In this document: positions 1 through 64,000 of the stretch, in pieces | How positions within the stretch are numbered: position 1 is the first letter of the stretch | Layout of the letters: every line of letters begins with the position of its first letter | Source: a virus | Length of the DNA: 64,000 nucleotides | IMG/VR virus record: IMGVR_UViG_3300036795_000108 | Coordinates: 23,222 to 87,221 of that record | Strand: one strand, 5' to 3' | Made by a program: the position numbers and the translations under genes | Notes under the pieces: model-generated | What the model was told of the DNA's origin: nothing | The model's input: only the letters and a program-made list of their open reading frames with translations | The model's database searches: none

Positions 1-297
1 CGCGCGACGCTAGGCTGCCCCGCGCCCATCCGCTCTCGTGCTGCTGGAATAGATGCCCGACAAACCCGCCGCCGAGAAGCTGAAAGCTGCCGACGTACGC
101 GCGACCATCATCCGGGACCGGATGGCCGGTCCCATGAACATGAACCGCCGCACCACAGACGCCTCCCCCGGATCGACCAGCACCCACATGAACGGCTCGT
201 CATGCTGCACATCCACGCACAGGACGCGCGCACCACCAGGCATCGCCACCTCGAAGGTGTCAGCCGCCTCGACCGCGTACTTCCAGATCGCGTTCAT
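1..297 (-). pseudogene. DUF7352-like small phage protein, split by a 1-nt frameshift near 141
   Basis: MNAIWKYAVE...LCVDVQHDEPFMWVLVDP...RRF continues in the -1 frame as HVHGTGHPVPDDGRAYVGSFQLLGGGFVGHLFQ, the expected family C-terminus. ATGA overlap with the upstream gene. Confidence 0.6.
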
Positions 298-458
298 GAG
301 ACGAGCAGGACGATGCCGTAACACGCGCCCGCGACCAGCAGCAGGTAAACCACCACACCCACCGCAAGCGCCACGTCCAGCCCGCGGTCACCAGCCCCAT
401 CCATGTCCTCCAGGTAGCGCCGGCGCATCTCCTCGGCATAACGAATCGGATCAGTCAC
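294..458 (-). CDS. small membrane protein (54 aa; not in ORF track)
   Basis: GTG start overlaps the upstream TGA, and the stop overlaps the next ATG. C-terminal hydrophobic helix VALAVGVVVYLLLVAGACYGIVLLVS. Confidence 0.6.
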   Translation of the reverse strand: MTDPIRYAEEMRRRYLEDMDGAGDRGLDVALAVGVVVYLLLVAGACYGIVLLVS

Positions 459-1576
459 AACACACTCTCCTCAGCTAGTACGCCAGCATCCCTCGCGGCC
501 CGCTCCAACAACTCGTCAAACGGAGACGGATCCGCAGACTCCGGCTCAAACAAGCCGAAGGTCCGTTTACCGTCGAGCTTCACATCCCAGCCGACCATCC
601 GGCGGCCACGCGAATGCGGAACCTCGATAGGACCAAACTCAGACACCCAGCCCTTCAGGAACGGAGCACGCTCCTCCCGGATACGACCGGCCACGATCCA
701 CTCCTGAGCAAGCCTCCGTGCCTCATTAGGGTCAGCAGGGATCCCAACCTGATCGCGGATGGGACAATCGCGCGGACGTGAGCACAGCGCGCAGTGCGGA
801 CCAGCGCTCGCGATCCACCGTGGGGAATCCTCGCCTTCCGTTACGGCTTGGTGCAACAGCGACACCTGCGCGGAGACGACATCCCGCAAACGCTCGATCT
901 GCTCCCTAGTGATCCACACCTCGCGAGCTTCGCCCCAGAACACGTGCCATTCGCGAAACCAAAAGCGGTGGATGAACGGGTAGTTATCAAAGACCAGCAG
1001 GGCGTAGATGACACTTTGTGTCCAGCCCAGCTCCGTCATCCCCCTACCGTCCTCCTTGGCCGCCTCCTCGTCGCGTGGTTGTTTCGGGCGGGCATAACCG
1101 GTCTTCGCGTCGATAGACCCAGCCGTCAGCCCATCGGGATCAGCAAAGAGCGTGTCAAGCTGCCCTGAGATCCTCACCGCCTCCCCATTGTCGAGGGTGA
1201 TCTCAGAGTAGAGCCGAATCTCGGTATCCACGATCTGCTCGATGGATAACTCCATGCCGGCGCACCACTTCACGACGAGGATGCGCAGGCGCGTCATTCC
1301 GCGCATCGTGACCGGAACTACCTCATCTGACGGGATGTCGCGCTGGGCGATCACGTCCACTAACCGCTCTAGGCCTTGCTCGACCGACATCGTGCGTTCA
1401 GCATGCACGCGCATCTCGGTGATCGTAAGATGCTTCCAGCGGTGAAACAGTGTGCCGACTGCGGCGAACTCGCTAGGCGTCCGCCGCCGATCCGTCATCG
1501 CGAACAGCGCCCGTAAAGCACAAGAGTCGAACGTCGCGATGATACTCTGCCGATAGTAGGGCGGAGCGGTAAGCAT
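455..1576 (-). CDS. PD-(D/E)XK RecB/Cas4-like exonuclease with probable Fe-S cysteines
   Basis: Start MLTAPP (TAATG coupling). Motifs: FDSC, GTLFH, E-IRL, SGQLD, IDAKTG, Q..IYA, C-terminal HCALC-x5-CP. Confidence 0.8.
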   Translation of the reverse strand: MLTAPPYYRQSIIATFDSCALRALFAMTDRRRTPSEFAAVGTLFHRWKHLTITEMRVHAERTMSVEQGLERLVDVIAQRDIPSDEVVPVTMRGMTRLRILVVKWCAGMELSIEQIVDTEIRLYSEITLDNGEAVRISGQLDTLFADPDGLTAGSIDAKTGYARPKQPRDEEAAKEDGRGMTELGWTQSVIYALLVFDNYPFIHRFWFREWHVFWGEAREVWITREQIERLRDVVSAQVSLLHQAVTEGEDSPRWIASAGPHCALCSRPRDCPIRDQVGIPADPNEARRLAQEWIVAGRIREERAPFLKGWVSEFGPIEVPHSRGRRMVGWDVKLDGKRTFGLFEPESADPSPFDELLERAARDAGVLAEESVL

Positions 1577-2565
1577 TAGCGCCTGAACTCGAACGCGCGT
1601 TGCTTGACGACCAGCGGCTTGTCCTTCGGTCCCTTGACGGAATCGGGGATCCATATAGGTAAATGTCGATTCTGACTCGGATACCACTGATTCCGCCAAT
1701 GGGCCCGGGAGATCCACCTATGAGTCCAATTGACGTTTCGCCTGTCATCCGTGTCCGCGTAGATCTTGCGTCGCAAAACCATGACGATGACGGTCTTGAC
1801 CTGTCGGGCTTTGGCACGCCGTCGAACCGGCCGGCTGACATCTCCCTTGTTCAAAACGAACAGGCGTTGCTGGGCGAGAAACCAGAAGGAGACAAGCAGC
1901 TTCGCGATCGGGAACTGGTAGCTGGCCACACTCCCGTCGCCGGGAAACGCGACCTCTGATACAAGCGGCGCGAGCGTCCCGAATGCGTCCGAGTAGCCGA
2001 TCACAACGGCGAGGTTTGAGTCGGGCCTCTTGACCGTCACCCACGCGAACGCGACCAGTGAAGCATCCTCCCAGAAGTTAGGGATCGACTCGGCTAGCCA
2101 GACAAACCCGTTGGGGATCAGCAGATCGCTTTCTCGTAGCTCGAAAGGGTCCATAGGATCGCGGAAGCCCGCTGCGATAATCGCCGAAACCTCCGCGGAG
2201 GCGTAAATGGCTTCGCAGTCGGACAGGCCCATCTTGGTCGCCGTATAGAGGGGAGGCATGTCCATCTCTGCAAACAGATCCGCCTTATCGGGCAGCAGCG
2301 TTGGGCCAATATGGGTCATGGCGGCCGAGATCGTCTTCGCCCAGTCATCTCCGCGTTGACTTCTGACGAACGCGATGGCGTCCGTCAGCTTGTCCATCGC
2401 GATCTCGTAGCCGCGATCCGTCGGCTGTCCGTAACCGTGGACTCCTGGTATACGCTTTTCCTGCATCGGACCTCGATTCCGGTGTCGGCCCCGGAGCGTT
2501 CCTGCGCTGCCGGGGCATTCTTTACGGGCGTCTAATCCTACAGCCGATCCCGGCTCGCGGGTCAC
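1576..2565 (-). CDS. conserved phage hypothetical protein (start may be further downstream)
   Basis: C-terminal WTHRWISRAHWRNQWYPS...IWIPDSVKGP motif typical of an actinophage family. Coupled to its neighbours. Confidence 0.6.
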   Translation of the reverse strand: MTREPGSAVGLDARKECPGSAGTLRGRHRNRGPMQEKRIPGVHGYGQPTDRGYEIAMDKLTDAIAFVRSQRGDDWAKTISAAMTHIGPTLLPDKADLFAEMDMPPLYTATKMGLSDCEAIYASAEVSAIIAAGFRDPMDPFELRESDLLIPNGFVWLAESIPNFWEDASLVAFAWVTVKRPDSNLAVVIGYSDAFGTLAPLVSEVAFPGDGSVASYQFPIAKLLVSFWFLAQQRLFVLNKGDVSRPVRRRAKARQVKTVIVMVLRRKIYADTDDRRNVNWTHRWISRAHWRNQWYPSQNRHLPIWIPDSVKGPKDKPLVVKQRAFEFRR

Positions 2566-2936
2566 GCAGTCTCTTTCGCCCAGCGGTTCTGCTCGTCCTT
2601 GACCAGCCCCGTCCGGGGCATCACGCGGTACAGGTAGTTCGCCGTGATGCCGAGCTTCTGAGCGATCTCCGGGATCGTCAACGGCCCGTTCTGCTCGACC
2701 GCCCCTACGGCCTGCTGAAGCCGCGAGCCGCCCTTCTGAGACCCCGGAGGGCGCCCGCGACGACGACGAGTCGGGCGCGACTTGACGACGGTGTCCTCCA
2801 ACTTGGCTGTCGAGGCGGGCGGCTGGCCATTCTCGCCGAGCGCTCCGAGCGCGGCCCGCAGCTTCTCGGCCTGGACCTCATGAAAGACAAGGCCCTCCCG
2901 GATCTTCTCCGCCACTGCTTCTACGTGCTGCATCAC
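2562..2936 (-). CDS. coiled-coil + AT-hook-like + winged-HTH DNA-binding protein
   Basis: RRRRGRPPGSQKGGSR followed by LTIPEIAQKLGITANYLYRVMP. RBS gaggaa upstream. Confidence 0.75.
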   Translation of the reverse strand: MMQHVEAVAEKIREGLVFHEVQAEKLRAALGALGENGQPPASTAKLEDTVVKSRPTRRRRGRPPGSQKGGSRLQQAVGAVEQNGPLTIPEIAQKLGITANYLYRVMPRTGLVKDEQNRWAKETA

Positions 2937-2954
2937 TTCCTCCTCTGGTTGACT

Positions 2955-3218
2955 CTAGGTAATCGGGGCGTCTACCGTCCGCGGAGTCAAGGCATCGAGC
3001 GCTTCTTGTAACTCGCGACGATGAAACCCCGGGACTACCTGCGCATGTTCGGCGAGAAGATGCTCAACCGCGTGGATAAGTTCGCTCATGGGCGCAACCG
3101 ACGCGACCTCGACATCCTCGCCGAGCGCCAATGACGGACCTCGTTTAGCGACGATGTCGAGTGGCATCAGCGACCGGGCGTCGGAGCCAGTGAGCACCCA
3201 ATGTCGTCGGTCAGGCAC
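2955..3218 (-). CDS. hypothetical protein
   Basis: GTG start overlaps the end of the recombinase gene. Confidence 0.5.
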   Translation of the reverse strand: MPDRRHWVLTGSDARSLMPLDIVAKRGPSLALGEDVEVASVAPMSELIHAVEHLLAEHAQVVPGFHRRELQEALDALTPRTVDAPIT

Positions 3219-4332
3219 CGCGTTCCTCCTCCGGGAGCTGGGAGCGCAGGTAGGCGATCTCCTCATCCATCTCCGCTACCTGCTCAAGCGTGACGCCTAA
3301 CGCGGTCTGCTTGTCCTCCAACTCCGCGATGCGAGCGCGCGCGACCTCCGGAGCGATCTCCACCCCGCCATCCCCGCCATCCCCGCCATCCTCCGGTACC
3401 ACCACCGCGTCGGTGACCAACTCCTCGCTCGCATCCTCAGCCCGGCGGTTTAGCTCCTCGGCCTGCCGAAGCCACACCTCGATCGCCGCGCCATCCTGGC
3501 CACCCAACGCCATCTGCGCCGCCGCTGGCGACAACGTGCCCGGACGCACCTCCTGAGCCCGATCGTAGATCGCCCGGAAGCGCTCACGGAACGCCTCGGG
3601 CAGATCATTCGTGATGCTGACGACCATCTCCTCGACCGTCTCCGCGCTCGGCGCCGGCCGCGACGGCTCATCGCTCCACGTCGGGATCTCGCCCTCGGTG
3701 TAGACCGCGATCCCGCCAGTCGCCTTCGGGCAGTACCACTTCACCCCATTCGACATCGCCCGGTTGAACTTCATGTTGCGGGGATAGGTGACGTGATTCG
3801 GGTCCGCCCCCTTGCTCGTCTTATCGAGCAGGTGAGCACGCCCGGCGTCCTCGTCATCGAAGCGCGACTCTCCCGCGTACTCCTCGCCCGGGCGCTGACG
3901 CGAGGGCTGGCAGTGATCGCAATGGCGCTCCTGCACTCCGGCGTTCGGGCAACCCTTGGCGTGACGCAGATAGCCGACCTCGTCGGGATCGGCGAACTCG
4001 GTGCGCTCGAAGAAGTGGATCTCGCACGCCGCGTTCGTATGCTCGACGATCGCGTAGCGGTAGTCGGGCAGCTCCTGTACGAACGTCGCCAGCAGGTTGG
4101 CACCCACAACCGGGTTGCCCTTGACCATGTAAATCCCGGTCATTGACTGCTGCGCCGTCAGCCCCAGGCTGCGACCCATCTGGATCTTCGTTACCGCCTG
4201 GTAGAAGTTGCGGACGTCCGGGAACATCCCCGACTCCGCGAAGCCCTTAGACAGGCGGATGTCGAAGTCGAGTTGCTTGTGGGGATTGAGGGTCGCTACC
4301 TCGCTGCCCGGCTTCTGTTCAGTCTCCGGCAT
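3211..4332 (-). CDS. RecT/Red-beta-like single-strand annealing protein
   Basis: QAVTKIQMGRSLGL..QSMTGIYMVKGNP and YPRNMKFNRAMSNGVKWYCP..GIAVYTEGE motifs. Lies near the exonuclease. RBS gagcagg. Confidence 0.65.
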   Translation of the reverse strand: MPETEQKPGSEVATLNPHKQLDFDIRLSKGFAESGMFPDVRNFYQAVTKIQMGRSLGLTAQQSMTGIYMVKGNPVVGANLLATFVQELPDYRYAIVEHTNAACEIHFFERTEFADPDEVGYLRHAKGCPNAGVQERHCDHCQPSRQRPGEEYAGESRFDDEDAGRAHLLDKTSKGADPNHVTYPRNMKFNRAMSNGVKWYCPKATGGIAVYTEGEIPTWSDEPSRPAPSAETVEEMVVSITNDLPEAFRERFRAIYDRAQEVRPGTLSPAAAQMALGGQDGAAIEVWLRQAEELNRRAEDASEELVTDAVVVPEDGGDGGDGGVEIAPEVARARIAELEDKQTALGVTLEQVAEMDEEIAYLRSQLPEEERGA

Positions 4333-4555
4333 CCTGCTCCTCTCCGTTGTACGGCTGCTCATGTCGATGTCTCATCCCTAACGCGAACTCGGCGTCGGCG
4401 CGGACGGAGAACGGACCGTCGATCAAACGCTCGTCCGGACCGACCGCGAAGAACACCCCGTCAGCCTCCTCCACATACGGCTGCGGGAGCGCCTCATAGT
4501 CCGGATGCTCGCGCAGATAGCGCGACGGAAACAGCATCCCTTCGACCATCGGCAT
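4319..4555 (-). CDS. hypothetical protein
   Basis: First ORF downstream of the TATACT promoter, with RBS gaggtgg. Confidence 0.5.
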   Translation of the reverse strand: MPMVEGMLFPSRYLREHPDYEALPQPYVEEADGVFFAVGPDERLIDGPFSVRADAEFALGMRHRHEQPYNGEEQDAGD

Positions 4556-4596
4556 GACGCCACCTCTTTCATAGGAACCTCTGCTCGGGAGCACAG

Positions 4597-4605
4597 AGTA
4601 TAACG
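4597..4605 (-). promoter_or_regulatory. repeated CGTTATACT promoter (-10) motif, copy 1
   Basis: Identical 9-mer at 4597, 8286, 10108, 50621 and 54774, each upstream of a minus-strand operon. Confidence 0.7.
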
Positions 4606-4783
4606 CAGCGCCAAGAGGTGTGAAGATCGAGACGCCGGACCGCGATCTGTTTTCTCGCTCCGAAGATGGCCCAGAACGAGCCCGAACAAGAACGGCTGGG
4701 TGGCCGCTCCGCCTACGAAAGGACATCGCGGTCCGGCAGTCTCAATCGCCGGGGAGGATACACGCTCCCGTACGATCCCCCGC

Positions 4784-5548
4784 ATGGACAGCGATCCGCG
4801 ACTCGGATTCGTGATCGTCGACTGGAAGACCCCACGGCTCGCCGCGGCCTGCTCAGAGTCGATCCGGACGCTGCGCCCCCGCTCCGAGATCCTCACCGTC
4901 AACGCCGCCGGCGCGAGCCTCGGATACGCCCAAGCTCTCAACGCCGGGATCGGCGCGTTGTGCTCCGAGGCGGACGTCATCGTCTGCCTGAACGCCGACA
5001 CGCGGATGCTCGAAGCAGACGACGCGATCCTCGACCTGTTCGACCGCGACCCGGACCTCGCGATCATCGGCCCGCGGCAGATCAACGCCCGGCGCCAGAT
5101 CGTGCATGGCGGGATCGTTCAATGGCCCGACGGCACCCCCTGGGATCTGGACCTGAGGCACCGCTGCTGGCATCAGCTCGTCGACCAGCCGCACGTCGAC
5201 GCGCTTACCCGCATGACGTTCGAGGTCCCGACCGTCGCCGGCAGCGTCATCTACTGCCGGCGCCGTACCCTGAGCGCGCTCGGCGGCTGGCCGGAGTTCA
5301 GCCGCTACTACTACGAAGACACCGGCCTCTGCCTGCTGGCGCGCCACCACCAGCGCCGGGTCCTCTACACCGGCAGCGTCACCTGGGAGCACCTGCACGA
5401 GGGATCGCCGTTGCGTCGCAGCGTGCGGACGCACTTCATCACCAAGGCGACCGGCCAGTTCATCGCATGGAGCGCCGAGCAGGGCATCCCGCTCAACATC
5501 GAACCGGACGCGCAGAGAGTCCTCGCCCGGGATGCGGGAGTGCTGTGA
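4784..5548 (+). CDS. GT-A fold (GT2-like) glycosyltransferase
   Basis: FVIVDWKT, LGYAQALNAG, CLNAD, AGSVIY, YYEDTGLC motifs. TACGAT-7nt-ATG leaderless start. Confidence 0.85.
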   Translation: MDSDPRLGFVIVDWKTPRLAAACSESIRTLRPRSEILTVNAAGASLGYAQALNAGIGALCSEADVIVCLNADTRMLEADDAILDLFDRDPDLAIIGPRQINARRQIVHGGIVQWPDGTPWDLDLRHRCWHQLVDQPHVDALTRMTFEVPTVAGSVIYCRRRTLSALGGWPEFSRYYYEDTGLCLLARHHQRRVLYTGSVTWEHLHEGSPLRRSVRTHFITKATGQFIAWSAEQGIPLNIEPDAQRVLARDAGVL

Positions 5549-6324
5549 GCGTCGGCGCGGAGGGCCTGAACCTCGTCGCGTCCGTCATCGCGCGAGACGA
5601 GCTGGCGAGATATCAACCCGCGCTCGTCCACCACCTGAGCGGCTGGGTTGACGAGGTCAGGGTCCTCGATGACTGCAGCACCGACGGGACCTACCAGGCC
5701 CTCGAAGCGCTCGGGCCTAAGGTCCACGTCCAGCACATCCTCGGCGCGAGCGCGTGGGACATGTTCGGCGAAGGAGCCGCCCGGCAGCAGGCCCTCGAAT
5801 GGGCGATGCAAGCCCGCCCGACACACGTCCTCCACGTCGACGCCGACGAGGTCATCCCGGACGGCAAGCTGCTGCGCCGCGCGATCCTGCGCAACCCCGA
5901 CTGTGACGTGTTCACCCTGACGATGCGGGAGATCTGGAAGCGCGACGGGATCCCGTGGCAGGAACGCGTCGACGGGCAGTGGGGGCCGCGGGAATGCCCG
6001 ATCCTATGGCGGGTGCCCGACTCTGCGCGGCGGACCGGGGAGCTACCCGATGGCTACAACATCCGGCCGGTGAAGCTCGCCAGCGGCCGGGAACCAGAGA
6101 TCGTCGCGACGCTCGGCGCGTTCGGGGATGCGGTCCGCACCGGCGTGGACATTCTGCACTTGGGTTGGAGTGACCCGGCGGAGCGCCGGCCCCGGTATGA
6201 CCGGTACATGCAGATCGACGGGGGTGAGCATCACGCGTCCGAGCATCTGCTGTCCATCATCGAGCCGCCCGAGCTTGAGCCCTACCCGGCGCATCACGGC
6301 GTGCTGGGGTCTTCTACCTCATAG
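5545..6324 (+). CDS. GT2-like glycosyltransferase
   Basis: IARDE, VLDDCSTDGT, LHVDADE, ILHLG motifs. GTGA coupling to the upstream GT. Confidence 0.85.
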   Translation: MSVGAEGLNLVASVIARDELARYQPALVHHLSGWVDEVRVLDDCSTDGTYQALEALGPKVHVQHILGASAWDMFGEGAARQQALEWAMQARPTHVLHVDADEVIPDGKLLRRAILRNPDCDVFTLTMREIWKRDGIPWQERVDGQWGPRECPILWRVPDSARRTGELPDGYNIRPVKLASGREPEIVATLGAFGDAVRTGVDILHLGWSDPAERRPRYDRYMQIDGGEHHASEHLLSIIEPPELEPYPAHHGVLGSSTS

Positions 6325-6590
6325 GCCGCGCCGCGTGCGACATGCTCGCCGCCGGCTGGAAGTTGGGACTCTCCGACCTTGCGGTACGCCACCGTGTCGG
6401 CGACATCCTCGTCCGCCTGCCTCGCATCCCACATCGCGAGAGCCTCCCCGTCGACCCCTTGGAGGACCAGCAGGTGATCTGGCAAGGGCCACGCGCGTTC
6501 CTCGCTTGGGATGGAGATCGTCTTCCCCGCGAACGGGTCGTCTTGGAAGCGGAGCAGAAACCCGCGCGGATCCAAAGCAGTCATCGTCAT
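6294..6590 (-). CDS. hypothetical protein
   Basis: ORF with RBS, in a minus-strand operon. Confidence 0.55.
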   Translation of the reverse strand: MTMTALDPRGFLLRFQDDPFAGKTISIPSEERAWPLPDHLLVLQGVDGEALAMWDARQADEDVADTVAYRKVGESQLPAGGEHVARGAAYEVEDPSTP

Positions 6591-6592
6591 CG

Positions 6593-7408
6593 TTATTCCT
6601 TTTCTGTTTGTTGCTTCACACCGTTGACGTAGTCAAGGGCATGCTGGCCACTGCCGAAGTAGAAATCGCGCCAGCCATCCTCACTCCATCGCAGGCCCCC
6701 GATGCCCGTGCGGAGCGCGTCGACTGCCAAGTCCCACCGCTCCTGATCGCTGAGGTCGTACCAGACATCCCAGTCCCGCGCGTCGGGGTCGTCGCCCTCA
6801 ACGCGATCGGCAGGATCGCGGACGCCGATCAGCGGCGGTATCCACGTCTTGCCCTCGAACGCGACGTAGGCGTTCGGGAACGACTCGCAGACGCTGTAGC
6901 TGGTGACGACGATCTCGCCGGCGCGGAGCACGCGACACGCCTCGCGCCAGCCGGACGGGTAGTCGCCGTGGCCCTCGCGGAACACGCTGGTCTTGAACCC
7001 ATCCTCGATCAGGCCGGCGATGAACTCGCCGTCCTCGGGCTCGACGTAGCCGTGGATCTCGCACTGGCCGTGGACGCGGGCGGCGAGCGCCATAGGCGCC
7101 GAGCCGACGCGCAGACAGGTATTGAGAACTGTCGCGAAGATCTCCTCACCATCGGCAAAGTGCTGCGGCCCGCAGCTCTGGAGAAACATCTCGAACTCGT
7201 GGTCAATCTGGTTTCCCCAGCCGGAGTGCTGCTGGTGAGCAGTGTCGTGGATGTAGTGGTCTGACGGGACCAGCGCCACCTTCTCCTCGCTGCGGAGTAT
7301 CCCGAAGATCCCGGCCGCGAAGTGGTTGCAGAGCTGCCCCATGTAGGCGCGTTCAGTCCCGTAGACCTCGACAGTCTCGGTGGGGGTGTGGAAGTAGATC
7401 CGGCTCAT
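6593..7408 (-). CDS. hypothetical protein (271 aa)
   Basis: Long ORF with a protein-like composition. ATGA coupling. Confidence 0.7.
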   Translation of the reverse strand: MSRIYFHTPTETVEVYGTERAYMGQLCNHFAAGIFGILRSEEKVALVPSDHYIHDTAHQQHSGWGNQIDHEFEMFLQSCGPQHFADGEEIFATVLNTCLRVGSAPMALAARVHGQCEIHGYVEPEDGEFIAGLIEDGFKTSVFREGHGDYPSGWREACRVLRAGEIVVTSYSVCESFPNAYVAFEGKTWIPPLIGVRDPADRVEGDDPDARDWDVWYDLSDQERWDLAVDALRTGIGGLRWSEDGWRDFYFGSGQHALDYVNGVKQQTEKE

Positions 7409-7550
7409 GAATTAGATGACGGCGGCGGCGACTTCTTCTCGTAGATCGGCACCCACGTCAACCCCGGTCCCGCAGGTGGCTGGCCGAACTTCGCAGGCCA
7501 CCACTTACCGGTCCCAACAAGCCGCCACCCCTTCAGATACCTGGGAGTGG

Positions 7551-7796
7551 TCATTGGCAACCGTGCGACTCGGCAAGTCGCGCTCGGGCGAACTCGCGGT
7601 TACGCTCACCCTCCAAGGCGTCGCGAGCAGGCTCCTCCGACTCGGCGGCCGCCAACACCTGCTCCGCGAGCATCAACGCCGCCTCGCGCTGATTGACCGG
7701 GGATCTGCTATTCAGCACCCGCTCGGCCAGCAGCGACCAGACCGACGGGATCAGGACACGCCCATCGCGTGTCACCTCCGGACGAAACGACTTCAT
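7551..7796 (-). CDS. hypothetical protein
   Basis: ATGA-coupled on both sides. Confidence 0.5.
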   Translation of the reverse strand: MKSFRPEVTRDGRVLIPSVWSLLAERVLNSRSPVNQREAALMLAEQVLAAAESEEPARDALEGERNREFARARLAESHGCQ

Positions 7797-8023
7797 AGTC
7801 CCATCTCCATCGGGTCGAGTTGGCAGGCGGTCGACGCGCAGTCGAACACCCCATGCGTCCGGCAGGGCGGGGTGCCTTGGTCATCGTAGGAGCACACCGA
7901 GCCGTCCGGGCAGATGATCGTGATGGAGCCGTCCGGGCTTGGGATGATCCGTAGGGACGCGCCTGTATAGGCCAGCGATGTCTCCTCGATCCGGGCGTCC
8001 TGCTCATGGGTCGTAAGGCTCAT
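7793..8023 (-). CDS. small Cys-rich hypothetical protein
   Basis: MSLTTHEQ start. CPDGSVC and CRTHGVFDC..C motifs. Confidence 0.45.
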   Translation of the reverse strand: MSLTTHEQDARIEETSLAYTGASLRIIPSPDGSITIICPDGSVCSYDDQGTPPCRTHGVFDCASTACQLDPMEMGL

Positions 8024-8238
8024 CAGGAATCCTTCGTCTGCGTTGGATACGCGCAGAAGTCGCCGGTCGGATCGACCCGCACATAGATCCCCGCGGCCGT
8101 GGACTCTCCGCAGTGGCAACACCGTCCGGTCGGGGGGGCGAGGATGCCTATTGGCTCGCGTCCGGGTTCGTTGATGAACTCGGGCCAGCACCTAGTGCAG
8201 AGAGGCTGCGTCCAGCTAAAGCGTTGCTCAGGGGCCAT
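8023..8238 (-). CDS. small Zn-finger protein
   Basis: CTRC...CCHC. RBS agagga. Follows the promoter at 8286. Confidence 0.55.
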   Translation of the reverse strand: MAPEQRFSWTQPLCTRCWPEFINEPGREPIGILAPPTGRCCHCGESTAAGIYVRVDPTGDFCAYPTQTKDS

Positions 8239-8285
8239 CAAATCCTCTTTTCGTAGGGGCGCCTGTTCGGGAAGCGCTCCGCCTA

Positions 8286-8294
8286 AGTATAACG
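8286..8294 (-). promoter_or_regulatory. CGTTATACT promoter motif, copy 2 (divergent region)
   Basis: Similarity to copy 1 extends about 20 nt upstream: TCACAtCCgCTTGaCGCTcCGTTATACT vs TCACA-CCtCTTGgCGCTgCGTTATACT. Confidence 0.7.
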
Positions 8295-8327
8295 GAGCGT
8301 CAAGCGGATGTGATGTAGGCTCCCGCC

Positions 8328-8564
8328 ATGCCGAAACTCTGGACCCCACCAGCGGAGCCCGAACTCGAGCTAGGGCGCCGGCCCGGCATCCGCTTCAACG
8401 TGCCCGAAGCGCAGTTGCGCGCCGCGGTCCGGCAGCAGGCTGCGGCCGAGCAGATCCGCGCCGCCGAAGAGATCACCCGCGCTACCCGCCGTGCAGCCAA
8501 AGCCGCGAAGCGTAAGGCGCACGCGGTCGCTCGCAAACGCGCCCAGCTTGAGCGGCAGCGGTGA
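8328..8564 (+). CDS. small basic coiled-coil protein
   Basis: TAGGCT-6nt-ATG leaderless start. First gene of a coupled plus-strand operon. Confidence 0.55.
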   Translation: MPKLWTPPAEPELELGRRPGIRFNVPEAQLRAAVRQQAAAEQIRAAEEITRATRRAAKAAKRKAHAVARKRAQLERQR

Positions 8565-8773
8565 TGCGCCCCCGAGCTGCCCGGTCGATCGTGCGGTGGA
8601 TCTCCGCCGCGATGGACCGCAGCTACGCCGCCTACCTCGACAACCACGAGGAGCTGTCGCAGTCCTGGGCTGCTGTCTTCCGCTGGCGCCAGCGAGTTGG
8701 TCTGAAGCTCGCGGTCGTGATTGACCGTGACGCGGCGTTGGATCAGATGGCGAACGAAGGGTGGTGGGGATGA
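8561..8773 (+). CDS. hypothetical protein
   Basis: Coupled by 4-nt overlaps. Confidence 0.5.
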   Translation: MMRPRAARSIVRWISAAMDRSYAAYLDNHEELSQSWAAVFRWRQRVGLKLAVVIDRDAALDQMANEGWWG

Positions 8774-8994
8774 GACAGATCCCGCCGATGCCCAAGATCC
8801 CGGCCGACTACACGGCCCTCATCACCACGCACGACGGCTGGTGGTTCCGCTACACCGTCACCCGCCACCACGGCATGTTCAACCTGGAGCGCACGCACAG
8901 CCATCACCGCACACTACGCGGCGCACGGCGAAGCGCCCGACGGTGGACGGCTCGCAATGAGACATCCGAGCCGCAGGTCGTGGAGTGGACGTGA
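8770..8994 (+). CDS. hypothetical protein
   Basis: ATGA/GTGA coupling. Confidence 0.5.
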   Translation: MRQIPPMPKIPADYTALITTHDGWWFRYTVTRHHGMFNLERTHSHHRTLRGARRSARRWTARNETSEPQVVEWT

Positions 8995-9728
8995 CGGTCC
9001 CGCTCGTCATCGCCTGCCCCGCGTACCGTCGAGCTTGGATTCTCCCGAGGTGGTTTGACTCGGTCCAGGCCCAGCACCCGCCGGACGGAACGCGCTACGT
9101 GTTCGCGCTCAGCTACGACGAAGACGGCCGGGATCCCGACGGGACCGCCGCGGTGATTCAACAACGATGCCCCGCCGCGGAGATCCTCGACGTGCCCGGC
9201 ATCGGCTTCGAGGACTCCGAACGCGACAGCGAGCACCGCTACGCCTACCTAGCCGACATCCGCAACCGGCTGCTGCGGATCGTCGCGGCCATCGGACCGG
9301 CCTACTACCTGAGCCTCGACAGCGACATCCTCATGCGCCCAGACGCGCTCTCCGCCCTCCTGCGGGCCGCAGACGGCAGGGGCGCAGTCGGCGGCCTTAT
9401 CGACATGGGAGGCGCCCAGATGCCCGGACACTGGTCCTGGATGCACCTCGACGGCGACGACGCCTACCGCTCCAACCAGAGGGTCCCGCTCGCGACTGAC
9501 TGGCCCGGACCGATCGGCGAGAACGAGGCGATGCCGCAACTCCCCAGTCGCCTGCGGGTCGGCGTCATCATGGGCTGCAAGCTGATGAGCCCCAACGCCT
9601 ACCGCAACGCCCGCTACGCCGACCACGTCGACGGCGAAGACGTCGGCTGGGCAATCCAAGCCCGTGCGATGAACGTGCCGCTCTGGCTCGTCCCGGCCGC
9701 CCGAGGCGAGCACATCCTGCGCTACTAG
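8991..9728 (+). CDS. GT-A fold glycosyltransferase
   Basis: IACPAYRR, LADIRNRLL, YLSLDSDI (DxD), GEDVGW motifs. Confidence 0.8.
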   Translation: MTVPLVIACPAYRRAWILPRWFDSVQAQHPPDGTRYVFALSYDEDGRDPDGTAAVIQQRCPAAEILDVPGIGFEDSERDSEHRYAYLADIRNRLLRIVAAIGPAYYLSLDSDILMRPDALSALLRAADGRGAVGGLIDMGGAQMPGHWSWMHLDGDDAYRSNQRVPLATDWPGPIGENEAMPQLPSRLRVGVIMGCKLMSPNAYRNARYADHVDGEDVGWAIQARAMNVPLWLVPAARGEHILRY

Positions 9729-10072
9729 GCCACGCGGCTGTCGGCATGCTCAGCCAGCGCCCGCAGACGCTCGGCCAGTAGCAGCGCCTGACGTCTGGTC
9801 AACTCGCCGCAACGCTTGTCCTCCGACCACGGCGGCGCCGCCAACCCCAGCCACAGCGACCGGGCCGACACCAATCCCATCCGCCTCGGCCACGACATCA
9901 CGTCGAGCGCGCGGACGTTACGCAGCTCCGCGGGGGCCTGCTCTAGCAACTCCGCGACCATCCGCAGTCCCGCCGGCCGCGACGCCGCACGGACACGATG
10001 GTGATGGCGGGCCTGCAGCTTGCGCGCCCGCGTCGCCTTATCGAACGACGGGACTCTCCTCAAGTCGACCAT
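9725..10072 (-). CDS. actinobacterial IHF (mIHF/sIHF)-like H2TH DNA-binding protein
   Basis: KATRAR...LLEQAPAEL.NVRALDVMSWPRRMG..SA..L...KRCGELTRRQ pattern parallels the actinobacterial IHF fold. Strong RBS and own promoter. Confidence 0.6.
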   Translation of the reverse strand: MVDLRRVPSFDKATRARKLQARHHHRVRAASRPAGLRMVAELLEQAPAELRNVRALDVMSWPRRMGLVSARSLWLGLAAPPWSEDKRCGELTRRQALLLAERLRALAEHADSRVA

Positions 10073-10107
10073 TTCCTCCTCCTCCGCAGGGAGATCATAG
10101 GCCGAGG

Positions 10108-10116
10108 AGTATAACG
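10108..10116 (-). promoter_or_regulatory. CGTTATACT promoter motif, copy 3
   Basis: Lies upstream of the IHF-like gene. Confidence 0.7.
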
Positions 10117-10187
10117 CTGAACAGGAGCCCCCGGCGCGAGACGCGGAACGCCGAGGGCTCTACCGTCCAGGCTACGCAACCGGAAGG

Positions 10188-10430
10188 CTACTCCGTTGCC
10201 TGGGCCTCCAGGAACTGCTTGACCTGCTCGGTGCTGAACACCTCCACGTTCGTCACCGCGTCGTCGCAGACGATCACGCTGACATCCCGCGGCAGGCGAC
10301 CATGCAGAAGGCCCTTCGCGCGCTCCATCGCCTCCCGGGTCGCGTTCTTCATCCGGACGACCACCACATCCCCCGACTTGGGCGTGAACGCCTTCATCTC
10401 CTCGATCTCCGATGGCTGCTCGACGGTCAT
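10188..10430 (-). CDS. hypothetical protein
   Basis: MTVEQPSE start, ATGA-coupled to the holin-like gene. Confidence 0.55.
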   Translation of the reverse strand: MTVEQPSEIEEMKAFTPKSGDVVVVRMKNATREAMERAKGLLHGRLPRDVSVIVCDDAVTNVEVFSTEQVKQFLEAQATE

Positions 10431-10891
10431 GCCGGGCTCGCATCGTTGCTGATCGCCGGGCGAGCGTTCGTGCCGCCACCCAGTTTGACTGAGATCCCCG
10501 ACGGCTTCCACACCACGACATGGGTCAGGAACGCCGCGATGACCGCCGAAATCACGAGCTGGTAGGTCGTGTTGTTGAACCCGATCACGTTGGTCGACAG
10601 CGCCGTGTAAAGAGCCGACGCGCCGGCCGCGACTAACGCTAGGACGATCCCCTTGATCGGCTCTGACACCCACGGCGCGTAGTGATTCAGGACGTAGGTC
10701 ACCAGCGGAACCAGCGAGCCGATCACCAGCGTCCAAAGCTGGGTCTGGGGCAGCACCAGATAGGTCGGCGTCTTGACCGGCACGTCCGCGAGCGCGTTGC
10801 CAGCCACCGCGAGCATGACCAGCAGGAACACGAACGTCGCCCCCAGTAGCAGCAGCCATCGCCGCGACTGCCGTCTTGCGACTCCCTGCAT
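10427..10891 (-). CDS. holin-like multi-pass membrane protein
   Basis: Four hydrophobic segments, directly downstream of two cell-wall hydrolases. Confidence 0.65.
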   Translation of the reverse strand: MQGVARRQSRRWLLLLGATFVFLLVMLAVAGNALADVPVKTPTYLVLPQTQLWTLVIGSLVPLVTYVLNHYAPWVSEPIKGIVLALVAAGASALYTALSTNVIGFNNTTYQLVISAVIAAFLTHVVVWKPSGISVKLGGGTNARPAISNDASPA

Positions 10892-10904
10892 AGAGATTCC
10901 TCCT

Positions 10905-11432
10905 TTAGAGCAGCCCGCCGACGGCGAGCAGGGTTGGGTAGTGACCGCGCGCCACGTGGTACGCGGTCTCATCCTTGTAGCGGACGTAGTTAGACGAGAA
11001 CGCCAAACCGTGTGAGCAAAGCAAGGGGTTATCGCCATCGGGCTGCATCACCATCGTGACGTGAACGCTGCCGCTGGGCCCGTAGGTGATGATCGTCCCG
11101 GCGCGTACATTCGCGATGCCCTCGAAGTGCGGGAGTACCTGCCACATGTCCTCGCTGTCGGCCTCAAAGCCAAAGCGGCCGAAGCCCTTCCAGCCCGACC
11201 ACTTAGTAGTCCAATTGATCGTGGCACGACAATCGGCAGGCCACTTATCGCCAGCCTTGAAACGCTGCTCGGCCACCGCCATGCTGTACGGCAGCCAGTT
11301 CAAGCCACCCCCGAACTCATAGCTGATCGACTTCGGGCCGTGAGCGACGAGAAACGCGCAGTGAGCAACCGCTCCCGTCCGCCGCTTCTCAGCACTGACC
11401 TTCTTCGCGCCCGGCGTCCACAGCGATGTCAC
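10905..11432 (-). CDS. NlpC/P60-like peptidoglycan peptidase (lysin)
   Basis: ADCRAT (catalytic Cys), GTIITYG, HVTMV, CSHG motifs. In the lysis cluster. Confidence 0.6.
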   Translation of the reverse strand: MTSLWTPGAKKVSAEKRRTGAVAHCAFLVAHGPKSISYEFGGGLNWLPYSMAVAEQRFKAGDKWPADCRATINWTTKWSGWKGFGRFGFEADSEDMWQVLPHFEGIANVRAGTIITYGPSGSVHVTMVMQPDGDNPLLCSHGLAFSSNYVRYKDETAYHVARGHYPTLLAVGGLL

Positions 11433-12619
11433 GAATACGCCTTCTCGATCTTCGCTACCACCGTCTGCCGATGGCGATACTCGCGGTTCAGCGACAGGCA
11501 GCGACGATGAGTCACCACACGGTTGATCGGCTTCAGCGCCTTCGTGGTGGCATGCAACGCCTTCTCGCGCTTGGCTCGCTTGGTATGGGGATGCTGGTGC
11601 AGTTGCTTGCGGAAGTAGGTCCGGCGAGCCACCAGCGTCGAATAGACCTTGACCTCCTTCACGCAGCCGCGCGACCGGTACAGGTGACGGTTGTGCTGCT
11701 CGCTGAGCAGATCGCCCGCGACCTCCTTATGGATCGTCCGGCACGTCTTCGAGCCCGCCGCGTGCTTACCGAAGCAGATCGGCCGGGCCGGCTTCTGCTT
11801 ATACGGGACCTGGCCGTAATCCGCGCAGCTCGCATAGTCATAGTCGACGCTGTAGCCCGACAGGTAGTGATTGATCGACGCCTGATACAGGCACGCCCGG
11901 GAGCGGTGCCCGTAGCTCCAGGCGACCGTCTGCCAGTCGTTACGAGCCGTCGTCAGACCATCGGCCTCCAACCCCGCGACGACCGCATCGGAGCCGTAGA
12001 CACCCGTCCGGGATCCCAGCACCGACTTGACCCCGGTGAAGTAGCTGCGCACCGCCGCGGCCGACGTTTCGGTATCCACCGCGAAATGGATCGGAACGTA
12101 GGTCGGGAAGCCGACCTCCGCGGCCTCGTGTCGCGCCGCCTCCGCATCCCTCACGCCACTGGAATAGCCGGTCAGGGCTCTAGCCGCCGACGTCTCCCAG
12201 ACGACGCACGCGGCGCCGTGGGCCTCCCAGGCCCGCAAGCCCGCCGCCGTCCAGTCCTTACCGCCCGGATAGCCGCTCAGGTACGTGCAGTCGAACTTGG
12301 CGTAGGCGATCCTCGTGCTGACCGCCCCGTAGCTGTCAACACCGAACGTCGACGCTGACGCCTTCGGGGCCGGCAGGGTCGGAAGCTGAGCCTGGCCCGG
12401 CGCGGCCGCAGCGCACTGCATGTAGTAGCCCGGTGCCTGCGGATCAGCCGGGCACGGCTTGCCCTTCACCGGCGTCACGACCGGCGGGGTCGCGACCGCC
12501 CGGATCGTCGTTGAGGATCCCGGGCCGATCACCCCGACCGACAACAGCACAACCGCGGCGATCAGCAGGACCAGTGCAACGGCCCCCATGACGACGCGCA
12601 CCAGCGTCTGCCTGTTCAT
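11429..12619 (-). CDS. DUF1906/GH25-like endolysin with N-terminal TM anchor
   Basis: FGVDSY, YLSG..GKD, VWET, G..DAEAA, PIHFAVD, TGVYGS, WQTVAWS motifs. Hydrophobic N-terminus and basic C-terminus. Confidence 0.8.
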   Translation of the reverse strand: MNRQTLVRVVMGAVALVLLIAAVVLLSVGVIGPGSSTTIRAVATPPVVTPVKGKPCPADPQAPGYYMQCAAAAPGQAQLPTLPAPKASASTFGVDSYGAVSTRIAYAKFDCTYLSGYPGGKDWTAAGLRAWEAHGAACVVWETSAARALTGYSSGVRDAEAARHEAAEVGFPTYVPIHFAVDTETSAAAVRSYFTGVKSVLGSRTGVYGSDAVVAGLEADGLTTARNDWQTVAWSYGHRSRACLYQASINHYLSGYSVDYDYASCADYGQVPYKQKPARPICFGKHAAGSKTCRTIHKEVAGDLLSEQHNRHLYRSRGCVKEVKVYSTLVARRTYFRKQLHQHPHTKRAKREKALHATTKALKPINRVVTHRRCLSLNREYRHRQTVVAKIEKAYS

Positions 12620-12672
12620 CCTCGCTCCTCGTCCGTTCGCGTGCCGAGGATGCTAGGGAAGTCCGCAGGCGC

Positions 12673-12996
12673 CTACTTCGAGCGTGACCGGCGCCCCCGG
12701 GGCTTCGACGCGGGCTTCTCGTCCTCGCCGGACATCGCCTCCGCCACGACCCCGTCGACCTCGGTCAACTCCACGATGCGTCCCAGACCCCGCAGGAACC
12801 CCACAGCGGCCGTCATCCGATCCGGCCCGATGTCCTTGCCCTCCCCCCAGTTGCGAAGCTGAGATTCGTCGCAGCCGGGCTGCCGGTGGACGTAGTTATA
12901 GACCGCGTTCGCGTCCTGGATGAGCTGATCGAGATCATCGCCATTCACGTCGGCATGGAGCCGCGCGTGGATGGTCTTGTCGGAGAAGAACGCCAC
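12673..12996 (-). CDS. hypothetical protein
   Basis: TAGGAT-6nt-GTG leaderless start. Confidence 0.6.
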   Translation of the reverse strand: MAFFSDKTIHARLHADVNGDDLDQLIQDANAVYNYVHRQPGCDESQLRNWGEGKDIGPDRMTAAVGFLRGLGRIVELTEVDGVVAEAMSGEDEKPASKPRGRRSRSK

Positions 12997-13017
12997 GGGC
13001 GAATCCTAACCGACCGA

Positions 13018-16000
13018 TCAGCCCGATCCGACAAGGACCAGCAGCGACACCACGTAGCCCACCGTGCAGGTCACCGAGCTGCTCGTCGTCAACCGGACCA
13101 CCATCTGAGGCTCGACCGCGTTGTTGCGCCCAACCGCGTTAGAGATATCCAGCACGCCCGTCGTCAGCACGGTCTGCCCCGTGTCCTGGCCGTTGACCTC
13201 CACCGCGAACGACGTCACCTGATCGGACTTCGACAAGATCGTCAACGTCGCCTGGCGCACCGTCGCGAGATCCACCGGCAACGGGACCGTCGAATACGCC
13301 GGAGCCAGCACCTGGGTGCCCGTACGCTCCACGAGCTGCCCCTGGAACTGCCGGCGGTCGCTCGTGAACTGCCGGATGAACCGGCGCATCGCGAACTCGA
13401 AGTTGCGTTGGCGATCGCGAAACGACACCGACGTCTGCCCGATCCCGTCCCGATACCAGATGCGGGTCAGCGACATGAGCTGCCGCGGGGTGATGTCCTT
13501 GATGAAGATCTCGGGCATCTGCACCCGCAGACCGTCACCTGGCTGCCAGTCGAACTCCGCCAACTGTTGACTCAACGGCCATGTGTCCTGCATCGACCGG
13601 GGCGCCGACGCGTCCGAGGTGATCTGCTGCCACGCCTCCGAACGAAACTCAAGCAGCGTCTCAAGCTGCAACACGAGCAGCGACATCTCCGTCGTGGCCG
13701 GCAGCGACTCCGACTCCGACAGCACATAGGAGTGCGCTTTGAGGATGTCGAAGTCGAACGCCTCGGCCGTCAACGATCCCGTGTTACTCCCACCGAGGCC
13801 CTGTGCCGATGCGAGATCGGTCATGGCGTTGTCCTCGGCCGTGCTCGTCTCCTGCGGGTTCGCGGCATTCGTCCCATCCAGGATGTAGTCCGTGTCGCGA
13901 CCAACCCGCGCCTGCGGGATCACCGCGCCCGGGAAGTAGCCCGACTCCAACGCCATCGGTACCGACTTCCACTGGTAGGCGAAGCTCTCCCCAATCGTTG
14001 ACTGCAACGTGTCGAAGTAGGAGTCCTGCGGCGTCACCTGCTGGGTGAAGCACCCGTACGGCGCGAGCGACGTCGATGAGCAGACATCACCCGAGGAGTC
14101 GGTGAACCCGACCGTCGTGGACAGACCCGAGTCCTGGGAATGGTAGATGTACTCGAACACCAGCGGGTACCAGCCGTCGGTGTCGCCGAGCGCCGTGCGT
14201 AGATCCGGCGAGGTCCCCCGGAGCGTCTCGCTCGTATAGTCCCCGATGGTCTCGTGCGCGGCGTTGTAATGGTGGGAGATCTGCGCTACTGAAAGCAAAT
14301 ACGGGTATATCGCGACCTCACCGAGGTCCCCGGCGAACGACTGGATCACAGTGGACGGCTCCCCTGTAGCGAACCCAAGTGACTGTGCCGCTACGTCAAC
14401 AACGCCGAGCGTCCCGGTCCACGCAAGTGCCCCATCGATATACAGCGACGAGCCGTTAGTTACCCCACTATCGAACCGCAGGACGACATGATGAAATGTC
14501 TCATAGCCCGGAGCGGCACTGGTGTTGTACTGCGTGTTCGTCGCGAAGTCATAGACGCAGAACGTCGTGTCATTGAGGAACACGCCCCAGGCGTCCTGCT
14601 TCACGACTATGCCCGATAGGTCCCCCGTGTCGGGGAAACCATTGACCGACGCCCAGAACTCGACCGAGCATGTTGTGAACGCCGCCTCGGCCGCCGATCC
14701 GAGATATGCGTAGGCGTTCGCCGTCTCGCCCGGTGGCGTGTTCCCGAAGCCGATGCAGGTCGCCGTATCACCGGTGATCGACTCGGTAAGCGACAGGACA
14801 TGCGTTCCGGAGCCGTTCACCGCCCCGGAGTAGACGGCGTCCTCGACGTTCCCCGCCCTGTCGAACATGCTCGTGCCGCTCGTCTCGCCCATCTGGAAGT
14901 AGCAGTAGGGGTTATCAGCAAGCACCGTCGTGGAATACGCAGGTAGTGTCGCCGAGGAGCAGAGGATCGACTCGCCCACCCGGGTCTTGCCGACCCACAT
15001 CGCCTGCGAAACGTTCAACGCCGCGAGTTTCAACACTACAGGCGAACCGCTACTGAGGTTCAGGTAGATGGCGCCCGTCCATCGCACATACGCTGACAGC
15101 GCGTTGCCGAGCGCGTTCGGCAGCCAGCCGGGAGCGCCCGCTGCCGCCGTCGCCGTGTTCGTCCCCGGCGGACTTGCCGACGTGGTGCTGGAAACGTTCC
15201 TGTCCGTGAAGGTCGCAGACGGCTGATCCGTCAGGTACTTCTCAGATCCCGACGTCGTGCTGCGATAGATCTTGTATCCGATCGCGCCGCTGACCGCACC
15301 CCACGTCAGAGTCGGGATGAAGTTGCCCGTCGTGTTCGCCGTCGGCGCGGGACTGCTCGTGATCTGCTCGCCGTAGCCGCCGATCTCCACCGACGTCTGG
15401 GACGCGAAGACCGAATCGCAGAGGTAGTACGGGTTGGTCGGCGAGTCATAGGCTAGATAGATGTTGTACCCCACAGCACCTGGCACCGCCGACCAGCTCA
15501 ACAGCACTACGGTATTCGCGATGTTGTTCGAGCCCTCGGCGTTGCTGACCGTCGTTTCGCCGCCGCCGGCGACATAGGCCGTGACGACCCAGAAGCACAG
15601 TCGCGACGAACCCGTGTTCCCTGCCGCGGGATAGCTCACCACGGCCTGGGTCGGTGCAGAAAGCGGACCCGGTGACGCGACCTCGACCTCCGTTGACGCC
15701 GTCGTCTCACCGTTGCTGTTGAAAGCGGTCAGCTTGTAGTAGACCGTCTCGCCGTCCGTGAAGCCAGACCCATAGTTCGAGGAACTGATCGATATGCCAC
15801 TCGGCACCGGCAGCGTCCCCGCAGCGGAATCGAATAGAAGCCCCGTATCGACGCGCACCGCTGACGGGTTCAAGGTCGGCGGCACCGCACCGTACTGCCC
15901 CGACGCAACGCCCGTGTCCGGCGTCCCGACCGAAGCGAGTGACGTGTCGTAATACTCGCCCTGAAGCCCACCGCTTGACGGTGGCGACGGCAGGAAGTAA

Positions 16001-17244
16001 TCCCCCGACTGGCCACCGTTCAACGGCGGGGTCGTGCGGCGCACCACGATGTAGTCGACGCTCACCGAATCGCCCGGCGAACCGCCGACGTAGACGAACG
16101 GACGCGCGTCGTGATGCGTCGTCGGGAACGACACGCGCGGCGATACCGCTATGAGCTGCCCGTCGAGGTAGTAGTAGACCCATCGTTCGCGCGCCTCGAT
16201 CGCCAACGTGTACGGCGGCGCGAACTGGTTGGCCGCATCAAGCAGCGCCGTCGCGTTCGCCGGCCACGACCGCCACAGGGCGAGTGACGGATCAATCGCG
16301 CCCGGATCGATCGTGACCGCATAGACATCGCCCGTCTCGGGCACAAGCTGGATCGTGTAGACGCCGAGGCCCGCGTTCGCGAGCGTCCCAGGGATCGCCG
16401 AGGTCGCGTCACCCACACCGAAACAGACGGTCGGGGCCGCGGCTAGGAAGCTCGCCGCGGAGATCGAGCACTCCATCCTCCAGCATGAGTGATCGGCCAT
16501 GCCCGCATCCGTCAACGGCCAGCTCGACGTGCTCCCATCGTAGGCGTACAGGTAGGCGCCGGTCGCGCCGGTCGGGATCGTCAGCACCACGTTGCTGTTG
16601 CCGTCCAGCGCCGCGCCGCCATACCACGCCCACGCACCATCCGACGTCGAATAGACGCCCGAACCCAGGTACGGCTGGTGCGCCCACGGCGCCGAATCAT
16701 CAAAGTCGTCGGAGACGATCCCCTGCCAAGCCCGGGTGTAGAACTCGAACACGTCGCGTGGCGCGTGATTCCAGAAACCGCTCGCCGTCTCGCGCGTCTT
16801 CTTGAAGATCTCCGTCACATCCCGGCAGACGATCGACAGGGCGTCCTGGGTCGTCGTCTCCGACACCGGGGTGCCCGTCTGCACCAGTTCGTTCTGCCCG
16901 CGGATCACCTCGATGTACTCATCGCCCGGCATGTAGCCGAAGACCTGACCGCTGCCATCCGGATCCGGCGTGTCGGAGTAGTAGTAGAGCCGGTCGACGT
17001 TGTTACGGCCGTCCGAACCGACCGGTGGAAGCTGGACGGTCATCTCGGAGCTGTCGTTCAGGACCGGGTCCTGCTCGACCTGCTGGAAGCCGCCCGTGCC
17101 GTTCAGACCCTTGCTTGCCGACGTGATCCACGAATAGCCGAAGATCGGATCGACATACGCCCCCGGCGTCCCCGCAGGCACCATCTGAACGAGACGCAAC
17201 CGGACCCTCTCCGGGAACTGAAGCGCGGACTTGCGGTTCGCCAT
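13018..17244 (-). CDS. minor tail / baseplate hub protein with FN3-like and LamG/ConA-like domains
   Basis: 1408 aa, two genes downstream of the tape measure. LSWSAVPGAVGYNIY and LTWGAVSGAIGYKIYRST (FN3-like). SVEFW...HHVVL...LYIDG...FAGDLGEVAIY (LamG). Confidence 0.8.
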   Translation of the reverse strand: MANRKSALQFPERVRLRLVQMVPAGTPGAYVDPIFGYSWITSASKGLNGTGGFQQVEQDPVLNDSSEMTVQLPPVGSDGRNNVDRLYYYSDTPDPDGSGQVFGYMPGDEYIEVIRGQNELVQTGTPVSETTTQDALSIVCRDVTEIFKKTRETASGFWNHAPRDVFEFYTRAWQGIVSDDFDDSAPWAHQPYLGSGVYSTSDGAWAWYGGAALDGNSNVVLTIPTGATGAYLYAYDGSTSSWPLTDAGMADHSCWRMECSISAASFLAAAPTVCFGVGDATSAIPGTLANAGLGVYTIQLVPETGDVYAVTIDPGAIDPSLALWRSWPANATALLDAANQFAPPYTLAIEARERWVYYYLDGQLIAVSPRVSFPTTHHDARPFVYVGGSPGDSVSVDYIVVRRTTPPLNGGQSGDYFLPSPPSSGGLQGEYYDTSLASVGTPDTGVASGQYGAVPPTLNPSAVRVDTGLLFDSAAGTLPVPSGISISSSNYGSGFTDGETVYYKLTAFNSNGETTASTEVEVASPGPLSAPTQAVVSYPAAGNTGSSRLCFWVVTAYVAGGGETTVSNAEGSNNIANTVVLLSWSAVPGAVGYNIYLAYDSPTNPYYLCDSVFASQTSVEIGGYGEQITSSPAPTANTTGNFIPTLTWGAVSGAIGYKIYRSTTSGSEKYLTDQPSATFTDRNVSSTTSASPPGTNTATAAAGAPGWLPNALGNALSAYVRWTGAIYLNLSSGSPVVLKLAALNVSQAMWVGKTRVGESILCSSATLPAYSTTVLADNPYCYFQMGETSGTSMFDRAGNVEDAVYSGAVNGSGTHVLSLTESITGDTATCIGFGNTPPGETANAYAYLGSAAEAAFTTCSVEFWASVNGFPDTGDLSGIVVKQDAWGVFLNDTTFCVYDFATNTQYNTSAAPGYETFHHVVLRFDSGVTNGSSLYIDGALAWTGTLGVVDVAAQSLGFATGEPSTVIQSFAGDLGEVAIYPYLLSVAQISHHYNAAHETIGDYTSETLRGTSPDLRTALGDTDGWYPLVFEYIYHSQDSGLSTTVGFTDSSGDVCSSTSLAPYGCFTQQVTPQDSYFDTLQSTIGESFAYQWKSVPMALESGYFPGAVIPQARVGRDTDYILDGTNAANPQETSTAEDNAMTDLASAQGLGGSNTGSLTAEAFDFDILKAHSYVLSESESLPATTEMSLLVLQLETLLEFRSEAWQQITSDASAPRSMQDTWPLSQQLAEFDWQPGDGLRVQMPEIFIKDITPRQLMSLTRIWYRDGIGQTSVSFRDRQRNFEFAMRRFIRQFTSDRRQFQGQLVERTGTQVLAPAYSTVPLPVDLATVRQATLTILSKSDQVTSFAVEVNGQDTGQTVLTTGVLDISNAVGRNNAVEPQMVVRLTTSSSVTCTVGYVVSLLVLVGSG

Positions 17245-19325
17245 CAGCCCCGAGTGACCTTCCGGATCTCCACGCGCTGATCCAGCAGCGCAACGGACCC
17301 AACGTCACGGGAGCCCTGATGCCCCACGTAGTCGCGGACCAGCGCAGCCTCGATCCGGTCGATCTGGATGTTGCCCGACCCGGCCGAACGGTACCCCGTC
17401 ACCGTCAACGTCGGGTTGACAGCCGAGGCGGTGACCTCGCCAAGATCGATCCAGGTCCATGCCGTTGCCGTGCTCGTCAGAATGCTCGACGCGTTCGTGC
17501 CGAGATGCCACAGAAACGAGCCGGTCGCGCCCGAGGTGCCGACCTTCACACGCGCGGCCAGCCGGTACGTTCTCTGCGCGAGGAAAGTCGTCGCCTGGGT
17601 CAGCGTGACGTTCGTCGCAGCTGTCTGCGTGTCGGAAACCGCGAACCCGTTGGATGCGGTCGCGTCCGTCGTCTGGGCCGTCGTCCCCGACGCGTTACGG
17701 ATCGACTCGGCCTCCGCGACCTGCCCCGTCTGCAGCAGCGCGAAGTTCAAATGCGCGCTGAGATAGTCCGCCGGGTTATTGGTGCTGGCGGTCGCCTCGA
17801 TGAGGATCTCGTTTCCGGCCGAGGCGTAGAGCGGATATGCCTGCGACACGGCCGTGTAGGCGTTCGTCAGGACCGCGAGGTTGAGCTGATGGGTTCCGCC
17901 CTGCGGGATGACCGCCAGCCAGTTCTCGCCCGGGAAGTAGCCCGTCGCGCCGAGCACGGTGCCCGTCACAAACGGAGAGGTGCTCGACCCCGACGCGCTC
18001 GACAGGAACGCCACGCCGCCCGTCGTGGAGGTGCCCTCGTTCTTCATGGCGCTGGTGTTCGTCGCGCCGGCGGCCATCTGGACGATCAGCCACGTAGCAC
18101 TCGTCGCGTTGGAGTACACCTCGAAGCGTGGCCCCAGCCAGCCGCGCTGCAAGGTGATGTAAACCCGGTCGCGTGTCCCGGTCGCCGGGATTCCCAGCAC
18201 CACTTGGATGACCGCCCGGTCCGGCGTGTACTCCGCGACCGTCGCTGAGATCAACGTCGTATCGGCACCCGCCGCCAGCGTGTTGCGCACACCCACCTTG
18301 CACTGCTCTACGTACGCGGAGGTCGCTGCGTCCCACGCATCCACGATCAGCCCGGCAGCCGCGGTCCCCGACGTGTCATAGCGGACTCGGCACACGCCGT
18401 TTGCGATCACCGGAGCGTCCATCGCCTGACCCGCCGTCAGCCAGTTATAGGGGTAGTCCGAGCCGTAGATCTCCTCCCAGCCATAGGAGGTCTGAAGCGC
18501 ACTCGTCCCCGGGAACGGCGCCACGTCATACGCGCCGCCCGTGCCGAACGGCCCGAACTGCCCGCGGCGATCCCAGATCACCACATCCCCAAGGTTGAAG
18601 TTCGCCTCCGCGCGCTCCCAGCTCACAACATCGCCGTTGACGACGTTAGCCGAGCCGCTGCCGAACGGCTGACCGTAGCTCGACCGTGCGTTGCCGATCG
18701 GGATCAACCCATCCGCGCTCGGCCGCGGCGTCACGCTCACTGACATCGGCACATCCAGTATCGACGGGTCCGTCGCGCCAACCGGCAGGGCGATCAGCGG
18801 GACGGCCGTCAAGCCGGCGAACAGCGCAGCCGTGTTGACCTGCTGGCCGAGATAGTCAATCGGGGAGGTCGTCAACCGCAGGTCGGTGATATCGATCCGA
18901 TAGGCGTCACGGTGCGTGTTGAGCGCCGCGACCCGGTAGGCGCTATCCAGGGTCAACGTGAACTCCCCCAGTGTCGGACCGCCGTCAGCATCCGCCAACG
19001 TGCCGGTACCGATCACCATCCACCCGTTGCGCTCCGGATCGAAGATGAACCGGACGTAGAGCCCGTTCAGCCGGTAGGTCGCGTTCTGCATCATCGACCG
19101 CATCTGCCGGCGCATCCTCATCCCCGTCGTGTACGGGTTCGCGTCACCCGTCGTCCCGTGGATCGGGAACGTCAGCGTGAAGCCCTTCACTTTGCGCATC
19201 CCGACAGCGGTCGAATCGCCCGTCGTCGTAACATCCGAGCCGAGCGCCTCCGAGATGTTTGTCTCCACGGTCGGCAGCCCGAGCCGACCAATCCAAAGGT
19301 CACGTATGGGTGTGTACGGACTCAT
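17244..19325 (-). CDS. minor tail protein (Dit-like position) with C-terminal carbohydrate-binding-like module
   Basis: Immediately downstream of the tape measure. C-terminal AEAES...YRLAARVK...IQIDRIE beta-sandwich. Confidence 0.7.
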   Translation of the reverse strand: MSPYTPIRDLWIGRLGLPTVETNISEALGSDVTTTGDSTAVGMRKVKGFTLTFPIHGTTGDANPYTTGMRMRRQMRSMMQNATYRLNGLYVRFIFDPERNGWMVIGTGTLADADGGPTLGEFTLTLDSAYRVAALNTHRDAYRIDITDLRLTTSPIDYLGQQVNTAALFAGLTAVPLIALPVGATDPSILDVPMSVSVTPRPSADGLIPIGNARSSYGQPFGSGSANVVNGDVVSWERAEANFNLGDVVIWDRRGQFGPFGTGGAYDVAPFPGTSALQTSYGWEEIYGSDYPYNWLTAGQAMDAPVIANGVCRVRYDTSGTAAAGLIVDAWDAATSAYVEQCKVGVRNTLAAGADTTLISATVAEYTPDRAVIQVVLGIPATGTRDRVYITLQRGWLGPRFEVYSNATSATWLIVQMAAGATNTSAMKNEGTSTTGGVAFLSSASGSSTSPFVTGTVLGATGYFPGENWLAVIPQGGTHQLNLAVLTNAYTAVSQAYPLYASAGNEILIEATASTNNPADYLSAHLNFALLQTGQVAEAESIRNASGTTAQTTDATASNGFAVSDTQTAATNVTLTQATTFLAQRTYRLAARVKVGTSGATGSFLWHLGTNASSILTSTATAWTWIDLGEVTASAVNPTLTVTGYRSAGSGNIQIDRIEAALVRDYVGHQGSRDVGSVALLDQRVEIRKVTRG

Positions 19326-22300
19326 GTGCCGTTCAAGAGCCCGGCGAGATCGGTGTACGTGTCACTCTCGAAGCTCACACCCAACTGTCCTGAGAGTGCC
19401 GAAGTGTTCTCTGCGGTGCTCTGCGTATTCGCCTGGATCGCCTGCTGGGCGTCAAGCTGAGCGGAAAGGATATCGTTTTGCTGCCCTCCGATCGCCTCCG
19501 CGATCTGCGTCGCGAGATCGGTGTCGCCGACGGACTCCGCGGCCTTCTGCTGGTTTTGCAATGCGACAAGCTGGGCCTGTAGCGCCGGGATGACCGTCTG
19601 ATTGATGTAGTCCGCGTACTGCGCCTCCGCGCCCGGGGTGTTCTGCGTATTCGCGAGCTGCTGCTGCAGTTGGATCGTCTGCTCGCCGGTGGCCGCCATC
19701 GTCGAAGCGTGCGTCGCCGCGTCCAATGCCGTCTGGGCCTGGCCCTCCACGCCGGTGCGGATCGCCTGCAGAGCCTCAAGAGAATCCTGCTGGTAGGTCC
19801 CCTGCGCGCCCTGGATCGACTCTGCGATCTGATCCGCGAGGGTTTGATCGCCGACCGATAGGGCCGCCTGCTGCTGGGACTGCAACGCCGAGATGAGCCC
19901 CGCCTGCTGGCTCGCTTGGTTCTGATAGCTCGCGGCGAGCTGCTGCCCACCCGCGACCGTCTGCGTGAGATCCTGAGCGCCGCCGAGGCCCTGTAGCTGC
20001 TGCTGAAGGTTGCTCGTCGCCCCCGACGCCATGTTCACGCCGTGCTGCGCCATGTCGGTCAACGCCTGGGCCTGACCCTCGACCCCGGCCTTGATCGCCT
20101 CCGTCGCGCTGAGCAACGCCTGCTGATAGTCGCCTTGGGCTGACTGGATCGACTCCGCGATCTGCTGCGCCAACGGCTGATCTCCGACCTTCTGAGCGGT
20201 CGCCTCCTGGCTGGTCAGGGCTGCGATCTGTCCTTGGATCGCGCCGGCCTGCTGCTGGTAGCTGGCCGCCAGCGCCTGCCCGCCCGCGACCGTCTGATCC
20301 GCCGTCGTGCGCCCACCCAGCGCTGCGGTGCCCTGCAACTGGGTTTGGAGCATCGACGTGGCGCCGGCCGCCATCGTCGCACCGTGCGTCGCGGTGTCCG
20401 CGGCCTGCTGAGCGGCTGTCTCAAGCGCCGTGACTCTCGCCTGCGCCGCGTTGCCCAACGCCGTGTCGAGGCCCTGCATCGCCGTCTGAAGCTGGCCCTT
20501 GAGTTCCTTCGCGCTGCTCTTGTCACCCGCCTTCACCGCGGCCTTATACGCCGTCTCGAGCTTCGAGACGACATCCCGCATCGTCTTCACCGACGCGTCG
20601 GCGTACCCCTCCAGCATCTTGGTGCCCTTCGCGGACTCCGCCGAGATGTCCTTGCGGTTCATCAGGTTCGTCAACGCCGTCTGGCCGTTCTGGACCGCCT
20701 GGGTCTCGTTCTGCGCCGCCATGACGATCGCGCCGACCCGGGCGCCCATCGCCGCGCTGGTGAGCTTCAGCGCCTGCTGGAGCCGGTCGACCTCCTGCTT
20801 ATCCGACGCGGACTCCTTGCCCTTCTGCAACAGCGTGATCTCGCTCTGGATCTGCTGGCGAGTCGCGAGCAGCCGCCCGTAGCTGATCGTGCCCGCACTG
20901 TTCAGCGCCGCCGACAGGCTCGTCATCGCCTTCGCGATGTTCCGGTTCTTCCCGCCGGCCGCGAGTCCCTTCAGCGCTGTCTGGACCTGCTCGGTCGTCT
21001 GAGCGACCGCCTGCCTGGTCGCGTTGATCCCCAACGTGACGATCGTCGTCTCCATCGACTGCACGACCGCCGCGAGGCTCTGAGTGCCGCTCGTGGATGT
21101 CGGCATCTGGAAGTTCGCTGGGGTGATCGCGAACTGCGAGCGCTGCTGCTTGGGGAGCCCGGTCAGATAACGGTTGCCCGAGAGCAGGCCCGTCCCGGAT
21201 GTGCGCCTGACCGGACCGCCCGTCCGGTAGCCCATCGCCCGCAGTTTCGGTGAACTCGGCTCGCGATAGCCCGGCTGGCCCTTCCCCCACGAACCCGTAT
21301 CCCACTGCGTCTGACCGTTCGCCATCCGCGTGCCCGCCGCCACAAAGCCACCGCCGCGGAACCCCGCCGGGTGACGCCTGATCGGGAAGCTCTCTGACCA
21401 GTTTGAGTCAAAGTGCGGGCCCTTGCCCGGGTAGGACGACTCCATGTACTTCTGGAAGAAGTGCATCATCGTGTGAGCAGCCTGGCCCTGATAGCCCGCG
21501 GGGCGCGTGCCGACCGTGATGTACTTGCCATCGCCGGGCACCCCGTAGGTCGCTGTCTGGCTGGTCGTCCACGGCGACGCGACCGGCGGCAGGACACCCC
21601 GGCCCCCCACGTTGATCAGGTCGCTGACCGTCGCCGAACAGTCCAACGCTCGCGACGCGGCGTTCGGCGGACGACCGTCCGCAGATCCCCCCGCCTTCAC
21701 ATACGGCAGGCCGTTGATCCGGTTCGCCTCCCGGTACATGCTTGCCCGCAACGCCCCCAACTTCGACGCCGCCGGAGTGCTGCCGCGCACGCCCACCCCC
21801 ACGCCACCCGAACGCGCGTTCTCGCTGATCGTTTTCGTAACCGTCTCGAGCTGCGCGCCCTGGATCGCCTCGCGTAGAAGCTGCCCGGTCGACAGGCCCG
21901 ACCCGGCGATCGCATAGTCCATCGCCTGCTGAAACGCATCCCCGCTGATCCCCGGACCGCGCGGCACCTGATGCGACACCGTGCGCTCGCCGCTGCCACC
22001 CGACTTCGACGCGACCTGCACCGCACCCGCCGAATAGCCGATCGCGCGCGCTAACGCCGGATGCAACCCCACCTTCACCGACTTATTGCCCTTCACGCCC
22101 GAGCCGATATCGGACTTATAGCCCTCCGCGTAGTGCGTGCCGCCGCCCGGCTTGCGGAAGTACAGATCCGAGCCGTAGCGCATCCCCGTCTGTGTCGCCG
22201 ACACGCCCAGCACGCCCGACAGGTCCGGCCGCAAGCCCTTGTTCGCGCCCGCCTCCAGGTACTCCGAGAACGACATGCCCGCGTGGTAGTTCGCGGCGCC

Positions 22301-25300
22301 GCCCGCCTGCGCAGCCAAACCATGCTGGTCGATCGCCGCGCCGACCGACAGCCACGTCAGACCACTGATCGAACGCCGCGCCTCCTGACGCTTGGTCTTG
22401 GCCTTGCGTGCCGCCTCGTCATGCTTGGTCTTCGAGGTCTTCCCGGCCTCGTAGTTGGCCTCCTGCGCCTTGTACGCCTGATAGCTGACCACCGGGTATG
22501 TCCTGCCGTTGAACGTGTAGGACTTCGCGCCCTGATAGCCCGGGCCCCAGTACATCTCATAGGTCGACGTCGACCCGGGGATCAGCACCGGCCCTTCCAA
22601 ACCCGTCGGCTTGCTAGACGCCGACGACGAGGATGTCTTGTCATGGTGGGTGTAGCTCTGCTGCGCCTGCTTGACACCCGTGATCGCGTCCCCAAGAGCA
22701 CCGCCGTTCTGGAAACGCCGGATGAAGCCACCCCCGCGGTAGCCCTGCGCAAACGCGGCCTCTGCGCCCGCCACCCGGTTCGCCGCCGCTGGGATCCCCG
22801 GCTTCTCGAAGTTGTTCATCAACCACAACGCCGCCGCGCTCGGGGTCCGCTGACTGTTCATCTCCGACACGCCCACACGGCCGATGTCCGCCGTCAGCAG
22901 CGACGCCTGCGTCGGGATCGCCTGCCACGGAACGTGATGCTGCTGCGCATAGCTGAACAGCTTCGAGCCCGGCGTCCACTGCCACAAGCCGGCCGCCCCG
23001 CCGCCACTGATCGCCGGATGAAGCGAAGACTCCTGCACCGCATTGCCGATCGCGCCCGCAATCGCGACCTTGTCCCACCCACCGGCATGCAAGGACTGGG
23101 CGATCTGATCCGACACCGGACCCTTGACCGACACGCCTAGGATCGACGCGCCCGCCTTGCCGTTCCGCATCCCCTCGAGCTGCGCGATCATCCGGTTCGC
23201 GGCCTTCGTCTCGGTATTCAACGCCGCCTGCCCCTCGCGCACAATCGTCCCGCTCGCCTCGATCACCGGCGCCTTGATCCTGTCCACAAACCCACCGTCG
23301 GCGAAGTGCGGCATCTGCTGGGAGGCGATCGCGCCGAGCAGCCCCGGCGCGGCGTGCTCCATCATCTGCTGGCCGTGCCCGGTCATGACGAACTCGTTAC
23401 CGGCCGCGAGAATCGGTGTGCTGTCGCTATACGGGTCGCCCGGCACCCAGCCACCGAAGTTCTTCGCGATCCCACGGATCGTCGCCTTGTTCTGCCCGCC
23501 CCCCGTAGCGACCGTCGGCTGGCCGATCAGCTTCGTAGAGCCGAACGCCTTCAGCGTCGCATTCAACTCCTGGGTGAGCAGCTTGTTGCCCTGCTGAACG
23601 GAGATGACGCCCGAACTCATCGCCTTGCTGACATTCGCGGCATACTGCGACCAGTTCTGGTTGGCGTCCTGCATCGCCGAGAGACTGCCGCTCTGGATCG
23701 CCTTGGTCTGTGACTGCTGCTGGCTCGTCACAGCCGTCGTCATCTGCTGGAAGTAGTTCTGGGTCAGCGTCTGAAGCTGGCCGTACTGGGTAGACGCGAT
23801 CTGCTTTTGCTTGGCGGTGCCATCCGACATCACGTCCTTGAGCTGGCTCATCGCCGCGCTGAGGTCACTCACCATGCCGCCGCCCGTCTTCTTGGCGATC
23901 ACGCGGATCGACGGGAACTCCGTCTCCAGGTTCCCGACGGCGGTGCCCAGGTTCTTCTGGGCCGACTGCAATCTGAACGAGGACGCGAGATCGCTCGCCG
24001 TGTCCTCCCCCTGCTTGCGCAGATAGTTGTGCAGGCCCGGGAACTGCTTCTCCATCGAAGCGATCATGCTCGACACCGCGCCCGCCGGGAGCTTGCCCTT
24101 GGCCTCCAAGCCGGCCGAGAGTTGCAGCATCGCCTGGCCCGCAGCGTCGCGCAGTGACGGCGCCGAGTTGTTGAACTGCGCGACCCAGTCCGTGACCATG
24201 CCCTTCGCGTCGGGCAACTGGATCTGAGAGAGCTGCTGCGTGAACTTCGACACGTCCGCGCCCTGCAGATCACCCGCCGCCTTGCTCGCCGCCGAAGACA
24301 TCGCCTGCAGTTGCCCGATCTGCTTCGAGAAGTCCGGGCCCTTCTCCGTAACCGCACCGAAACGACCCATGACCGTCGTCGTCGTCTGGCCCATCTTGGT
24401 GAAATGCGACGCGACGTCGTCAGCCTGCTTGCTGAGCTTCTGCAACGCCGCGACATTCCCCGAACTGGCGGCCTGCTTGATCTGGTTCTGAAGACCCGCG
24501 ACCTGCTTGTCCTGCGCGGACGGCTGGTTCAACAGCGACTCGATTCCCTTCGCCGCCGCACCCACGCCGGCGCCGACCGCCGCCCCGACGCCCGTGCCGA
24601 GCACCGGCACGACCGAGCCGATACCAGCACCAATGCCGGCGCCCGTCCCGATCGCCTTGCCCCAGCTCTTGCCCTGCTGGCCGAACAGACCGCCAACCGC
24701 TCCACCCCCCATGTTGCCGAGCAGACCACCCACGCCCGCCGCCATCCCACCGGAGAGCAATGTCGTGCCCATCGACGCGGCGCCCTCCGCGCCGAACAAC
24801 GCGCCCAGCAGACCATCCGAGGACGCCGCGGTCTGCGTGCTGCGCGCCAACGTATCCGCGTCCGTCGCGTCGCCCATCACCCCAGCCGTCCCAGCCTCCA
24901 GATTCGATGCGGTCTTCGCAGCCGCGCTCTCCCCAGAAAGACGCAGCCGGGGGGGCCCACCCCCCAATGCCGCCGCGTCGCCCTCAGCGCCCGCTACGGC
25001 GCCCTCAGCGCCACTTGCGCCCTCCACCGCGTCAAGGCGGCCGTACTGGTCGATCAGCTTGTTCAGCGCCGCGGTCTGCGCCTCGATCTGAGTGGTCTGC
25101 AACTTCATGGCGTCCGCCGCCTTCTCAGACTCCGACGGCTGCTCGGTAAACAGCTTGTTCACCGACGCCAACGGCGTCCTCAGACCCTTTAGCGCCTCCT
25201 GGATCACCACCCAGTCGGACTTGGCGCCACGCACCGCACTACCGATCCCACGCAGCGTCTTGGAGAGCAGGATCAGCCCGGTGACCGCACCCGCGCCGAT

Positions 25301-26947
25301 CAGCAGCGCATGCAACGCCGTCCTGTTCTGCTTGAAGAAATCGATCGTGTCATGCGCCGCGCTCGCCGCGCCCTTCAACGCCGGGATGATGTACTTCATC
25401 AGCGCCGCGCCCGTCGTCAACGCGCCACTCGCGAACTTCAGCAGCGTCGGCGCCATCTGCTCAGAGAACTGAAACTCAAGCCCCTGGGTTTGGAGTGACA
25501 GATTCTCCTGCTGCTTCTGCAGCTTCGCCGTGGCCGCGGCCGCCGGACCGCTCATCGTCAACCCGTAGGACTGAGCCTTCTTCGCAGCGCCATCGAACTC
25601 CTTCGAGCCACCCGCCAAGATCTCCGAGAGGGAACTGTAGGACCGGCCGAACAGCGTGCTCTCAATCGTCGTCTTCTCCGTACCCGCGCGCATCTTGTCG
25701 AGCTTGTCGCTCACAGTGTCAAACAGCGCGCCGGTGTTATGCGCGTCGGCCTGAACCGTCTTCTGAGAGATGCCGAGTTCCTGATACGCCTTCGAGGCAG
25801 TCAGCGTCGAGGATGTCGACTTATCCAGCAGGTCGCTGCTGATCGTCACCGCCGCCGTGCTGCCCGTCGGCAGCCGCGACACGCGAGACTGGACGACACC
25901 CTCCAACGACGGCAGGTTCTGCGCGCCCTTCTTGAGCTGCTGATAGGTGATCCCCAGCCGGGCGAAATCCTGCTGCGCGGACTTCGTGCCATCCAACGCC
26001 GACTTCACCCGACCGCCCAGCTTCGACAATGCCGCCTTAGAAGACGAGTCGATCGTGCCCATCGACTTGCTCGACGCCACCCCAAGATCACGCATCGCGG
26101 TCGTCAACTGCTCCGCAGACACCCCGCGCGACTGCGCGACCGCGATCCAAGACGCAGCCTGCTTCTGATCCAAGCCCGTGATCGCCGTAAGCTGCTGAGT
26201 CTCCTCGGTCAACTGCTTAGTGCTACTCAGCGCCGCCTTGATCCCCTCCGTCGAGATGAACCCAAGCGCCGCGCCAGCGATGCCGCTGCCCGCATAGCCG
26301 ACCACGCTCCGCGCGCGACCGCCGAGCCCCGCCGCGAGGCCGCGCTCAAGACCGTGGCCCTCCTCCTCCGCCTTAGACCCACCACGGCGCCCCGTACTCG
26401 TCGCCGACAAACCCACCGCCCGGCGCAGCCGGTTCCGTGCCTCGACCTGACGGTCGATCGCCGCGACCTCGTCATCCTGCTGCTTGACGATCACCGCACC
26501 CGCCTCCTGCGCCGTGATCTTCGTCTTCTCCATGATGTCGATGATCGACTGGTAGGACACATGCTGTTTACGCAGCGCCTCGATCACCTCCAACGTCGTC
26601 TTGGAGACCTGCGCACCCATCTCCGCCTGGGCCTTGTCGACCTTCATAGCCGCCGACGTCGCCAGCCTCTCGTTCTCCTGCCACGCCGCGCTGACCCTCG
26701 CTACCGCCACGCGGGTCTTCGCCGCAGAATCCGCGACCCTCGCCTGCGACGTCGAAACCGTCGTCGCTGCCTTAGTCGCCGCCGCGCCCTGGCCAGTCAA
26801 CGCCGTCGCGGTCTGCTTGACGCTGTCGCGGAACTTCTGATCCAACGCGACCGCCTGCGTCAAACCCTGATCTGAGAACGTCAGCGCATAGTCAGCCCGG
26901 ACGACCGGGCCAGCAATCCCCCCCGCGCCCGGAGCGCCGATACTCAC
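19322..26947 (-). CDS. tape measure protein with tail-lysozyme and NlpC/P60 domains
   Basis: 2541 aa, Ala/Gln/Gly-rich helical. AIAGAIGNAVQESS..GLWQWT..NFEKPG (phage tail lysozyme, about 22740-23110). YVKAGG..LDCSATVS..HTMM (NlpC/P60, about 21370-21760). Confidence 0.92.
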   Translation of the reverse strand: MSIGAPGAGGIAGPVVRADYALTFSDQGLTQAVALDQKFRDSVKQTATALTGQGAAATKAATTVSTSQARVADSAAKTRVAVARVSAAWQENERLATSAAMKVDKAQAEMGAQVSKTTLEVIEALRKQHVSYQSIIDIMEKTKITAQEAGAVIVKQQDDEVAAIDRQVEARNRLRRAVGLSATSTGRRGGSKAEEEGHGLERGLAAGLGGRARSVVGYAGSGIAGAALGFISTEGIKAALSSTKQLTEETQQLTAITGLDQKQAASWIAVAQSRGVSAEQLTTAMRDLGVASSKSMGTIDSSSKAALSKLGGRVKSALDGTKSAQQDFARLGITYQQLKKGAQNLPSLEGVVQSRVSRLPTGSTAAVTISSDLLDKSTSSTLTASKAYQELGISQKTVQADAHNTGALFDTVSDKLDKMRAGTEKTTIESTLFGRSYSSLSEILAGGSKEFDGAAKKAQSYGLTMSGPAAAATAKLQKQQENLSLQTQGLEFQFSEQMAPTLLKFASGALTTGAALMKYIIPALKGAASAAHDTIDFFKQNRTALHALLIGAGAVTGLILLSKTLRGIGSAVRGAKSDWVVIQEALKGLRTPLASVNKLFTEQPSESEKAADAMKLQTTQIEAQTAALNKLIDQYGRLDAVEGASGAEGAVAGAEGDAAALGGGPPRLRLSGESAAAKTASNLEAGTAGVMGDATDADTLARSTQTAASSDGLLGALFGAEGAASMGTTLLSGGMAAGVGGLLGNMGGGAVGGLFGQQGKSWGKAIGTGAGIGAGIGSVVPVLGTGVGAAVGAGVGAAAKGIESLLNQPSAQDKQVAGLQNQIKQAASSGNVAALQKLSKQADDVASHFTKMGQTTTTVMGRFGAVTEKGPDFSKQIGQLQAMSSAASKAAGDLQGADVSKFTQQLSQIQLPDAKGMVTDWVAQFNNSAPSLRDAAGQAMLQLSAGLEAKGKLPAGAVSSMIASMEKQFPGLHNYLRKQGEDTASDLASSFRLQSAQKNLGTAVGNLETEFPSIRVIAKKTGGGMVSDLSAAMSQLKDVMSDGTAKQKQIASTQYGQLQTLTQNYFQQMTTAVTSQQQSQTKAIQSGSLSAMQDANQNWSQYAANVSKAMSSGVISVQQGNKLLTQELNATLKAFGSTKLIGQPTVATGGGQNKATIRGIAKNFGGWVPGDPYSDSTPILAAGNEFVMTGHGQQMMEHAAPGLLGAIASQQMPHFADGGFVDRIKAPVIEASGTIVREGQAALNTETKAANRMIAQLEGMRNGKAGASILGVSVKGPVSDQIAQSLHAGGWDKVAIAGAIGNAVQESSLHPAISGGGAAGLWQWTPGSKLFSYAQQHHVPWQAIPTQASLLTADIGRVGVSEMNSQRTPSAAALWLMNNFEKPGIPAAANRVAGAEAAFAQGYRGGGFIRRFQNGGALGDAITGVKQAQQSYTHHDKTSSSSASSKPTGLEGPVLIPGSTSTYEMYWGPGYQGAKSYTFNGRTYPVVSYQAYKAQEANYEAGKTSKTKHDEAARKAKTKRQEARRSISGLTWLSVGAAIDQHGLAAQAGGAANYHAGMSFSEYLEAGANKGLRPDLSGVLGVSATQTGMRYGSDLYFRKPGGGTHYAEGYKSDIGSGVKGNKSVKVGLHPALARAIGYSAGAVQVASKSGGSGERTVSHQVPRGPGISGDAFQQAMDYAIAGSGLSTGQLLREAIQGAQLETVTKTISENARSGGVGVGVRGSTPAASKLGALRASMYREANRINGLPYVKAGGSADGRPPNAASRALDCSATVSDLINVGGRGVLPPVASPWTTSQTATYGVPGDGKYITVGTRPAGYQGQAAHTMMHFFQKYMESSYPGKGPHFDSNWSESFPIRRHPAGFRGGGFVAAGTRMANGQTQWDTGSWGKGQPGYREPSSPKLRAMGYRTGGPVRRTSGTGLLSGNRYLTGLPKQQRSQFAITPANFQMPTSTSGTQSLAAVVQSMETTIVTLGINATRQAVAQTTEQVQTALKGLAAGGKNRNIAKAMTSLSAALNSAGTISYGRLLATRQQIQSEITLLQKGKESASDKQEVDRLQQALKLTSAAMGARVGAIVMAAQNETQAVQNGQTALTNLMNRKDISAESAKGTKMLEGYADASVKTMRDVVSKLETAYKAAVKAGDKSSAKELKGQLQTAMQGLDTALGNAAQARVTALETAAQQAADTATHGATMAAGATSMLQTQLQGTAALGGRTTADQTVAGGQALAASYQQQAGAIQGQIAALTSQEATAQKVGDQPLAQQIAESIQSAQGDYQQALLSATEAIKAGVEGQAQALTDMAQHGVNMASGATSNLQQQLQGLGGAQDLTQTVAGGQQLAASYQNQASQQAGLISALQSQQQAALSVGDQTLADQIAESIQGAQGTYQQDSLEALQAIRTGVEGQAQTALDAATHASTMAATGEQTIQLQQQLANTQNTPGAEAQYADYINQTVIPALQAQLVALQNQQKAAESVGDTDLATQIAEAIGGQQNDILSAQLDAQQAIQANTQSTAENTSALSGQLGVSFESDTYTDLAGLLNGT

Positions 26948-27178
26948 AACCCAACGCCCTTCTGCAAGCTCACGCCCGCCTGCACCTTCGCGAGCGTGAT
27001 CCGCAACTCGCGCTCACCCTCGACGATGCGGCCCAGTTCCTTCGCGAGCTTGGCTGTCTCCAACGGGCCCATCTCCTCAAACTCCGCGTAGCTCATCCCG
27101 CCGTAGAACGCCAGGAACGCCGCTAGGGCGTAGTGGACTCGGTCGAAGTCGTCGTCGACGGGGGCGACGTAGGGTCCT
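26944..27178 (-). CDS. tail assembly chaperone, -1 frameshifted extension (G-T type)
   Basis: The -1 frame opens at GGA CCC TAC and reads PYVAPVDDDFDRVHYALAAFLAFYGGMSYAEFEEMGP...VGL*. Its stop overlaps the tape measure start. Confidence 0.7.
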
Positions 27179-27611
27179 CATTGGACAGCACGTAGTTCAT
27201 CAGCCCCTCGATATCACGGGCGTCGATGTCCTCCGCGAGATGCTTGAGCAGCGCCGCCTCAACGACCGGCTGCTGATTGTCGTCGACGAGCATGATCGAA
27301 AGCTGCTTGGCCAACGACGCGTTGTTGACCTCCGCGACCTCATCCGAACCCTCGCCGGCCTCGCGGGCCAGCCGCTTGGCCTCCTCCTCCTCCACGCCGT
27401 TCTCAATCGCCTCGTCATACGCGTCCCGGTAGTCCTGGGACTCCATTCCGACCCGCCGGCCGTCCGCCGCCGCCTGACGGCTGAGTGCCCGGACCTTGCG
27501 CATCTTCGCGTTCGTCAAACGCGCCGGGTGATACGTCTGCTCTCCGAGGACGACCGGGCCGCTCTCGCGCTCTGAGGCTCGCTGGTTGGCGTCGAATCCT
27601 GTTCGTGACAT
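27123..27611 (-). CDS. tail assembly chaperone
   Basis: Between tail tube and tape measure. Ends ...EDPTSPPSTTTSTESTTP, the S/T-rich tail typical after a slip site. RBS aggag. Confidence 0.75.
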   Translation of the reverse strand: MSRTGFDANQRASERESGPVVLGEQTYHPARLTNAKMRKVRALSRQAAADGRRVGMESQDYRDAYDEAIENGVEEEEAKRLAREAGEGSDEVAEVNNASLAKQLSIMLVDDNQQPVVEAALLKHLAEDIDARDIEGLMNYVLSNEDPTSPPSTTTSTESTTP

Positions 27612-27919
27612 GTGTCGCTGCTCCTATCCGCCAGATCGGCGGTATGGGTGTCCGTCGTGGAGATCACAAAGACCTCAACGACTCGGGATCGCCCAGCTTC
27701 CCTCCTGGCCTGGGCGACGATGTCAAGGACATCCGCGGCGTAATCCGCCTCGACGTCCCCGGCGGCGATCCGCACATAGCCGATCGCGTCCTCGGCCGCG
27801 TCCTGCAGCCGATCCAGCTCAGCCAGCACCCGAACCAGCGGCCGCAGCGAAGCCAAGGCATCCTTCGCCTTGCGCTTGACCGCGAGCCGCTTCGCCCGGA
27901 TGTTCGGCCGATCCGACAT
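27515..27919 (-). CDS. hypothetical protein (overlaps chaperone start)
   Basis: Starts just after the DUF6131-like stop. The last ~32 codons overlap the chaperone gene. Confidence 0.4.
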   Translation of the reverse strand: MSDRPNIRAKRLAVKRKAKDALASLRPLVRVLAELDRLQDAAEDAIGYVRIAAGDVEADYAADVLDIVAQARREAGRSRVVEVFVISTTDTHTADLADRSSDTCHEQDSTPTSEPQSARAARSSSESRRITRRV

Positions 27920-27921
27920 GG

Positions 27922-28077
27922 TCAGTACCAGCGTCGACCGCCGACCGCATGGCCGACCGCGCCGAGCGCGAACAGCACCAGCCCGACCACCAGCACGATG
28001 ATCCCGATCGTGAACAGCACCGCGACCTTCGGGATCAGCAGGCCCAGCACGATGAGGATGACGCCCAGAACGATCAT
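27922..28077 (-). CDS. DUF6131-like small two-TM membrane protein (not in ORF track)
   Basis: MIVLGVILIVLGLLIPKVAVLFTIGIIVLVVGLVLFALGAVGHAVGGRRWY matches the actinobacterial family pattern ending in AVGGRRxY. Confidence 0.75.
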   Translation of the reverse strand: MIVLGVILIVLGLLIPKVAVLFTIGIIVLVVGLVLFALGAVGHAVGGRRWY

Positions 28078-28081
28078 CGCG

Positions 28082-28480
28082 TCAGAACTCGGTGCGGACC
28101 TGATGGTCGATGTTCCACGTGATCGACGGGGAGGTCCCCGCGATCGTCGCGACCCACCGGCACTTCACGCCCAGCCCGACGAACGTCATCTGCGCCGAGC
28201 CGTCCGCGGTGATCGCCCCGAACGCCCCGTTGGGGACATCCGTCCATGTGGTGCCGTCCATCGAGTTCTGCAGCTTGACGGTGATCGACGCGCCCGAACC
28301 CGAGATCGCGGTCACGTTGACCTGCGCGTCGAGCTGGTAGGCGTCCTCGGTCGCGAACGCCGACCCGGTGAATGTCGCCGTGCTCGTCTTCGAGGCGATG
28401 TCCGCGCCGGCCAGCTTGCGGGTCGGACGGTACCGACGATCAAGGCTCGCGCCCGCCGTCGCCCTTGATGCCACTGTCAT
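28082..28480 (-). CDS. virion-associated beta-sandwich protein
   Basis: Follows the tail tube. VKLQNSMDGTTWTD motif. RBS aaggag. Confidence 0.6.
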   Translation of the reverse strand: MTVASRATAGASLDRRYRPTRKLAGADIASKTSTATFTGSAFATEDAYQLDAQVNVTAISGSGASITVKLQNSMDGTTWTDVPNGAFGAITADGSAQMTFVGLGVKCRWVATIAGTSPSITWNIDHQVRTEF

Positions 28481-28502
28481 CTGATTCTCCTTTTGACGCG
28501 AC

Positions 28503-29582
28503 CTAGATCAGTGCCGTCGAGATGCCGTTGATGGACTGGAACTGGACGTCGGCGTCGTCATACGGCGAGTAGTAGCCGCCGAAGTTCACCGCGTAGGTGA
28601 TGTCGCCGTTGGCCTGCAGGTCGCCCGGGCCCGCCGAGTCTGCGGTCAACTCAACCGCGTTGATCGTGACCTGCACCGCCTCATACTGCGGCCCGGTCGA
28701 ACCCGAGATCGCACCCCCGACGAAGTTGAAGGCGAACTTCTGGACCTGCGCGAAGTCCAGCGCGACGTCCTGCGCGCTGTTGACATTGCCGAACGTCAAG
28801 GTGCCCGTGATGTCAAGCTGAGCCCCGAGCTTGTACTGCGACGGGAACCACAGCTTCCGGGTCAGCGGCGACGCGCCCAACGTCTGAGCGACGATGTTGT
28901 GCCCCGCATACCACTTCCGGGTGATGTTGTTGTTGAACGTCAGATCGACGCCCTGCAGATCCGGGATCGTCGTCGAAGACCCATCGATATACGCCGAAGC
29001 GTCGCGCAGCAGCAGGATCTGATCGACGTCGGTGTAGGTCGGCGTCGGCATGTCCGTCGCATACGGCCCGTAGTACAGGCCCTGGATCTCCGCCGAAAGC
29101 GTCCCCTCGCTGTCCAGTGGGAAGCTCGCCGTCAGCGAGTTCACGAACCCGCCCGACATCTTCTGGTTCAGGTCGTCGCGAACGAGCTGGCAGTGCATCG
29201 ACGGAAGCTGTGTCGCCCCGAAACCCAGCTCCGTGAACGAGTGGGTGTACCCGGTGTCCGCGGACCCCGTGACGGTGTCCGTTGCGCCGAGCAGCTTGCG
29301 CATCAGCTTCTCCCACACCGACCGGTACGCCGGCACGGGGATCGTCATCGTGGGGCCGGCCATCAACGGGTCGGGGGTCGCGATCGAACGCCGCCCCCGG
29401 ACCTCGTTCGACTTGTCGATCCGAGTCAGGCCACGATCCAGCGACCCGCCGGTGACCGGCCAGAACACGGTCGCGTCCGGCACGGTGCCGTCCGTGAGGT
29501 TCTCGTATGAGGTCCCGCCGATGACGTCGTCCGTGATACCGAACAGGCGGCGAATTGCGGGACTCGGATAGGTGACGGGCAC
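28503..29582 (-). CDS. major tail tube protein
   Basis: 359 aa, beta-rich, between neck genes and chaperone. Confidence 0.75.
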   Translation of the reverse strand: MPVTYPSPAIRRLFGITDDVIGGTSYENLTDGTVPDATVFWPVTGGSLDRGLTRIDKSNEVRGRRSIATPDPLMAGPTMTIPVPAYRSVWEKLMRKLLGATDTVTGSADTGYTHSFTELGFGATQLPSMHCQLVRDDLNQKMSGGFVNSLTASFPLDSEGTLSAEIQGLYYGPYATDMPTPTYTDVDQILLLRDASAYIDGSSTTIPDLQGVDLTFNNNITRKWYAGHNIVAQTLGASPLTRKLWFPSQYKLGAQLDITGTLTFGNVNSAQDVALDFAQVQKFAFNFVGGAISGSTGPQYEAVQVTINAVELTADSAGPGDLQANGDITYAVNFGGYYSPYDDADVQFQSINGISTALI

Positions 29583-29585
29583 TGG

Positions 29586-30011
29586 CTATCGCTCCTTGGG
29601 CTTGTCGATGGGCTGCGGCAGGACGGTCGTCTCAGACGGCGGGAAGTCCTCCGCTGTCCTCGCGGTCTGATCGGCCTCCCAGAACGCCGCGTCACGCGCC
29701 GCCGCCTTGGAGGCGATCTCCTCGATCGTCGGGCCGCGAGGGAAGCCGCCCGCGGCGATGGTCAGCGCCTCCTCGTCGATCTCCTTGACCGAACGGCAAG
29801 CGAGGCCACGCGCATCCGCGAACCGCTTCGCGGCCGCCGTGAGTTGACTGCCCGACAGCGGGTCGCCGTTGTCGTCCTGCAGCTCCGGTATCCGCTGCGC
29901 GGCCCGCTCGACGGGGATCCCGCCCTTGCCGGAGCCACCGATGACGCCGACGCCGGCCAGCTCGACGCTATACGGCGCGTCGTCATTGGTGACGAAGATG
30001 GTCGGTGACAT
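29586..30011 (-). CDS. hypothetical virion morphogenesis protein
   Basis: In the structural operon. Confidence 0.55.
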   Translation of the reverse strand: MSPTIFVTNDDAPYSVELAGVGVIGGSGKGGIPVERAAQRIPELQDDNGDPLSGSQLTAAAKRFADARGLACRSVKEIDEEALTIAAGGFPRGPTIEEIASKAAARDAAFWEADQTARTAEDFPPSETTVLPQPIDKPKER

Positions 30012-30044
30012 GAGTGGTTGGTGCCTCCTGGGTCGATGGGTGGG

Positions 30045-30554
30045 CTACTGGACCTGCCGGTCCGAAATGAAGGTCTGGATGAACTCGATCCCGCTCACGG
30101 TGCTCGAACCGAAGCTGTCCATGAACGAGTTCAGCGACGTGCGCATCGCCCACGTGATCGCGCCCTGGATCGCGGGGGGCTGACCGCTGCCGCTCCAGAA
30201 GTTCGCGTCCACCAAGGCCCGGTAGGCGTCCGCGTACATCTCGACCGCCGACATCAACTGGTCGCTGTCAGACGGCCCCTGCCCGATCCGCGATGAGATC
30301 ACGAACGTGTCGCGCCGGCGGATCAGGTCCATCTGCTGCGACGTGCTCGGCAGCAGCGTGTTCCACAGGCACGGCGGGTCGGGCGTGTCAGGCCGCCAGC
30401 GGTACGTACGCAACGTCACGTCGCCCGGAAGGTCCGCGAGCGCCGGCAAGCCCGGCAGGAGCGCCTGGAGAGCCGTCAGACGGTCCATGAGCGCCGTCAG
30501 CGACCCCGGGGAGCCGATCGGGACGTCGGTGATGAAGTCGATCGTGGCGCTCAC
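30045..30554 (-). CDS. tail terminator/completion-like protein
   Basis: Position after the HK97-gp10-like gene. Typical size. Confidence 0.5.
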   Translation of the reverse strand: MSATIDFITDVPIGSPGSLTALMDRLTALQALLPGLPALADLPGDVTLRTYRWRPDTPDPPCLWNTLLPSTSQQMDLIRRRDTFVISSRIGQGPSDSDQLMSAVEMYADAYRALVDANFWSGSGQPPAIQGAITWAMRTSLNSFMDSFGSSTVSGIEFIQTFISDRQVQ

Positions 30555-31108
30555 AGCGATGTCCTGTACTCGATCTGCTGCACCTTGCGGGCCCGGCCGA
30601 GCAGGCCCTGAGCAACCTCGGGGATCTTCGCCAACTCCTGCTGCCAGCGATCCATCGTCCCGTCAACCGCGCGCTGGACGAAATGCTGCGCCGGGGTGCC
30701 CCTGATGCTCCGCGCGAACACATACCGGGCGTTCGCGCCCGCGTTGCCCTTGCGCTGGCGACCCGCCAACGTGAAGCTCGCGTTGCCGGGCTCCGGGAAA
30801 CGAAATGCCTTCGCGCGCGTCGGATAGATCCGGCTGCGTCGCGGCCCGTAGATGCCGGTCCCCTGGTCGACGTAGATGCCGTAGAAGGCCGAGGTGCCGA
30901 CCTGCCCCTGGATCGTGTTGTCACCCACCGTCCGCACGATGTGCGTCATCCGGCGCCGCAGGTCACCCGTCCGCGACGGCGCGAGCGTCCGCATCGAATC
31001 CTCGACGTACTGCATCGCGGACTCCATCTGCAAGCGGGCCGCCTCAAAGTACGCGTCGCGGACCGCCTGCGGCGTCTGGTTGCTCAGGTCAAGGACGACG
31101 GACGGCAT
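30551..31108 (-). CDS. HK97 gp10-family neck protein
   Basis: APSRTGDLRR, YGIYVDQGTG, GTPAQHFVQRA motifs. Confidence 0.8.
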   Translation of the reverse strand: MPSVVLDLSNQTPQAVRDAYFEAARLQMESAMQYVEDSMRTLAPSRTGDLRRRMTHIVRTVGDNTIQGQVGTSAFYGIYVDQGTGIYGPRRSRIYPTRAKAFRFPEPGNASFTLAGRQRKGNAGANARYVFARSIRGTPAQHFVQRAVDGTMDRWQQELAKIPEVAQGLLGRARKVQQIEYRTSL

Positions 31109-31109
31109 C

Positions 31110-32153
31110 TCAAATGAACGCGCCGTTGGGCACGATGTACGTGCTCAACGCCGCCTGGGTTGAGGAAGGCAGCGTCTTGAAGAACTGCCAGATCACGCCG
31201 TCCGCGGTGATCATCTGATCGCTGAACGCGGCGTTGCGCTCCATGTAGAGCCGGCCCGCGACCTGATAGACGGCATCGACCACGTCCGGGGGCGGCACGA
31301 GCCATCCCCACCGACCGACGATCTGCAGGTCCTGGGTCATCCACGGCCCGTAGCCGAGCATCACCCCGAACGCCGCAGCGTCCGGCAGGAACGGGATCAA
31401 CTCGATGCTGGTGACCGGCTCGGCGTCCGCGTCACCCAACCCGAACTGCCCATCCGGCCCATAGCCGCCATAGCCGAGGTCGTACTGGTTGGCCTGAAGG
31501 CGCTGGCCACGCAGGCTCAGGCCCTGAAACTGCGGCATCCGCGGATCCGGCGCCGAATCGATGACCCGCAGGTCAGGGACGCGCACCGTCGTCTTGCCGC
31601 GCGTCGAGAACGCTTTGAGCACCGGCGGCGCCGAGTCAAACCCACAGTCGGTCACCACCACCGCAGCGGAAACCCCGAGCGCGCCCGCGTCCGTGGTGAC
31701 CGCCGGCTGAACACCCACCAGCGACCCGCCGAACGTGATCGACACCGAATAGGTCGGCAGCGGGCCGCCGGACACCAGCACCTCGCCGGCGCCCAAACCC
31801 CATGCGCCGTCCAGCGCCGTCTGGATCTCCGCTGCCGTCCAGTCCGCGTCGATCTCCGCCGTCTCACCATCAAACGTCAACGGGAACGAGCCCGACACGG
31901 CCGCGATCGGCTGGACTGACATGATGCTGACGAGCCTGCGCTGAAAGCCCGTATCAGGGTCATCCAACGCAGGCTCGGGAGCGAAACGCCTACGGGTGAA
32001 ACGCTCCACGAACCGCTCCGCCGCGCACAACTTCGACGTCAGGACGGTCAGCTTCAGCGTCGAGTTCGCCTCAACGTTGATCTGGTCCTGCGCGATCAGC
32101 ACATCCGAGAATCTCGGCTGCGCCGGCGCGGGGATATTCACGGTCACGGACAC
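31110..32153 (-). CDS. head-tail connector (gp6-like) with inserted beta domain
   Basis: AAERFVERFTRRRF at the N-terminus and WGW.VPPPDVVDAVYQVAGRLY at the C-terminus, split by an insert at about 31640-31920. Confidence 0.75.
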   Translation of the reverse strand: MSVTVNIPAPAQPRFSDVLIAQDQINVEANSTLKLTVLTSKLCAAERFVERFTRRRFAPEPALDDPDTGFQRRLVSIMSVQPIAAVSGSFPLTFDGETAEIDADWTAAEIQTALDGAWGLGAGEVLVSGGPLPTYSVSITFGGSLVGVQPAVTTDAGALGVSAAVVVTDCGFDSAPPVLKAFSTRGKTTVRVPDLRVIDSAPDPRMPQFQGLSLRGQRLQANQYDLGYGGYGPDGQFGLGDADAEPVTSIELIPFLPDAAAFGVMLGYGPWMTQDLQIVGRWGWLVPPPDVVDAVYQVAGRLYMERNAAFSDQMITADGVIWQFFKTLPSSTQAALSTYIVPNGAFI

Positions 32154-32178
32154 GAGCTAACCCGAACGGCGAGGACGG

Positions 32179-32577
32179 TCAGTCCTTGCTCTTGGCCGAG
32201 GACTTCGCGCGTGACGCCGCCGCCTCGACCCCTCCCTCCTCGGCGGGATTCTCCTTCGCGGCCGCCTTGGCCTTGGCGCCTGTCGCCTGCTTGGCGGACT
32301 CGTCATGCGTCGCGTCGATGTCGCGCTCCTTCTCCTCCGACATCGAATCCGCGAGCGCGCGATCCTGCGGATGGGTGAGCGGATCGCCACGCAGATCCGC
32401 GTCCGCGACCTCGACCTCGCGACGCTGCGGGTTCGGCGGACCGGTCTGCCCGACCAGATCCACCGGCTCGCCCACGCCCTCCTTGATGATCTTCTCGATC
32501 GTGACCGTGTCACCGTCGGGAATGTCGAACGGCTGGCCCTCCACGAACCGGCCCTTGCCAGTGCCCTTGAACTGCAT
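32179..32577 (-). CDS. hypothetical capsid-associated protein
   Basis: Directly after the capsid gene. RBS aaggag. Ala/Lys-rich tail. Confidence 0.6.
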   Translation of the reverse strand: MQFKGTGKGRFVEGQPFDIPDGDTVTIEKIIKEGVGEPVDLVGQTGPPNPQRREVEVADADLRGDPLTHPQDRALADSMSEEKERDIDATHDESAKQATGAKAKAAAKENPAEEGGVEAAASRAKSSAKSKD

Positions 32578-32611
32578 CAGAAATGCTCCTTTCGGTGCCG
32601 CTCTCTCCGGC

Positions 32612-34207
32612 TTAGGAGACGAGCACGCCCTCCTGCTGGATGATCTGGCTGGGGTACAGCGAGTTGATGTCGTGACGCAGCGTCGACTTGAACAGCGTCT
32701 GGTTGTTCTGGAACGACGAGACCCAGGTCGTGCCGCCATCCGGCGTGTAGGACGCGTCGGTGGACACCTCGACGACCATCTCCTGGTTCAGGCCGACGAC
32801 CAACTGGGCCATGTCGACCAGCAGCAGCCACGTCGCGTTGTTCGACGAACCCTGCGTCAGGTTCGTCGGGATCTGCTGGGAGCAGTAGAACGGGACGCTG
32901 TCCAGCACGCCCGAGATCCCGACGCCCGCGCCGGTGATCGCACCCGAAGCCGACGGGTCGACCTGATTCTCGGTGTAGCGCAGCAGCGACGTGTCCGCGA
33001 GGAACCGCCCGAGCGAGTCGGTCAGACCCTCGACGTAGGTCAGGAACATCGGATTGAAGAACCACGTCCACCGCGGGTTGGGCACGTTGAAGCGCCGCAC
33101 GTAGTTGCGGATCGCGCGGAGCTGAGGCAACGTCGGCTGGAAGCCGTCCGTCGCCGGCGTGATCGGGTTGGTGACGATCCCCGAGATGTTCACGATGCCC
33201 GTCGGGGAGCCCGTCTCCGTGCCCGGATCGCCCATCAGGAAGTTCTTGTCCTCCTTCAGAGCGATGACCGTCGCGAGATCCTGCCGGATCGCCATCTCGG
33301 CGTCGGTCTGCACCTGGTTGGGCACGTCGGTACGCCGACTGTCGTTCAGCAGGTAGGTCGAGACGGGAACCAGACCGGTGAGGTTCTTCGGGGTCAGCAG
33401 CGTAACCTGAGCGAACGTCTCCTGCGACGGAGTGATCGCCGCGTTCTCCGGCGTGTAGTACGCCGTCGCGCCCGTGGAAAGCTGCACCTGATTCATCTGC
33501 GCCGAGAACGGCACGATCCGCGGACCCGCGCGACGCACGACCGTCACCCCGCGGAACAGCGGCAGAATGTCAGGCATCCAGTCCGCCGGGATCAGATAGC
33601 CACCCGCCGAGCCGGTGCCCTCCGCCAGCGCCTTCTGCTCCATCATGAACTGCCGCTCGGCATCCGACGCGAAACCCTTCGCCATCGCGTCCATCGCCGA
33701 GAAGAACCGCATGAACGACTTGGCCTCCTTCAGCGCCTTCACGCCGACATGCGCGCCCGCGGACGCCGCCTCCAAGCCGCTACCGGCAAGGATCAGCCCG
33801 CCCTGCTGGGTTGAGCCGCCACCCGCGAGATGCTTGATGACATCGTCGCTGGCGCCATCACCCGCGAAGCGGTTGCCGCCGTGCTGCTTGAGCGTCTCAA
33901 CGGCCGTCGAAACCGTCTGAGCCTGCCGAGCGAGCGTGTCGCCGGCCTGCTTCAGCGTGGCCTCGCGTGCGTCCAACTCCGCAATGCGATCCTCAAGCGA
34001 CTTCTCGCCGGTCGTCGCGGCCGCCGGGGCGCCGTTGCCGTCTCCCTCACCATCACCGTCTCCGGCGGACGGCTTGATGCCCTTGACCTGGGTCTCCAGG
34101 GTGCTCAGCAACTCCGCGAGATCCGGCCCGTCATCGGCGCCCACAATCGGCGCGAAGCGAGCCCGGAACTCCTCGGGGCTGAGATCTCGAATGCGGGTCG
34201 TATGCAC
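32612..34207 (-). CDS. major capsid protein, HK97 fold, with N-terminal scaffold (delta) domain
   Basis: KALAEGTGSAGGYLIP, PKNLTGLVPVS, EDKNFLMGD, D..GRFL, FQNNQT motifs. Confidence 0.95.
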   Translation of the reverse strand: MHTTRIRDLSPEEFRARFAPIVGADDGPDLAELLSTLETQVKGIKPSAGDGDGEGDGNGAPAAATTGEKSLEDRIAELDAREATLKQAGDTLARQAQTVSTAVETLKQHGGNRFAGDGASDDVIKHLAGGGSTQQGGLILAGSGLEAASAGAHVGVKALKEAKSFMRFFSAMDAMAKGFASDAERQFMMEQKALAEGTGSAGGYLIPADWMPDILPLFRGVTVVRRAGPRIVPFSAQMNQVQLSTGATAYYTPENAAITPSQETFAQVTLLTPKNLTGLVPVSTYLLNDSRRTDVPNQVQTDAEMAIRQDLATVIALKEDKNFLMGDPGTETGSPTGIVNISGIVTNPITPATDGFQPTLPQLRAIRNYVRRFNVPNPRWTWFFNPMFLTYVEGLTDSLGRFLADTSLLRYTENQVDPSASGAITGAGVGISGVLDSVPFYCSQQIPTNLTQGSSNNATWLLLVDMAQLVVGLNQEMVVEVSTDASYTPDGGTTWVSSFQNNQTLFKSTLRHDINSLYPSQIIQQEGVLVS

Positions 34208-34357
34208 TGCGGTGGCTCCTTTGGAACGGGTTGGTCACGCTCGCGCGCGACGGTATGAACCCGAACCGTGTGACTGACCGGCTAACGCCAGCATTGCCCC
34301 AAGTGGGGAGTCAGGAGCCCGATGCGAAGAAAAGGCTACAGAAGCGCGCAGGCGTGC

Positions 34358-34774
34358 TCAGAAGCCACGACGCGCCTGGATGAACGAGTGCGCCACCCGC
34401 GTCCCCTCGACCAGAAACGCGAAACGATGCACACCCGGACGGCTAAGCACCACCACCGCCTCAAAGGTCCCGTCGGGCTGCTGCGACACCGCGACCGCCT
34501 TCGGCTCAGACGTGCCCGCCGCCAACAGCTCGCAGGTCACCCGCCCCGATGGCTGCACCGACCCCCCAGCACCCGGGAACATCGCCCGGAGCGCGACCGC
34601 GTCGCCCCTGCTGAACACCGCGCCCTGTCGAGGCGCGACCACCAAGCATGCCACCGGTCTCGCAGGCCCCGGCTGGCGCTCCCGGCGACGCACGTTGCTC
34701 GGACCGCGAGCATCCGCGAACACCGGACCCGGCAGATCCCCACGCCGACGAGAGCCATCCCCACGCTCGCTCAT
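34358..34774 (-). CDS. Ig-like hypothetical structural protein
   Basis: ATGA-coupled. DGTFEAVVVLSRPGVHRF motif. Confidence 0.45.
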   Translation of the reverse strand: MSERGDGSRRRGDLPGPVFADARGPSNVRRRERQPGPARPVACLVVAPRQGAVFSRGDAVALRAMFPGAGGSVQPSGRVTCELLAAGTSEPKAVAVSQQPDGTFEAVVVLSRPGVHRFAFLVEGTRVAHSFIQARRGF

Positions 34775-35103
34775 GGCAGCGCCAGCACCGTCAGCCGGTC
34801 CCCCGTCGCGAACGTCTCGATCTCCTCCGAGGACCACGTGACGACGATGAACGGCTGATAGACATCCGCGTTCGCCGTGTCGCCCGACGCGAACTCATAG
34901 GTCAGATTCCAGAAGTGCAGGCCATCGGGATCCGCGGTCGCGGGCCAAACCGCAGAGCCATCCCCGGAGAACTGGTAGGCCTTGCCGATGAACTCGACGA
35001 GGATGCTCTCCGCCGAGGAGAGGTTCAGCACGCCCGTCTCGTCAGACACCTGAAAGCGAGCGTCGGGGTAGCTGTCCCCGACATACATGCTGCGGCTGCT
35101 CAC
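34771..35103 (-). CDS. BppU-N-like virion protein
   Basis: YVGDSYP, LNLSSA, LTYEFASGDT...VVTWS..IETF pattern. Confidence 0.55.
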   Translation of the reverse strand: MSSRSMYVGDSYPDARFQVSDETGVLNLSSAESILVEFIGKAYQFSGDGSAVWPATADPDGLHFWNLTYEFASGDTANADVYQPFIVVTWSSEEIETFATGDRLTVLALP

Positions 35104-35109
35104 GGCGTC

Positions 35110-35289
35110 TCAGCCCTCCAGTGCGATGCTCGTCGTGTTCCCGTCAAGACTGGCCGACGGCGCCGGATTCTGTACCAACAGCGCCGGCCCGGGATTTCGC
35201 ATCGCCAGCGCGGGCCCGGGGTTCTGCATCGTCGCCGAGGTCGGCAGCCACACCGCGATCCCGGAGCCAGTCAATTCGATCCACGGCAT
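35110..35289 (-). CDS. 59-aa peptide with three NP(G/A)P repeats (not in ORF track)
   Basis: MPWIELTGSG...MQNPGPALAMRNPGPALLVQNPAPSA. TAGCAT upstream. Confidence 0.5.
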   Translation of the reverse strand: MPWIELTGSGIAVWLPTSATMQNPGPALAMRNPGPALLVQNPAPSASLDGNTTSIALEG

Positions 35290-35323
35290 CTCTGCCGCAT
35301 GCTACGTCAGCGTGCAGGCGACC

Positions 35324-36007
35324 TCAGCGACGTACGTCGTGCGGCAATTCGATCATCGGCGCGCGTCGGGCAATAACGGGCGCTAGGCGCTCCATTGGAT
35401 TGATCGACTCTAGGTAAACGGCGGTAGTCGTCAGATCGGCGTGTCCAAGAACAGCTTGGATCGTCAGTAGGTCAGCACCCTCGCGACGTAACTCCACGGA
35501 GAGCCCGTGGCGCAGAGCGTGGGGATGGGCCCGTTTACCAAGATGCGCACGCTGACCCGCGTCTCGCATCTGCCGCCGCAGATCGCAGTCCCACCACTTC
35601 GCGCCAGCAGTCAACCCCATCACAACCGGCAACAGGTATCCAGGCGCGAGGTCGCGACGAACGCGGAGCCACTGCTCAAGCTCGTCCCAGCCCCACGCGT
35701 CCATCCCGACAAGACGGCTGCGGTCACCCTTCCCATGCCGGATCAGGATGGTGCCCTGTTCAGGATCAAGATCGCGTTCGGTGAGATCCAGCAGCTCGCT
35801 GACACGCATCCCGGTCCGGTACATGACGATGATTGCAGCGCGAAGACGCGCGGCCATCACCTCGTAGGTCGCACCGGGTTTCTGCGGCACGCACTCGCTA
35901 AGAAGCGCGACGACATCGGTGAGCAGCAGCGGCTCTAGGGGATACTTGCGACGGTGAGCGCGGTCTCGTCGTGAGCCACGCATACGAGTAGGCTGCGTTC
36001 TGTCCAT
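35324..36007 (-). CDS. tyrosine recombinase/integrase (catalytic domain only)
   Basis: YRTGMRVSE (R), HGKG (K), HPHALRH, LGH, TTAVY (Y). 227 aa with no arm- or core-binding N-terminal domain. Confidence 0.92.
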   Translation of the reverse strand: MDRTQPTRMRGSRRDRAHRRKYPLEPLLLTDVVALLSECVPQKPGATYEVMAARLRAAIIVMYRTGMRVSELLDLTERDLDPEQGTILIRHGKGDRSRLVGMDAWGWDELEQWLRVRRDLAPGYLLPVVMGLTAGAKWWDCDLRRQMRDAGQRAHLGKRAHPHALRHGLSVELRREGADLLTIQAVLGHADLTTTAVYLESINPMERLAPVIARRAPMIELPHDVRR

Positions 36008-36160
36008 GAGAGACTCCGTTCTCGTGGGCCATGACCCTGGGCGGTTCCTGCCGCGCCGGGGTCGCTTATTGAGGTCTTTCAGGCTAGGGAACGCAAGGGT
36101 GAATCGGTACTAGACCTTCGTCTAGTCCTCTACCGGTTCTCACGCAAGCTGGGACGAGAC

Positions 36161-38788
36161 TTACTTGCGCGCTGGCGCGAAGGTGATCGTGGGCGCAGCC
36201 GTGTAGGTGATCGCATACCAGTCCCCGGCCTCAATGTCGATCACGGTGCCGGGGAACGTGCCCGAAGACTGGGTGAGGATGTTGAAGATGTGGGAGTCGT
36301 CGCGGCTGAAGTTGATCGCGGTACCGGTGCCCCCGCTGATGTAAAGCTTGCCGGGCAAGCCCTCCGCATGCTGCTGGTAGGTCGTAGAGGCTGGCGCGGT
36401 GATCGTGTACGGGGCGATCGGATAGACGCCGCCCTGGGGGATGAAACCGCCATCGTGGAAGATCTTGCCGATGTAGTTAGCTGCGTTCACATACGCTGGC
36501 GAGCTGCTGCCCTCGATCTCTGAGAAGTTCGCATTGGAGATCCGGAGGCGAAGCGAAATGACCGTGAAGCTGTTGCTGAGATGCCACGCATACGGCCCCG
36601 TCTCGCCGTAGAGGCTTGGCTTGAAGCTGTCGATCTCACCCTCGGTGATCGTGTTGCTCGCCGTGGAGAAGTCGATCCCGGAGATGGAATGCGTCGAGGC
36701 GCCGCGCAGGTTGAATCCGGGCCGGATGTCCTTCCAGCCATCGAGGTGAAAGGTGCCGGTCCCGAGCCCGATGCCCGCGATACCCGCCGTGGTGTTCCCG
36801 TTTGTGTCGCCGGTGATCGTGGTGCGCACGTTCTTGAAGCACAGGCGGCTGACGACCGAGGACTCGCCGGCGTTCATGCTCGCGCCGATGTAGATCGCGC
36901 GGATGGTGGTCGCGGCCGCGGACAGGCTGATCGCAGGCGCCTCGACCTCGAAGTCGTCGATCTCCAGGCGGTGAACCGCGGTGGTCAGCACGCTGATCGC
37001 CCGGATCGAGTTCAGGTCGGGGCAGAGGCTCGTATGGGTGGACTGCGCGATCCGTACTCGGTGAAGCGGACAGCCGCCACCCTCGCCGGACAGCTTGATG
37101 CCGACCGGTGTGCTGGTGAGCGTGCCCTGGTAGGTGTAGCGGGTGCGGTGCTTCTCGATGCGCGTGTACTGGGGCGCTATCGGCCAGGAGAATGAGTTGA
37201 TGTAAACGCCGCAGTCGTTGATCGCGTCCACAGAGTCGCAGCCGTAGATGAGACCGTAGGAGTGCCCGTCGAGCTCGTACGCGTCATCGACAGCGCCGTG
37301 GGGGACACGGCAGCGGATGCACCCCATGCGACCGCCGTAGCCGCGCGCGCCGAACTGGAAGCCCGCGCCGCGCGCGTAGCTGGTGGGAATGTTGGCATGC
37401 TGCGGGTCGACGTCATGCTCGCAGTCGATCGCCCAGATCTTGTCGCAGAAGCAGTTGATCGCGAACGCTGGACCTTGAAGACCACCGGCGGTCCAACCGG
37501 TGCCCGCGTCCGTGAAGGTAGTCGCCGTGGACGCCACGGCCTGGTTCTCGGTGTACCAACCGGGTGTCGCGCCCTTGTAGATGATGATGCTCGAGATGCT
37601 CGACCCACCGGGGATCGCCCATGAGAGGCTGGCCTGCAGGTTGGAGCCGCTCATGAGACAGAACGCCTCGGCAGACGGGTAGCAAGGATGGCCGGTGCTG
37701 TCGAGCGCGACGAGGCGGTAGTAGGCGTAGCCGACCGAGTTGCCAGTCCCGGACGACGCACTCGCCGCGAGGCTCGTGAGCTGGTTGGTAGTTCCCGTCT
37801 GGATGGCCTGGCCGCCGCCGGCTGAGACGAGCATCCCGGTATCGCCGCCGCCGAAATTGCAGTGCTGCGCGTTGATGTTCGTCAGGATCGAGCGGAGCGC
37901 CTCGCCGTAGTTGTGGTGGCGACAGACGATCGAGATGGCGGCGCGTGCAGAGTTGGCCTGCGTGTAGTCGCCGGTTGAAACGACCGAGGGAGTGTTCTCA
38001 GTGATGACATCGTTGAACGTGATCCGGTCGCCGTTGACGTAGTAGCGCTGCGTGCCGCCCTCGCTGGCGCCCAGGACGACTGCGTCCTTACTCTGCACGT
38101 TGTTAGCGTCGACGGTGAAGCCCCGGAATGCGAGACGCGAGAACAGGTCCGAGCAGGTCAGCGTCGCGCCGGTGACCGAGGTCGTCGCAGGCGCAGAGAG
38201 CGTCCAGGAGGTCGTCCCGGCACCGGAGAGGAGCGTCGTGCCGAGCGGGATATCCGGATGGGTGACGAGCATCCCGTTCTGAAAGTTCGTCTGTGAGCCC
38301 GCGGTGACGGTTACCGCGGTCGAGCCCGCTGCGGTCGTCGCGGTGACAGAGCTGCTCTGGATCTGCTGGGCGCTGAAATCGAATGCGCGCGGTGTGTTGG
38401 TCGAGAGCTTGATCCGGGTGGCGTGGCTCCCCTTGCCTTCGACCGTGAGCGGACAGTTGCGCGGCACCTGCAGGCCACCGGCCGTACTGCTATTCAGGTA
38501 GCAGATGCCTTGCGACAGCTCGATGCCCTGCGGCATTCCATTGCTGGCGTAGTTCGTTGCGGCCTGGTTGATCGCGGCCTGGACTGCGGCGGTGTCGTCG
38601 GTGGTGTTGTCGAACTTCGCGCCCCATGCCTTCGTGCTGATGAGCGGCATGTCGGCATAGCCGGCGGTGCCATCGGATCGGATGACCTTGGCCTGATTCG
38701 CGACAGCGCTGTATACGCTCCCGGCTCCCCCCACGAGATCCACCGAATCCGGTAGGTTTCCTCCGCCTGTTGCAACCCTGACGGTCAT
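36161..38788 (-). CDS. pectate-lyase-like parallel beta-helix spike/depolymerase
   Basis: WGAKFDNTTDDTAAVQAAIN and VEGKG..ATRI motifs. Beta-helix-like repeats with inserted Thr-rich and FN3-like segments. Confidence 0.8.
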   Translation of the reverse strand: MTVRVATGGGNLPDSVDLVGGAGSVYSAVANQAKVIRSDGTAGYADMPLISTKAWGAKFDNTTDDTAAVQAAINQAATNYASNGMPQGIELSQGICYLNSSTAGGLQVPRNCPLTVEGKGSHATRIKLSTNTPRAFDFSAQQIQSSSVTATTAAGSTAVTVTAGSQTNFQNGMLVTHPDIPLGTTLLSGAGTTSWTLSAPATTSVTGATLTCSDLFSRLAFRGFTVDANNVQSKDAVVLGASEGGTQRYYVNGDRITFNDVITENTPSVVSTGDYTQANSARAAISIVCRHHNYGEALRSILTNINAQHCNFGGGDTGMLVSAGGGQAIQTGTTNQLTSLAASASSGTGNSVGYAYYRLVALDSTGHPCYPSAEAFCLMSGSNLQASLSWAIPGGSSISSIIIYKGATPGWYTENQAVASTATTFTDAGTGWTAGGLQGPAFAINCFCDKIWAIDCEHDVDPQHANIPTSYARGAGFQFGARGYGGRMGCIRCRVPHGAVDDAYELDGHSYGLIYGCDSVDAINDCGVYINSFSWPIAPQYTRIEKHRTRYTYQGTLTSTPVGIKLSGEGGGCPLHRVRIAQSTHTSLCPDLNSIRAISVLTTAVHRLEIDDFEVEAPAISLSAAATTIRAIYIGASMNAGESSVVSRLCFKNVRTTITGDTNGNTTAGIAGIGLGTGTFHLDGWKDIRPGFNLRGASTHSISGIDFSTASNTITEGEIDSFKPSLYGETGPYAWHLSNSFTVISLRLRISNANFSEIEGSSSPAYVNAANYIGKIFHDGGFIPQGGVYPIAPYTITAPASTTYQQHAEGLPGKLYISGGTGTAINFSRDDSHIFNILTQSSGTFPGTVIDIEAGDWYAITYTAAPTITFAPARK

Positions 38789-38811
38789 CTAACTCCCCCA
38801 GTACGCATTCA

Positions 38812-41019
38812 TCAGTAGGTGCTCAGGGCGGGCATTTCCACCTTCGTGGCCGTGACGGGCAGCGTGACCGATGACGCTGGGGTCAGCGACGGCGCCGACA
38901 CACCGCCGGCGCCGGGCACGTTCTCCATGATGTACGTCCCGGTCGCCGAGGACGAAACGATCCCGATGTAGTAGAGCCCCGACGAGAGGGCCTGTGAAGC
39001 GGAGAACGCGACGAACTGGGCGCCGTACGTGCCCGCCTGAGCTGTGCTGGCGCTGGACCCGAGCAGGTTGCCGCCCGCGTCACGGATCGTCACCACGATG
39101 TTCCCGTTGACGGTGCCCTCGTTATAGAAGCACAGCCCGGTGAGCGTGAGCCTTAGCGGGATCTGGAGAGGCGCGAGATACTCCTCGTTCGCCGCCAGGA
39201 TGGTCGACCCGTACGGCCCGAAGCCCACGGGCTTGAACAGGGTGGTCGACGTAGCCGGGACGGGCACGTAGTTGAACGAGTCCCGGAAGACGGCGGCCGC
39301 GGGCTTGGCGGTGACCTGGTCGTTGTGGTAGAGGCCCCAGTTATCGGCCGTGACGGTGGTGTCCGTGCCGCTGTCGTACTCGCAGAAGACGAAGGCGCGC
39401 TCGACGTAGGGGATCTCGCGCATCCGCTGGAAGGCGTGGCTGATGTAGGCGGCCTGCAGCGCCTCGGTGACGGCAGCGGTGCCAGTTCCCGTGGCCTGCC
39501 CCCACTCGTTGAGCCATATCGGCTTGTCGCCGTCCCCGTTGGTGGCCATGAGCGCCTGGATCGCCGAGATGCGAGTCCAGCCGTTCGTCAAGGTCTCCGA
39601 TCCGGCGAGCGGGTCGTTCCCGTTGCCGTAGGAGTGATAGGCCAGCACGTCGAAGTAGCCCTGCGCGCCGGCGGCGTACACCTCCGTCAGCCAGTACGTG
39701 TCGAGGTTGATGCCGCTGGTGTTGCCCTCGGTTCCCCCCGGCGCGATGCCGCCCAGGAGCACGAGCGCGGTCGAGTCCGCAGCCTTGATCACCGGGTAGG
39801 CGGCCTGGAGCAGCGACACGTACGTCGCATAGCCCGTGTTGTCGGAGAACATGACCGAGTTGTTCGGCTCGTTCTCGATCTCCCACCAGTGACAGCCGTA
39901 CTTGCCGCGGTCCTTGTAGCGGCCCACGCAGGCGCTCGCAAAGCTGGCGTAGTCCGCGGGGTCCGTCGGCGGCACGTTCCAAGACTCGCTGCCGTTCGCC
40001 CAGCCGGGGCAGAAGCACAAGAGGAACTGCACGCGAAGGCCCTGGGCGTCGGCCGCGTCGTAGATCGCGTCGGCCTGCGTCCAGGTGAAGGAGCTGCCGT
40101 TGGTTGGCTGCACCTGATCCCACTTCAACGCCACACGGACCGCGTCCGCGCCGAGACTCGCGATCAACGCCATGTCGGTCGCAAGCTCCTCCGTCGTCAT
40201 CGTCCACTGGGAGGAGTCGGTGGCGATCCCGAGCCCCTGCCTATGGATGGGAAGTAGCGACGAGACCGAGGCGGTGCTCAGAGCCGATGCGGCGAGGCCG
40301 CCAAGATCGGTGGCTTCGACGCCCGTGTCGATGATCGCGTCCTTGGTAACCGAGTCGTCGTCGGCGCCACCGAGGCCACCCAGCGCCTGGACGTCAATAT
40401 TCGTCCCGTCGGTGCATGCGATCAGCACCTGAGTCGTCGTCCCGGCCATCGTCGGGATCGCCACGGCCTCTGAGTCCGTGCCGTCCGACACCGTCAACGT
40501 GCGGCCACCCGTGCTGTCCTGCGTCAACGTGAACAGCGCCTGATACCCGGCGGCGATCGGGTCGACGGTGATCGTGAGGTCCGCGTCCAGCGTCCCGTGG
40601 ATCATCTGCTGTTTCGCACCGGAGAACTCAAGCGTGTACGCCGACCCCATGTTCCCCGGCGTGGCCTGGGACCCGGTGAGTATCGAAGCCGGGATCTCAC
40701 CCGGACCCCCAGCGCCCGGCAATGTGATATCCGCTGCTGCGACCGGATCCGCGGGCTGGCGCTGACTCGCGGTCGAGTCATACAGGTCGATGACCTGGCC
40801 GCTCGCGACATAGCCCGGGATACCACCCGGGTTCGCGCCGTTCGCGCCCGTCGTCAGCGGCTGAGACAGGGGTGTCGTCATCGCCGCCGACGTGTAGACC
40901 GAAACCTGCGTCGTCGTCCCGCGCTCATAGACGTACACCGAGTGGTTGTTCAGCGCGTTGCCGTTGGAATCCCAGAGCGTCCCGTTACCGAGACCCTGAA
41001 GCAGAACCGCGGACGCCAC
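38812..41019 (-). CDS. virion spike protein with clan GH-A (GH5/GH39-like) glycoside hydrolase domain
   Basis: WEIENEPNN (acid/base), YHSY, IWLNEWG (nucleophile). N-terminal phage attachment region (LTQDSTGGRTL). Confidence 0.85.
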   Translation of the reverse strand: MASAVLLQGLGNGTLWDSNGNALNNHSVYVYERGTTTQVSVYTSAAMTTPLSQPLTTGANGANPGGIPGYVASGQVIDLYDSTASQRQPADPVAAADITLPGAGGPGEIPASILTGSQATPGNMGSAYTLEFSGAKQQMIHGTLDADLTITVDPIAAGYQALFTLTQDSTGGRTLTVSDGTDSEAVAIPTMAGTTTQVLIACTDGTNIDVQALGGLGGADDDSVTKDAIIDTGVEATDLGGLAASALSTASVSSLLPIHRQGLGIATDSSQWTMTTEELATDMALIASLGADAVRVALKWDQVQPTNGSSFTWTQADAIYDAADAQGLRVQFLLCFCPGWANGSESWNVPPTDPADYASFASACVGRYKDRGKYGCHWWEIENEPNNSVMFSDNTGYATYVSLLQAAYPVIKAADSTALVLLGGIAPGGTEGNTSGINLDTYWLTEVYAAGAQGYFDVLAYHSYGNGNDPLAGSETLTNGWTRISAIQALMATNGDGDKPIWLNEWGQATGTGTAAVTEALQAAYISHAFQRMREIPYVERAFVFCEYDSGTDTTVTADNWGLYHNDQVTAKPAAAVFRDSFNYVPVPATSTTLFKPVGFGPYGSTILAANEEYLAPLQIPLRLTLTGLCFYNEGTVNGNIVVTIRDAGGNLLGSSASTAQAGTYGAQFVAFSASQALSSGLYYIGIVSSSATGTYIMENVPGAGGVSAPSLTPASSVTLPVTATKVEMPALSTY

Positions 41020-41021
41020 GG

Positions 41022-41249
41022 CTAGTTCCTCACCCGGACCGGCGTGTAGCTGGCGAGATCCCCGTCGAAGACCTCGAAGTGCCCCGCCGTCGGCACCAGC
41101 GCCGCGTGACCACGCGCGTTGACCCACTGCACCAGCAGGCCATCGGCAACGTAGTGCGGGCGGTCCAGCAGGTCGCCCTCCACGACACGCTCGCCGAGAT
41201 GCCCGCCGACATACCGGACCGTCGCCGGATCCACGGAACGCACCCTCAT
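41022..41249 (-). CDS. hypothetical protein
   Basis: ATGA-coupled. Confidence 0.5.
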   Translation of the reverse strand: MRVRSVDPATVRYVGGHLGERVVEGDLLDRPHYVADGLLVQWVNARGHAALVPTAGHFEVFDGDLASYTPVRVRN

Positions 41250-41560
41250 GCCGCACCCAGCCTCAGGACGTCCACGCGGACCGAGCCGGCAGCCGCCGCG
41301 GCCCACATATCGCTCTGTACGGGCACCAGCAGCGGTCCGGGGCTCGTGCCGGCCTTCACCTCAAACCCGGTCGAGGAGGAGACGCCTGCGGGCCCCAGGA
41401 AGATCGAGGTCGACGGATCGCGGTTGACGATCAGCACCGTCTCACCCAGCGACGAGTCGGGCGCCAGCAGCGTCGGGTCGACGGTGACGATCACCTGCTC
41501 GCTCGGAGCCGAGACGGGCGTCGGGATCGGTGCGTAGGGAAGCTCGACCCACGGCGGCAC
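41246..41560 (-). CDS. small beta-rich virion protein, paralog of 41562-41837
   Basis: LIVNR..STSIFLGPAGVSSSTGFEVKAGT...WA...GSVRVDVL. Confidence 0.65.
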   Translation of the reverse strand: MPPWVELPYAPIPTPVSAPSEQVIVTVDPTLLAPDSSLGETVLIVNRDPSTSIFLGPAGVSSSTGFEVKAGTSPGPLLVPVQSDMWAAAAAGSVRVDVLRLGAA

Positions 41561-41561
41561 G

Positions 41562-41837
41562 CTACAGAGCCTCCACCTGCAGCACGTCAACCCGGGCCGT
41601 CCCCGAAGCCGAGACCGCCCAGACCTCTGTCTCGGGCGGCAGGGCCACCGCAGAGCCCGACAGGGGCGTTCCGGCGGTGACCTCAAGGCCCGTGGAGGAC
41701 GACACGCCCCGCGGTCCGACGAACACCGACGCGCTCGCCGCCCGGTTGACGATGACCGCGCTCTGCCCGTTAGGGATGGGGGCGATGAGCCTTGCGCCGG
41801 CCGTGGTGACAGCCACCTGGGCGGATGCGACAGCCAC
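41562..41837 (-). CDS. small beta-rich virion protein
   Basis: VIVNR..SASVFVGPRGVSSSTGLEVTAGT...WA...GTARVDVL. Confidence 0.65.
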   Translation of the reverse strand: MAVASAQVAVTTAGARLIAPIPNGQSAVIVNRAASASVFVGPRGVSSSTGLEVTAGTPLSGSAVALPPETEVWAVSASGTARVDVLQVEAL

Positions 41838-41840
41838 AAC

Positions 41841-42077
41841 CTACGCCGTCCCCCGCGGGATGAGCGCCCCGCCCGTACGGAGGTCGCTTTCGGACATCGC
41901 CGCGTAGCAGTAGTCCCACACGTCGCTCCACAGCACCCCGTCGAACAGCCTCGGCTCGCCGTCATCGCCGAGAGCTTGCCGTGGGATCCGATACTCGCCC
42001 GGGTTGGCCTTGACCCGCTCGCCAGCCTCGGTGAGGCGGTTGGCGTACTCGACCGACCCCCTGACCAGAACCGTCAC
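41841..42077 (-). CDS. hypothetical protein
   Basis: Coupled ORF. Confidence 0.5.
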   Translation of the reverse strand: MTVLVRGSVEYANRLTEAGERVKANPGEYRIPRQALGDDGEPRLFDGVLWSDVWDYCYAAMSESDLRTGGALIPRGTA

Positions 42078-42262
42078 GCCGCCGCCTCAGACCGATGCTC
42101 ATACAGCCAGTCGACGCCGTGCTCGACCATCACCCGGACGCACTGATCGTCGCTCATCGTGGTCGGCCGCTTGCCCGTCGCCTTGCGCCAGTCGTCGATC
42201 TCGCGCCGCGCGAGCTGCGCGTCGGTCTCGACCGGGCGCGTCGGGACGCTCGTCTCAGTCAT
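42074..42262 (-). CDS. hypothetical protein
   Basis: Coupled ORF. Confidence 0.5.
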   Translation of the reverse strand: MTETSVPTRPVETDAQLARREIDDWRKATGKRPTTMSDDQCVRVMVEHGVDWLYEHRSEAAA

Positions 42263-44144
42263 CGGCCCACGGCGGTTTGAGATCGGAGTCGGAGAACTGT
42301 TTCGCGGCCCGGTTATAGAGGGTCGTGAGAGGCGCCTTCAACTCCGTGAGGTTGTTCGTGTTCGCACGGCTCGCGGCCGCTGAGATAGCAGCGAGCACGC
42401 ACTTGGGCTCACCATCGACGACCGAACCGATCGGGTACTTGTAATCGCCGAAGTTGTCCGACGAACCCCCCCCCTCGCACCACAAGAATCCCTGGGCGTA
42501 CTTCGCGTTCGGGGTGTCACCATCGCCGTCGCAGCCCGCCCACTTCGCCAGTGCCTTACGCGCCGCCGCGCCATCCCAACTCGTGTCGCGGTCCGCGAAG
42601 CTCCACGACGGGACCGACAGGACACCCTTGCCGTCCATGAACTGCAGGCCCTTCGGCACGTAGGTCGTCTGCTGCACCACCGGCGTCGCCTCGCCATCCA
42701 AGCTCACCTTGTCGCCCGCGACCGTGTACGGCACCGCGACAAACCGGTCCTCCGCCGCCGGCCCGTAGCAGCAGAAGTAGGCGATGTGGTTATCCAGGTC
42801 GATGTCGTCGAGATAGACCCACACCTCATCCACGTAGGACGGGGGCGTGCCGACCGTGCCGAGCATCTCCGCGCCCTGCTCTGAGAGCTGCATCGAGACG
42901 TCCGAGAGCATCGCCTTTAGCCCCGAGGCAGCCTTCCCATCCGAGGGCTTGGCCACCACGCCGGAACCCTCGCAGTCCGGGCACTCCATGTGACCCTCTC
43001 GGATCGTGCCCTTGCCGTCACACGTCGAGCAGACCACCTCACCGTCGCCTGGGTCACGCGGCTTCGCGGACTTCTTCGGGCTGTTCGGCTCCTCGTCGGC
43101 GTCCGAGTCATCGTCGCTGGTTCCGTCATCAGTCCCCTCGTCGGTGATGCCGAGGACATCCTCAAGCGCGGCCTTCGAGTCGGCGTGCGCCTTCGCCGCC
43201 GCGATCATCGACTGTGCCGCGTCCGTCAGGTGATCCTCCATCTGATCGTGCGCGGACAACGCCGACTCGATCTTCGAGCGGTTCGTCTGCGAGATCATCC
43301 GGCCGGCCTTCTCGTCCGAGACCTGCGGCGCGAGGAACTGCGTCAGGACCGCATGCTTGGCGAACGTCACATCGTCCCGATCGGCGCCGTGTTGCTCGGC
43401 CCGCTCGATCCGCAGCCACGCACCCGCCGGCGGAGGCTCCGCGCCGTCATGCGCACGCTTGAACAGGGTCGTCAACTCCTCATAGCGCCCCACCCGCGAC
43501 TCGCCGCTCATCGCCGTCAACTCCGGATCGGTCAGCGGCCACACGCCCAGAAGCTGCGCCATCTGCGAATGCGCCTTCTGGGACATCGCGATCGGCGCCC
43601 CGGTGAATGACTTCATCACCGTCTCGAAGATCGAATCGGGGTTCGCGGGAATCGACACGCACGACACCTCGAACAGCTCGACCTCCTCGATCGTGAACGT
43701 CGGACCGTCCGGGCCCATCTCCACATCACGGGTGAAGTAGCCGCCGATCGAGAACGTCTTCACGAGCCCCAAGCGGATCGCGTTGTACGCCGCCTTCTGA
43801 TAGTCCGCGGCGTCCGGCCCGGGGTTCGGGATCGTGACCGAGACGTAAAGCCCGGTCGCGTCGGTCCTAGCGGACGTGACCGTCCCGATCGGACAGTTCA
43901 TGTCGTGCTGCCACAGGCAGATTGGATTGCTGCTCAAGTAGCCCGGCAGCGACGCGTCGAACGCTCCCTTGGCGACGGATTCTCCATCGCGATCAACGCC
44001 CCACGAGCTGGCATACCCACTCAAAACCAGGTCACCCGAACCCCCACCGTCCAGTTCTACCGACGGCGCCTTGGTAAACGCGACATCCAGAAAGAGCTTC
44101 TCCCGGGTGCGGTTCCGAGCCGGGGCAGACCTCGTGGCGCTCAC
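42255..44144 (-). CDS. HK97-type prohead protease (S78) with long C-terminal extension
   Basis: SGYAS, DRDGE, WQHD..PIG, FSIGG, LFEVSCVSIPANP motifs. DnaJ-like CSTCDGKG..CPDCEGSG. TAGCGT-7nt-GTG start. Confidence 0.92.
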   Translation of the reverse strand: MSATRSAPARNRTREKLFLDVAFTKAPSVELDGGGSGDLVLSGYASSWGVDRDGESVAKGAFDASLPGYLSSNPICLWQHDMNCPIGTVTSARTDATGLYVSVTIPNPGPDAADYQKAAYNAIRLGLVKTFSIGGYFTRDVEMGPDGPTFTIEEVELFEVSCVSIPANPDSIFETVMKSFTGAPIAMSQKAHSQMAQLLGVWPLTDPELTAMSGESRVGRYEELTTLFKRAHDGAEPPPAGAWLRIERAEQHGADRDDVTFAKHAVLTQFLAPQVSDEKAGRMISQTNRSKIESALSAHDQMEDHLTDAAQSMIAAAKAHADSKAALEDVLGITDEGTDDGTSDDDSDADEEPNSPKKSAKPRDPGDGEVVCSTCDGKGTIREGHMECPDCEGSGVVAKPSDGKAASGLKAMLSDVSMQLSEQGAEMLGTVGTPPSYVDEVWVYLDDIDLDNHIAYFCCYGPAAEDRFVAVPYTVAGDKVSLDGEATPVVQQTTYVPKGLQFMDGKGVLSVPSWSFADRDTSWDGAAARKALAKWAGCDGDGDTPNAKYAQGFLWCEGGGSSDNFGDYKYPIGSVVDGEPKCVLAAISAAASRANTNNLTELKAPLTTLYNRAAKQFSDSDLKPPWADD

Positions 44145-44181
44145 CCGCGAAACGCTACATGAGCGTGCAGGCGCCGCTGGA

Positions 44182-44796
44182 TCAGCCGCACAGCAACACG
44201 ATGTGCTTCACCGAGCACAGCGCCGCGAGGATCTGCTCACCAGTCATCATCACCGCCGTGCCGGCCGGTCCGATAGGCCCCTGCGGACCAGTCAGACCAC
44301 GCAGTCCCGGCAGGCCGCGAATCCCCGGCAAGCCACGAGGTCCCGCCGGACCGCGAGGCCCCTTCTCAATGACGGTGGTCGTCGTGTCGTGCGCGATCGT
44401 CGTGGTGACGTGCTCCGCGATGGTCGTGATCCCACCGTTGGCGCTCGTCGTCGCCGGCGCGGTCGAGGTGGCGGTGCTCGTGACCGTCGAGATCGTCGGA
44501 TGCGACCCGGGTTGCGTGACGGTCGTGGTGGTTCCCGCAGGTCCCGGACGCCCCGGAGGGCCAGCAGGGCCGCGGGCGCCGCGCAACCCCGGCTTGTGCT
44601 TGACCACCACCCGCAGCCGGTTGATCTGCCGCTGCTGCCGAGCGATCATCCGCTGCGCCGACTCGACCGCGACGTGACGGGTGGGCTCCAAGGTGCGAGT
44701 GGCGACGACCGACCCGGCGATCGAAGCGGCAAACAGGACCGCCACGTACACCTTCGACGCGGGCGCGAGGAATGCTCGGGCCGCCTTGCGGATCAC
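44182..44796 (-). CDS. membrane-anchored collagen-like protein
   Basis: N-terminal TM, then two Gly-X-Y tracts flanking a Thr-rich stretch. Confidence 0.7.
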   Translation of the reverse strand: MIRKAARAFLAPASKVYVAVLFAASIAGSVVATRTLEPTRHVAVESAQRMIARQQRQINRLRVVVKHKPGLRGARGPAGPPGRPGPAGTTTTVTQPGSHPTISTVTSTATSTAPATTSANGGITTIAEHVTTTIAHDTTTTVIEKGPRGPAGPRGLPGIRGLPGLRGLTGPQGPIGPAGTAVMMTGEQILAALCSVKHIVLLCG

Positions 44797-45131
44797 GGCC
44801 CTGACGGCGGCAGACCCCGTGCCGGTTTCGCAGTCACCTGAGGGATAGCGTCGCAGGACAATCTGCGCTCCTGAGCCCACGCAAGCAGATCCCGAGCATG
44901 AGCCCGCTTGTCCGCGAGCAGCAGGGCCCCCTGGTCAACCCGCTCGCGAATCACGGCACCGACAGCCGCCCCCCGGAAGTAGGTCGCCAAGCCATCCCGT
45001 GTGTTGTTGGTCCGAATGCAGGACCGCTTGTCCGTCCCCCATCCCACGGCGATACAGGCGAGGATCGCTGCGGCAAATAACACCGGGCTCCCGGGACGAC
45101 GTGTGACCAGAGAATCAGGCCAACGCTTCAT
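44793..45131 (-). CDS. membrane protein
   Basis: N-terminal TM and paired Cys. Coupled. Confidence 0.55.
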   Translation of the reverse strand: MKRWPDSLVTRRPGSPVLFAAAILACIAVGWGTDKRSCIRTNNTRDGLATYFRGAAVGAVIRERVDQGALLLADKRAHARDLLAWAQERRLSCDAIPQVTAKPARGLPPSGP

Positions 45132-45133
45132 GA

Positions 45134-45601
45134 CTACGGCTTCAGCGCGGTGCAGTCCGTCAACGTCAGCGACGCCGCCTCCTGCTTCGCGGCCGCCAGT
45201 CGAACGCTATACGGCGGAAGCCCGAGCTTGACCAGCTCCTCGCTGAACGGCCGGCTGCCTTCGGTCGCTTGGATCAGGAGGGTCTTGAGCTTCCCGACGA
45301 GCTTGTCGGACTCCCTGCACACCTGGAAGGTCGTGTTCTGCCGCGCCCGCCTGCCCTGCAGGACAAGCGCTTGGGTGGACTGTGCGATCCCGTGAGCCTC
45401 GGAGGCGAGACGGTGATTGGCGTGGTTGAGCACGGTGACGCGCCACAGACCCAACCCGGCGACGACGATGACGCAGGCGTACAGGATGTAGTTCGACAAC
45501 CGAATGGCGCGCTGCTCAACTCGGAGTTGGACGACCTCCGTGCTCAGATCCGCGTGCGATGCGAAATCGTCGGGCTCCTGCGGTGCGAGATCGTCAGTCA
45601 T
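45134..45601 (-). CDS. single-TM coiled-coil membrane protein
   Basis: YILYACVIVVAGLGLW TM, then helical domain with two Cys. Confidence 0.6.
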   Translation of the reverse strand: MTDDLAPQEPDDFASHADLSTEVVQLRVEQRAIRLSNYILYACVIVVAGLGLWRVTVLNHANHRLASEAHGIAQSTQALVLQGRRARQNTTFQVCRESDKLVGKLKTLLIQATEGSRPFSEELVKLGLPPYSVRLAAAKQEAASLTLTDCTALKP

Positions 45602-45755
45602 AGATGATGGGTGGTCGCGAGTTGCAGCAGGGCAGCCATCGGCACGCACCGAACCACGATCTTGCCGACCAAGCACTCCCACCGCGACAGCGTCAGCCTG
45701 AGATGGCGGTACAGCCAATCGTTGAAATCGGAGTCCGGACAGTTGACGGTGGGCG

Positions 45756-45995
45756 TCATGATCCCTCCTCTGGTTGCTTCTCCGGCAGGCGGCTCGCCGG
45801 TCCCTGACCGGTGAACTTACCGAGAACGTCCTCCGCGGCGCGCGCCACCGGCAGGCCCATCAAACCGATCGCGGCCGCGTACAGCCAAGGCCGATCGCTC
45901 TTATCCGCAAGCGTCTCATAGGCCATGATGGCGACCCCCAGAAGGAACGACACGACTCGCGTGACCATCCCCCAAATCACGTCGAAACGGGTCAT
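45756..45995 (-). CDS. small two-TM holin-like protein
   Basis: Two hydrophobic helices and a charged C-terminus. Confidence 0.55.
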   Translation of the reverse strand: MTRFDVIWGMVTRVVSFLLGVAIMAYETLADKSDRPWLYAAAIGLMGLPVARAAEDVLGKFTGQGPASRLPEKQPEEGS

Positions 45996-46089
45996 TCATG
46001 CGATCCCTCAAACGGGGTGCTCATCACCTTCTCGACCGATGGCGCTGCACACCCCAGACGCTACACCGCAGCGCAGGCGACCCCAGCGG

Positions 46090-49000
46090 CTAGGAGAGCG
46101 CCGAGGCCAACTCGGCCGTAGCAGCATCATCCACCGGCGCCTCGGCGCGAACCGCCGTCCGCGAGCACTGGGGATGCTGGATCGGATTCTCGCGATATTC
46201 GCTAAGAGCCCAGACCTGACCGTTGGCCTCTCTACAATTGTGCACGATGATTCCTTCTGCGAGGTACCACCGTTGCCGCGTGGCAAGATTGTAGGTACGC
46301 CCAATAAACGCACGCTTGCGCACCTGGAAGACATTCTGCGCATGCATGAGACGGGCCATTCGATCCGCCAGATCGCTGAGCACACGGGTCTCAGTCGAGT
46401 CACCATCAGCAACCGCCTCGTCCTCGCGGGACGAGACACGCGCCATCCCCGCTCTGTTCGTGAGGAGGCCCGGGCGATCGACCTCTACCTTGACGGCGCC
46501 TCCGCCAGTGAGGTCGCCACCACCCTTGAGGTCGGCAGAGATGCCGTGGAGAACCTCATGCGACGGAAGGGTGTTCTCCGTAGCCCGAAGCAGGCCGGTA
46601 TTGTCTCCGCTGCGCGTAGCACCCCCGAGCGTCGTCTCGCTCGCGTCAGGGCCGCCCAGCATGCTTGGCGTGGTTCCCGCCAGACAGACGCCGCCCTGGC
46701 CGCCAGCGCCCGCGGACGCGAGCGGCTTGGTACGCATGGCAGCGAGCAGGAGAGCCTTCTCGCAAAGCTGTGCTACCAGCGCGGGCTCGACCTTCGCCCC
46801 CAAGTCGCCGCAGGTCGCTACAACGTGGACCTCGCTACCGACTCCATCGCCGTGGAAGTCGCCAGTACGAGTCGCCTTGCATACGAGCCCGCCCGAAGCC
46901 GCAACCTCCGCAAGATTCACTATCTCCTCGATAGCGGTTGGCACGTCATGGTCGTCTGGACGGTCTGGACTACCGGCCCGAAGACCCGCCAGCCCGTGAG
47001 CATCGCGGCAGCCGACCAGGTCGTCGCCTTCGACGAGTTCGCTCGCTCGCACCCATCCTCGCCGCGTGAGTATCGGGTGGTTTGGAGTGCAGGTGATCTC
47101 ATTGCCGTCCGACGTGGCGACTTCGACGACCTCCCCTTCGTACCACCGGGAGTAAGTCGCTCGAAGCTCCGGCGCAACAACTAGCGTCGAGCCAACGAAG
47201 CACGCCTCGTCGGACTCGGTCCCGTCGAGGATCTGCACGTGCGTCGCCCCGAGTCGCTCCAACGAATCCGTCTGCGCGCCGTTGAACGCCAGCGCCGACT
47301 CTGTGCGCGCAATCACCTCAGCGCGAGCTGCGTCGGCCTGGTCGAACACCCCCATGATCCCCGGGTAGCCCTCATCCGGGTAGCCGTTCGCGATCTGAGG
47401 GATGCTGTAGGAGCGCCTCAGGCCCTCCACGACCACATCGTCGATCGCCTGGCGAGTCGTATCGTTGACCCGGGTGACGAGCCCCGAAAGATGCTTGGCG
47501 ACCGCATCGGCGACGCTGCCCATCTCCTCCGACGTGAAGTCCGCGTTGATCGCCGCGTCGACGCCCTGCGCTGACTGGTACGCCGCCTCGCGCGCCGTTG
47601 GCTGATAGACGCCCTTCAGCGCGTCGTTCTCCTCGCCGGCGGGGAACAGATCCTTGATCGTCAGGTCATCCTTCTTCTTCTTCGGGGAGTGACGCAGCCG
47701 GGCCGCCCGGCCATTGACGTCCCCGAAGTCGCTCAGGCGGTCGATGACGCGGCCGCGCTGCTCCCGGAAGAACGAGCGGAACATCGGCTCGTACAGGTCG
47801 ACCGCCTGGCGCAGCGACACCGCCTGGGTGTCGCGCATCGACTGATGCTCGACCGGCATGTCGGCGGTCTTCAGGATCGGCTCAAAACCGCGTGGCAGCG
47901 CTGGCGGCTGCCACTCCTTCCGGGCCAGCGCCCGCGGGCTCGCCCACACCCGCGCCAGCCCCACAGCCGCATGCTTCAAACCCGGTCGGGTCGGCTCAAC
48001 CGGGGTCAACGAAACCGCCTTGCCGTCCGCTGGATCCGACGGCTCGTCATCCGAGCCGCCCCCATCACCACCATTCGCTCTCGCGAGCGCCCGCAACGCC
48101 GCGACGACCTCCAGCTGGGACTTACCCGACGCCGCAGCGATCGCGGCCGGCAGACCCGCGAGATGTTCTTCGAGCGTCGGCGTCCTGCCCGTGTTCGGAT
48201 CCGGTCCCGGCGGCAGAGCCCCAGTCCCGGTCGAACCGATCGGCGCCGCGCCACGCTCGGGGTTCGCGTCCATCGGCATCGATGTCGCCGGCCGCGGAGG
48301 CTGCCCCGCGATCTCGATCGGGATCAGGTTGTTCGGGATCAAGATCGTGTCCTGCTGGTCATAGCCGCGATCCCCGGGCTGCAACGGCGCGAGGCTCATC
48401 GCTTTGCGCGACTCGCGCATACTCGCACCCGCCCCCAGCATGTCCTTCGCATAGCCGATCCGGACCGACATCGGCTCGTTCGCCTCAGGCTCCTGGCGGA
48501 ACACCACGTCCCACAAGCTCGCCAAGCCGAGCGTCAGTCGCTCCGACGTCCGGCGGGCGCGCGGGATCATCGCCCGCAGAAAGATGACCTGGGCGTCCTC
48601 CATCTTGTAGTTCGCGTTCTCCATCAAGCCGCCCAGCATCGGCGCGGGAACCCCCCACGCCGCGAGCGTCTCATCCTTCGTGACGCCCATCAGATCCACG
48701 ACGCCCGCCGCGGCCGGCCCCTGCGTGATCGGCTTGTAATCCGTCGAACCGCCAGCGCCCGCCTCCGCGATCAGCATCTTGTACGCCGCGGAATCCCCCG
48801 CGAACTGCGACTCGTAGGTGGCCTTGAGCCGCTCGAACTGGATGTCGGACATCGTGCCCGAGATCGTCAAGACCCCCGAGATCCGCGCGCCGTTCTGAAA
48901 GAACCCCGTGATATGGCCGCCCTGCGCGACCGCGCGATCCGCGACCGACGCGATCGCCTCGACCGTCCCCATCCCGTAGTTCGGGTCCATCGGATTGGGA

Positions 49001-49638
49001 TACTTGAAGTGGATCACCTCATCCGCGTCATACGGGATCTGCAAGCCGTTCGGCATCGAGTAGACGTAGCCGCTGACCGTCCCGTCCGGGGTCAACGCGA
49101 TCTGCACCCGCTCCGGACGCAGCCGAAACAGCGACTTGGGCTGACCGATCCCGTTGCGCTCATTCTTGAGCAGGTAGTGGTTGCCGACCATCTCCAGGTC
49201 GGTCAGGATCGCCTCGATCATGTCGAAGTACGTCCACCGCGGGTTGGGCTGGTGAAGCAGCGACACGAGATCCGCGGGCGGGGCTTCGATCACCTCGCCC
49301 GTGTCGTTTACCAGCGCCCACGGGTACGCCGCAGCGGTGCTCGCGACAAGTGAGACGCACTGAAAGATCCAGGATGGCGACTGCTCCGTGCCGCCGTAGG
49401 CGCTCAGCAGCTTCGCGAGCCGCGCCGGCCCTGTGCGATACCCCGTCGCGAAGCTGTTCTCATACGACAGGAAGCCGCCTGAGAGCCCGCCTGCGGCCGG
49501 TGTGGGGGCTCCGATGCCCTTGCGGAACATCTCCATCATCTCCGGCCCGTCCAGCGTCTTGAGCGGCACGTGGCTGGGGTAGGAGCCATCCGCGCGCGGC
49601 TCGACCTGCCGACCCCGGATGCGAGACAGCCGCGCCAC
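46090..49638 (-). CDS. portal protein fused to MuF (SPP1 gp7-like) minor head protein, containing an intein
   Basis: Portal: PNP..T..D, LEMVGN, LRPERV, EVIHFK.PNP..PNYG, FFQNGARISG. MuF: RVNDTTR, RAEVIARTES..AFN, HPQCSR. Confidence 0.92.
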   Translation of the reverse strand: MARLSRIRGRQVEPRADGSYPSHVPLKTLDGPEMMEMFRKGIGAPTPAAGGLSGGFLSYENSFATGYRTGPARLAKLLSAYGGTEQSPSWIFQCVSLVASTAAAYPWALVNDTGEVIEAPPADLVSLLHQPNPRWTYFDMIEAILTDLEMVGNHYLLKNERNGIGQPKSLFRLRPERVQIALTPDGTVSGYVYSMPNGLQIPYDADEVIHFKYPNPMDPNYGMGTVEAIASVADRAVAQGGHITGFFQNGARISGVLTISGTMSDIQFERLKATYESQFAGDSAAYKMLIAEAGAGGSTDYKPITQGPAAAGVVDLMGVTKDETLAAWGVPAPMLGGLMENANYKMEDAQVIFLRAMIPRARRTSERLTLGLASLWDVVFRQEPEANEPMSVRIGYAKDMLGAGASMRESRKAMSLAPLQPGDRGYDQQDTILIPNNLIPIEIAGQPPRPATSMPMDANPERGAAPIGSTGTGALPPGPDPNTGRTPTLEEHLAGLPAAIAAASGKSQLEVVAALRALARANGGDGGGSDDEPSDPADGKAVSLTPVEPTRPGLKHAAVGLARVWASPRALARKEWQPPALPRGFEPILKTADMPVEHQSMRDTQAVSLRQAVDLYEPMFRSFFREQRGRVIDRLSDFGDVNGRAARLRHSPKKKKDDLTIKDLFPAGEENDALKGVYQPTAREAAYQSAQGVDAAINADFTSEEMGSVADAVAKHLSGLVTRVNDTTRQAIDDVVVEGLRRSYSIPQIANGYPDEGYPGIMGVFDQADAARAEVIARTESALAFNGAQTDSLERLGATHVQILDGTESDEACFVGSTLVVAPELRATYSRWYEGEVVEVATSDGNEITCTPNHPILTRRGWVRASELVEGDDLVGCRDAHGLAGLRAGSPDRPDDHDVPTAIEEIVNLAEVAASGGLVCKATRTGDFHGDGVGSEVHVVATCGDLGAKVEPALVAQLCEKALLLAAMRTKPLASAGAGGQGGVCLAGTTPSMLGGPDASETTLGGATRSGDNTGLLRATENTLPSHEVLHGISADLKGGGDLTGGGAVKVEVDRPGLLTNRAGMARVSSREDEAVADGDSTETRVLSDLADRMARLMHAQNVFQVRKRAFIGRTYNLATRQRWYLAEGIIVHNCREANGQVWALSEYRENPIQHPQCSRTAVRAEAPVDDAATAELASALS
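46237..47202 (-). mobile_element. class-1 intein (322 aa) in the MuF domain
   Basis: DEA|CFVGSTLV (block A), TCTPNHPILTRRGW (block B), RTYNLAT..WYLAEGIIVHN|C (blocks F/G). Splicing restores ESDEACREANGQ. Confidence 0.92.
46297..47184 (+). CDS. antisense-nested HTH-HTH + Vsr/DUF559-like PD-(D/E)XK endonuclease (start uncertain: ACG at 46297 or ATG at 46342)
   Basis: HSIRQIAEHTGLSRVTISNRL and SASEVATTLEVGRDAVENLMRRKG (HTHs). E.LL..L...GLDLRPQVAAGRYNVDLA..SIAVEV...YLLDSGWHVMVVW (Vsr-like nuclease). Confidence 0.8.
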   Translation, partial: TPNKRTLAHLEDILRMHETGHSIRQIAEHTGLSRVTISNRLVLAGRDTRHPRSVREEARAIDLYLDGASASEVATTLEVGRDAVENLMRRKGVLRSPKQAGIVSAARSTPERRLARVRAAQHAWRGSRQTDAALAASARGRERLGTHGSEQESLLAKLCYQRGLDLRPQVAAGRYNVDLATDSIAVEVASTSRLAYEPARSRNLRKIHYLLDSGWHVMVVWTVWTTGPKTRQPVSIAAADQVVAFDEFARSHPSSPREYRVVWSAGDLIAVRRGDFDDLPFVPPGVSRSKLRRNN

Positions 49639-49808
49639 TAGACGCCCTTCGTCTCAAACCGTGTCGTGTGCGCCGGCGGTAGGCACCGGGCGTGCGCGGC
49701 ACCGTCGCGGAACGGACGGATCGGCTCGCTTGGCTTGATCGTCTGGTTGCAGATCAGGCAGCGACGACCGAGCAACCCGGAGACGTGCCCGATCAGACGG
49801 GAGAACAC
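49638..49808 (-). CDS. small Zn-finger protein (56 aa; not in ORF track)
   Basis: CLIC...HARC. TAGCTT-7nt-GTG leaderless start. Stop overlaps the portal GTG. Confidence 0.6.
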   Translation of the reverse strand: MFSRLIGHVSGLLGRRCLICNQTIKPSEPIRPFRDGAAHARCLPPAHTTRFETKGV

Positions 49809-49852
49809 CCGGTGAAAGCTACCGATCCGCGCAAGCGGACCCGCACCAACGC

Positions 49853-50092
49853 CTACCGGAAGTCGTCGCCGTCGATCCGCGACTCGCGCTGCGGCGGAAC
49901 CGGCAGCCTCCCAGCCGGCGCCGGAACGAGATCCTCAACGACTGCCTGCATCGCCGGGACGATCCGGATCTGATTACCGAGCACCCGCAACTCCACGCGC
50001 TGCAAACGCTCCTCGTTCTCCGCATCCGCGACATAGCCCGTAATCGGGACGCTGCCCTGCGCGTCCGCGAACAAGGTGCCGTGCAGTCTCAT
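49853..50092 (-). CDS. hypothetical protein
   Basis: ATGA-coupled, MRLHGTLF start. Confidence 0.5.
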   Translation of the reverse strand: MRLHGTLFADAQGSVPITGYVADAENEERLQRVELRVLGNQIRIVPAMQAVVEDLVPAPAGRLPVPPQRESRIDGDDFR

Positions 50093-50301
50093 GCGCTCAG
50101 CGTACCGGATGCGAGCTGGCTGAGTTGGAAGTCCGCGTAGCCCTGCAGCATCCCGATCGCGTAGATCGTCTGCTGCTCCAAGGGGGCATCCTCGGACAGG
50201 ATCCACGGCACATCGTTGATCCTCGCCAAACTCCGGGCCGTCGCGATGAGTTCGCCGGCGCCCTTCGCCGACATGCGCACGCTGATCTCCTCGGCGCTCA
50301 C
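50089..50301 (-). CDS. hypothetical protein
   Basis: Coupled ORF. Confidence 0.5.
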   Translation of the reverse strand: MSAEEISVRMSAKGAGELIATARSLARINDVPWILSEDAPLEQQTIYAIGMLQGYADFQLSQLASGTLSA

Positions 50302-50585
50302 GACTCCGGCACCGGAGCCTCGGGCGCGGTCTTGGGCTTCCCGTCCACGGCCGCCCGCGACTGGCGCGGCTTCGGCCTGCTCGGCGCCACCGCAGCGCTC
50401 AGAGTCGCGATCGCCTGCTGTAGCTCCTCGACGCTGACATCGAACACCGCCCGCGGGATCCGCTTGCGGCCACCCTGCTCGCCGCCCGGTAGATCGAACT
50501 CAAGTCTGCCGTCCTCATCCATCGCGACGGACGTGTGGATCTCAACCCCGTGGCGTCTCGCGGCGACCTGCGCGCTGAGCCTCAT
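50298..50585 (-). CDS. hypothetical protein
   Basis: Strong RBS gaggagggg. Downstream of promoter copy 4. Confidence 0.6.
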   Translation of the reverse strand: MRLSAQVAARRHGVEIHTSVAMDEDGRLEFDLPGGEQGGRKRIPRAVFDVSVEELQQAIATLSAAVAPSRPKPRQSRAAVDGKPKTAPEAPVPES

Positions 50586-50620
50586 TTGGTGCTCCCCTCC
50601 TCGTCAGATGTGATCTGCGG

Positions 50621-50629
50621 AGTATAACG
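50621..50629 (-). promoter_or_regulatory. CGTTATACT promoter motif, copy 4
   Basis: Repeated motif. Confidence 0.7.
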
Positions 50630-50654
50630 ACGCGACAGCGAAAACGCGGGCGTA

Positions 50655-50688
50655 GCCGATCAGGTTCAGGGTCGGGATGCCCAACGTG
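50655..50688. repeat. 34-bp direct repeat (32/34 identical) with 63063-63096
   Basis: gccgatcaggtt(c/g)agggtcgggatg(c/t)ccaacgtg. Confidence 0.85.
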
Positions 50689-50713
50689 CTTTGACTCAAA
50701 TTGGACGAAGCAG

Positions 50714-51253
50714 TCATCCGACCAGCGTCCCCTGTGCATCGAAGCGATCCCATGCATCACTCACGGCTCGCGACCCCGGAAATAGGTCCTCGAAGTCGTC
50801 GCCAATCCGAGCGCCGAGCCAACGGAACAGCCATGAACAGAACGCCGGGGGCTTGCTGCCGGTCACGTAGCCCTTGGGCTTCGAGCGAAAGGTGTACTGC
50901 TCGGGCGAACAGACGAGCGTGTCTCGTAGGTCGCTTGCGGGCGGACGAGCCCACTTCACGATCACTGGCTCCCAGCCGAAGACGCCGTGACCGCTCATCG
51001 GAGGCGCAATTGGCTTGTGCCACGATAAGACGCGCACCTCCGGCGGGCAGTAGCTGAGCACCTCTTGCAGAGCCCGGTTCGACGTGGACAGCGCCCAGCC
51101 GTCGAAGTGGCCGAGAGTATCGACTAGCTCAAGATGGTCGACCTCGCCGGCGTAGTCGGGATGCTCGCCGTAGTGGCGCTTCGCCTGGCCTGGGTAAGGC
51201 GGGTCGGCGTAGGCAAGCATCTTCCCCTCCTTGACGATCTCGGGGTCTGTCAT
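50714..51253 (-). CDS. compact amino (N6A/N4C) DNA methyltransferase
   Basis: YADPPY catalytic motif, KPP, DLFPGS SAM-binding motif (beta-class order). Confidence 0.75.
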   Translation of the reverse strand: MTDPEIVKEGKMLAYADPPYPGQAKRHYGEHPDYAGEVDHLELVDTLGHFDGWALSTSNRALQEVLSYCPPEVRVLSWHKPIAPPMSGHGVFGWEPVIVKWARPPASDLRDTLVCSPEQYTFRSKPKGYVTGSKPPAFCSWLFRWLGARIGDDFEDLFPGSRAVSDAWDRFDAQGTLVG

Positions 51254-51265
51254 CGAAATCTCCCC

Positions 51266-52132
51266 TCACCCTCCGTTTGTACGCTCGCTCTCCGGCGGGA
51301 TCAACGGCCAAAACCGCGCCTCGACCTGCCGGATCTCCTGCGCCCGCTCATACAACTCCGTCACGACACCATCATCCTCGACCGACTGGCGCTCCAGATA
51401 CTCCGCGTAGCTGACCGCCCGCGCGTTCGCCCAACCCCGCTGAGCAGCATGCAACGCCCGCCCATCAAACCGCACCCGCTCCCACTCCTCCCGCAGCCCG
51501 AGCGCATGACGACGCCGCGCCTCCGTATCGACCCTGCGGATCACACGCCCGCTCTCCGCCAAACGCCACGCCAACCGCGCAGCCGCCAGCGCATCCACCT
51601 CCGCGTCATGCGCGTCCTCCAGGTCGATCCCACGCCACGTCTTGCACGCCCCCGCGAGATTATGCCGGGCGACACTCGCCGGACGATACATGTCCAGGTG
51701 ACGGTCAATCACCAGCGGGTCGATCACCGGCGCCTTGACCTGCTGGAAGACCGCCAGCAGCTTCCCGTCCTCATGGCGCCGGCACTCGCGGTCCATGATC
51801 GTCAAGTCAAACCGGGCGTTGAAGACGACCAGCGCCCGAGAGAAATCCGTCAGGACCCCCACCAGCACCGTCAACAGGAATCCGAGCGCTGCGCCCGGCG
51901 CCATGCCCTCCTCCCGGGCCCGCTCGGTCGAGATGCCGTGAACGTCGGTGGCCTCCTTCGGGATCTCAACGCCCGGATCTACGATCAGCGACGTGACATC
52001 CGTCGGCTGGCCGCCCCCGGTGACCGCGACCGTCGCGGACACGATCCGGGCGACCTCCGGGTCCGTCGAGGTCGTTTCGAGGTCCAGGGAGACGATCTGG
52101 CGGTGATGCCAGCTCTCGATCACCGAGGTCAT
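51266..52132 (-). CDS. DnaQ-like DEDDh 3'-5' exonuclease
   Basis: SLDLETT, VHGIS, FNARFD, AHDAEVD motifs. Confidence 0.9.
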   Translation of the reverse strand: MTSVIESWHHRQIVSLDLETTSTDPEVARIVSATVAVTGGGQPTDVTSLIVDPGVEIPKEATDVHGISTERAREEGMAPGAALGFLLTVLVGVLTDFSRALVVFNARFDLTIMDRECRRHEDGKLLAVFQQVKAPVIDPLVIDRHLDMYRPASVARHNLAGACKTWRGIDLEDAHDAEVDALAAARLAWRLAESGRVIRRVDTEARRRHALGLREEWERVRFDGRALHAAQRGWANARAVSYAEYLERQSVEDDGVVTELYERAQEIRQVEARFWPLIPPESERTNGG

Positions 52133-52368
52133 TGCTCCTCGTCTCCCCAGTAGGTCTGCAGTCGGAAGTCGCCACCCGTCGTCGTGCAGTCTTCGCAGTA
52201 GACGATCTTGCCTCCCGTGCTGCCGTCGAGGGCGCTGTTGCCGCCAAAGATGTCCGCCAGCAAGCCGCCGATCACAGGATCGACCTTCCGGCCGAGATAG
52301 TCATCGGCTGACCCTTCGATGTACTGATCGCCGATCTTCAACTCGTGACGACAGCCCGCGCAGATCAT
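52129..52368 (-). CDS. small Zn-finger protein
   Basis: CAGC...YCEDC. Confidence 0.55.
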   Translation of the reverse strand: MICAGCRHELKIGDQYIEGSADDYLGRKVDPVIGGLLADIFGGNSALDGSTGGKIVYCEDCTTTGGDFRLQTYWGDEEQ

Positions 52369-53517
52369 GGTCGTTTCCCTATCCTGTGCAGCAGTTTTGG
52401 GTTTGCGTATGTAGTGGCCGTCTGCGTAGAAATCACAAGGAGGTCGCCTCGCCGACCCCTGCTTCATCGAAGCGCCTCGGCGATCAAACGCAGCTCCTTG
52501 CACGCCCAGAGCAGATCCGGCGCATCCTTCATCGCCGATGGCTTGTCGACATCGACGTTGAGCAGCGCGATTCGCTTTCGCACGGCCGCCACACGATCCG
52601 CCAGAGTCGAGCACTCGATTTGACGTACAAGCTGGACCTGTTCGCGGCTTACCTCGACGGGATCAACGACGTACGGGGAAGTCGCTCATGAGTCAGATCA
52701 TCCGGCGCAACGATTCCGGCCAGACGCCTGAAATCGTCGCGCGTCAACTGGGTGATCGTCTGGCCGTTCGCGGTGTTGACCAGCCTGATCGCTCTCTCGC
52801 TGACGCCTTGCTCGGAACGCGGCTGCTCGCTCATCCCGCACCGCCGTCCGCGTCCGCCAGTTTCCAGGTCATCCCGACATAGGCATGTTCGTCGCGCTCG
52901 ACCCTTCCTTCGCGTTCCAACGCGAGCAGCTCCACAGCGGCCTCTCCGAGCGAACACCGAGCAGCAGAGCTGAAGTGCTCAGTCGGGTGAGCGGCGTGCT
53001 CAGCAGCCGCGAAAATCCTGTCGCGCCGGCGACACCGACCGGCGCTCAATGCCTGCGTCATCCTGGGATCACCTCGGGCCAGTACATAGCGATGTCGACC
53101 TGATCGCGCTCGAAACGGTCGCCCGGCGCGGTCCGCTGTGGTTCGTCCCCGGCCAGCGCACAGAGGTCATTGACCGATGGGAGCGGATCGCGGTCGTCGG
53201 CCTCGGCCCACGCCTCGATGACGGTTTGCCTCATGAGCGCCCCCTCCTGGCAGCGATGCACTCCGGGCACGACACCGGATTCCGCGACTGCCCACCCGGA
53301 AGCGAAATGCCGCCGCCGCACGCAATCGGCGTCCACCACGCATCGTCGTCGTTCGGGACTAGTGGCAGGTGCCGAACGCCCTCACGATCAAGCAAGCTCC
53401 AGCGCCGGCGATAGCTCGCCGGATCAGAGCGGATCTCCTCATCGGTGCGCGCGCGGATAGACGTATATTTGCTCATGGTCGGTTCGCTCTCTGCGCGCTG
53501 ACATAGCCCGCGCACAT

Positions 53518-54048
53518 CTAGGCAACCTCGCCAGTATGGATGTCGGTTCCGAGTGCACCGTCGATGATCTGCAGCCAACCGTCCGAGTCGAGATGGCTCA
53601 AGATCGACGACGTATCCGTCATGGCCATATGCTCGGCCATCTCCCGCCGGCCGACGGCGGAATCCTCAAAGACCGGAGAGATCGGCGTGCCCTCACTGAC
53701 CGTCTGCCAAAGCTGAATGCCGTACGGGCACTCCTCGCTCTCGGGCGGCAGCGGATGACGCAGATAGAGAGCCGGATCCGGCGGGCCGCCGTCGTACTCC
53801 TCGAACGTGTACGGATCGCCGTCGCGCTCCTCAAGCCATTCCGGGCGCTCGCCGCGCTGCCACGCCTCACGATCATCCCACCACTCGCGGATCGCCTCGT
53901 CATAGGTTCTGAGATACAGCGGATGAAGCGAATCGTCAGATGGGCCTCGGGAAGCCCCGAAGCGCTCAGCCTGCTCCCGGCACGTCGGATGCTTGTAGTC
54001 AAGGGGGACGCGATAGACCTCCCGCCCGCTCGCCATGATCATCCTCAC
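53518..54048 (-). CDS. conserved phage hypothetical protein
   Basis: GREVYRVP..HP and QLWQTVSEGTPISPVF motifs. Confidence 0.65.
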   Translation of the reverse strand: MRMIMASGREVYRVPLDYKHPTCREQAERFGASRGPSDDSLHPLYLRTYDEAIREWWDDREAWQRGERPEWLEERDGDPYTFEEYDGGPPDPALYLRHPLPPESEECPYGIQLWQTVSEGTPISPVFEDSAVGRREMAEHMAMTDTSSILSHLDSDGWLQIIDGALGTDIHTGEVA

Positions 54049-54722
54049 GCTGGCACCAGACCCATCGCGCGGTCCACATACCGGTCAAGCTCCCGGACCG
54101 CCCGGACGCCCTCCTGCTCAGCCAGTTCCCGCAACGACGGCAACCCCGTCGACATCGAATGCAGGATCTCCTCCCGCGACGCCAGACGCCCCTCGGCCCA
54201 CCACGAGACGTGCAGCGGCTCTCCCATGTCGAACAGGACCCCGCGCCCGTCCGGCACCTCAAACGGCTTATAGCGCCCCTGCTTCGTCGTCCACACGACG
54301 ATCACGCCCGGGTTGCGTTTGATCGCGATCCCCGGCGCTTCCTCAACGACCGGCAGGCCAGCCTCGCGCCGACGCATATGCGGCCGGCTGAGGAACGGGC
54401 AGTTACGCGCCGACCATTCCGCACAGTCCCGGTGCGACGGCGGCTCAGCACTCGTCCGGTTGACCGCGCACATCGGCCCCGCGACGAATGAGACATGCGC
54501 GCCGAGCTTATCGCCGCACACCCAGCAGCGACGCTGGCGCAACGCGAGTGCGTAGCGGTCTTGGGACATGATCCGAAACTCGGGCTCACCGGACCCCATC
54601 GGGCACGCTCTCTCGTCCTGTATCCACTCCACGAACCACGGGACGGGATAGCCGCGGTGAACGGGCAGAGCCCGCATCCGTCGTGGTAGCTGCTCGAGTT
54701 CTGGGCGCATAGTCTCGATCAT
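54045..54722 (-). CDS. conserved Cys/His-rich hypothetical protein
   Basis: GYPVPWF, CWVCG, GPMC, EPPSHRDCA...CPFL motifs. Confidence 0.7.
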   Translation of the reverse strand: MIETMRPELEQLPRRMRALPVHRGYPVPWFVEWIQDERACPMGSGEPEFRIMSQDRYALALRQRRCWVCGDKLGAHVSFVAGPMCAVNRTSAEPPSHRDCAEWSARNCPFLSRPHMRRREAGLPVVEEAPGIAIKRNPGVIVVWTTKQGRYKPFEVPDGRGVLFDMGEPLHVSWWAEGRLASREEILHSMSTGLPSLRELAEQEGVRAVRELDRYVDRAMGLVPA

Positions 54723-54773
54723 CGCCTGCCTGCCTTTCCGTAGGACCCCGTCCGGGGCGGGTCGATCAGCCGG

Positions 54774-54782
54774 AGTATAACG
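54774..54782 (-). promoter_or_regulatory. CGTTATACT promoter motif, copy 5
   Basis: Shares GAGTATAACGCAGCGCC (17 bp) with copy 1. Confidence 0.7.
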
Positions 54783-54800
54783 CAGCGCCGAGCAGACCGA

Positions 54801-57317
54801 TCAGCCGAGCACCCTGAGTCTCGCGCCCCCATCCGGCGCGGAAACATTGAAAGCATGGACCGCCGCATCATTCAAATCGTCGCGCGGGCCCGTCGGAAAG
54901 GCAAGCAGCTCCGCCTCAAACGCGCGAGTCCAACGCTCCCCCGACGGATGCCACACCCGGCCCGCGCGATACGCGTTCGAGAACGAAATCGCCCGAAACG
55001 CCTTATCGCCCCGCGGCTTGACCGGAATGATCGGCAGGCGGTGAGACACGTTGAGATGCTGGATGATCGCGCCGCCCTCATTCACATCCTCAATCGCGAT
55101 CGCCTCCGGCATCCACCCCATGTCACGCCACGTCTCGAACTTCTCCACGATCGCGTCCTCCTGTCGCGGCGCCGGCAGACGATCACGGTACGCGTCAATC
55201 ACCCACACCTGATCGCCCCGAAAGCCGAGCGTCACGATCGCCGTGTAATCCCCCCTCGCGGCATCACGCCCACCAGCCGTATCCACGCCCATGATGACGC
55301 GATCAAAGCTCGACGGCAGCTCGCCGCGCTGAATCCAGTTCGGGTCATAGATGTTGCCCTTCAGGACCGACGTGTCACCCTGGTAGATGAGCTGGAAAAC
55401 CAGCTCGTCGTTCTCGCGGAGCTTGACCAGATCCTCCCGAGACTGCGCGCTCGGCCATAACGCCATCTCGCCCCACTCAACCTCCATGTTGCGCTGATCA
55501 TGCGAACACGGGTTACGGCCCTGCGCCGACTGACCACACTGCGTGCATTTCACGATCCGATCCCAGTAACCCAACGCCGGCATGTGCAGCACATGGAAGT
55601 TCAAGTCGTCGACGAACAGCGGGAACAGGTCACGCTCGCCGAACCGGGTCATCAACACCACCATCCGCGTGCGCCGGTCGCCGCCCGGGGGACGCGAGCT
55701 GGCCGGGAAACGCTGGATGATCGTGTTCGTCACCTTCGCGCGCTGGCCCTCCATCGTAACCTCAGACCGCGCCTGATCCCACGTCGACGGGTCATCCAGG
55801 ATGATTTCGTCAAAGCGCCGGCCGAGGATCGGGCCGTCCATCCCCATCGCCGTCAAACCCGGGTTCGGGCCCGACGGCGTGTTGGTGAAGAACATCTCCT
55901 TCGTCGTCCAACGCCGATTCGGGTCCGGTGTCACATCGCCGAACGTGTTGGCGTAAGTTTCGCTCATCACCGTCTGCTGAACAGCCCGGCTGAAGCCCTC
56001 CGCCTGGGTCGCCGTATTAGAGATCAGGCCGATACGCAGATTGCCGTGACGGTGCCCCAACTTCCACGCCGGGTAGATCCACGACCCCAACGTCGAATTA
56101 TGCGTGGCGACTAGCTGCTCGCCGGCGAGATAGACGCCGCCCTGCACCTGGATGCACTGGCCGGGATATTCGCCGACGTGCTGGACGTCGACGACGAACC
56201 TCCGCCTTGCCCGTTCAGTGATGGTCGCCCGTAGCCGCGACGCCTTATACGGGACCGTGCAGCACTCACTCGCACTATCGGCCGTGAACAGCAGCCGCCA
56301 ATAAGGTCCGTGGTCGACGCCGTTGAGCATCGCCCGCGACTCGCATACGGTCGGCTTGAACCCGAGCGACGCCAACAGCAGACGCACGCCGTCTCGCAAC
56401 TCCGGGAGCGTTGTCGCGTAGGCACACTGGCCGCTGGTGATATGAACGTCGCCGTCCGTGTCGATGAGGCCCTGCAGCAGACGTCGGCGCTGATTCACGC
56501 TCGCGATCTGATAGATCGCAGGGATGTGCTTATGCCCGAGCAGCCCCGCGGCACGCAGATCCCCCACGAGCCCCCTTACGGTGATCGACGCGGTGCCGCG
56601 ATGCGGACGCTCGCGCATATTCCCGTCCAGCCAACGGTAATGCTCGACGTCGCGGATATTGAACGTAATCCGCCCCGACTTGGTCGTGCCGTTCCCCAGC
56701 CAAAGCCCCAAGATGTACGGGTCGATCGGAAGATCGGCATCTGGAAATTGGACTGGCTGAGCGACGGGGATCGCCGGCGGACGACGTTGCCCTACCAACA
56801 GGTCCCGCGTCTCAAGGCGCTCCCAGATCCGCTTGGTTGAACGCTGCATCTTGCCGTCCACGTAGCCGTCATAGCGGTATCGCTCCCGGTCGCAGAGGAC
56901 ATCCCACTCGTGGTTGGCATCAGCCACGATCGACGTGCCGTCATCAAAAACGACCCGTTCTCGCTCTCGCGTGGGCCACGGGATCGTCGCCTGAACCTTG
57001 ACCGGCGTCCCGTCCGGCGCGAACACCTCATCGCCAACCCGAAGGCGCCCATGCGTCGTCCAGCCGCAGGTCGTCAGCATCGGCGTGTCGTCACTCAGAA
57101 GCTTTGAGTAGCCCGGCGGCATCACGCAGATCAGGTACGGAAACCGGGCCTGATCCTGCAAGTGCGCGGCGAGCACCTGGTGATGCGGCGCCATGCTGAT
57201 CCGCCGCTCCCGATCATCGCGATGGGTCAGCCACGCGTACGGCGCGATGTCCGTCGGGCTCAGCCGACGCGCCTGGAGCAGCTTCTGCTCAAGGCTTGGC
57301 TGGTCAGCTACGGCCAC
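54801..57317 (-). CDS. terL: terminase large subunit with intein
   Basis: Walker A PPGYSK|ST split by the intein. IILDDP (Walker B), VLMTRF, GVDTA..DYTA, PTGPRDDLNDA nuclease motifs. Confidence 0.93.
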   Translation of the reverse strand: MAVADQPSLEQKLLQARRLSPTDIAPYAWLTHRDDRERRISMAPHHQVLAAHLQDQARFPYLICVMPPGYSKLLSDDTPMLTTCGWTTHGRLRVGDEVFAPDGTPVKVQATIPWPTRERERVVFDDGTSIVADANHEWDVLCDRERYRYDGYVDGKMQRSTKRIWERLETRDLLVGQRRPPAIPVAQPVQFPDADLPIDPYILGLWLGNGTTKSGRITFNIRDVEHYRWLDGNMRERPHRGTASITVRGLVGDLRAAGLLGHKHIPAIYQIASVNQRRRLLQGLIDTDGDVHITSGQCAYATTLPELRDGVRLLLASLGFKPTVCESRAMLNGVDHGPYWRLLFTADSASECCTVPYKASRLRATITERARRRFVVDVQHVGEYPGQCIQVQGGVYLAGEQLVATHNSTLGSWIYPAWKLGHRHGNLRIGLISNTATQAEGFSRAVQQTVMSETYANTFGDVTPDPNRRWTTKEMFFTNTPSGPNPGLTAMGMDGPILGRRFDEIILDDPSTWDQARSEVTMEGQRAKVTNTIIQRFPASSRPPGGDRRTRMVVLMTRFGERDLFPLFVDDLNFHVLHMPALGYWDRIVKCTQCGQSAQGRNPCSHDQRNMEVEWGEMALWPSAQSREDLVKLRENDELVFQLIYQGDTSVLKGNIYDPNWIQRGELPSSFDRVIMGVDTAGGRDAARGDYTAIVTLGFRGDQVWVIDAYRDRLPAPRQEDAIVEKFETWRDMGWMPEAIAIEDVNEGGAIIQHLNVSHRLPIIPVKPRGDKAFRAISFSNAYRAGRVWHPSGERWTRAFEAELLAFPTGPRDDLNDAAVHAFNVSAPDGGARLRVLG
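56097..57101 (-). mobile_element. class-3-type intein (335 aa) with LAGLIDADG homing endonuclease
   Basis: Begins with Leu (LLSDDTPMLT). W in block B (ANHEW), C in block F (QCIQV), T in ATHN|S. Endonuclease motifs YILGLWLGNG and LLQGLIDTDG. Confidence 0.88.
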
Positions 57318-57540
57318 TAGACGATGCGGTGACCCACTGATCCAGACGCTCGCGTGCCGTGCCGGCCACCTGGTCGGTCAGCCGGTCGATGGTCGCCGAC
57401 GCGACCGCTGCCTGAGCCTCGATCCCTGCTGCGTCCTGTGTCGGCCTCGGGTTGATGGCCGTGTCGGTCTGTTGGAGTTTGATCAGCGGATCCGACGGAT
57501 CGCCAACCAGCACCATGACCGTCACCTCGATCGCCATCAC
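57304..57540 (-). CDS. hypothetical protein
   Basis: Coupled to terL. Confidence 0.5.
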   Translation of the reverse strand: MMAIEVTVMVLVGDPSDPLIKLQQTDTAINPRPTQDAAGIEAQAAVASATIDRLTDQVAGTARERLDQWVTASSSGRS

Positions 57541-57788
57541 CGCCTCCCGTTCATGGCTTCGATGGCCTCCGCGAGCTGCTGGTTGACCGTCAACTGAACC
57601 TCTGCCAGCTCGTACATGGTGGCCTGCTTCGTCTTCAGGTCGATGAGGATGTCCGGGCGCAGCAGCTTCAGGTCATCCGGCGTCTTGACGTCCTTGAGCG
57701 TCAGCGCGCGGTTGGCTGCGCGCTCCTGGCGTTCCTCCTCGGCCGTCTGGTTGCGTTCCCGTGCGGCACGCAACGCCTCGTAGGTCAC
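57537..57788 (-). CDS. hypothetical coiled-coil protein
   Basis: GTG start (TYEALRAARE), coupled. Confidence 0.5.
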   Translation of the reverse strand: MTYEALRAARERNQTAEEERQERAANRALTLKDVKTPDDLKLLRPDILIDLKTKQATMYELAEVQLTVNQQLAEAIEAMNGRR

Positions 57789-57951
57789 TTCGCATCCTCC
57801 CGCTGCGGCTTGATGACCTTCGTCTGACGATCCGCCGCGGGCAGGTCGGTCGCCTTGCGGACCCGCCGCGGCGGCTTGGGCTCCGGCGTCGGGGTCTCGG
57901 GCCTTAGATCCGGCGTCTGCTCCTGCACTTGGTCTCCCCGGTCGATCAACT

Positions 57952-58143
57952 CTAGGCGTCCGCGCGGTTGATGACGACCGCACTCATCGAGATCCCCAGC
58001 TTCAGCACGCCCGTCTCCATCGCACTCGCCGTGATCGCCGCCGTCGTCGTTTGGAGGTGACCGCCGGTCACCTCGACGTCCCGCAGGTCACCATCCGGGC
58101 CGAACGTCACCGTCACCCGCGCCTGCGTTGGGTCGGCGCTCAC
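57952..58143 (-). CDS. hypothetical protein
   Basis: Coupled ORF. Confidence 0.45.
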   Translation of the reverse strand: MSADPTQARVTVTFGPDGDLRDVEVTGGHLQTTTAAITASAMETGVLKLGISMSAVVINRADA

Positions 58144-58346
58144 AACGCCAAACCCTCGATCTGCATCGCGAACCCACGCAGGTTGCTGTTCTGTTTGAGG
58201 ATCGCGGCCAACTCACCCTCAGCCTCGGCCTTACTCCACGACGCCTCGCCTGGGACGCCGCTCACGATGTGCCGGTCGATCTTGCCATCGACCAGCCGCT
58301 CCTCCGTGTAGATGACGTAGTTCTCAGCCATTCGGTCAGTCCTCAC
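58140..58346 (-). CDS. hypothetical protein
   Basis: Coupled ORF. Confidence 0.45.
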   Translation of the reverse strand: MRTDRMAENYVIYTEERLVDGKIDRHIVSGVPGEASWSKAEAEGELAAILKQNSNLRGFAMQIEGLAL

Positions 58347-58516
58347 GAGAGCCGCTCATGACTTCACGACCTTGATCGGCGGCGGCCAGAACCTCAGATG
58401 ACCGTGCTTCGCGCCGAGCCACAGGTGCAAGCCTGGGTAGACGTGGCTTTCGCCAGCACGGAAGATCTTGACCCGCTTCCCCTGGTAGACAGGGTCCATC
58501 GGCGACGACGCGCCCA

Positions 58517-59374
58517 TCAGAGCGGGCGGGCGATCGTGCGCAGGTCGCTGACCAGCGACTTATCGAGCATGTACCGCCACTTCATGAGGAAGAACCCGAG
58601 CCCGTCAAGCCCCCACGGCGACTGGACCGAGCCGGCCGCCTCGGACTCCTTACCGTCCCACGAGTTCGCGCACAGGCAGTAGTCCGGATACTTGCTCAGG
58701 TAGCCGCAGGCGAGCACCTCATGCCCACCGAGGATCTGCTCCGTGCGGCCCGGCATCGGGACGATCCCCGTCTTGGTGACCTCGGCCGACTCGAACGACT
58801 CGTAGACCGTGAACCCGTAGGTCATGAGCTGGTCGTTCGACAGGACCGCCTTGATCGACGCTTCGGTCTGCGGCACCGTGACGACCTGCTTGGTCAGCTT
58901 GTAGGCAACCTCCGCGTCGAGGTACTTGCTTGGCTCCTTAGCCGGATCGAAGTAGCTCTCCGGCGGCGCGCCGTCCTGCTCCATCCCCTTCCAGGTGTAC
59001 GGCCACGCCGTCTCAAGCGGGATGCCGCCCTTCGCGACCGTGTAGGCGTCGTGACCCTCAGCGCCGGTGTCGCCCTGACCGATCGAGCCCTCGATCTTGC
59101 GCTCGCCCCAGTACACGCCGAGCCGGCACAGCGGGCCGGGATCTTCGCCATCGAGATACGCGTCATAGCGGAACTTCTGGGTCGTCGCGTTCGCGGTACA
59201 TGACCCCATCGCCCACTGATTCCAGATCCACTTCGCGAGGAACTCCCGCGGGTCGACCTGCTGCTTGATGGTGATGCCACCCACGTTCGCGGTTGGCTCC
59301 TCGAAACCCCCGAGGGAACGCTTGAAGCCATAGCGGGCGATCTGCCGTTCGGATGGGACGATGATCTCAGGCAC
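58517..59374 (-). CDS. papain-like cysteine peptidase (C1)
   Basis: NQWAMGSCTANA (Gln, Cys), GGHEVLACGY (His), ANSW (Asn), WG..GFF motifs. Confidence 0.9.
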   Translation of the reverse strand: MPEIIVPSERQIARYGFKRSLGGFEEPTANVGGITIKQQVDPREFLAKWIWNQWAMGSCTANATTQKFRYDAYLDGEDPGPLCRLGVYWGERKIEGSIGQGDTGAEGHDAYTVAKGGIPLETAWPYTWKGMEQDGAPPESYFDPAKEPSKYLDAEVAYKLTKQVVTVPQTEASIKAVLSNDQLMTYGFTVYESFESAEVTKTGIVPMPGRTEQILGGHEVLACGYLSKYPDYCLCANSWDGKESEAAGSVQSPWGLDGLGFFLMKWRYMLDKSLVSDLRTIARPL

Positions 59375-59400
59375 TGAAAGTCTCCGTTCTCTGATTCGGG

Positions 59401-59871
59401 TCAGGCAGCCTTGCGGCGACCCGGGGTTTTAGATCCCGCGGGACTCGCCGTACGGGCCGTACGCGGGTCCCTCTGCGCTTCGCCCTGAGCGTCGCGGTCG
59501 CGCTCTAACTCCGCGACGCGCAGCTCCGCGGCATCCGCGCGCTGACGGTCAGCCTCGGCGACCTGCATCAACGCCGCATGATCCTGCTGCAACTCCGCGA
59601 AACGCACCGCCTCGGCCTCCGCCGCATCCTGATAGGAGGCCGCCAACGCCAACTGCATCTGGCGTAGACGGTCCGCCATCCCGTCCGCGACCTGGCCGAA
59701 CTTCTCGCGCATCAGCCGAAACGTCGGCTCGGTCACCTCCTGAAACACCGCCATCCCCCCACCGGGATGCACCGTATGGACGCGGTAGCGCAACGTCCCG
59801 TCCTCCGCTCGGGTCGCGCGGATCTCCGGCAGCCCCGTCTCTGGATCCAGCACGATCTCACGAACAGCCAT
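59401..59871 (-). CDS. coiled-coil hypothetical protein
   Basis: RBS gaggggaa. Confidence 0.6.
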   Translation of the reverse strand: MAVREIVLDPETGLPEIRATRAEDGTLRYRVHTVHPGGGMAVFQEVTEPTFRLMREKFGQVADGMADRLRQMQLALAASYQDAAEAEAVRFAELQQDHAALMQVAEADRQRADAAELRVAELERDRDAQGEAQRDPRTARTASPAGSKTPGRRKAA

Positions 59872-59883
59872 CGCGTTCCCCTC

Positions 59884-60300
59884 CTACGTCGTAACCGAGT
59901 TGTCTTCTTCGGGAAGCAGAACGTCGTCGGACGGCTCGGGGTCGGCCGGCTCGCGGATCACGCCGATCTGCTGGACCTTCCACGCCGTCCCCATCGGCAA
60001 CTCGCCCATGATCGGACCCGTCCGGACCGTGTCGTTCTGCATCGCCGGCCCCAGACTGTAGGCGTCGGACTGAACGAACGCCGCCAATGTCGGATCGCCG
60101 ATCGAGACTGTCACCCACACCTGCTCCTCGACGCGCTGGACGGCCGTGACCTCGCCGATCGCCTCGCCCTGGAAGTTCATGCGGACCGGCTTGCCGATCA
60201 GCGAAGCGCACATCGCAGCGATCGCCTCCTCGGTCAGATACCACTGCGGTTCCGAAAGGGGATGCGCCCGCGTCGCGAGCAGGCTGGTCACCTCAGGCAT
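59884..60300 (-). CDS. hypothetical protein, weakly prohead-protease-like fold
   Basis: LTEEAI...LIGKPV..NF..AIGEV pattern. Confidence 0.45.
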   Translation of the reverse strand: MPEVTSLLATRAHPLSEPQWYLTEEAIAAMCASLIGKPVRMNFQGEAIGEVTAVQRVEEQVWVTVSIGDPTLAAFVQSDAYSLGPAMQNDTVRTGPIMGELPMGTAWKVQQIGVIREPADPEPSDDVLLPEEDNSVTT

Positions 60301-60468
60301 GCGTCAGCGGCTTAGATCCGCGGTACGGGGTGTTCGGCTGCGGGGTGAGCTTGCTGCCATGCGCCGGGCAGCGCGGCACCGGATCGTACTCCCCGACGAA
60401 GTAGCGAAACTGCCGGCGGGCACCCTTATCATCATCCCGGCATTTTTCGCAGATGAATCCCCGGCGCA

Positions 60469-60831
60469 TCAGCCCTCCCGTGTCCTCGCTTGCCGAGGAT
60501 CAGCATACCCGCTGGAGTGCTGGATGATGATCTGCCCGCAGGACACGTTGACGACCGTCACATCCACCGGCGCCATGAACACCGCCCCAGGCGCCGCGTA
60601 GCCGCCGTACACCGTGCTCTCGCCCGGCGGCGCGCGATTCGGCCGGGGCTCCTCAGCCGTACCCGCCGCGACCTCCGCGAACGTCAGCCGATGACGTTCG
60701 ATCAGACGTCGCGCCCTGCCGGTCGCCGCGGCCTGCTCAGGCTCGGTGCAGCCGTTCTCGACAGTCATCTCCGCAAGGCTCCGAACCCGGTCAATCGCAC
60801 GCTGTCGCTCGCTTGGCACCCATGTCATCAT
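60469..60831 (-). CDS. DUF2786-like domain protein
   Basis: IDRVRSLAEMT..NGCTEPEQAAA..RARRLIERHRL. Confidence 0.6.
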   Translation of the reverse strand: MMTWVPSERQRAIDRVRSLAEMTVENGCTEPEQAAATGRARRLIERHRLTFAEVAAGTAEEPRPNRAPPGESTVYGGYAAPGAVFMAPVDVTVVNVSCGQIIIQHSSGYADPRQARTREG

Positions 60832-60922
60832 CGCAGGGCCAGCGGGCGACGGCTCGCGCCGGGGCACGCGCCCCCGCGTCCCAGCGCCCCATCGCCGCCG
60901 TCTGCTGGCATATCGCTTCAGA

Positions 60923-61498
60923 TCACCGGACGAGCCTCCAACTGACCTCGGCGACCCCGGCCTGCTGGATGCCCAGCCATCCGGCGAGATCCTGACCCAG
61001 GTCATATCCGCGCGACGGGATGTACGGCCCGGAGTCGTCGCGGACGCCGACGATGCAATGCGACGACCCCGCCGGATAGCAGAACTCGACGCGGGCGCCC
61101 ATCGGGACGCACAACCCCATCCCGCACGCCGCGAACCCCATCGTCGCATGCACCCCCGACGCGGTCTGGCCGGCGTCGTCATACCACGACACGGCCGTGC
61201 TGTGCATCGGGTGATCGCGCCGGTGTCGCCACCTCGACCGGTGCGCCGAGAGCATCCGGTGCAGTTGGGGTCGATGCTGCGTGTTCCACTGGCAGCGGAT
61301 GTACCAGCCGATCTTGCGGGCCCGGTGCGCTGAGACGCCGCCTAAGCCCCCGTACGCGGCGTCGACGGCCCGCCGGGCCATCCTGATGGTGAAGTGGTGG
61401 CTACAGCCCTCCGGGACGTGCTGGAAGCGCTGAGGGGGTTCGTGTTGCGGCACGGCCATAGAGAAGGCGACCATGAAGGTCGCCGCGAGAGACTGCAT
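60923..61498 (-). CDS. secreted RlpA-like (double-psi beta-barrel) lytic transglycosylase-like protein
   Basis: Signal peptide. SWYDD..QTASG, PMGARVEF, DDSGPY..RGYDL motifs. RBS aggagg. Confidence 0.75.
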   Translation of the reverse strand: MQSLAATFMVAFSMAVPQHEPPQRFQHVPEGCSHHFTIRMARRAVDAAYGGLGGVSAHRARKIGWYIRCQWNTQHRPQLHRMLSAHRSRWRHRRDHPMHSTAVSWYDDAGQTASGVHATMGFAACGMGLCVPMGARVEFCYPAGSSHCIVGVRDDSGPYIPSRGYDLGQDLAGWLGIQQAGVAEVSWRLVR

Positions 61499-61601
61499 AG
61501 GTTCCTCCTGCGGTTGGTTTCGTTCCTTGGGTCAGCAGACGCGCGGGATCCCTACACCGCTCACCAGGGGCGAGCTACTTCGGGCGCGCGTAGGTGTTGG
61601 C

Positions 61602-62069
61602 CTAGTGGACTTCCTCCTCTCGTTCGGGCTGACGTGCCCGCCGCCGAGCGCGCTTCTGCAACAGATCAGCGATCTGTCGCTCGGCTCGATCATCCGGCGC
61701 GTCGATGTTCTCACGACCATGAGCCGCAGCCTCGGCGCCAGACGCGAACAACGCCACCGGGGTCTCGTAGTCAAGGACGGCATCCAACGTCTCGCCGGAC
61801 AGCTCCCCGGTCATCGCGGCGAGTCGAACCGCGAGCGAGTGATCCATGTCGTGGCACCCTACCCAGCCGGCGCACAGACGGCCGTTCTGCTGATGGCAAA
61901 GGAACAGGCCCCGGGACTGCGACCCGGTCTCGCAGTCATAGTGCTCAAGTTGGTCGTACTCCTCCTCATGCCAGACCCCGCTGGGCACGTCACAGCGATA
62001 GGGACAGGATCCGCACGGGTTGGCGGCTGGCGCGTGGACCTCGCTGCGTTGCTCGGAACCGGGGTTCAT
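61602..62069 (-). CDS. DUF6283-like protein
   Basis: PCGSCPYRCDVPSGVW..EY..L..YD, FLCHQ..RLCAGW motifs. Confidence 0.75.
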   Translation of the reverse strand: MNPGSEQRSEVHAPAANPCGSCPYRCDVPSGVWHEEEYDQLEHYDCETGSQSRGLFLCHQQNGRLCAGWVGCHDMDHSLAVRLAAMTGELSGETLDAVLDYETPVALFASGAEAAAHGRENIDAPDDRAERQIADLLQKRARRRARQPEREEEVH

Positions 62070-62335
62070 GCCGCGCTCCTTCTGAGCAGGCTCGTCAAAT
62101 GCCACGCCCCGCAGGTCGCGCACCGGTAGGTGGAGCGTTCCCCACCGCCCTTCGCCCGCAACGTCTCCAAGACCACGAGGGCCTTGTGCTGGGTGCGGTA
62201 GCCGACCTTCCGGTAGCCGACCTTCCCCGTGGGGCAGGATCTGCGGTCGGCGCGGTGAGTGATCCGCCGGACCTGCCTGGGGAACGTCTCCGGGCTCTCC
62301 ATGACGATGGGGCGTGGGGTGGTGCGATATCTCAT
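62066..62335 (-). CDS. small Zn-binding protein
   Basis: CPTGKVGY...YRCATCGAWHLTS. Confidence 0.65.
   Translation of the reverse strand: MRYRTTPRPIVMESPETFPRQVRRITHRADRRSCPTGKVGYRKVGYRTQHKALVVLETLRAKGGGERSTYRCATCGAWHLTSLLRRSAA
62196..62225. repeat. perfect 15-bp in-frame tandem duplication
   Basis: cggtagccgaccttc x2, giving KVGYR-KVGYR. Confidence 0.9.
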
Positions 62336-63054
62336 GCCGCCTCCTGTCGTGAGCTGATCTCAGCCATGAGGTAGCCGCCGATGTGCTCGGTGTACGCCGG
62401 CGGGATCGCGTCCGTGAGGCCCTTGCGCTTGGTGACCCATGGCATCCGCATGACCTCGCGCGCCTCCTCAGTTGTCGCCTGACGCGGCCCACGGCGGGTG
62501 CCGGGATGCTTGAAGCCCGGCTCGTGGATGCCGTCGCTGGAGCCGTAGACACCGACGACGTCCTCAACGGCCGCGTGCTGACAGTGGAGCGCGGGCACGA
62601 ACACGTTGGACGCGAACCACCGATGCCGGTAGAGCCGTAGGCCAAACGAGGTGCCGCAGAGCTGGAACCGGTAGATGTCAGTTGGGAAGTCACGTCGAGC
62701 GCCGCCGACGTTCTCGACGACCCACGGGATGTCCACGGAGCGAAGCAAGTCAATGGTCGGCACGAGCAGCTTCGGATGGTCTTGCTTGGCAGTCGGCATC
62801 ACCTTGAGGTTCGAGTACGCCTGACAGGGCGGGGACGCGTGGATCGCGTCGAAGTCCTCCAGGCGCCAGCCTGAGCCGCGCTGTTGGAAGTCATAATCCT
62901 GACGCAGGACGCCGAGGGCGTCGGCCTGCTCGAACTCGAACGGGTAGTCCGGTTGGTCGTGAATGTCGACGCCGACCACGTCGAACCCCGCACGGTGGTA
63001 GCCCATCGCAGCACCGCCGGCCCCGCAGAACAGATCAAGCAGCCGAGGCCTCAT
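62332..63054 (-). CDS. C5 cytosine DNA methyltransferase
   Basis: LLDLFCGAGG (motif I), HASPPCQ (IV), VVENV (VI), R.RWF (VIII). Confidence 0.9.
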   Translation of the reverse strand: MRPRLLDLFCGAGGAAMGYHRAGFDVVGVDIHDQPDYPFEFEQADALGVLRQDYDFQQRGSGWRLEDFDAIHASPPCQAYSNLKVMPTAKQDHPKLLVPTIDLLRSVDIPWVVENVGGARRDFPTDIYRFQLCGTSFGLRLYRHRWFASNVFVPALHCQHAAVEDVVGVYGSSDGIHEPGFKHPGTRRGPRQATTEEAREVMRMPWVTKRKGLTDAIPPAYTEHIGGYLMAEISSRQEAA

Positions 63055-63097
63055 GCGGTGGCGCCGATCAGGTTGAGGGTCGGGATGTCCAACGTGT

Positions 63098-63280
63098 TCA
63101 TCGCCCACCCTTCCACGCTTGCTCGTTCAGCCGCTCGATCATGTCGTTGATCTCAAGCCGCACCCGCAAAATCTCTAGTCCCGATGCGGGCTTGCTAGCT
63201 AGCTCGGCGTAATCGTGAGGATGCAGGCGATCAAGATCGCGCGCTGACTTGACCTGATGTATGCGCAGCCAATCGGTCAT
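63098..63280 (-). CDS. hypothetical protein
   Basis: ATGA-coupled. Confidence 0.5.
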   Translation of the reverse strand: MTDWLRIHQVKSARDLDRLHPHDYAELASKPASGLEILRVRLEINDMIERLNEQAWKGGR

Positions 63281-63558
63281 CGCTCGTCCTCAGCGTCAAT
63301 CGCGCAACAGGCAGCGAACGTCGCCAGCGATCGATCGTGTTCGTCGAGCCGGATGCCTAAATCCAGCTCGACGGACTGAACCACTAGATCCACGCGCATA
63401 TGGAACTCGGCGTCGTTGAGATAGCGCCACTCGATAGGCACCTTGACTCGCTCGTGGTGCCCAAGACCAGGACCGAAGGCGCCGTCATCCTTGAGTTCCC
63501 AGTGACGCGGTTCGCCGCTCTGCTCGGTCATCCGGTCGCCTCCGTGTTCGATCGACAC
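63277..63558 (-). CDS. hypothetical protein
   Basis: Coupled ORF. Confidence 0.5.
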   Translation of the reverse strand: MSIEHGGDRMTEQSGEPRHWELKDDGAFGPGLGHHERVKVPIEWRYLNDAEFHMRVDLVVQSVELDLGIRLDEHDRSLATFAACCAIDAEDER

Positions 63559-63566
63559 TTGTCATC

Positions 63567-63758
63567 TCAGAGAGCATGACCGACGCCCTCGCGGTTAGCC
63601 CAAAAGTCATCATGCGCCTCACGCAACGCCACGTCAAGGCGAAGCGCCTCGCGGTGGGGATCGCGGCGGTGGCTCTCCGGCGAGCTGGACGTCGGACACC
63701 TCGAGGACGACGGGTCGATCTCAAGCGCGCCACCGGCTTCCACCGGCCGGCCGCTCAC
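63567..63758 (-). CDS. hypothetical protein
   Basis: ORF in the minus-strand run. Confidence 0.35.
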   Translation of the reverse strand: MSGRPVEAGGALEIDPSSSRCPTSSSPESHRRDPHREALRLDVALREAHDDFWANREGVGHAL

Positions 63759-64000
63759 CGCGGCCTACGACCCTGCTCCAAGTCGCGCCGAGCCGCCAGT
63801 ATCTGTTCGGCACCGAGGACGCCAAGTCCGCTGGCAACCAGCACGGGCTCATCAGCGCTGAGTGGCGCCCGGAGGGCGCCGACGATGAGGAAGGCGTCAG
63901 CCGGCAGTCGCGGCGCGGCCTTCCTCGAGCGTTGGCGGCGCCGCGGCGCCCAGCCGCTCGGCCATCACGTCGCAGAACGTAGCGCTGAGATCGACTCCAA

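Follow-up and report, generated by a model that had tools for sequence, protein, structure and literature searches.

An intein in a phage portal-MuF gene with a Vsr-like nuclease gene on the opposite strand

Here we describe a class-1 intein in the portal-MuF fusion gene of an uncultivated soil virus (66% GC) whose opposite strand carries, in exact antiparallel codon register, a gene for a protein with two HTH units and a Vsr-like nuclease domain. The window, that is, the whole stretch of DNA analysed, is 64,000 nucleotides long. We hold an intein with an antisense nuclease gene to be real here with a probability of about 95%; the layout is already known, and the window adds one more member. 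Antisense VSR-like and LAGLIDADG endonucleases in actinophage inteins, minor-capsid exteins included, are described in passages of a preprint by Gosselin, Arsenault and Gogarten (bioRxiv 10.1101/2025.01.02.630785), which also cites Gorbalenya 1998 for inteins with antisense LAGLIDADG ORFs. The preliminary description of this DNA knew of no characterised example; this gives way to the antisense VSR-like cases of the preprint, and stands in the strict sense that none of them, in the passages concerned, is biochemically characterised.

Host gene, intein and nested nuclease gene

The features are as follows (positions are those of the window).
46090-49638, minus strand: portal-MuF fusion ORF (host gene), 1182 aa, interrupted by the intein
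46237-47202, minus strand: class-1 intein of 322 codons; Cys1 at 47200-47202, terminal His-Asn at 46237-46242, +1 Cys at 46234-46236
47074-47088, minus strand: intein block B (TPNHP); read as RVVWS on the plus strand, within the last beta-hairpin of the nuclease
46237-46302, minus strand: intein blocks F and G (GRTYNLATRQRWYLAEGIIVHN); their mirror holds the translation-start region of the plus-strand gene
46273-47184, plus strand: nested gene for the two-HTH, Vsr-like nuclease; proposed start TTG 46273, canonical family start position ACG 46297, stop TAG 47182-47184
46261-46264, plus strand: GAGG, possibly a Shine-Dalgarno box; it precedes TTG 46273 by 8 nt, the spacing at which homologs have GAGG-like boxes ahead of their ATG
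46300-46566, plus strand: two HTH units (product residues 2-47 and about 57-90; Pfam HTH_7 and HTH_23)
46735-47115, plus strand: Vsr-like nuclease domain (product residues 147-273); Asp178 at 46828-46830, Glu187 at 46855-46857, Leu at the family His position at 46876-46878

The host ORF matches Pfam Phage_portal (E 8.3e-47, residues 90-373) and, weakly, Phage_Mu_F (residues 731-792), and the intein lies in its MuF part. The intein translation starts with C-F-V-G-S-T-L and finishes with IIVHN, followed by Cys (CREANG). The class-1 hallmarks are present: the position-1 Cys, the TxxH of block B (TPNH) and the C-terminal His-Asn followed by Cys. TPNHP occupies intein codons 39-43, and TPNH is kept by all relatives aligned. 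The intein frame falls just below the Pfam cut-off for Intein_splicing (34.0 bits; cut-off 35.8), also matches PT-HINT, and passes that of NCBIfam TIGR01445 intein_Nterm (26.7 bits; cut-off 24.5). A 322-aa MuF intein with blocks A, B, F and G (C1...HN|C), as first described, is thus borne out by these motifs and by a translation free of stops throughout. The predicted spliced junction of the host protein reads ...TESDEA|CREANG..., and the C-extein can be aligned with the uninterrupted MuF sequence of a related locus (L010). With its blocks intact and a MuF protein that presumably needs it, the intein would be expected to splice.

The insert of the intein is another matter. No Pfam match to LAGLIDADG, HNH or any other endonuclease was obtained from the intein frame or from a 94-aa piece of the insert, in agreement with the preliminary description, which had seen no LAGLIDADG or HNH motif there. 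The window intein is 46% identical to that of a second related locus (L011) across 138 aa, and past residue 138 the minus-frame insert is unalignable between the two. The evidence supports a minus frame that supplies a Hint splicing domain and an unconserved filler peptide only.

On the plus strand, 46297-47184 comprises 295 codons and a TAG in exact antiparallel codon register to the intein. Intein codon 7 (Leu, CTA) reads as this TAG on the plus strand, and REYRVVWS mirrors TPNHPIL. Both translations agree with the preliminary description as to an uninterrupted frame of about 295 codons, its end at intein codon 7 and its overlap with block B. However, the frame does not begin at 46297, as had been stated: the codon there is ACG, which is no start codon, and the stop-free stretch begins at 45925. 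The nested homologs (9/9) have the nuclease ATG exactly opposite the His codon of GHV(Y/F)(N/D/T)L, as its reverse complement; the window has Arg (CGT) there, read as ACG from the plus strand, and has also lost the GAGG box that precedes the canonical start. TTG 46273, eight codons upstream of the canonical position, is the proposed start, judging from the sequence and the GAGG that precedes it. A scan for sigma-70-like promoters returned none, and such a scan says nothing for an actinophage. The same scan listed three terminator-like sites, all on the minus strand, which are uninformative for an actinophage.

Homologs, fold and selection on the nuclease frame

The plus product belongs to a large family. 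A phmmer search against 1.84 billion representatives gave 1638 matches at E<=1e-3, of which 789 reach 1e-10 or better and 8 reach 1e-30 or better; the top match is 40% identical (E 1.6e-46). The product itself exceeds the Pfam cut-offs for HTH_7 (37.0 bits; cut-off 23.8) and HTH_23 (36.1 bits; cut-off 24.6) and stays under that for REase_MTES_1575 (21.6 bits; cut-off 38.2), which is matched by 51 of 65 family members. Compared alone with PDB sequences by phmmer, it gave chance-level matches only (E 0.2); the family profile matched 2lvs (tandem HTH; 5.4e-10), 3hrl (1.3e-6), 3r3p (4.4e-5) and 1cw0 (1.8e-3).

An AlphaFold model from the 65-sequence alignment reached a pLDDT of 89.2 and a pTM of 0.70 and is confident to residue 283; a single-sequence model was poor (pLDDT 45) and was left unused. 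The Foldseek top rows for the nuclease (1vsr, 1cw0 and 3r3p) combined a probability of 0.99 with E values of 0.02-0.05, all matches lying above 0.001. The fold match rests on VIA-align, a re-scoring confined to Foldseek's own list, which placed 1cw0_A (Vsr) at Z 10.9 (rmsd 2.7, 114 aligned), a second Vsr match at Z 10.2, 3r3p_A (I-Bth0305I) at Z 9.2 (95 aligned) and 3hrl at Z 8.7. A resolvase HTH matches model residues 2-47 (Z about 7). The last beta-hairpin of the nuclease (residues 258-273), with block-mean pLDDT of 94 and 81, lies inside the Vsr alignment (147-273). Pfam, profile, fold and homologs together bear out the two HTHs and the Vsr/DUF559-like nuclease first read from the plus strand, and the profiles of the minus product are Hint only, with no endonuclease. 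The dual-coding mobile element originally proposed is supported by this division between the two strands.

The layout recurs widely. Phage records with a tblastn match numbered 103, and 16 were examined (14 complete and 2 partial genomes); the match lies antisense inside a MuF-like CDS in 15 of the 16. Two other IMG/VR contigs have the same layout as the window, which brings the count to 17/18 related loci. Carriers include phages of Salmonella, E. coli, Pantoea, Vibrio and Pseudomonas, some with 43-52% GC, and the nearest layouts are those of Gordonia phages and high-GC IMG/VR contigs. Both frames are open in 9/10 homologous loci, 43-52% GC phages included, as a dual-coding element had been predicted to require. 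An exact mirror of TPNHP[IV] is found in 112/150 top family representatives. The nuclease is unannotated in 15/16 of the phage records examined because gene callers forbid nested antisense genes. At the free-standing homolog of Acinetobacter phage P1068, a split intein was considered and rejected: the phage has a short MuF gene with no intein, and none of the small ORFs nearby shows an intein half.

In the window itself, that both strands are open, which the preliminary description had taken as evidence, is no more than chance in a 66% GC genome. Over the whole host gene the antiparallel-register frame has 4 stops in 1182 codons, and by arithmetic a 295-codon antisense frame stays open about one-third of the time. 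Openness of the plus frame is weak evidence because TTA, CTA and TCA are so rare in the window exteins (3/812 codons). Homology, fold and conservation are the respects in which the plus product stands above chance. A control, the antisense ORF of 554 aa that lies opposite the portal part (47689-49353), has 0 Pfam matches.

Selection on the plus frame is evident in relatives. Among nine Guernseyvirinae (Salmonella and Pantoea phages), pN/pS over the insert is 1.03 in the intein frame and 0.20 in the nuclease frame, in line with the selection on the plus frame that had been anticipated; in the exteins the order is reversed (0.27 and 0.12 in the intein frame versus 1.25 and 1.78 antisense). TTA, CTA and TCA make up 86/3123 codons in these exteins, so that about 6.9 are expected per 250 codons, and the overlap contains 0 in either frame in 9/9 sequences. 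When the window is compared with four high-GC relatives, the HTH and linker region shows the higher identity on the plus frame (0.24-0.34, against 0.12-0.19 on the minus frame) in 4/4 comparisons, and blocks A-B show the higher identity on the minus frame, also in 4/4. The alignment behind these values was optimised for the plus frame and is biased towards it. Selection within the window lineage is unmeasurable because the searches yielded no relative of the plus product above 40% identity. A blastn search with the intein DNA gave no match in phage records, a word-based protein search with the plus product gave nothing at E<=1e-3, and related-locus searches gave no relative of the plus product in the viral, metagenome and genome collections, none with P0005 and, with P0004, only relatives at 34-37% (L010, L011 and L020); P0004 and P0005 are the two closest relatives of the product.

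Three readings that would deny the architecture are thereby left with little weight. That the plus ORF is a chance, noncoding antisense frame of a GC-rich gene has almost nothing to recommend it: long antisense ORFs in register are normal here, as the 554-aa control shows, yet that control lacks the homologs, the above-cut-off HTH matches and the confident Vsr-like fold of the plus product, and the nuclease gene is open in phages of 43-52% GC, on which grounds we consider this reading refuted. Just as slight is the chance that the insert is an ordinary in-frame endonuclease domain and the plus-frame similarity secondary. A minus-frame motif, DFHGDG...EVxVV, does recur in all relatives, but it is the exact mirror of the catalytic motifs AVEV and YNVDL of the nuclease and was rejected as an intein feature; the pN/pS of the insert, its failure to align with L011 and the silence of the Pfam endonuclease profiles also speak against an in-frame enzyme. 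A metagenomic mis-join or inversion that set the nuclease gene backwards is very improbable. The record is a metagenome assembly from a single soil sample, but the layout is repeated in isolate phages and in two further contigs, and an inversion would break the 1182-codon host frame, which is open with intact intein blocks on both sides.

Active site and condition of the window copy

Asp178 and Glu187 are invariant in 65/65 sequences and align with the D196 position of I-Bth0305I and its AIEV Glu. The general-base His (H213 in I-Bth0305I and H69 in Vsr; passages of PMC3239194) is present in 57/65 family members and is Leu in the window copy, which also lacks the GGxWH motif found in 54-57 of the 65. 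The suspicion, voiced at the outset, that the catalytic tail may be degenerate was therefore justified. Nuclease activity of the window copy is uncertain because the ATG of the family is ACG and its general-base His is Leu. However, the His-less motif is common to the window copy and its two closest relatives (36-40% identity), and is therefore old rather than a product of recent decay; the related motif E.xGGx[WFY]H is missing in 33/150 top family representatives. The window copy keeps 19/21 columns conserved at >=90% and 30/39 conserved at >=80%, the latter the third lowest retention of the 65.

We put at even odds that the whole is a composite selfish element, a "non-canonical intein", of which the window copy is still functional in some form. 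The architecture could be the same and the window copy nonetheless an inactivated or decaying nuclease gene, with the intein vertically kept as MuF needs splicing and the ORF open as stops are rare. We take this as a serious possibility, if short of an even chance. It accords with the ACG at the canonical start, the replaced His and lost GGxWH, the low retention of conserved columns, the 4 stops in 1182 codons of the register frame and the vertical inheritance apparent for most VSR-like cases in the passages of bioRxiv 10.1101/2025.01.02.630785. It is at odds with the age of the His-less motif, the near-complete set of most conserved columns together with Asp178 and Glu187, a model confident to residue 283, and a TTG and GAGG at the usual family spacing eight codons upstream. 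That the plus protein is kept but is no longer a homing nuclease, the His-less subclade being a DNA-binding regulator, a nickase or a recombination helper, seems improbable: of all parts of the window copy, the tandem HTH is the most conserved and gives the most confident matches, and the 33 representatives with a deviating motif suggest viable variants, but nothing points directly to such a role and the residues that align with the metal site of I-Bth0305I are kept.

Proposed mechanism, known systems and significance

Under the preferred reading, a still functional composite element, the minus-strand class-1 Hint domain would excise itself from the MuF part, taking along an unconserved filler of about 180 residues; the intein would contain filler because the plus strand of the same DNA is the nuclease gene. 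That separate gene, in exact antiparallel register, encodes a tandem-HTH and Vsr-like (EDxHD/DUF559-related) protein, which would act as a homing endonuclease: like I-Bth0305I, it would be expected to cleave MuF alleles that lack the intein, close to DEA|CRE, during co-infection, and repair would then copy the intein and the nuclease gene together. As the preliminary description proposed, the nuclease may be transcribed separately, which would uncouple homing from late head-gene expression. The two genes are interlocked, the last beta-hairpin of the nuclease being co-encoded with block B and, in relatives, the nuclease ATG and its GAGG box being the mirror of block F. Architecture, fold, family membership and, in relatives, selection on the plus frame are established here; expression, cleavage, homing and activity of the window copy are inferred. 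The weakest step is the window copy itself, which would start at TTG 46273 and use the His-less active-site variant common to its nearest relatives. The frequent mirror of TPNHP[IV] (112/150), the mirror of block F in the ATG and ribosome-binding site and that of block B in the hairpin hint that most family clusters are intein-nested. It is conceivable, though we doubt it, that the interlocking of intein and antisense nuclease extends over a very large clade in which most of at least 1638 clusters, in phages of Actinobacteria and Proteobacteria, are intein-nested, and that the His-less subclade has another chemistry or role.

The closest known systems are the actinophage inteins of the 2025 preprint. 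As far as its passages describe them, they share with the window intact splicing blocks, an antisense VSR-like nuclease in the endonuclease slot, an insert without a recognisable intein-frame fold, minor-capsid (MuF) exteins, a distant match to 3R3P and a presumed origin from a free-standing HEG. The cases in those passages are from actinophages only, whereas the window copy comes from an uncultivated soil phage and a portal-MuF fusion gene, and the layout extends to the Salmonella, E. coli, Pantoea, Vibrio and Pseudomonas phages. The antisense-LAGLIDADG inteins cited through the same preprint (Synechocystis DnaX and a Chloroflexus SpoVR-like protein) likewise have the endonuclease ORF opposite the intein strand, but with another nuclease family and in cellular rather than phage hosts.

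I-Bth0305I/EDxHD, in the passages of Taylor et al. 2011 (PMC3239194; 3r3p), has the same two N-terminal HTH/NUMOD-type units and C-terminal Vsr-like domain, and its metal-binding Asp and the extra Glu of the family align with the window nuclease (fold Z 9.2). Unlike the window nuclease, it is encoded on the sense strand, in a group I intron; the sequence similarity is at profile level only (E 4.4e-5), and the window has Leu at the general-base His. The fractured genes of Dassa et al. 2009 (passages of PMC2677866) are also of phages and also place a Vsr-like HEG as its own gene in the endonuclease slot of an intein. There, split inteins flank a Vsr-like or GIY-YIG HEG, the host gene is in two, and HEG and intein coding sequences overlap by 6-69 bp; the window has an unbroken intein, a nuclease encoded on the opposite strand and an overlap that takes in the entire gene, about 900 bp. 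With canonical bifunctional inteins, whose LAGLIDADG or HNH domain lies in frame between blocks B and F, the window intein shares the Hint slot and a presumed homing cycle; unlike them, its nuclease would be a separate polypeptide from a separate antisense message, with filler as the insert.

To our knowledge, prokaryotes have few long antiparallel overlaps in which both genes yield a folded product, and such cases are often doubted. The antisense-nuclease inteins provide many natural replicates of such an overlap with a clear selective logic, in which MuF requires an open host frame and homing an open antisense frame. They show the colonisation of an intein by a free-standing homing endonuclease without fusion, which bears on the origin of bifunctional inteins; if most clusters prove to be intein-nested, they would count among the largest families with this type of overlap in bacterial viruses. 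We found no literature on an antisense nuclease in Jerseyvirus or Kagunavirus inteins. The supplement of the preprint may list relatives of the window intein. The passages on the intein in PMC8425127 and PMC11162368 name the intein alone and no nuclease. The carriers in which it is unannotated include Salmonella and E. coli phages characterised in studies that consider a use in therapy or biocontrol, and a mobile nuclease gene has therefore been overlooked in their annotations.

Host gene, intein and antisense frame

The source of the window is an IMG/VR virus record of 87,221 bp with terminal repeats and 66% GC, found in one soil metagenome. The main features are as follows (window numbering).

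46090-49638, minus strand: portal-MuF host ORF, 1182 amino acids (aa), with Pfam Phage_portal (E 8.3e-47) followed by a C-terminal part that is MuF-like
46237-47202, minus strand: class-1 intein of 322 residues, with Cys1, TPNHP as block B, GRTYNL...IIVHN as blocks F and G, then Cys
46297-47184, plus strand: nuclease ORF, 295 open codons in exact antiparallel codon register with the intein

Since 46237-47202 and 46297-47184 translate as described, every element observed in the preliminary description is present: the intein blocks, the plus ORF and its register, the closing TAG of this ORF, which mirrors intein codon 7 (CTA), and block B read as RVVWS on the plus strand. The portal and MuF-like domains are joined here in a single ORF, whereas the Gordonia, Salmonella and E. 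coli relatives carry them as two adjacent genes. Elsewhere in the phage, an 838-aa terminase large-subunit ORF (54801-57317, minus strand; Terminase_6C, E 7.6e-11) contains LAGLIDADG_3 at residues 276-327, and so the phage carries another intein, one with the canonical in-frame arrangement.

The openness of the plus frame in the window is no more than chance; it is the content of the frame that counts. Codons with a stop as their mirror (TTA, CTA and TCA) account for 3 of 812 in the window's exteins, and from these counts we calculate a chance of about 1 in 3 that a 295-codon antisense frame stays open. Across the whole host gene (1182 codons), stops number 4 in the antiparallel-register frame but 28 and 33 in the two remaining plus frames. 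A 554-aa ORF antisense to the portal part (47689-49353, plus strand), which shares the register of the nuclease gene, gave no Pfam match and illustrates that at 66% GC this frame readily stays open. Minus-frame GC3 goes from ~0.9 in the extein to 0.6-0.75 in the intein, and minus GC1 (equivalent to plus GC3) climbs to 0.75-0.9 over part of the intein.

Family and predicted fold of the antisense product

The plus product matches HTH_7 (37.0 bits; cut-off 23.8) and HTH_23 (36.1 bits; cut-off 24.6) in Pfam, with a REase_MTES_1575 match under the cut-off. An exhaustive HMMER search returned 1638 cluster representatives at E<=1e-3, of which 789 reach <=1e-10 and 8 reach <=1e-30; members are mostly full-length (~240-300 aa), and the best representative, also the closest relative found, is 40% identical. 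Among 65 aligned members, REase_MTES_1575 is matched in 51 and DUF559 in 10, and Ala138, Asp178 and Glu187 (plus-product numbering) are invariant. Against solved structures, the family profile matched the tandem-HTH protein 2lvs (5.4e-10), the DUF559-type endonuclease-like protein 3hrl (1.3e-6), the I-Bth0305I catalytic domain 3r3p (4.4e-5) and Vsr 1cw0 (1.8e-3).

AlphaFold, given the 65-sequence alignment, returned a model with pLDDT 89.2 and pTM 0.70, disordered at residues 284-295 only. Residues 147-273 of the model superpose on Vsr (Z 10.9, r.m.s.d. 2.7, 114 aligned), and lower scores were obtained for I-Bth0305I (Z 9.2) and 3hrl (Z 8.7); residues 2-47 match a resolvase-type HTH (Z ~7). 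These results mark the plus product as a genuine protein with tandem HTH and a predicted Vsr-like fold. The proposed division between the strands is supported on the plus strand, where Pfam, profile and model agree on HTH and a Vsr/DUF559-like nuclease, and on the intein frame, which gave no endonuclease family match in Pfam.

Recurrence, selection and interlocking in other phages

A tblastn search of 50,697 phage records with the plus product matched 103, all at <60% identity, with Salmonella (63), Pseudomonas (15), Gordonia (8), Escherichia (6), Vibrio (4), Acinetobacter (3) and others (4) as hosts. In 15 of 16 inspected records the match is antisense to an annotated MuF-like, head-morphogenesis or hypothetical CDS, mostly directly after the portal gene (a few small genes away in two), and the antisense nuclease gene is annotated in none of these 15. 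In PV360690.1, LC507823.1/NC_073177.1 and PV446483.1 the features under the match are a head morphogenesis protein and two hypothetical proteins; it may be that ORFs within the intein were called in some annotations. The nested layout also occurs in two high-GC IMG/VR contigs (2 of 3 metagenomic loci inspected). Homologs were expected to keep both frames open, and a mechanical check found both strands stop-free over the match in 9 of 10 loci, including loci of 43, 47, 50 and 52% GC. The exception among the 16 records is Acinetobacter phage P1068 (L009), in which the homolog is annotated and free-standing; this arrangement may resemble an ancestral state preceding intein invasion.

L009 1803-2738 (plus) and 2732-3508 (minus): convergent pair of nuclease homolog and short intein-less MuF gene, ends overlapping by 7 nt

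Selection was analysed in nine Guernseyvirinae MuF genes (L002 and L012-L019; eight Salmonella phages and one Pantoea phage), 1860 nt each in a gap-free alignment, which differ pairwise at 110-545 sites and whose nucleases are ~30% identical to the window's protein. Variable sites in the exteins concentrate at minus-frame position 3 (0.88 and 0.87 of codons). Over the 250-codon overlap, the variable fraction is 0.54 at minus position 1 (plus position 3), 0.35 at position 3 and 0.14 at position 2.

Uncorrected pN/pS summed over 36 pairs of the nine Guernseyvirinae sequences
N-extein: minus (intein) frame 0.27, plus (nuclease) frame 1.25
N-terminal splicing domain over nuclease tail: minus 0.47, plus 0.57
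Insert: minus 1.03, plus 0.20
Last 20 intein codons: minus 0.03, plus 5.48
C-extein: minus 0.12, plus 1.78

Selection in Guernseyvirinae acts on the plus frame within the insert and, over the splicing blocks, on the minus frame. Where the splicing domain lies over the nuclease tail, both values are intermediate, which argues for double constraint. TTA, CTA and TCA make up 86 of 3123 codons in the Guernseyvirinae exteins (~50% GC), so that 6.9 would be expected per 250 codons (P(0) ~0.001), whereas the overlap contains none in either frame in all nine sequences; the open frames are therefore maintained, not accidental. A filter on arrival could be enough to account for open host frames in the high-GC window, though not in these relatives. 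Another plus-strand frame (L002 2454-3128, plus) is also stop-free over 174-225 codons in seven of the nine (L002, L012-L015, L018 and L019), though not in L016 and L017.

The two genes interlock at both ends. In 9/9 nested relatives the His codon of block F, GHV(Y/F)(N/D/T)L(Q/E/S), yields the nuclease ATG when reverse-complemented, and a GAGG-like box 8-9 nt upstream of this ATG mirrors the Leu and following codons. The G-H-V-Y-N codons show zero changes at all positions in the nine Guernseyvirinae. Seven of them have CTC as the Leu codon of block F and two (L016 and L017) have CTA; CTA places a plus-strand TAG three codons before the ATG, which fixes the ORF start there at the conserved ATG. 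The last beta-hairpin of the nuclease (residues 258-273), within the Vsr alignment, mirrors intein codons 30-45, TPNHP included. Within the last 90 residues this mirror motif is found in strict form in 112 and in loose form in 128 of the 150 top family representatives; as a proxy, not proof, it suggests intein nesting for most of the family.

Proposed homing and the window's copy

Two proteins are written on one ~900-bp stretch. By analogy with I-Bth0305I and intein homing, the nuclease would be made from its own antisense message, recognise an intein-less MuF allele in a co-infecting phage and cut near the insertion site, and recombinational repair would copy intein and nuclease gene together. 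The Hint domain would then, as in intein homing, excise itself and the intein-frame insert from MuF, leaving a functional head protein. Placing the nuclease on the opposite strand might also serve timing, as the preliminary description proposed.

The window's element belongs to a recently described, already known kind, because Gosselin, Arsenault and Gogarten (bioRxiv 10.1101/2025.01.02.630785) report antisense VSR-like endonucleases in actinophage inteins. Of the 784 actinophage inteins surveyed in that preprint, 63 have non-canonical endonucleases, antisense LAGLIDADG and VSR-like ones among them; the genes concerned encode DNA polymerase, minor capsid, terminase and thymidylate synthase. 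Its authors report that HHpred matches 3R3P, propose free-standing HEGs as invaders of inteins, and cite Gorbalenya 1998 and Gogarten 2002 for cellular inteins with antisense LAGLIDADG ORFs. Vsr-like HEGs also sit between split-intein halves, according to Dassa et al. 2009 (PMC2677866). Our literature search found no published account of the nested layout in Salmonella, E. coli, Pantoea, Vibrio or Pseudomonas phages, no frame-specific selection test on such elements and no description of a nuclease start site written into block F; in the available sections of papers on those phages (PMC8425127 and PMC11162368), the intein alone is mentioned, with no antisense nuclease.

Column-by-column comparison of the window with four high-GC relatives used a single codon alignment optimised on, and hence biased toward, the plus frame. 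In this alignment plus identity exceeds minus in the HTH and linker part (0.24-0.34 versus 0.12-0.19, 4/4), is at least equal to it in the nuclease core in 3/4, and falls below it in blocks A-B (0.24-0.45 versus 0.38-0.55, 4/4). BLASTP agrees: the window's nuclease aligns end to end with those of the high-GC contigs L011 (29% identity, E 2e-27) and L010 (35%, E 2e-34), while the intein frame aligns with L011 over the first 138 residues only and with L010 poorly in the middle, with 14% gaps.

We put the chance that the plus protein of the window's copy still works at about one half. The copy retains 19/21 columns conserved at >=90%, and its best start candidate is a TTG at 46273 with GAGG (46261-46264) at the family spacing. 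Because block F reads GRTYNL here, ACG (46297) stands in place of the canonical ATG, and the GAGG-like box before that position is absent. The family motif VAVE(I/V)FGGxWH has become ASTSRLAY-like, and Leu occupies the column of I-Bth0305I H213, described as the general base in PMC3239194; this column is His in 57/65 aligned members, and the His is also absent from the window's two closest relatives. At >=80% conservation 30/39 columns are retained, the third lowest of 65. With these departures an inactive relic is a substantial, though less probable, alternative, and we think it improbable that the copy has changed role.

Inteins with this nuclease family occupy two MuF sites ~28 residues apart: before CR(E/A)xxG in the window and an E. 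coli phage, and after HP(N/R) in Salmonella and Gordonia phages and IMG/VR contigs. Despite the different site, the window's intein is 46% identical over 138 aa to that of L011, which suggests site switching within one gene between the window and L010/L011.

Related inteins at different MuF sites, with the same antisense nuclease family
Window 46237-47202
L011 3450-4499
L010 3441-4490
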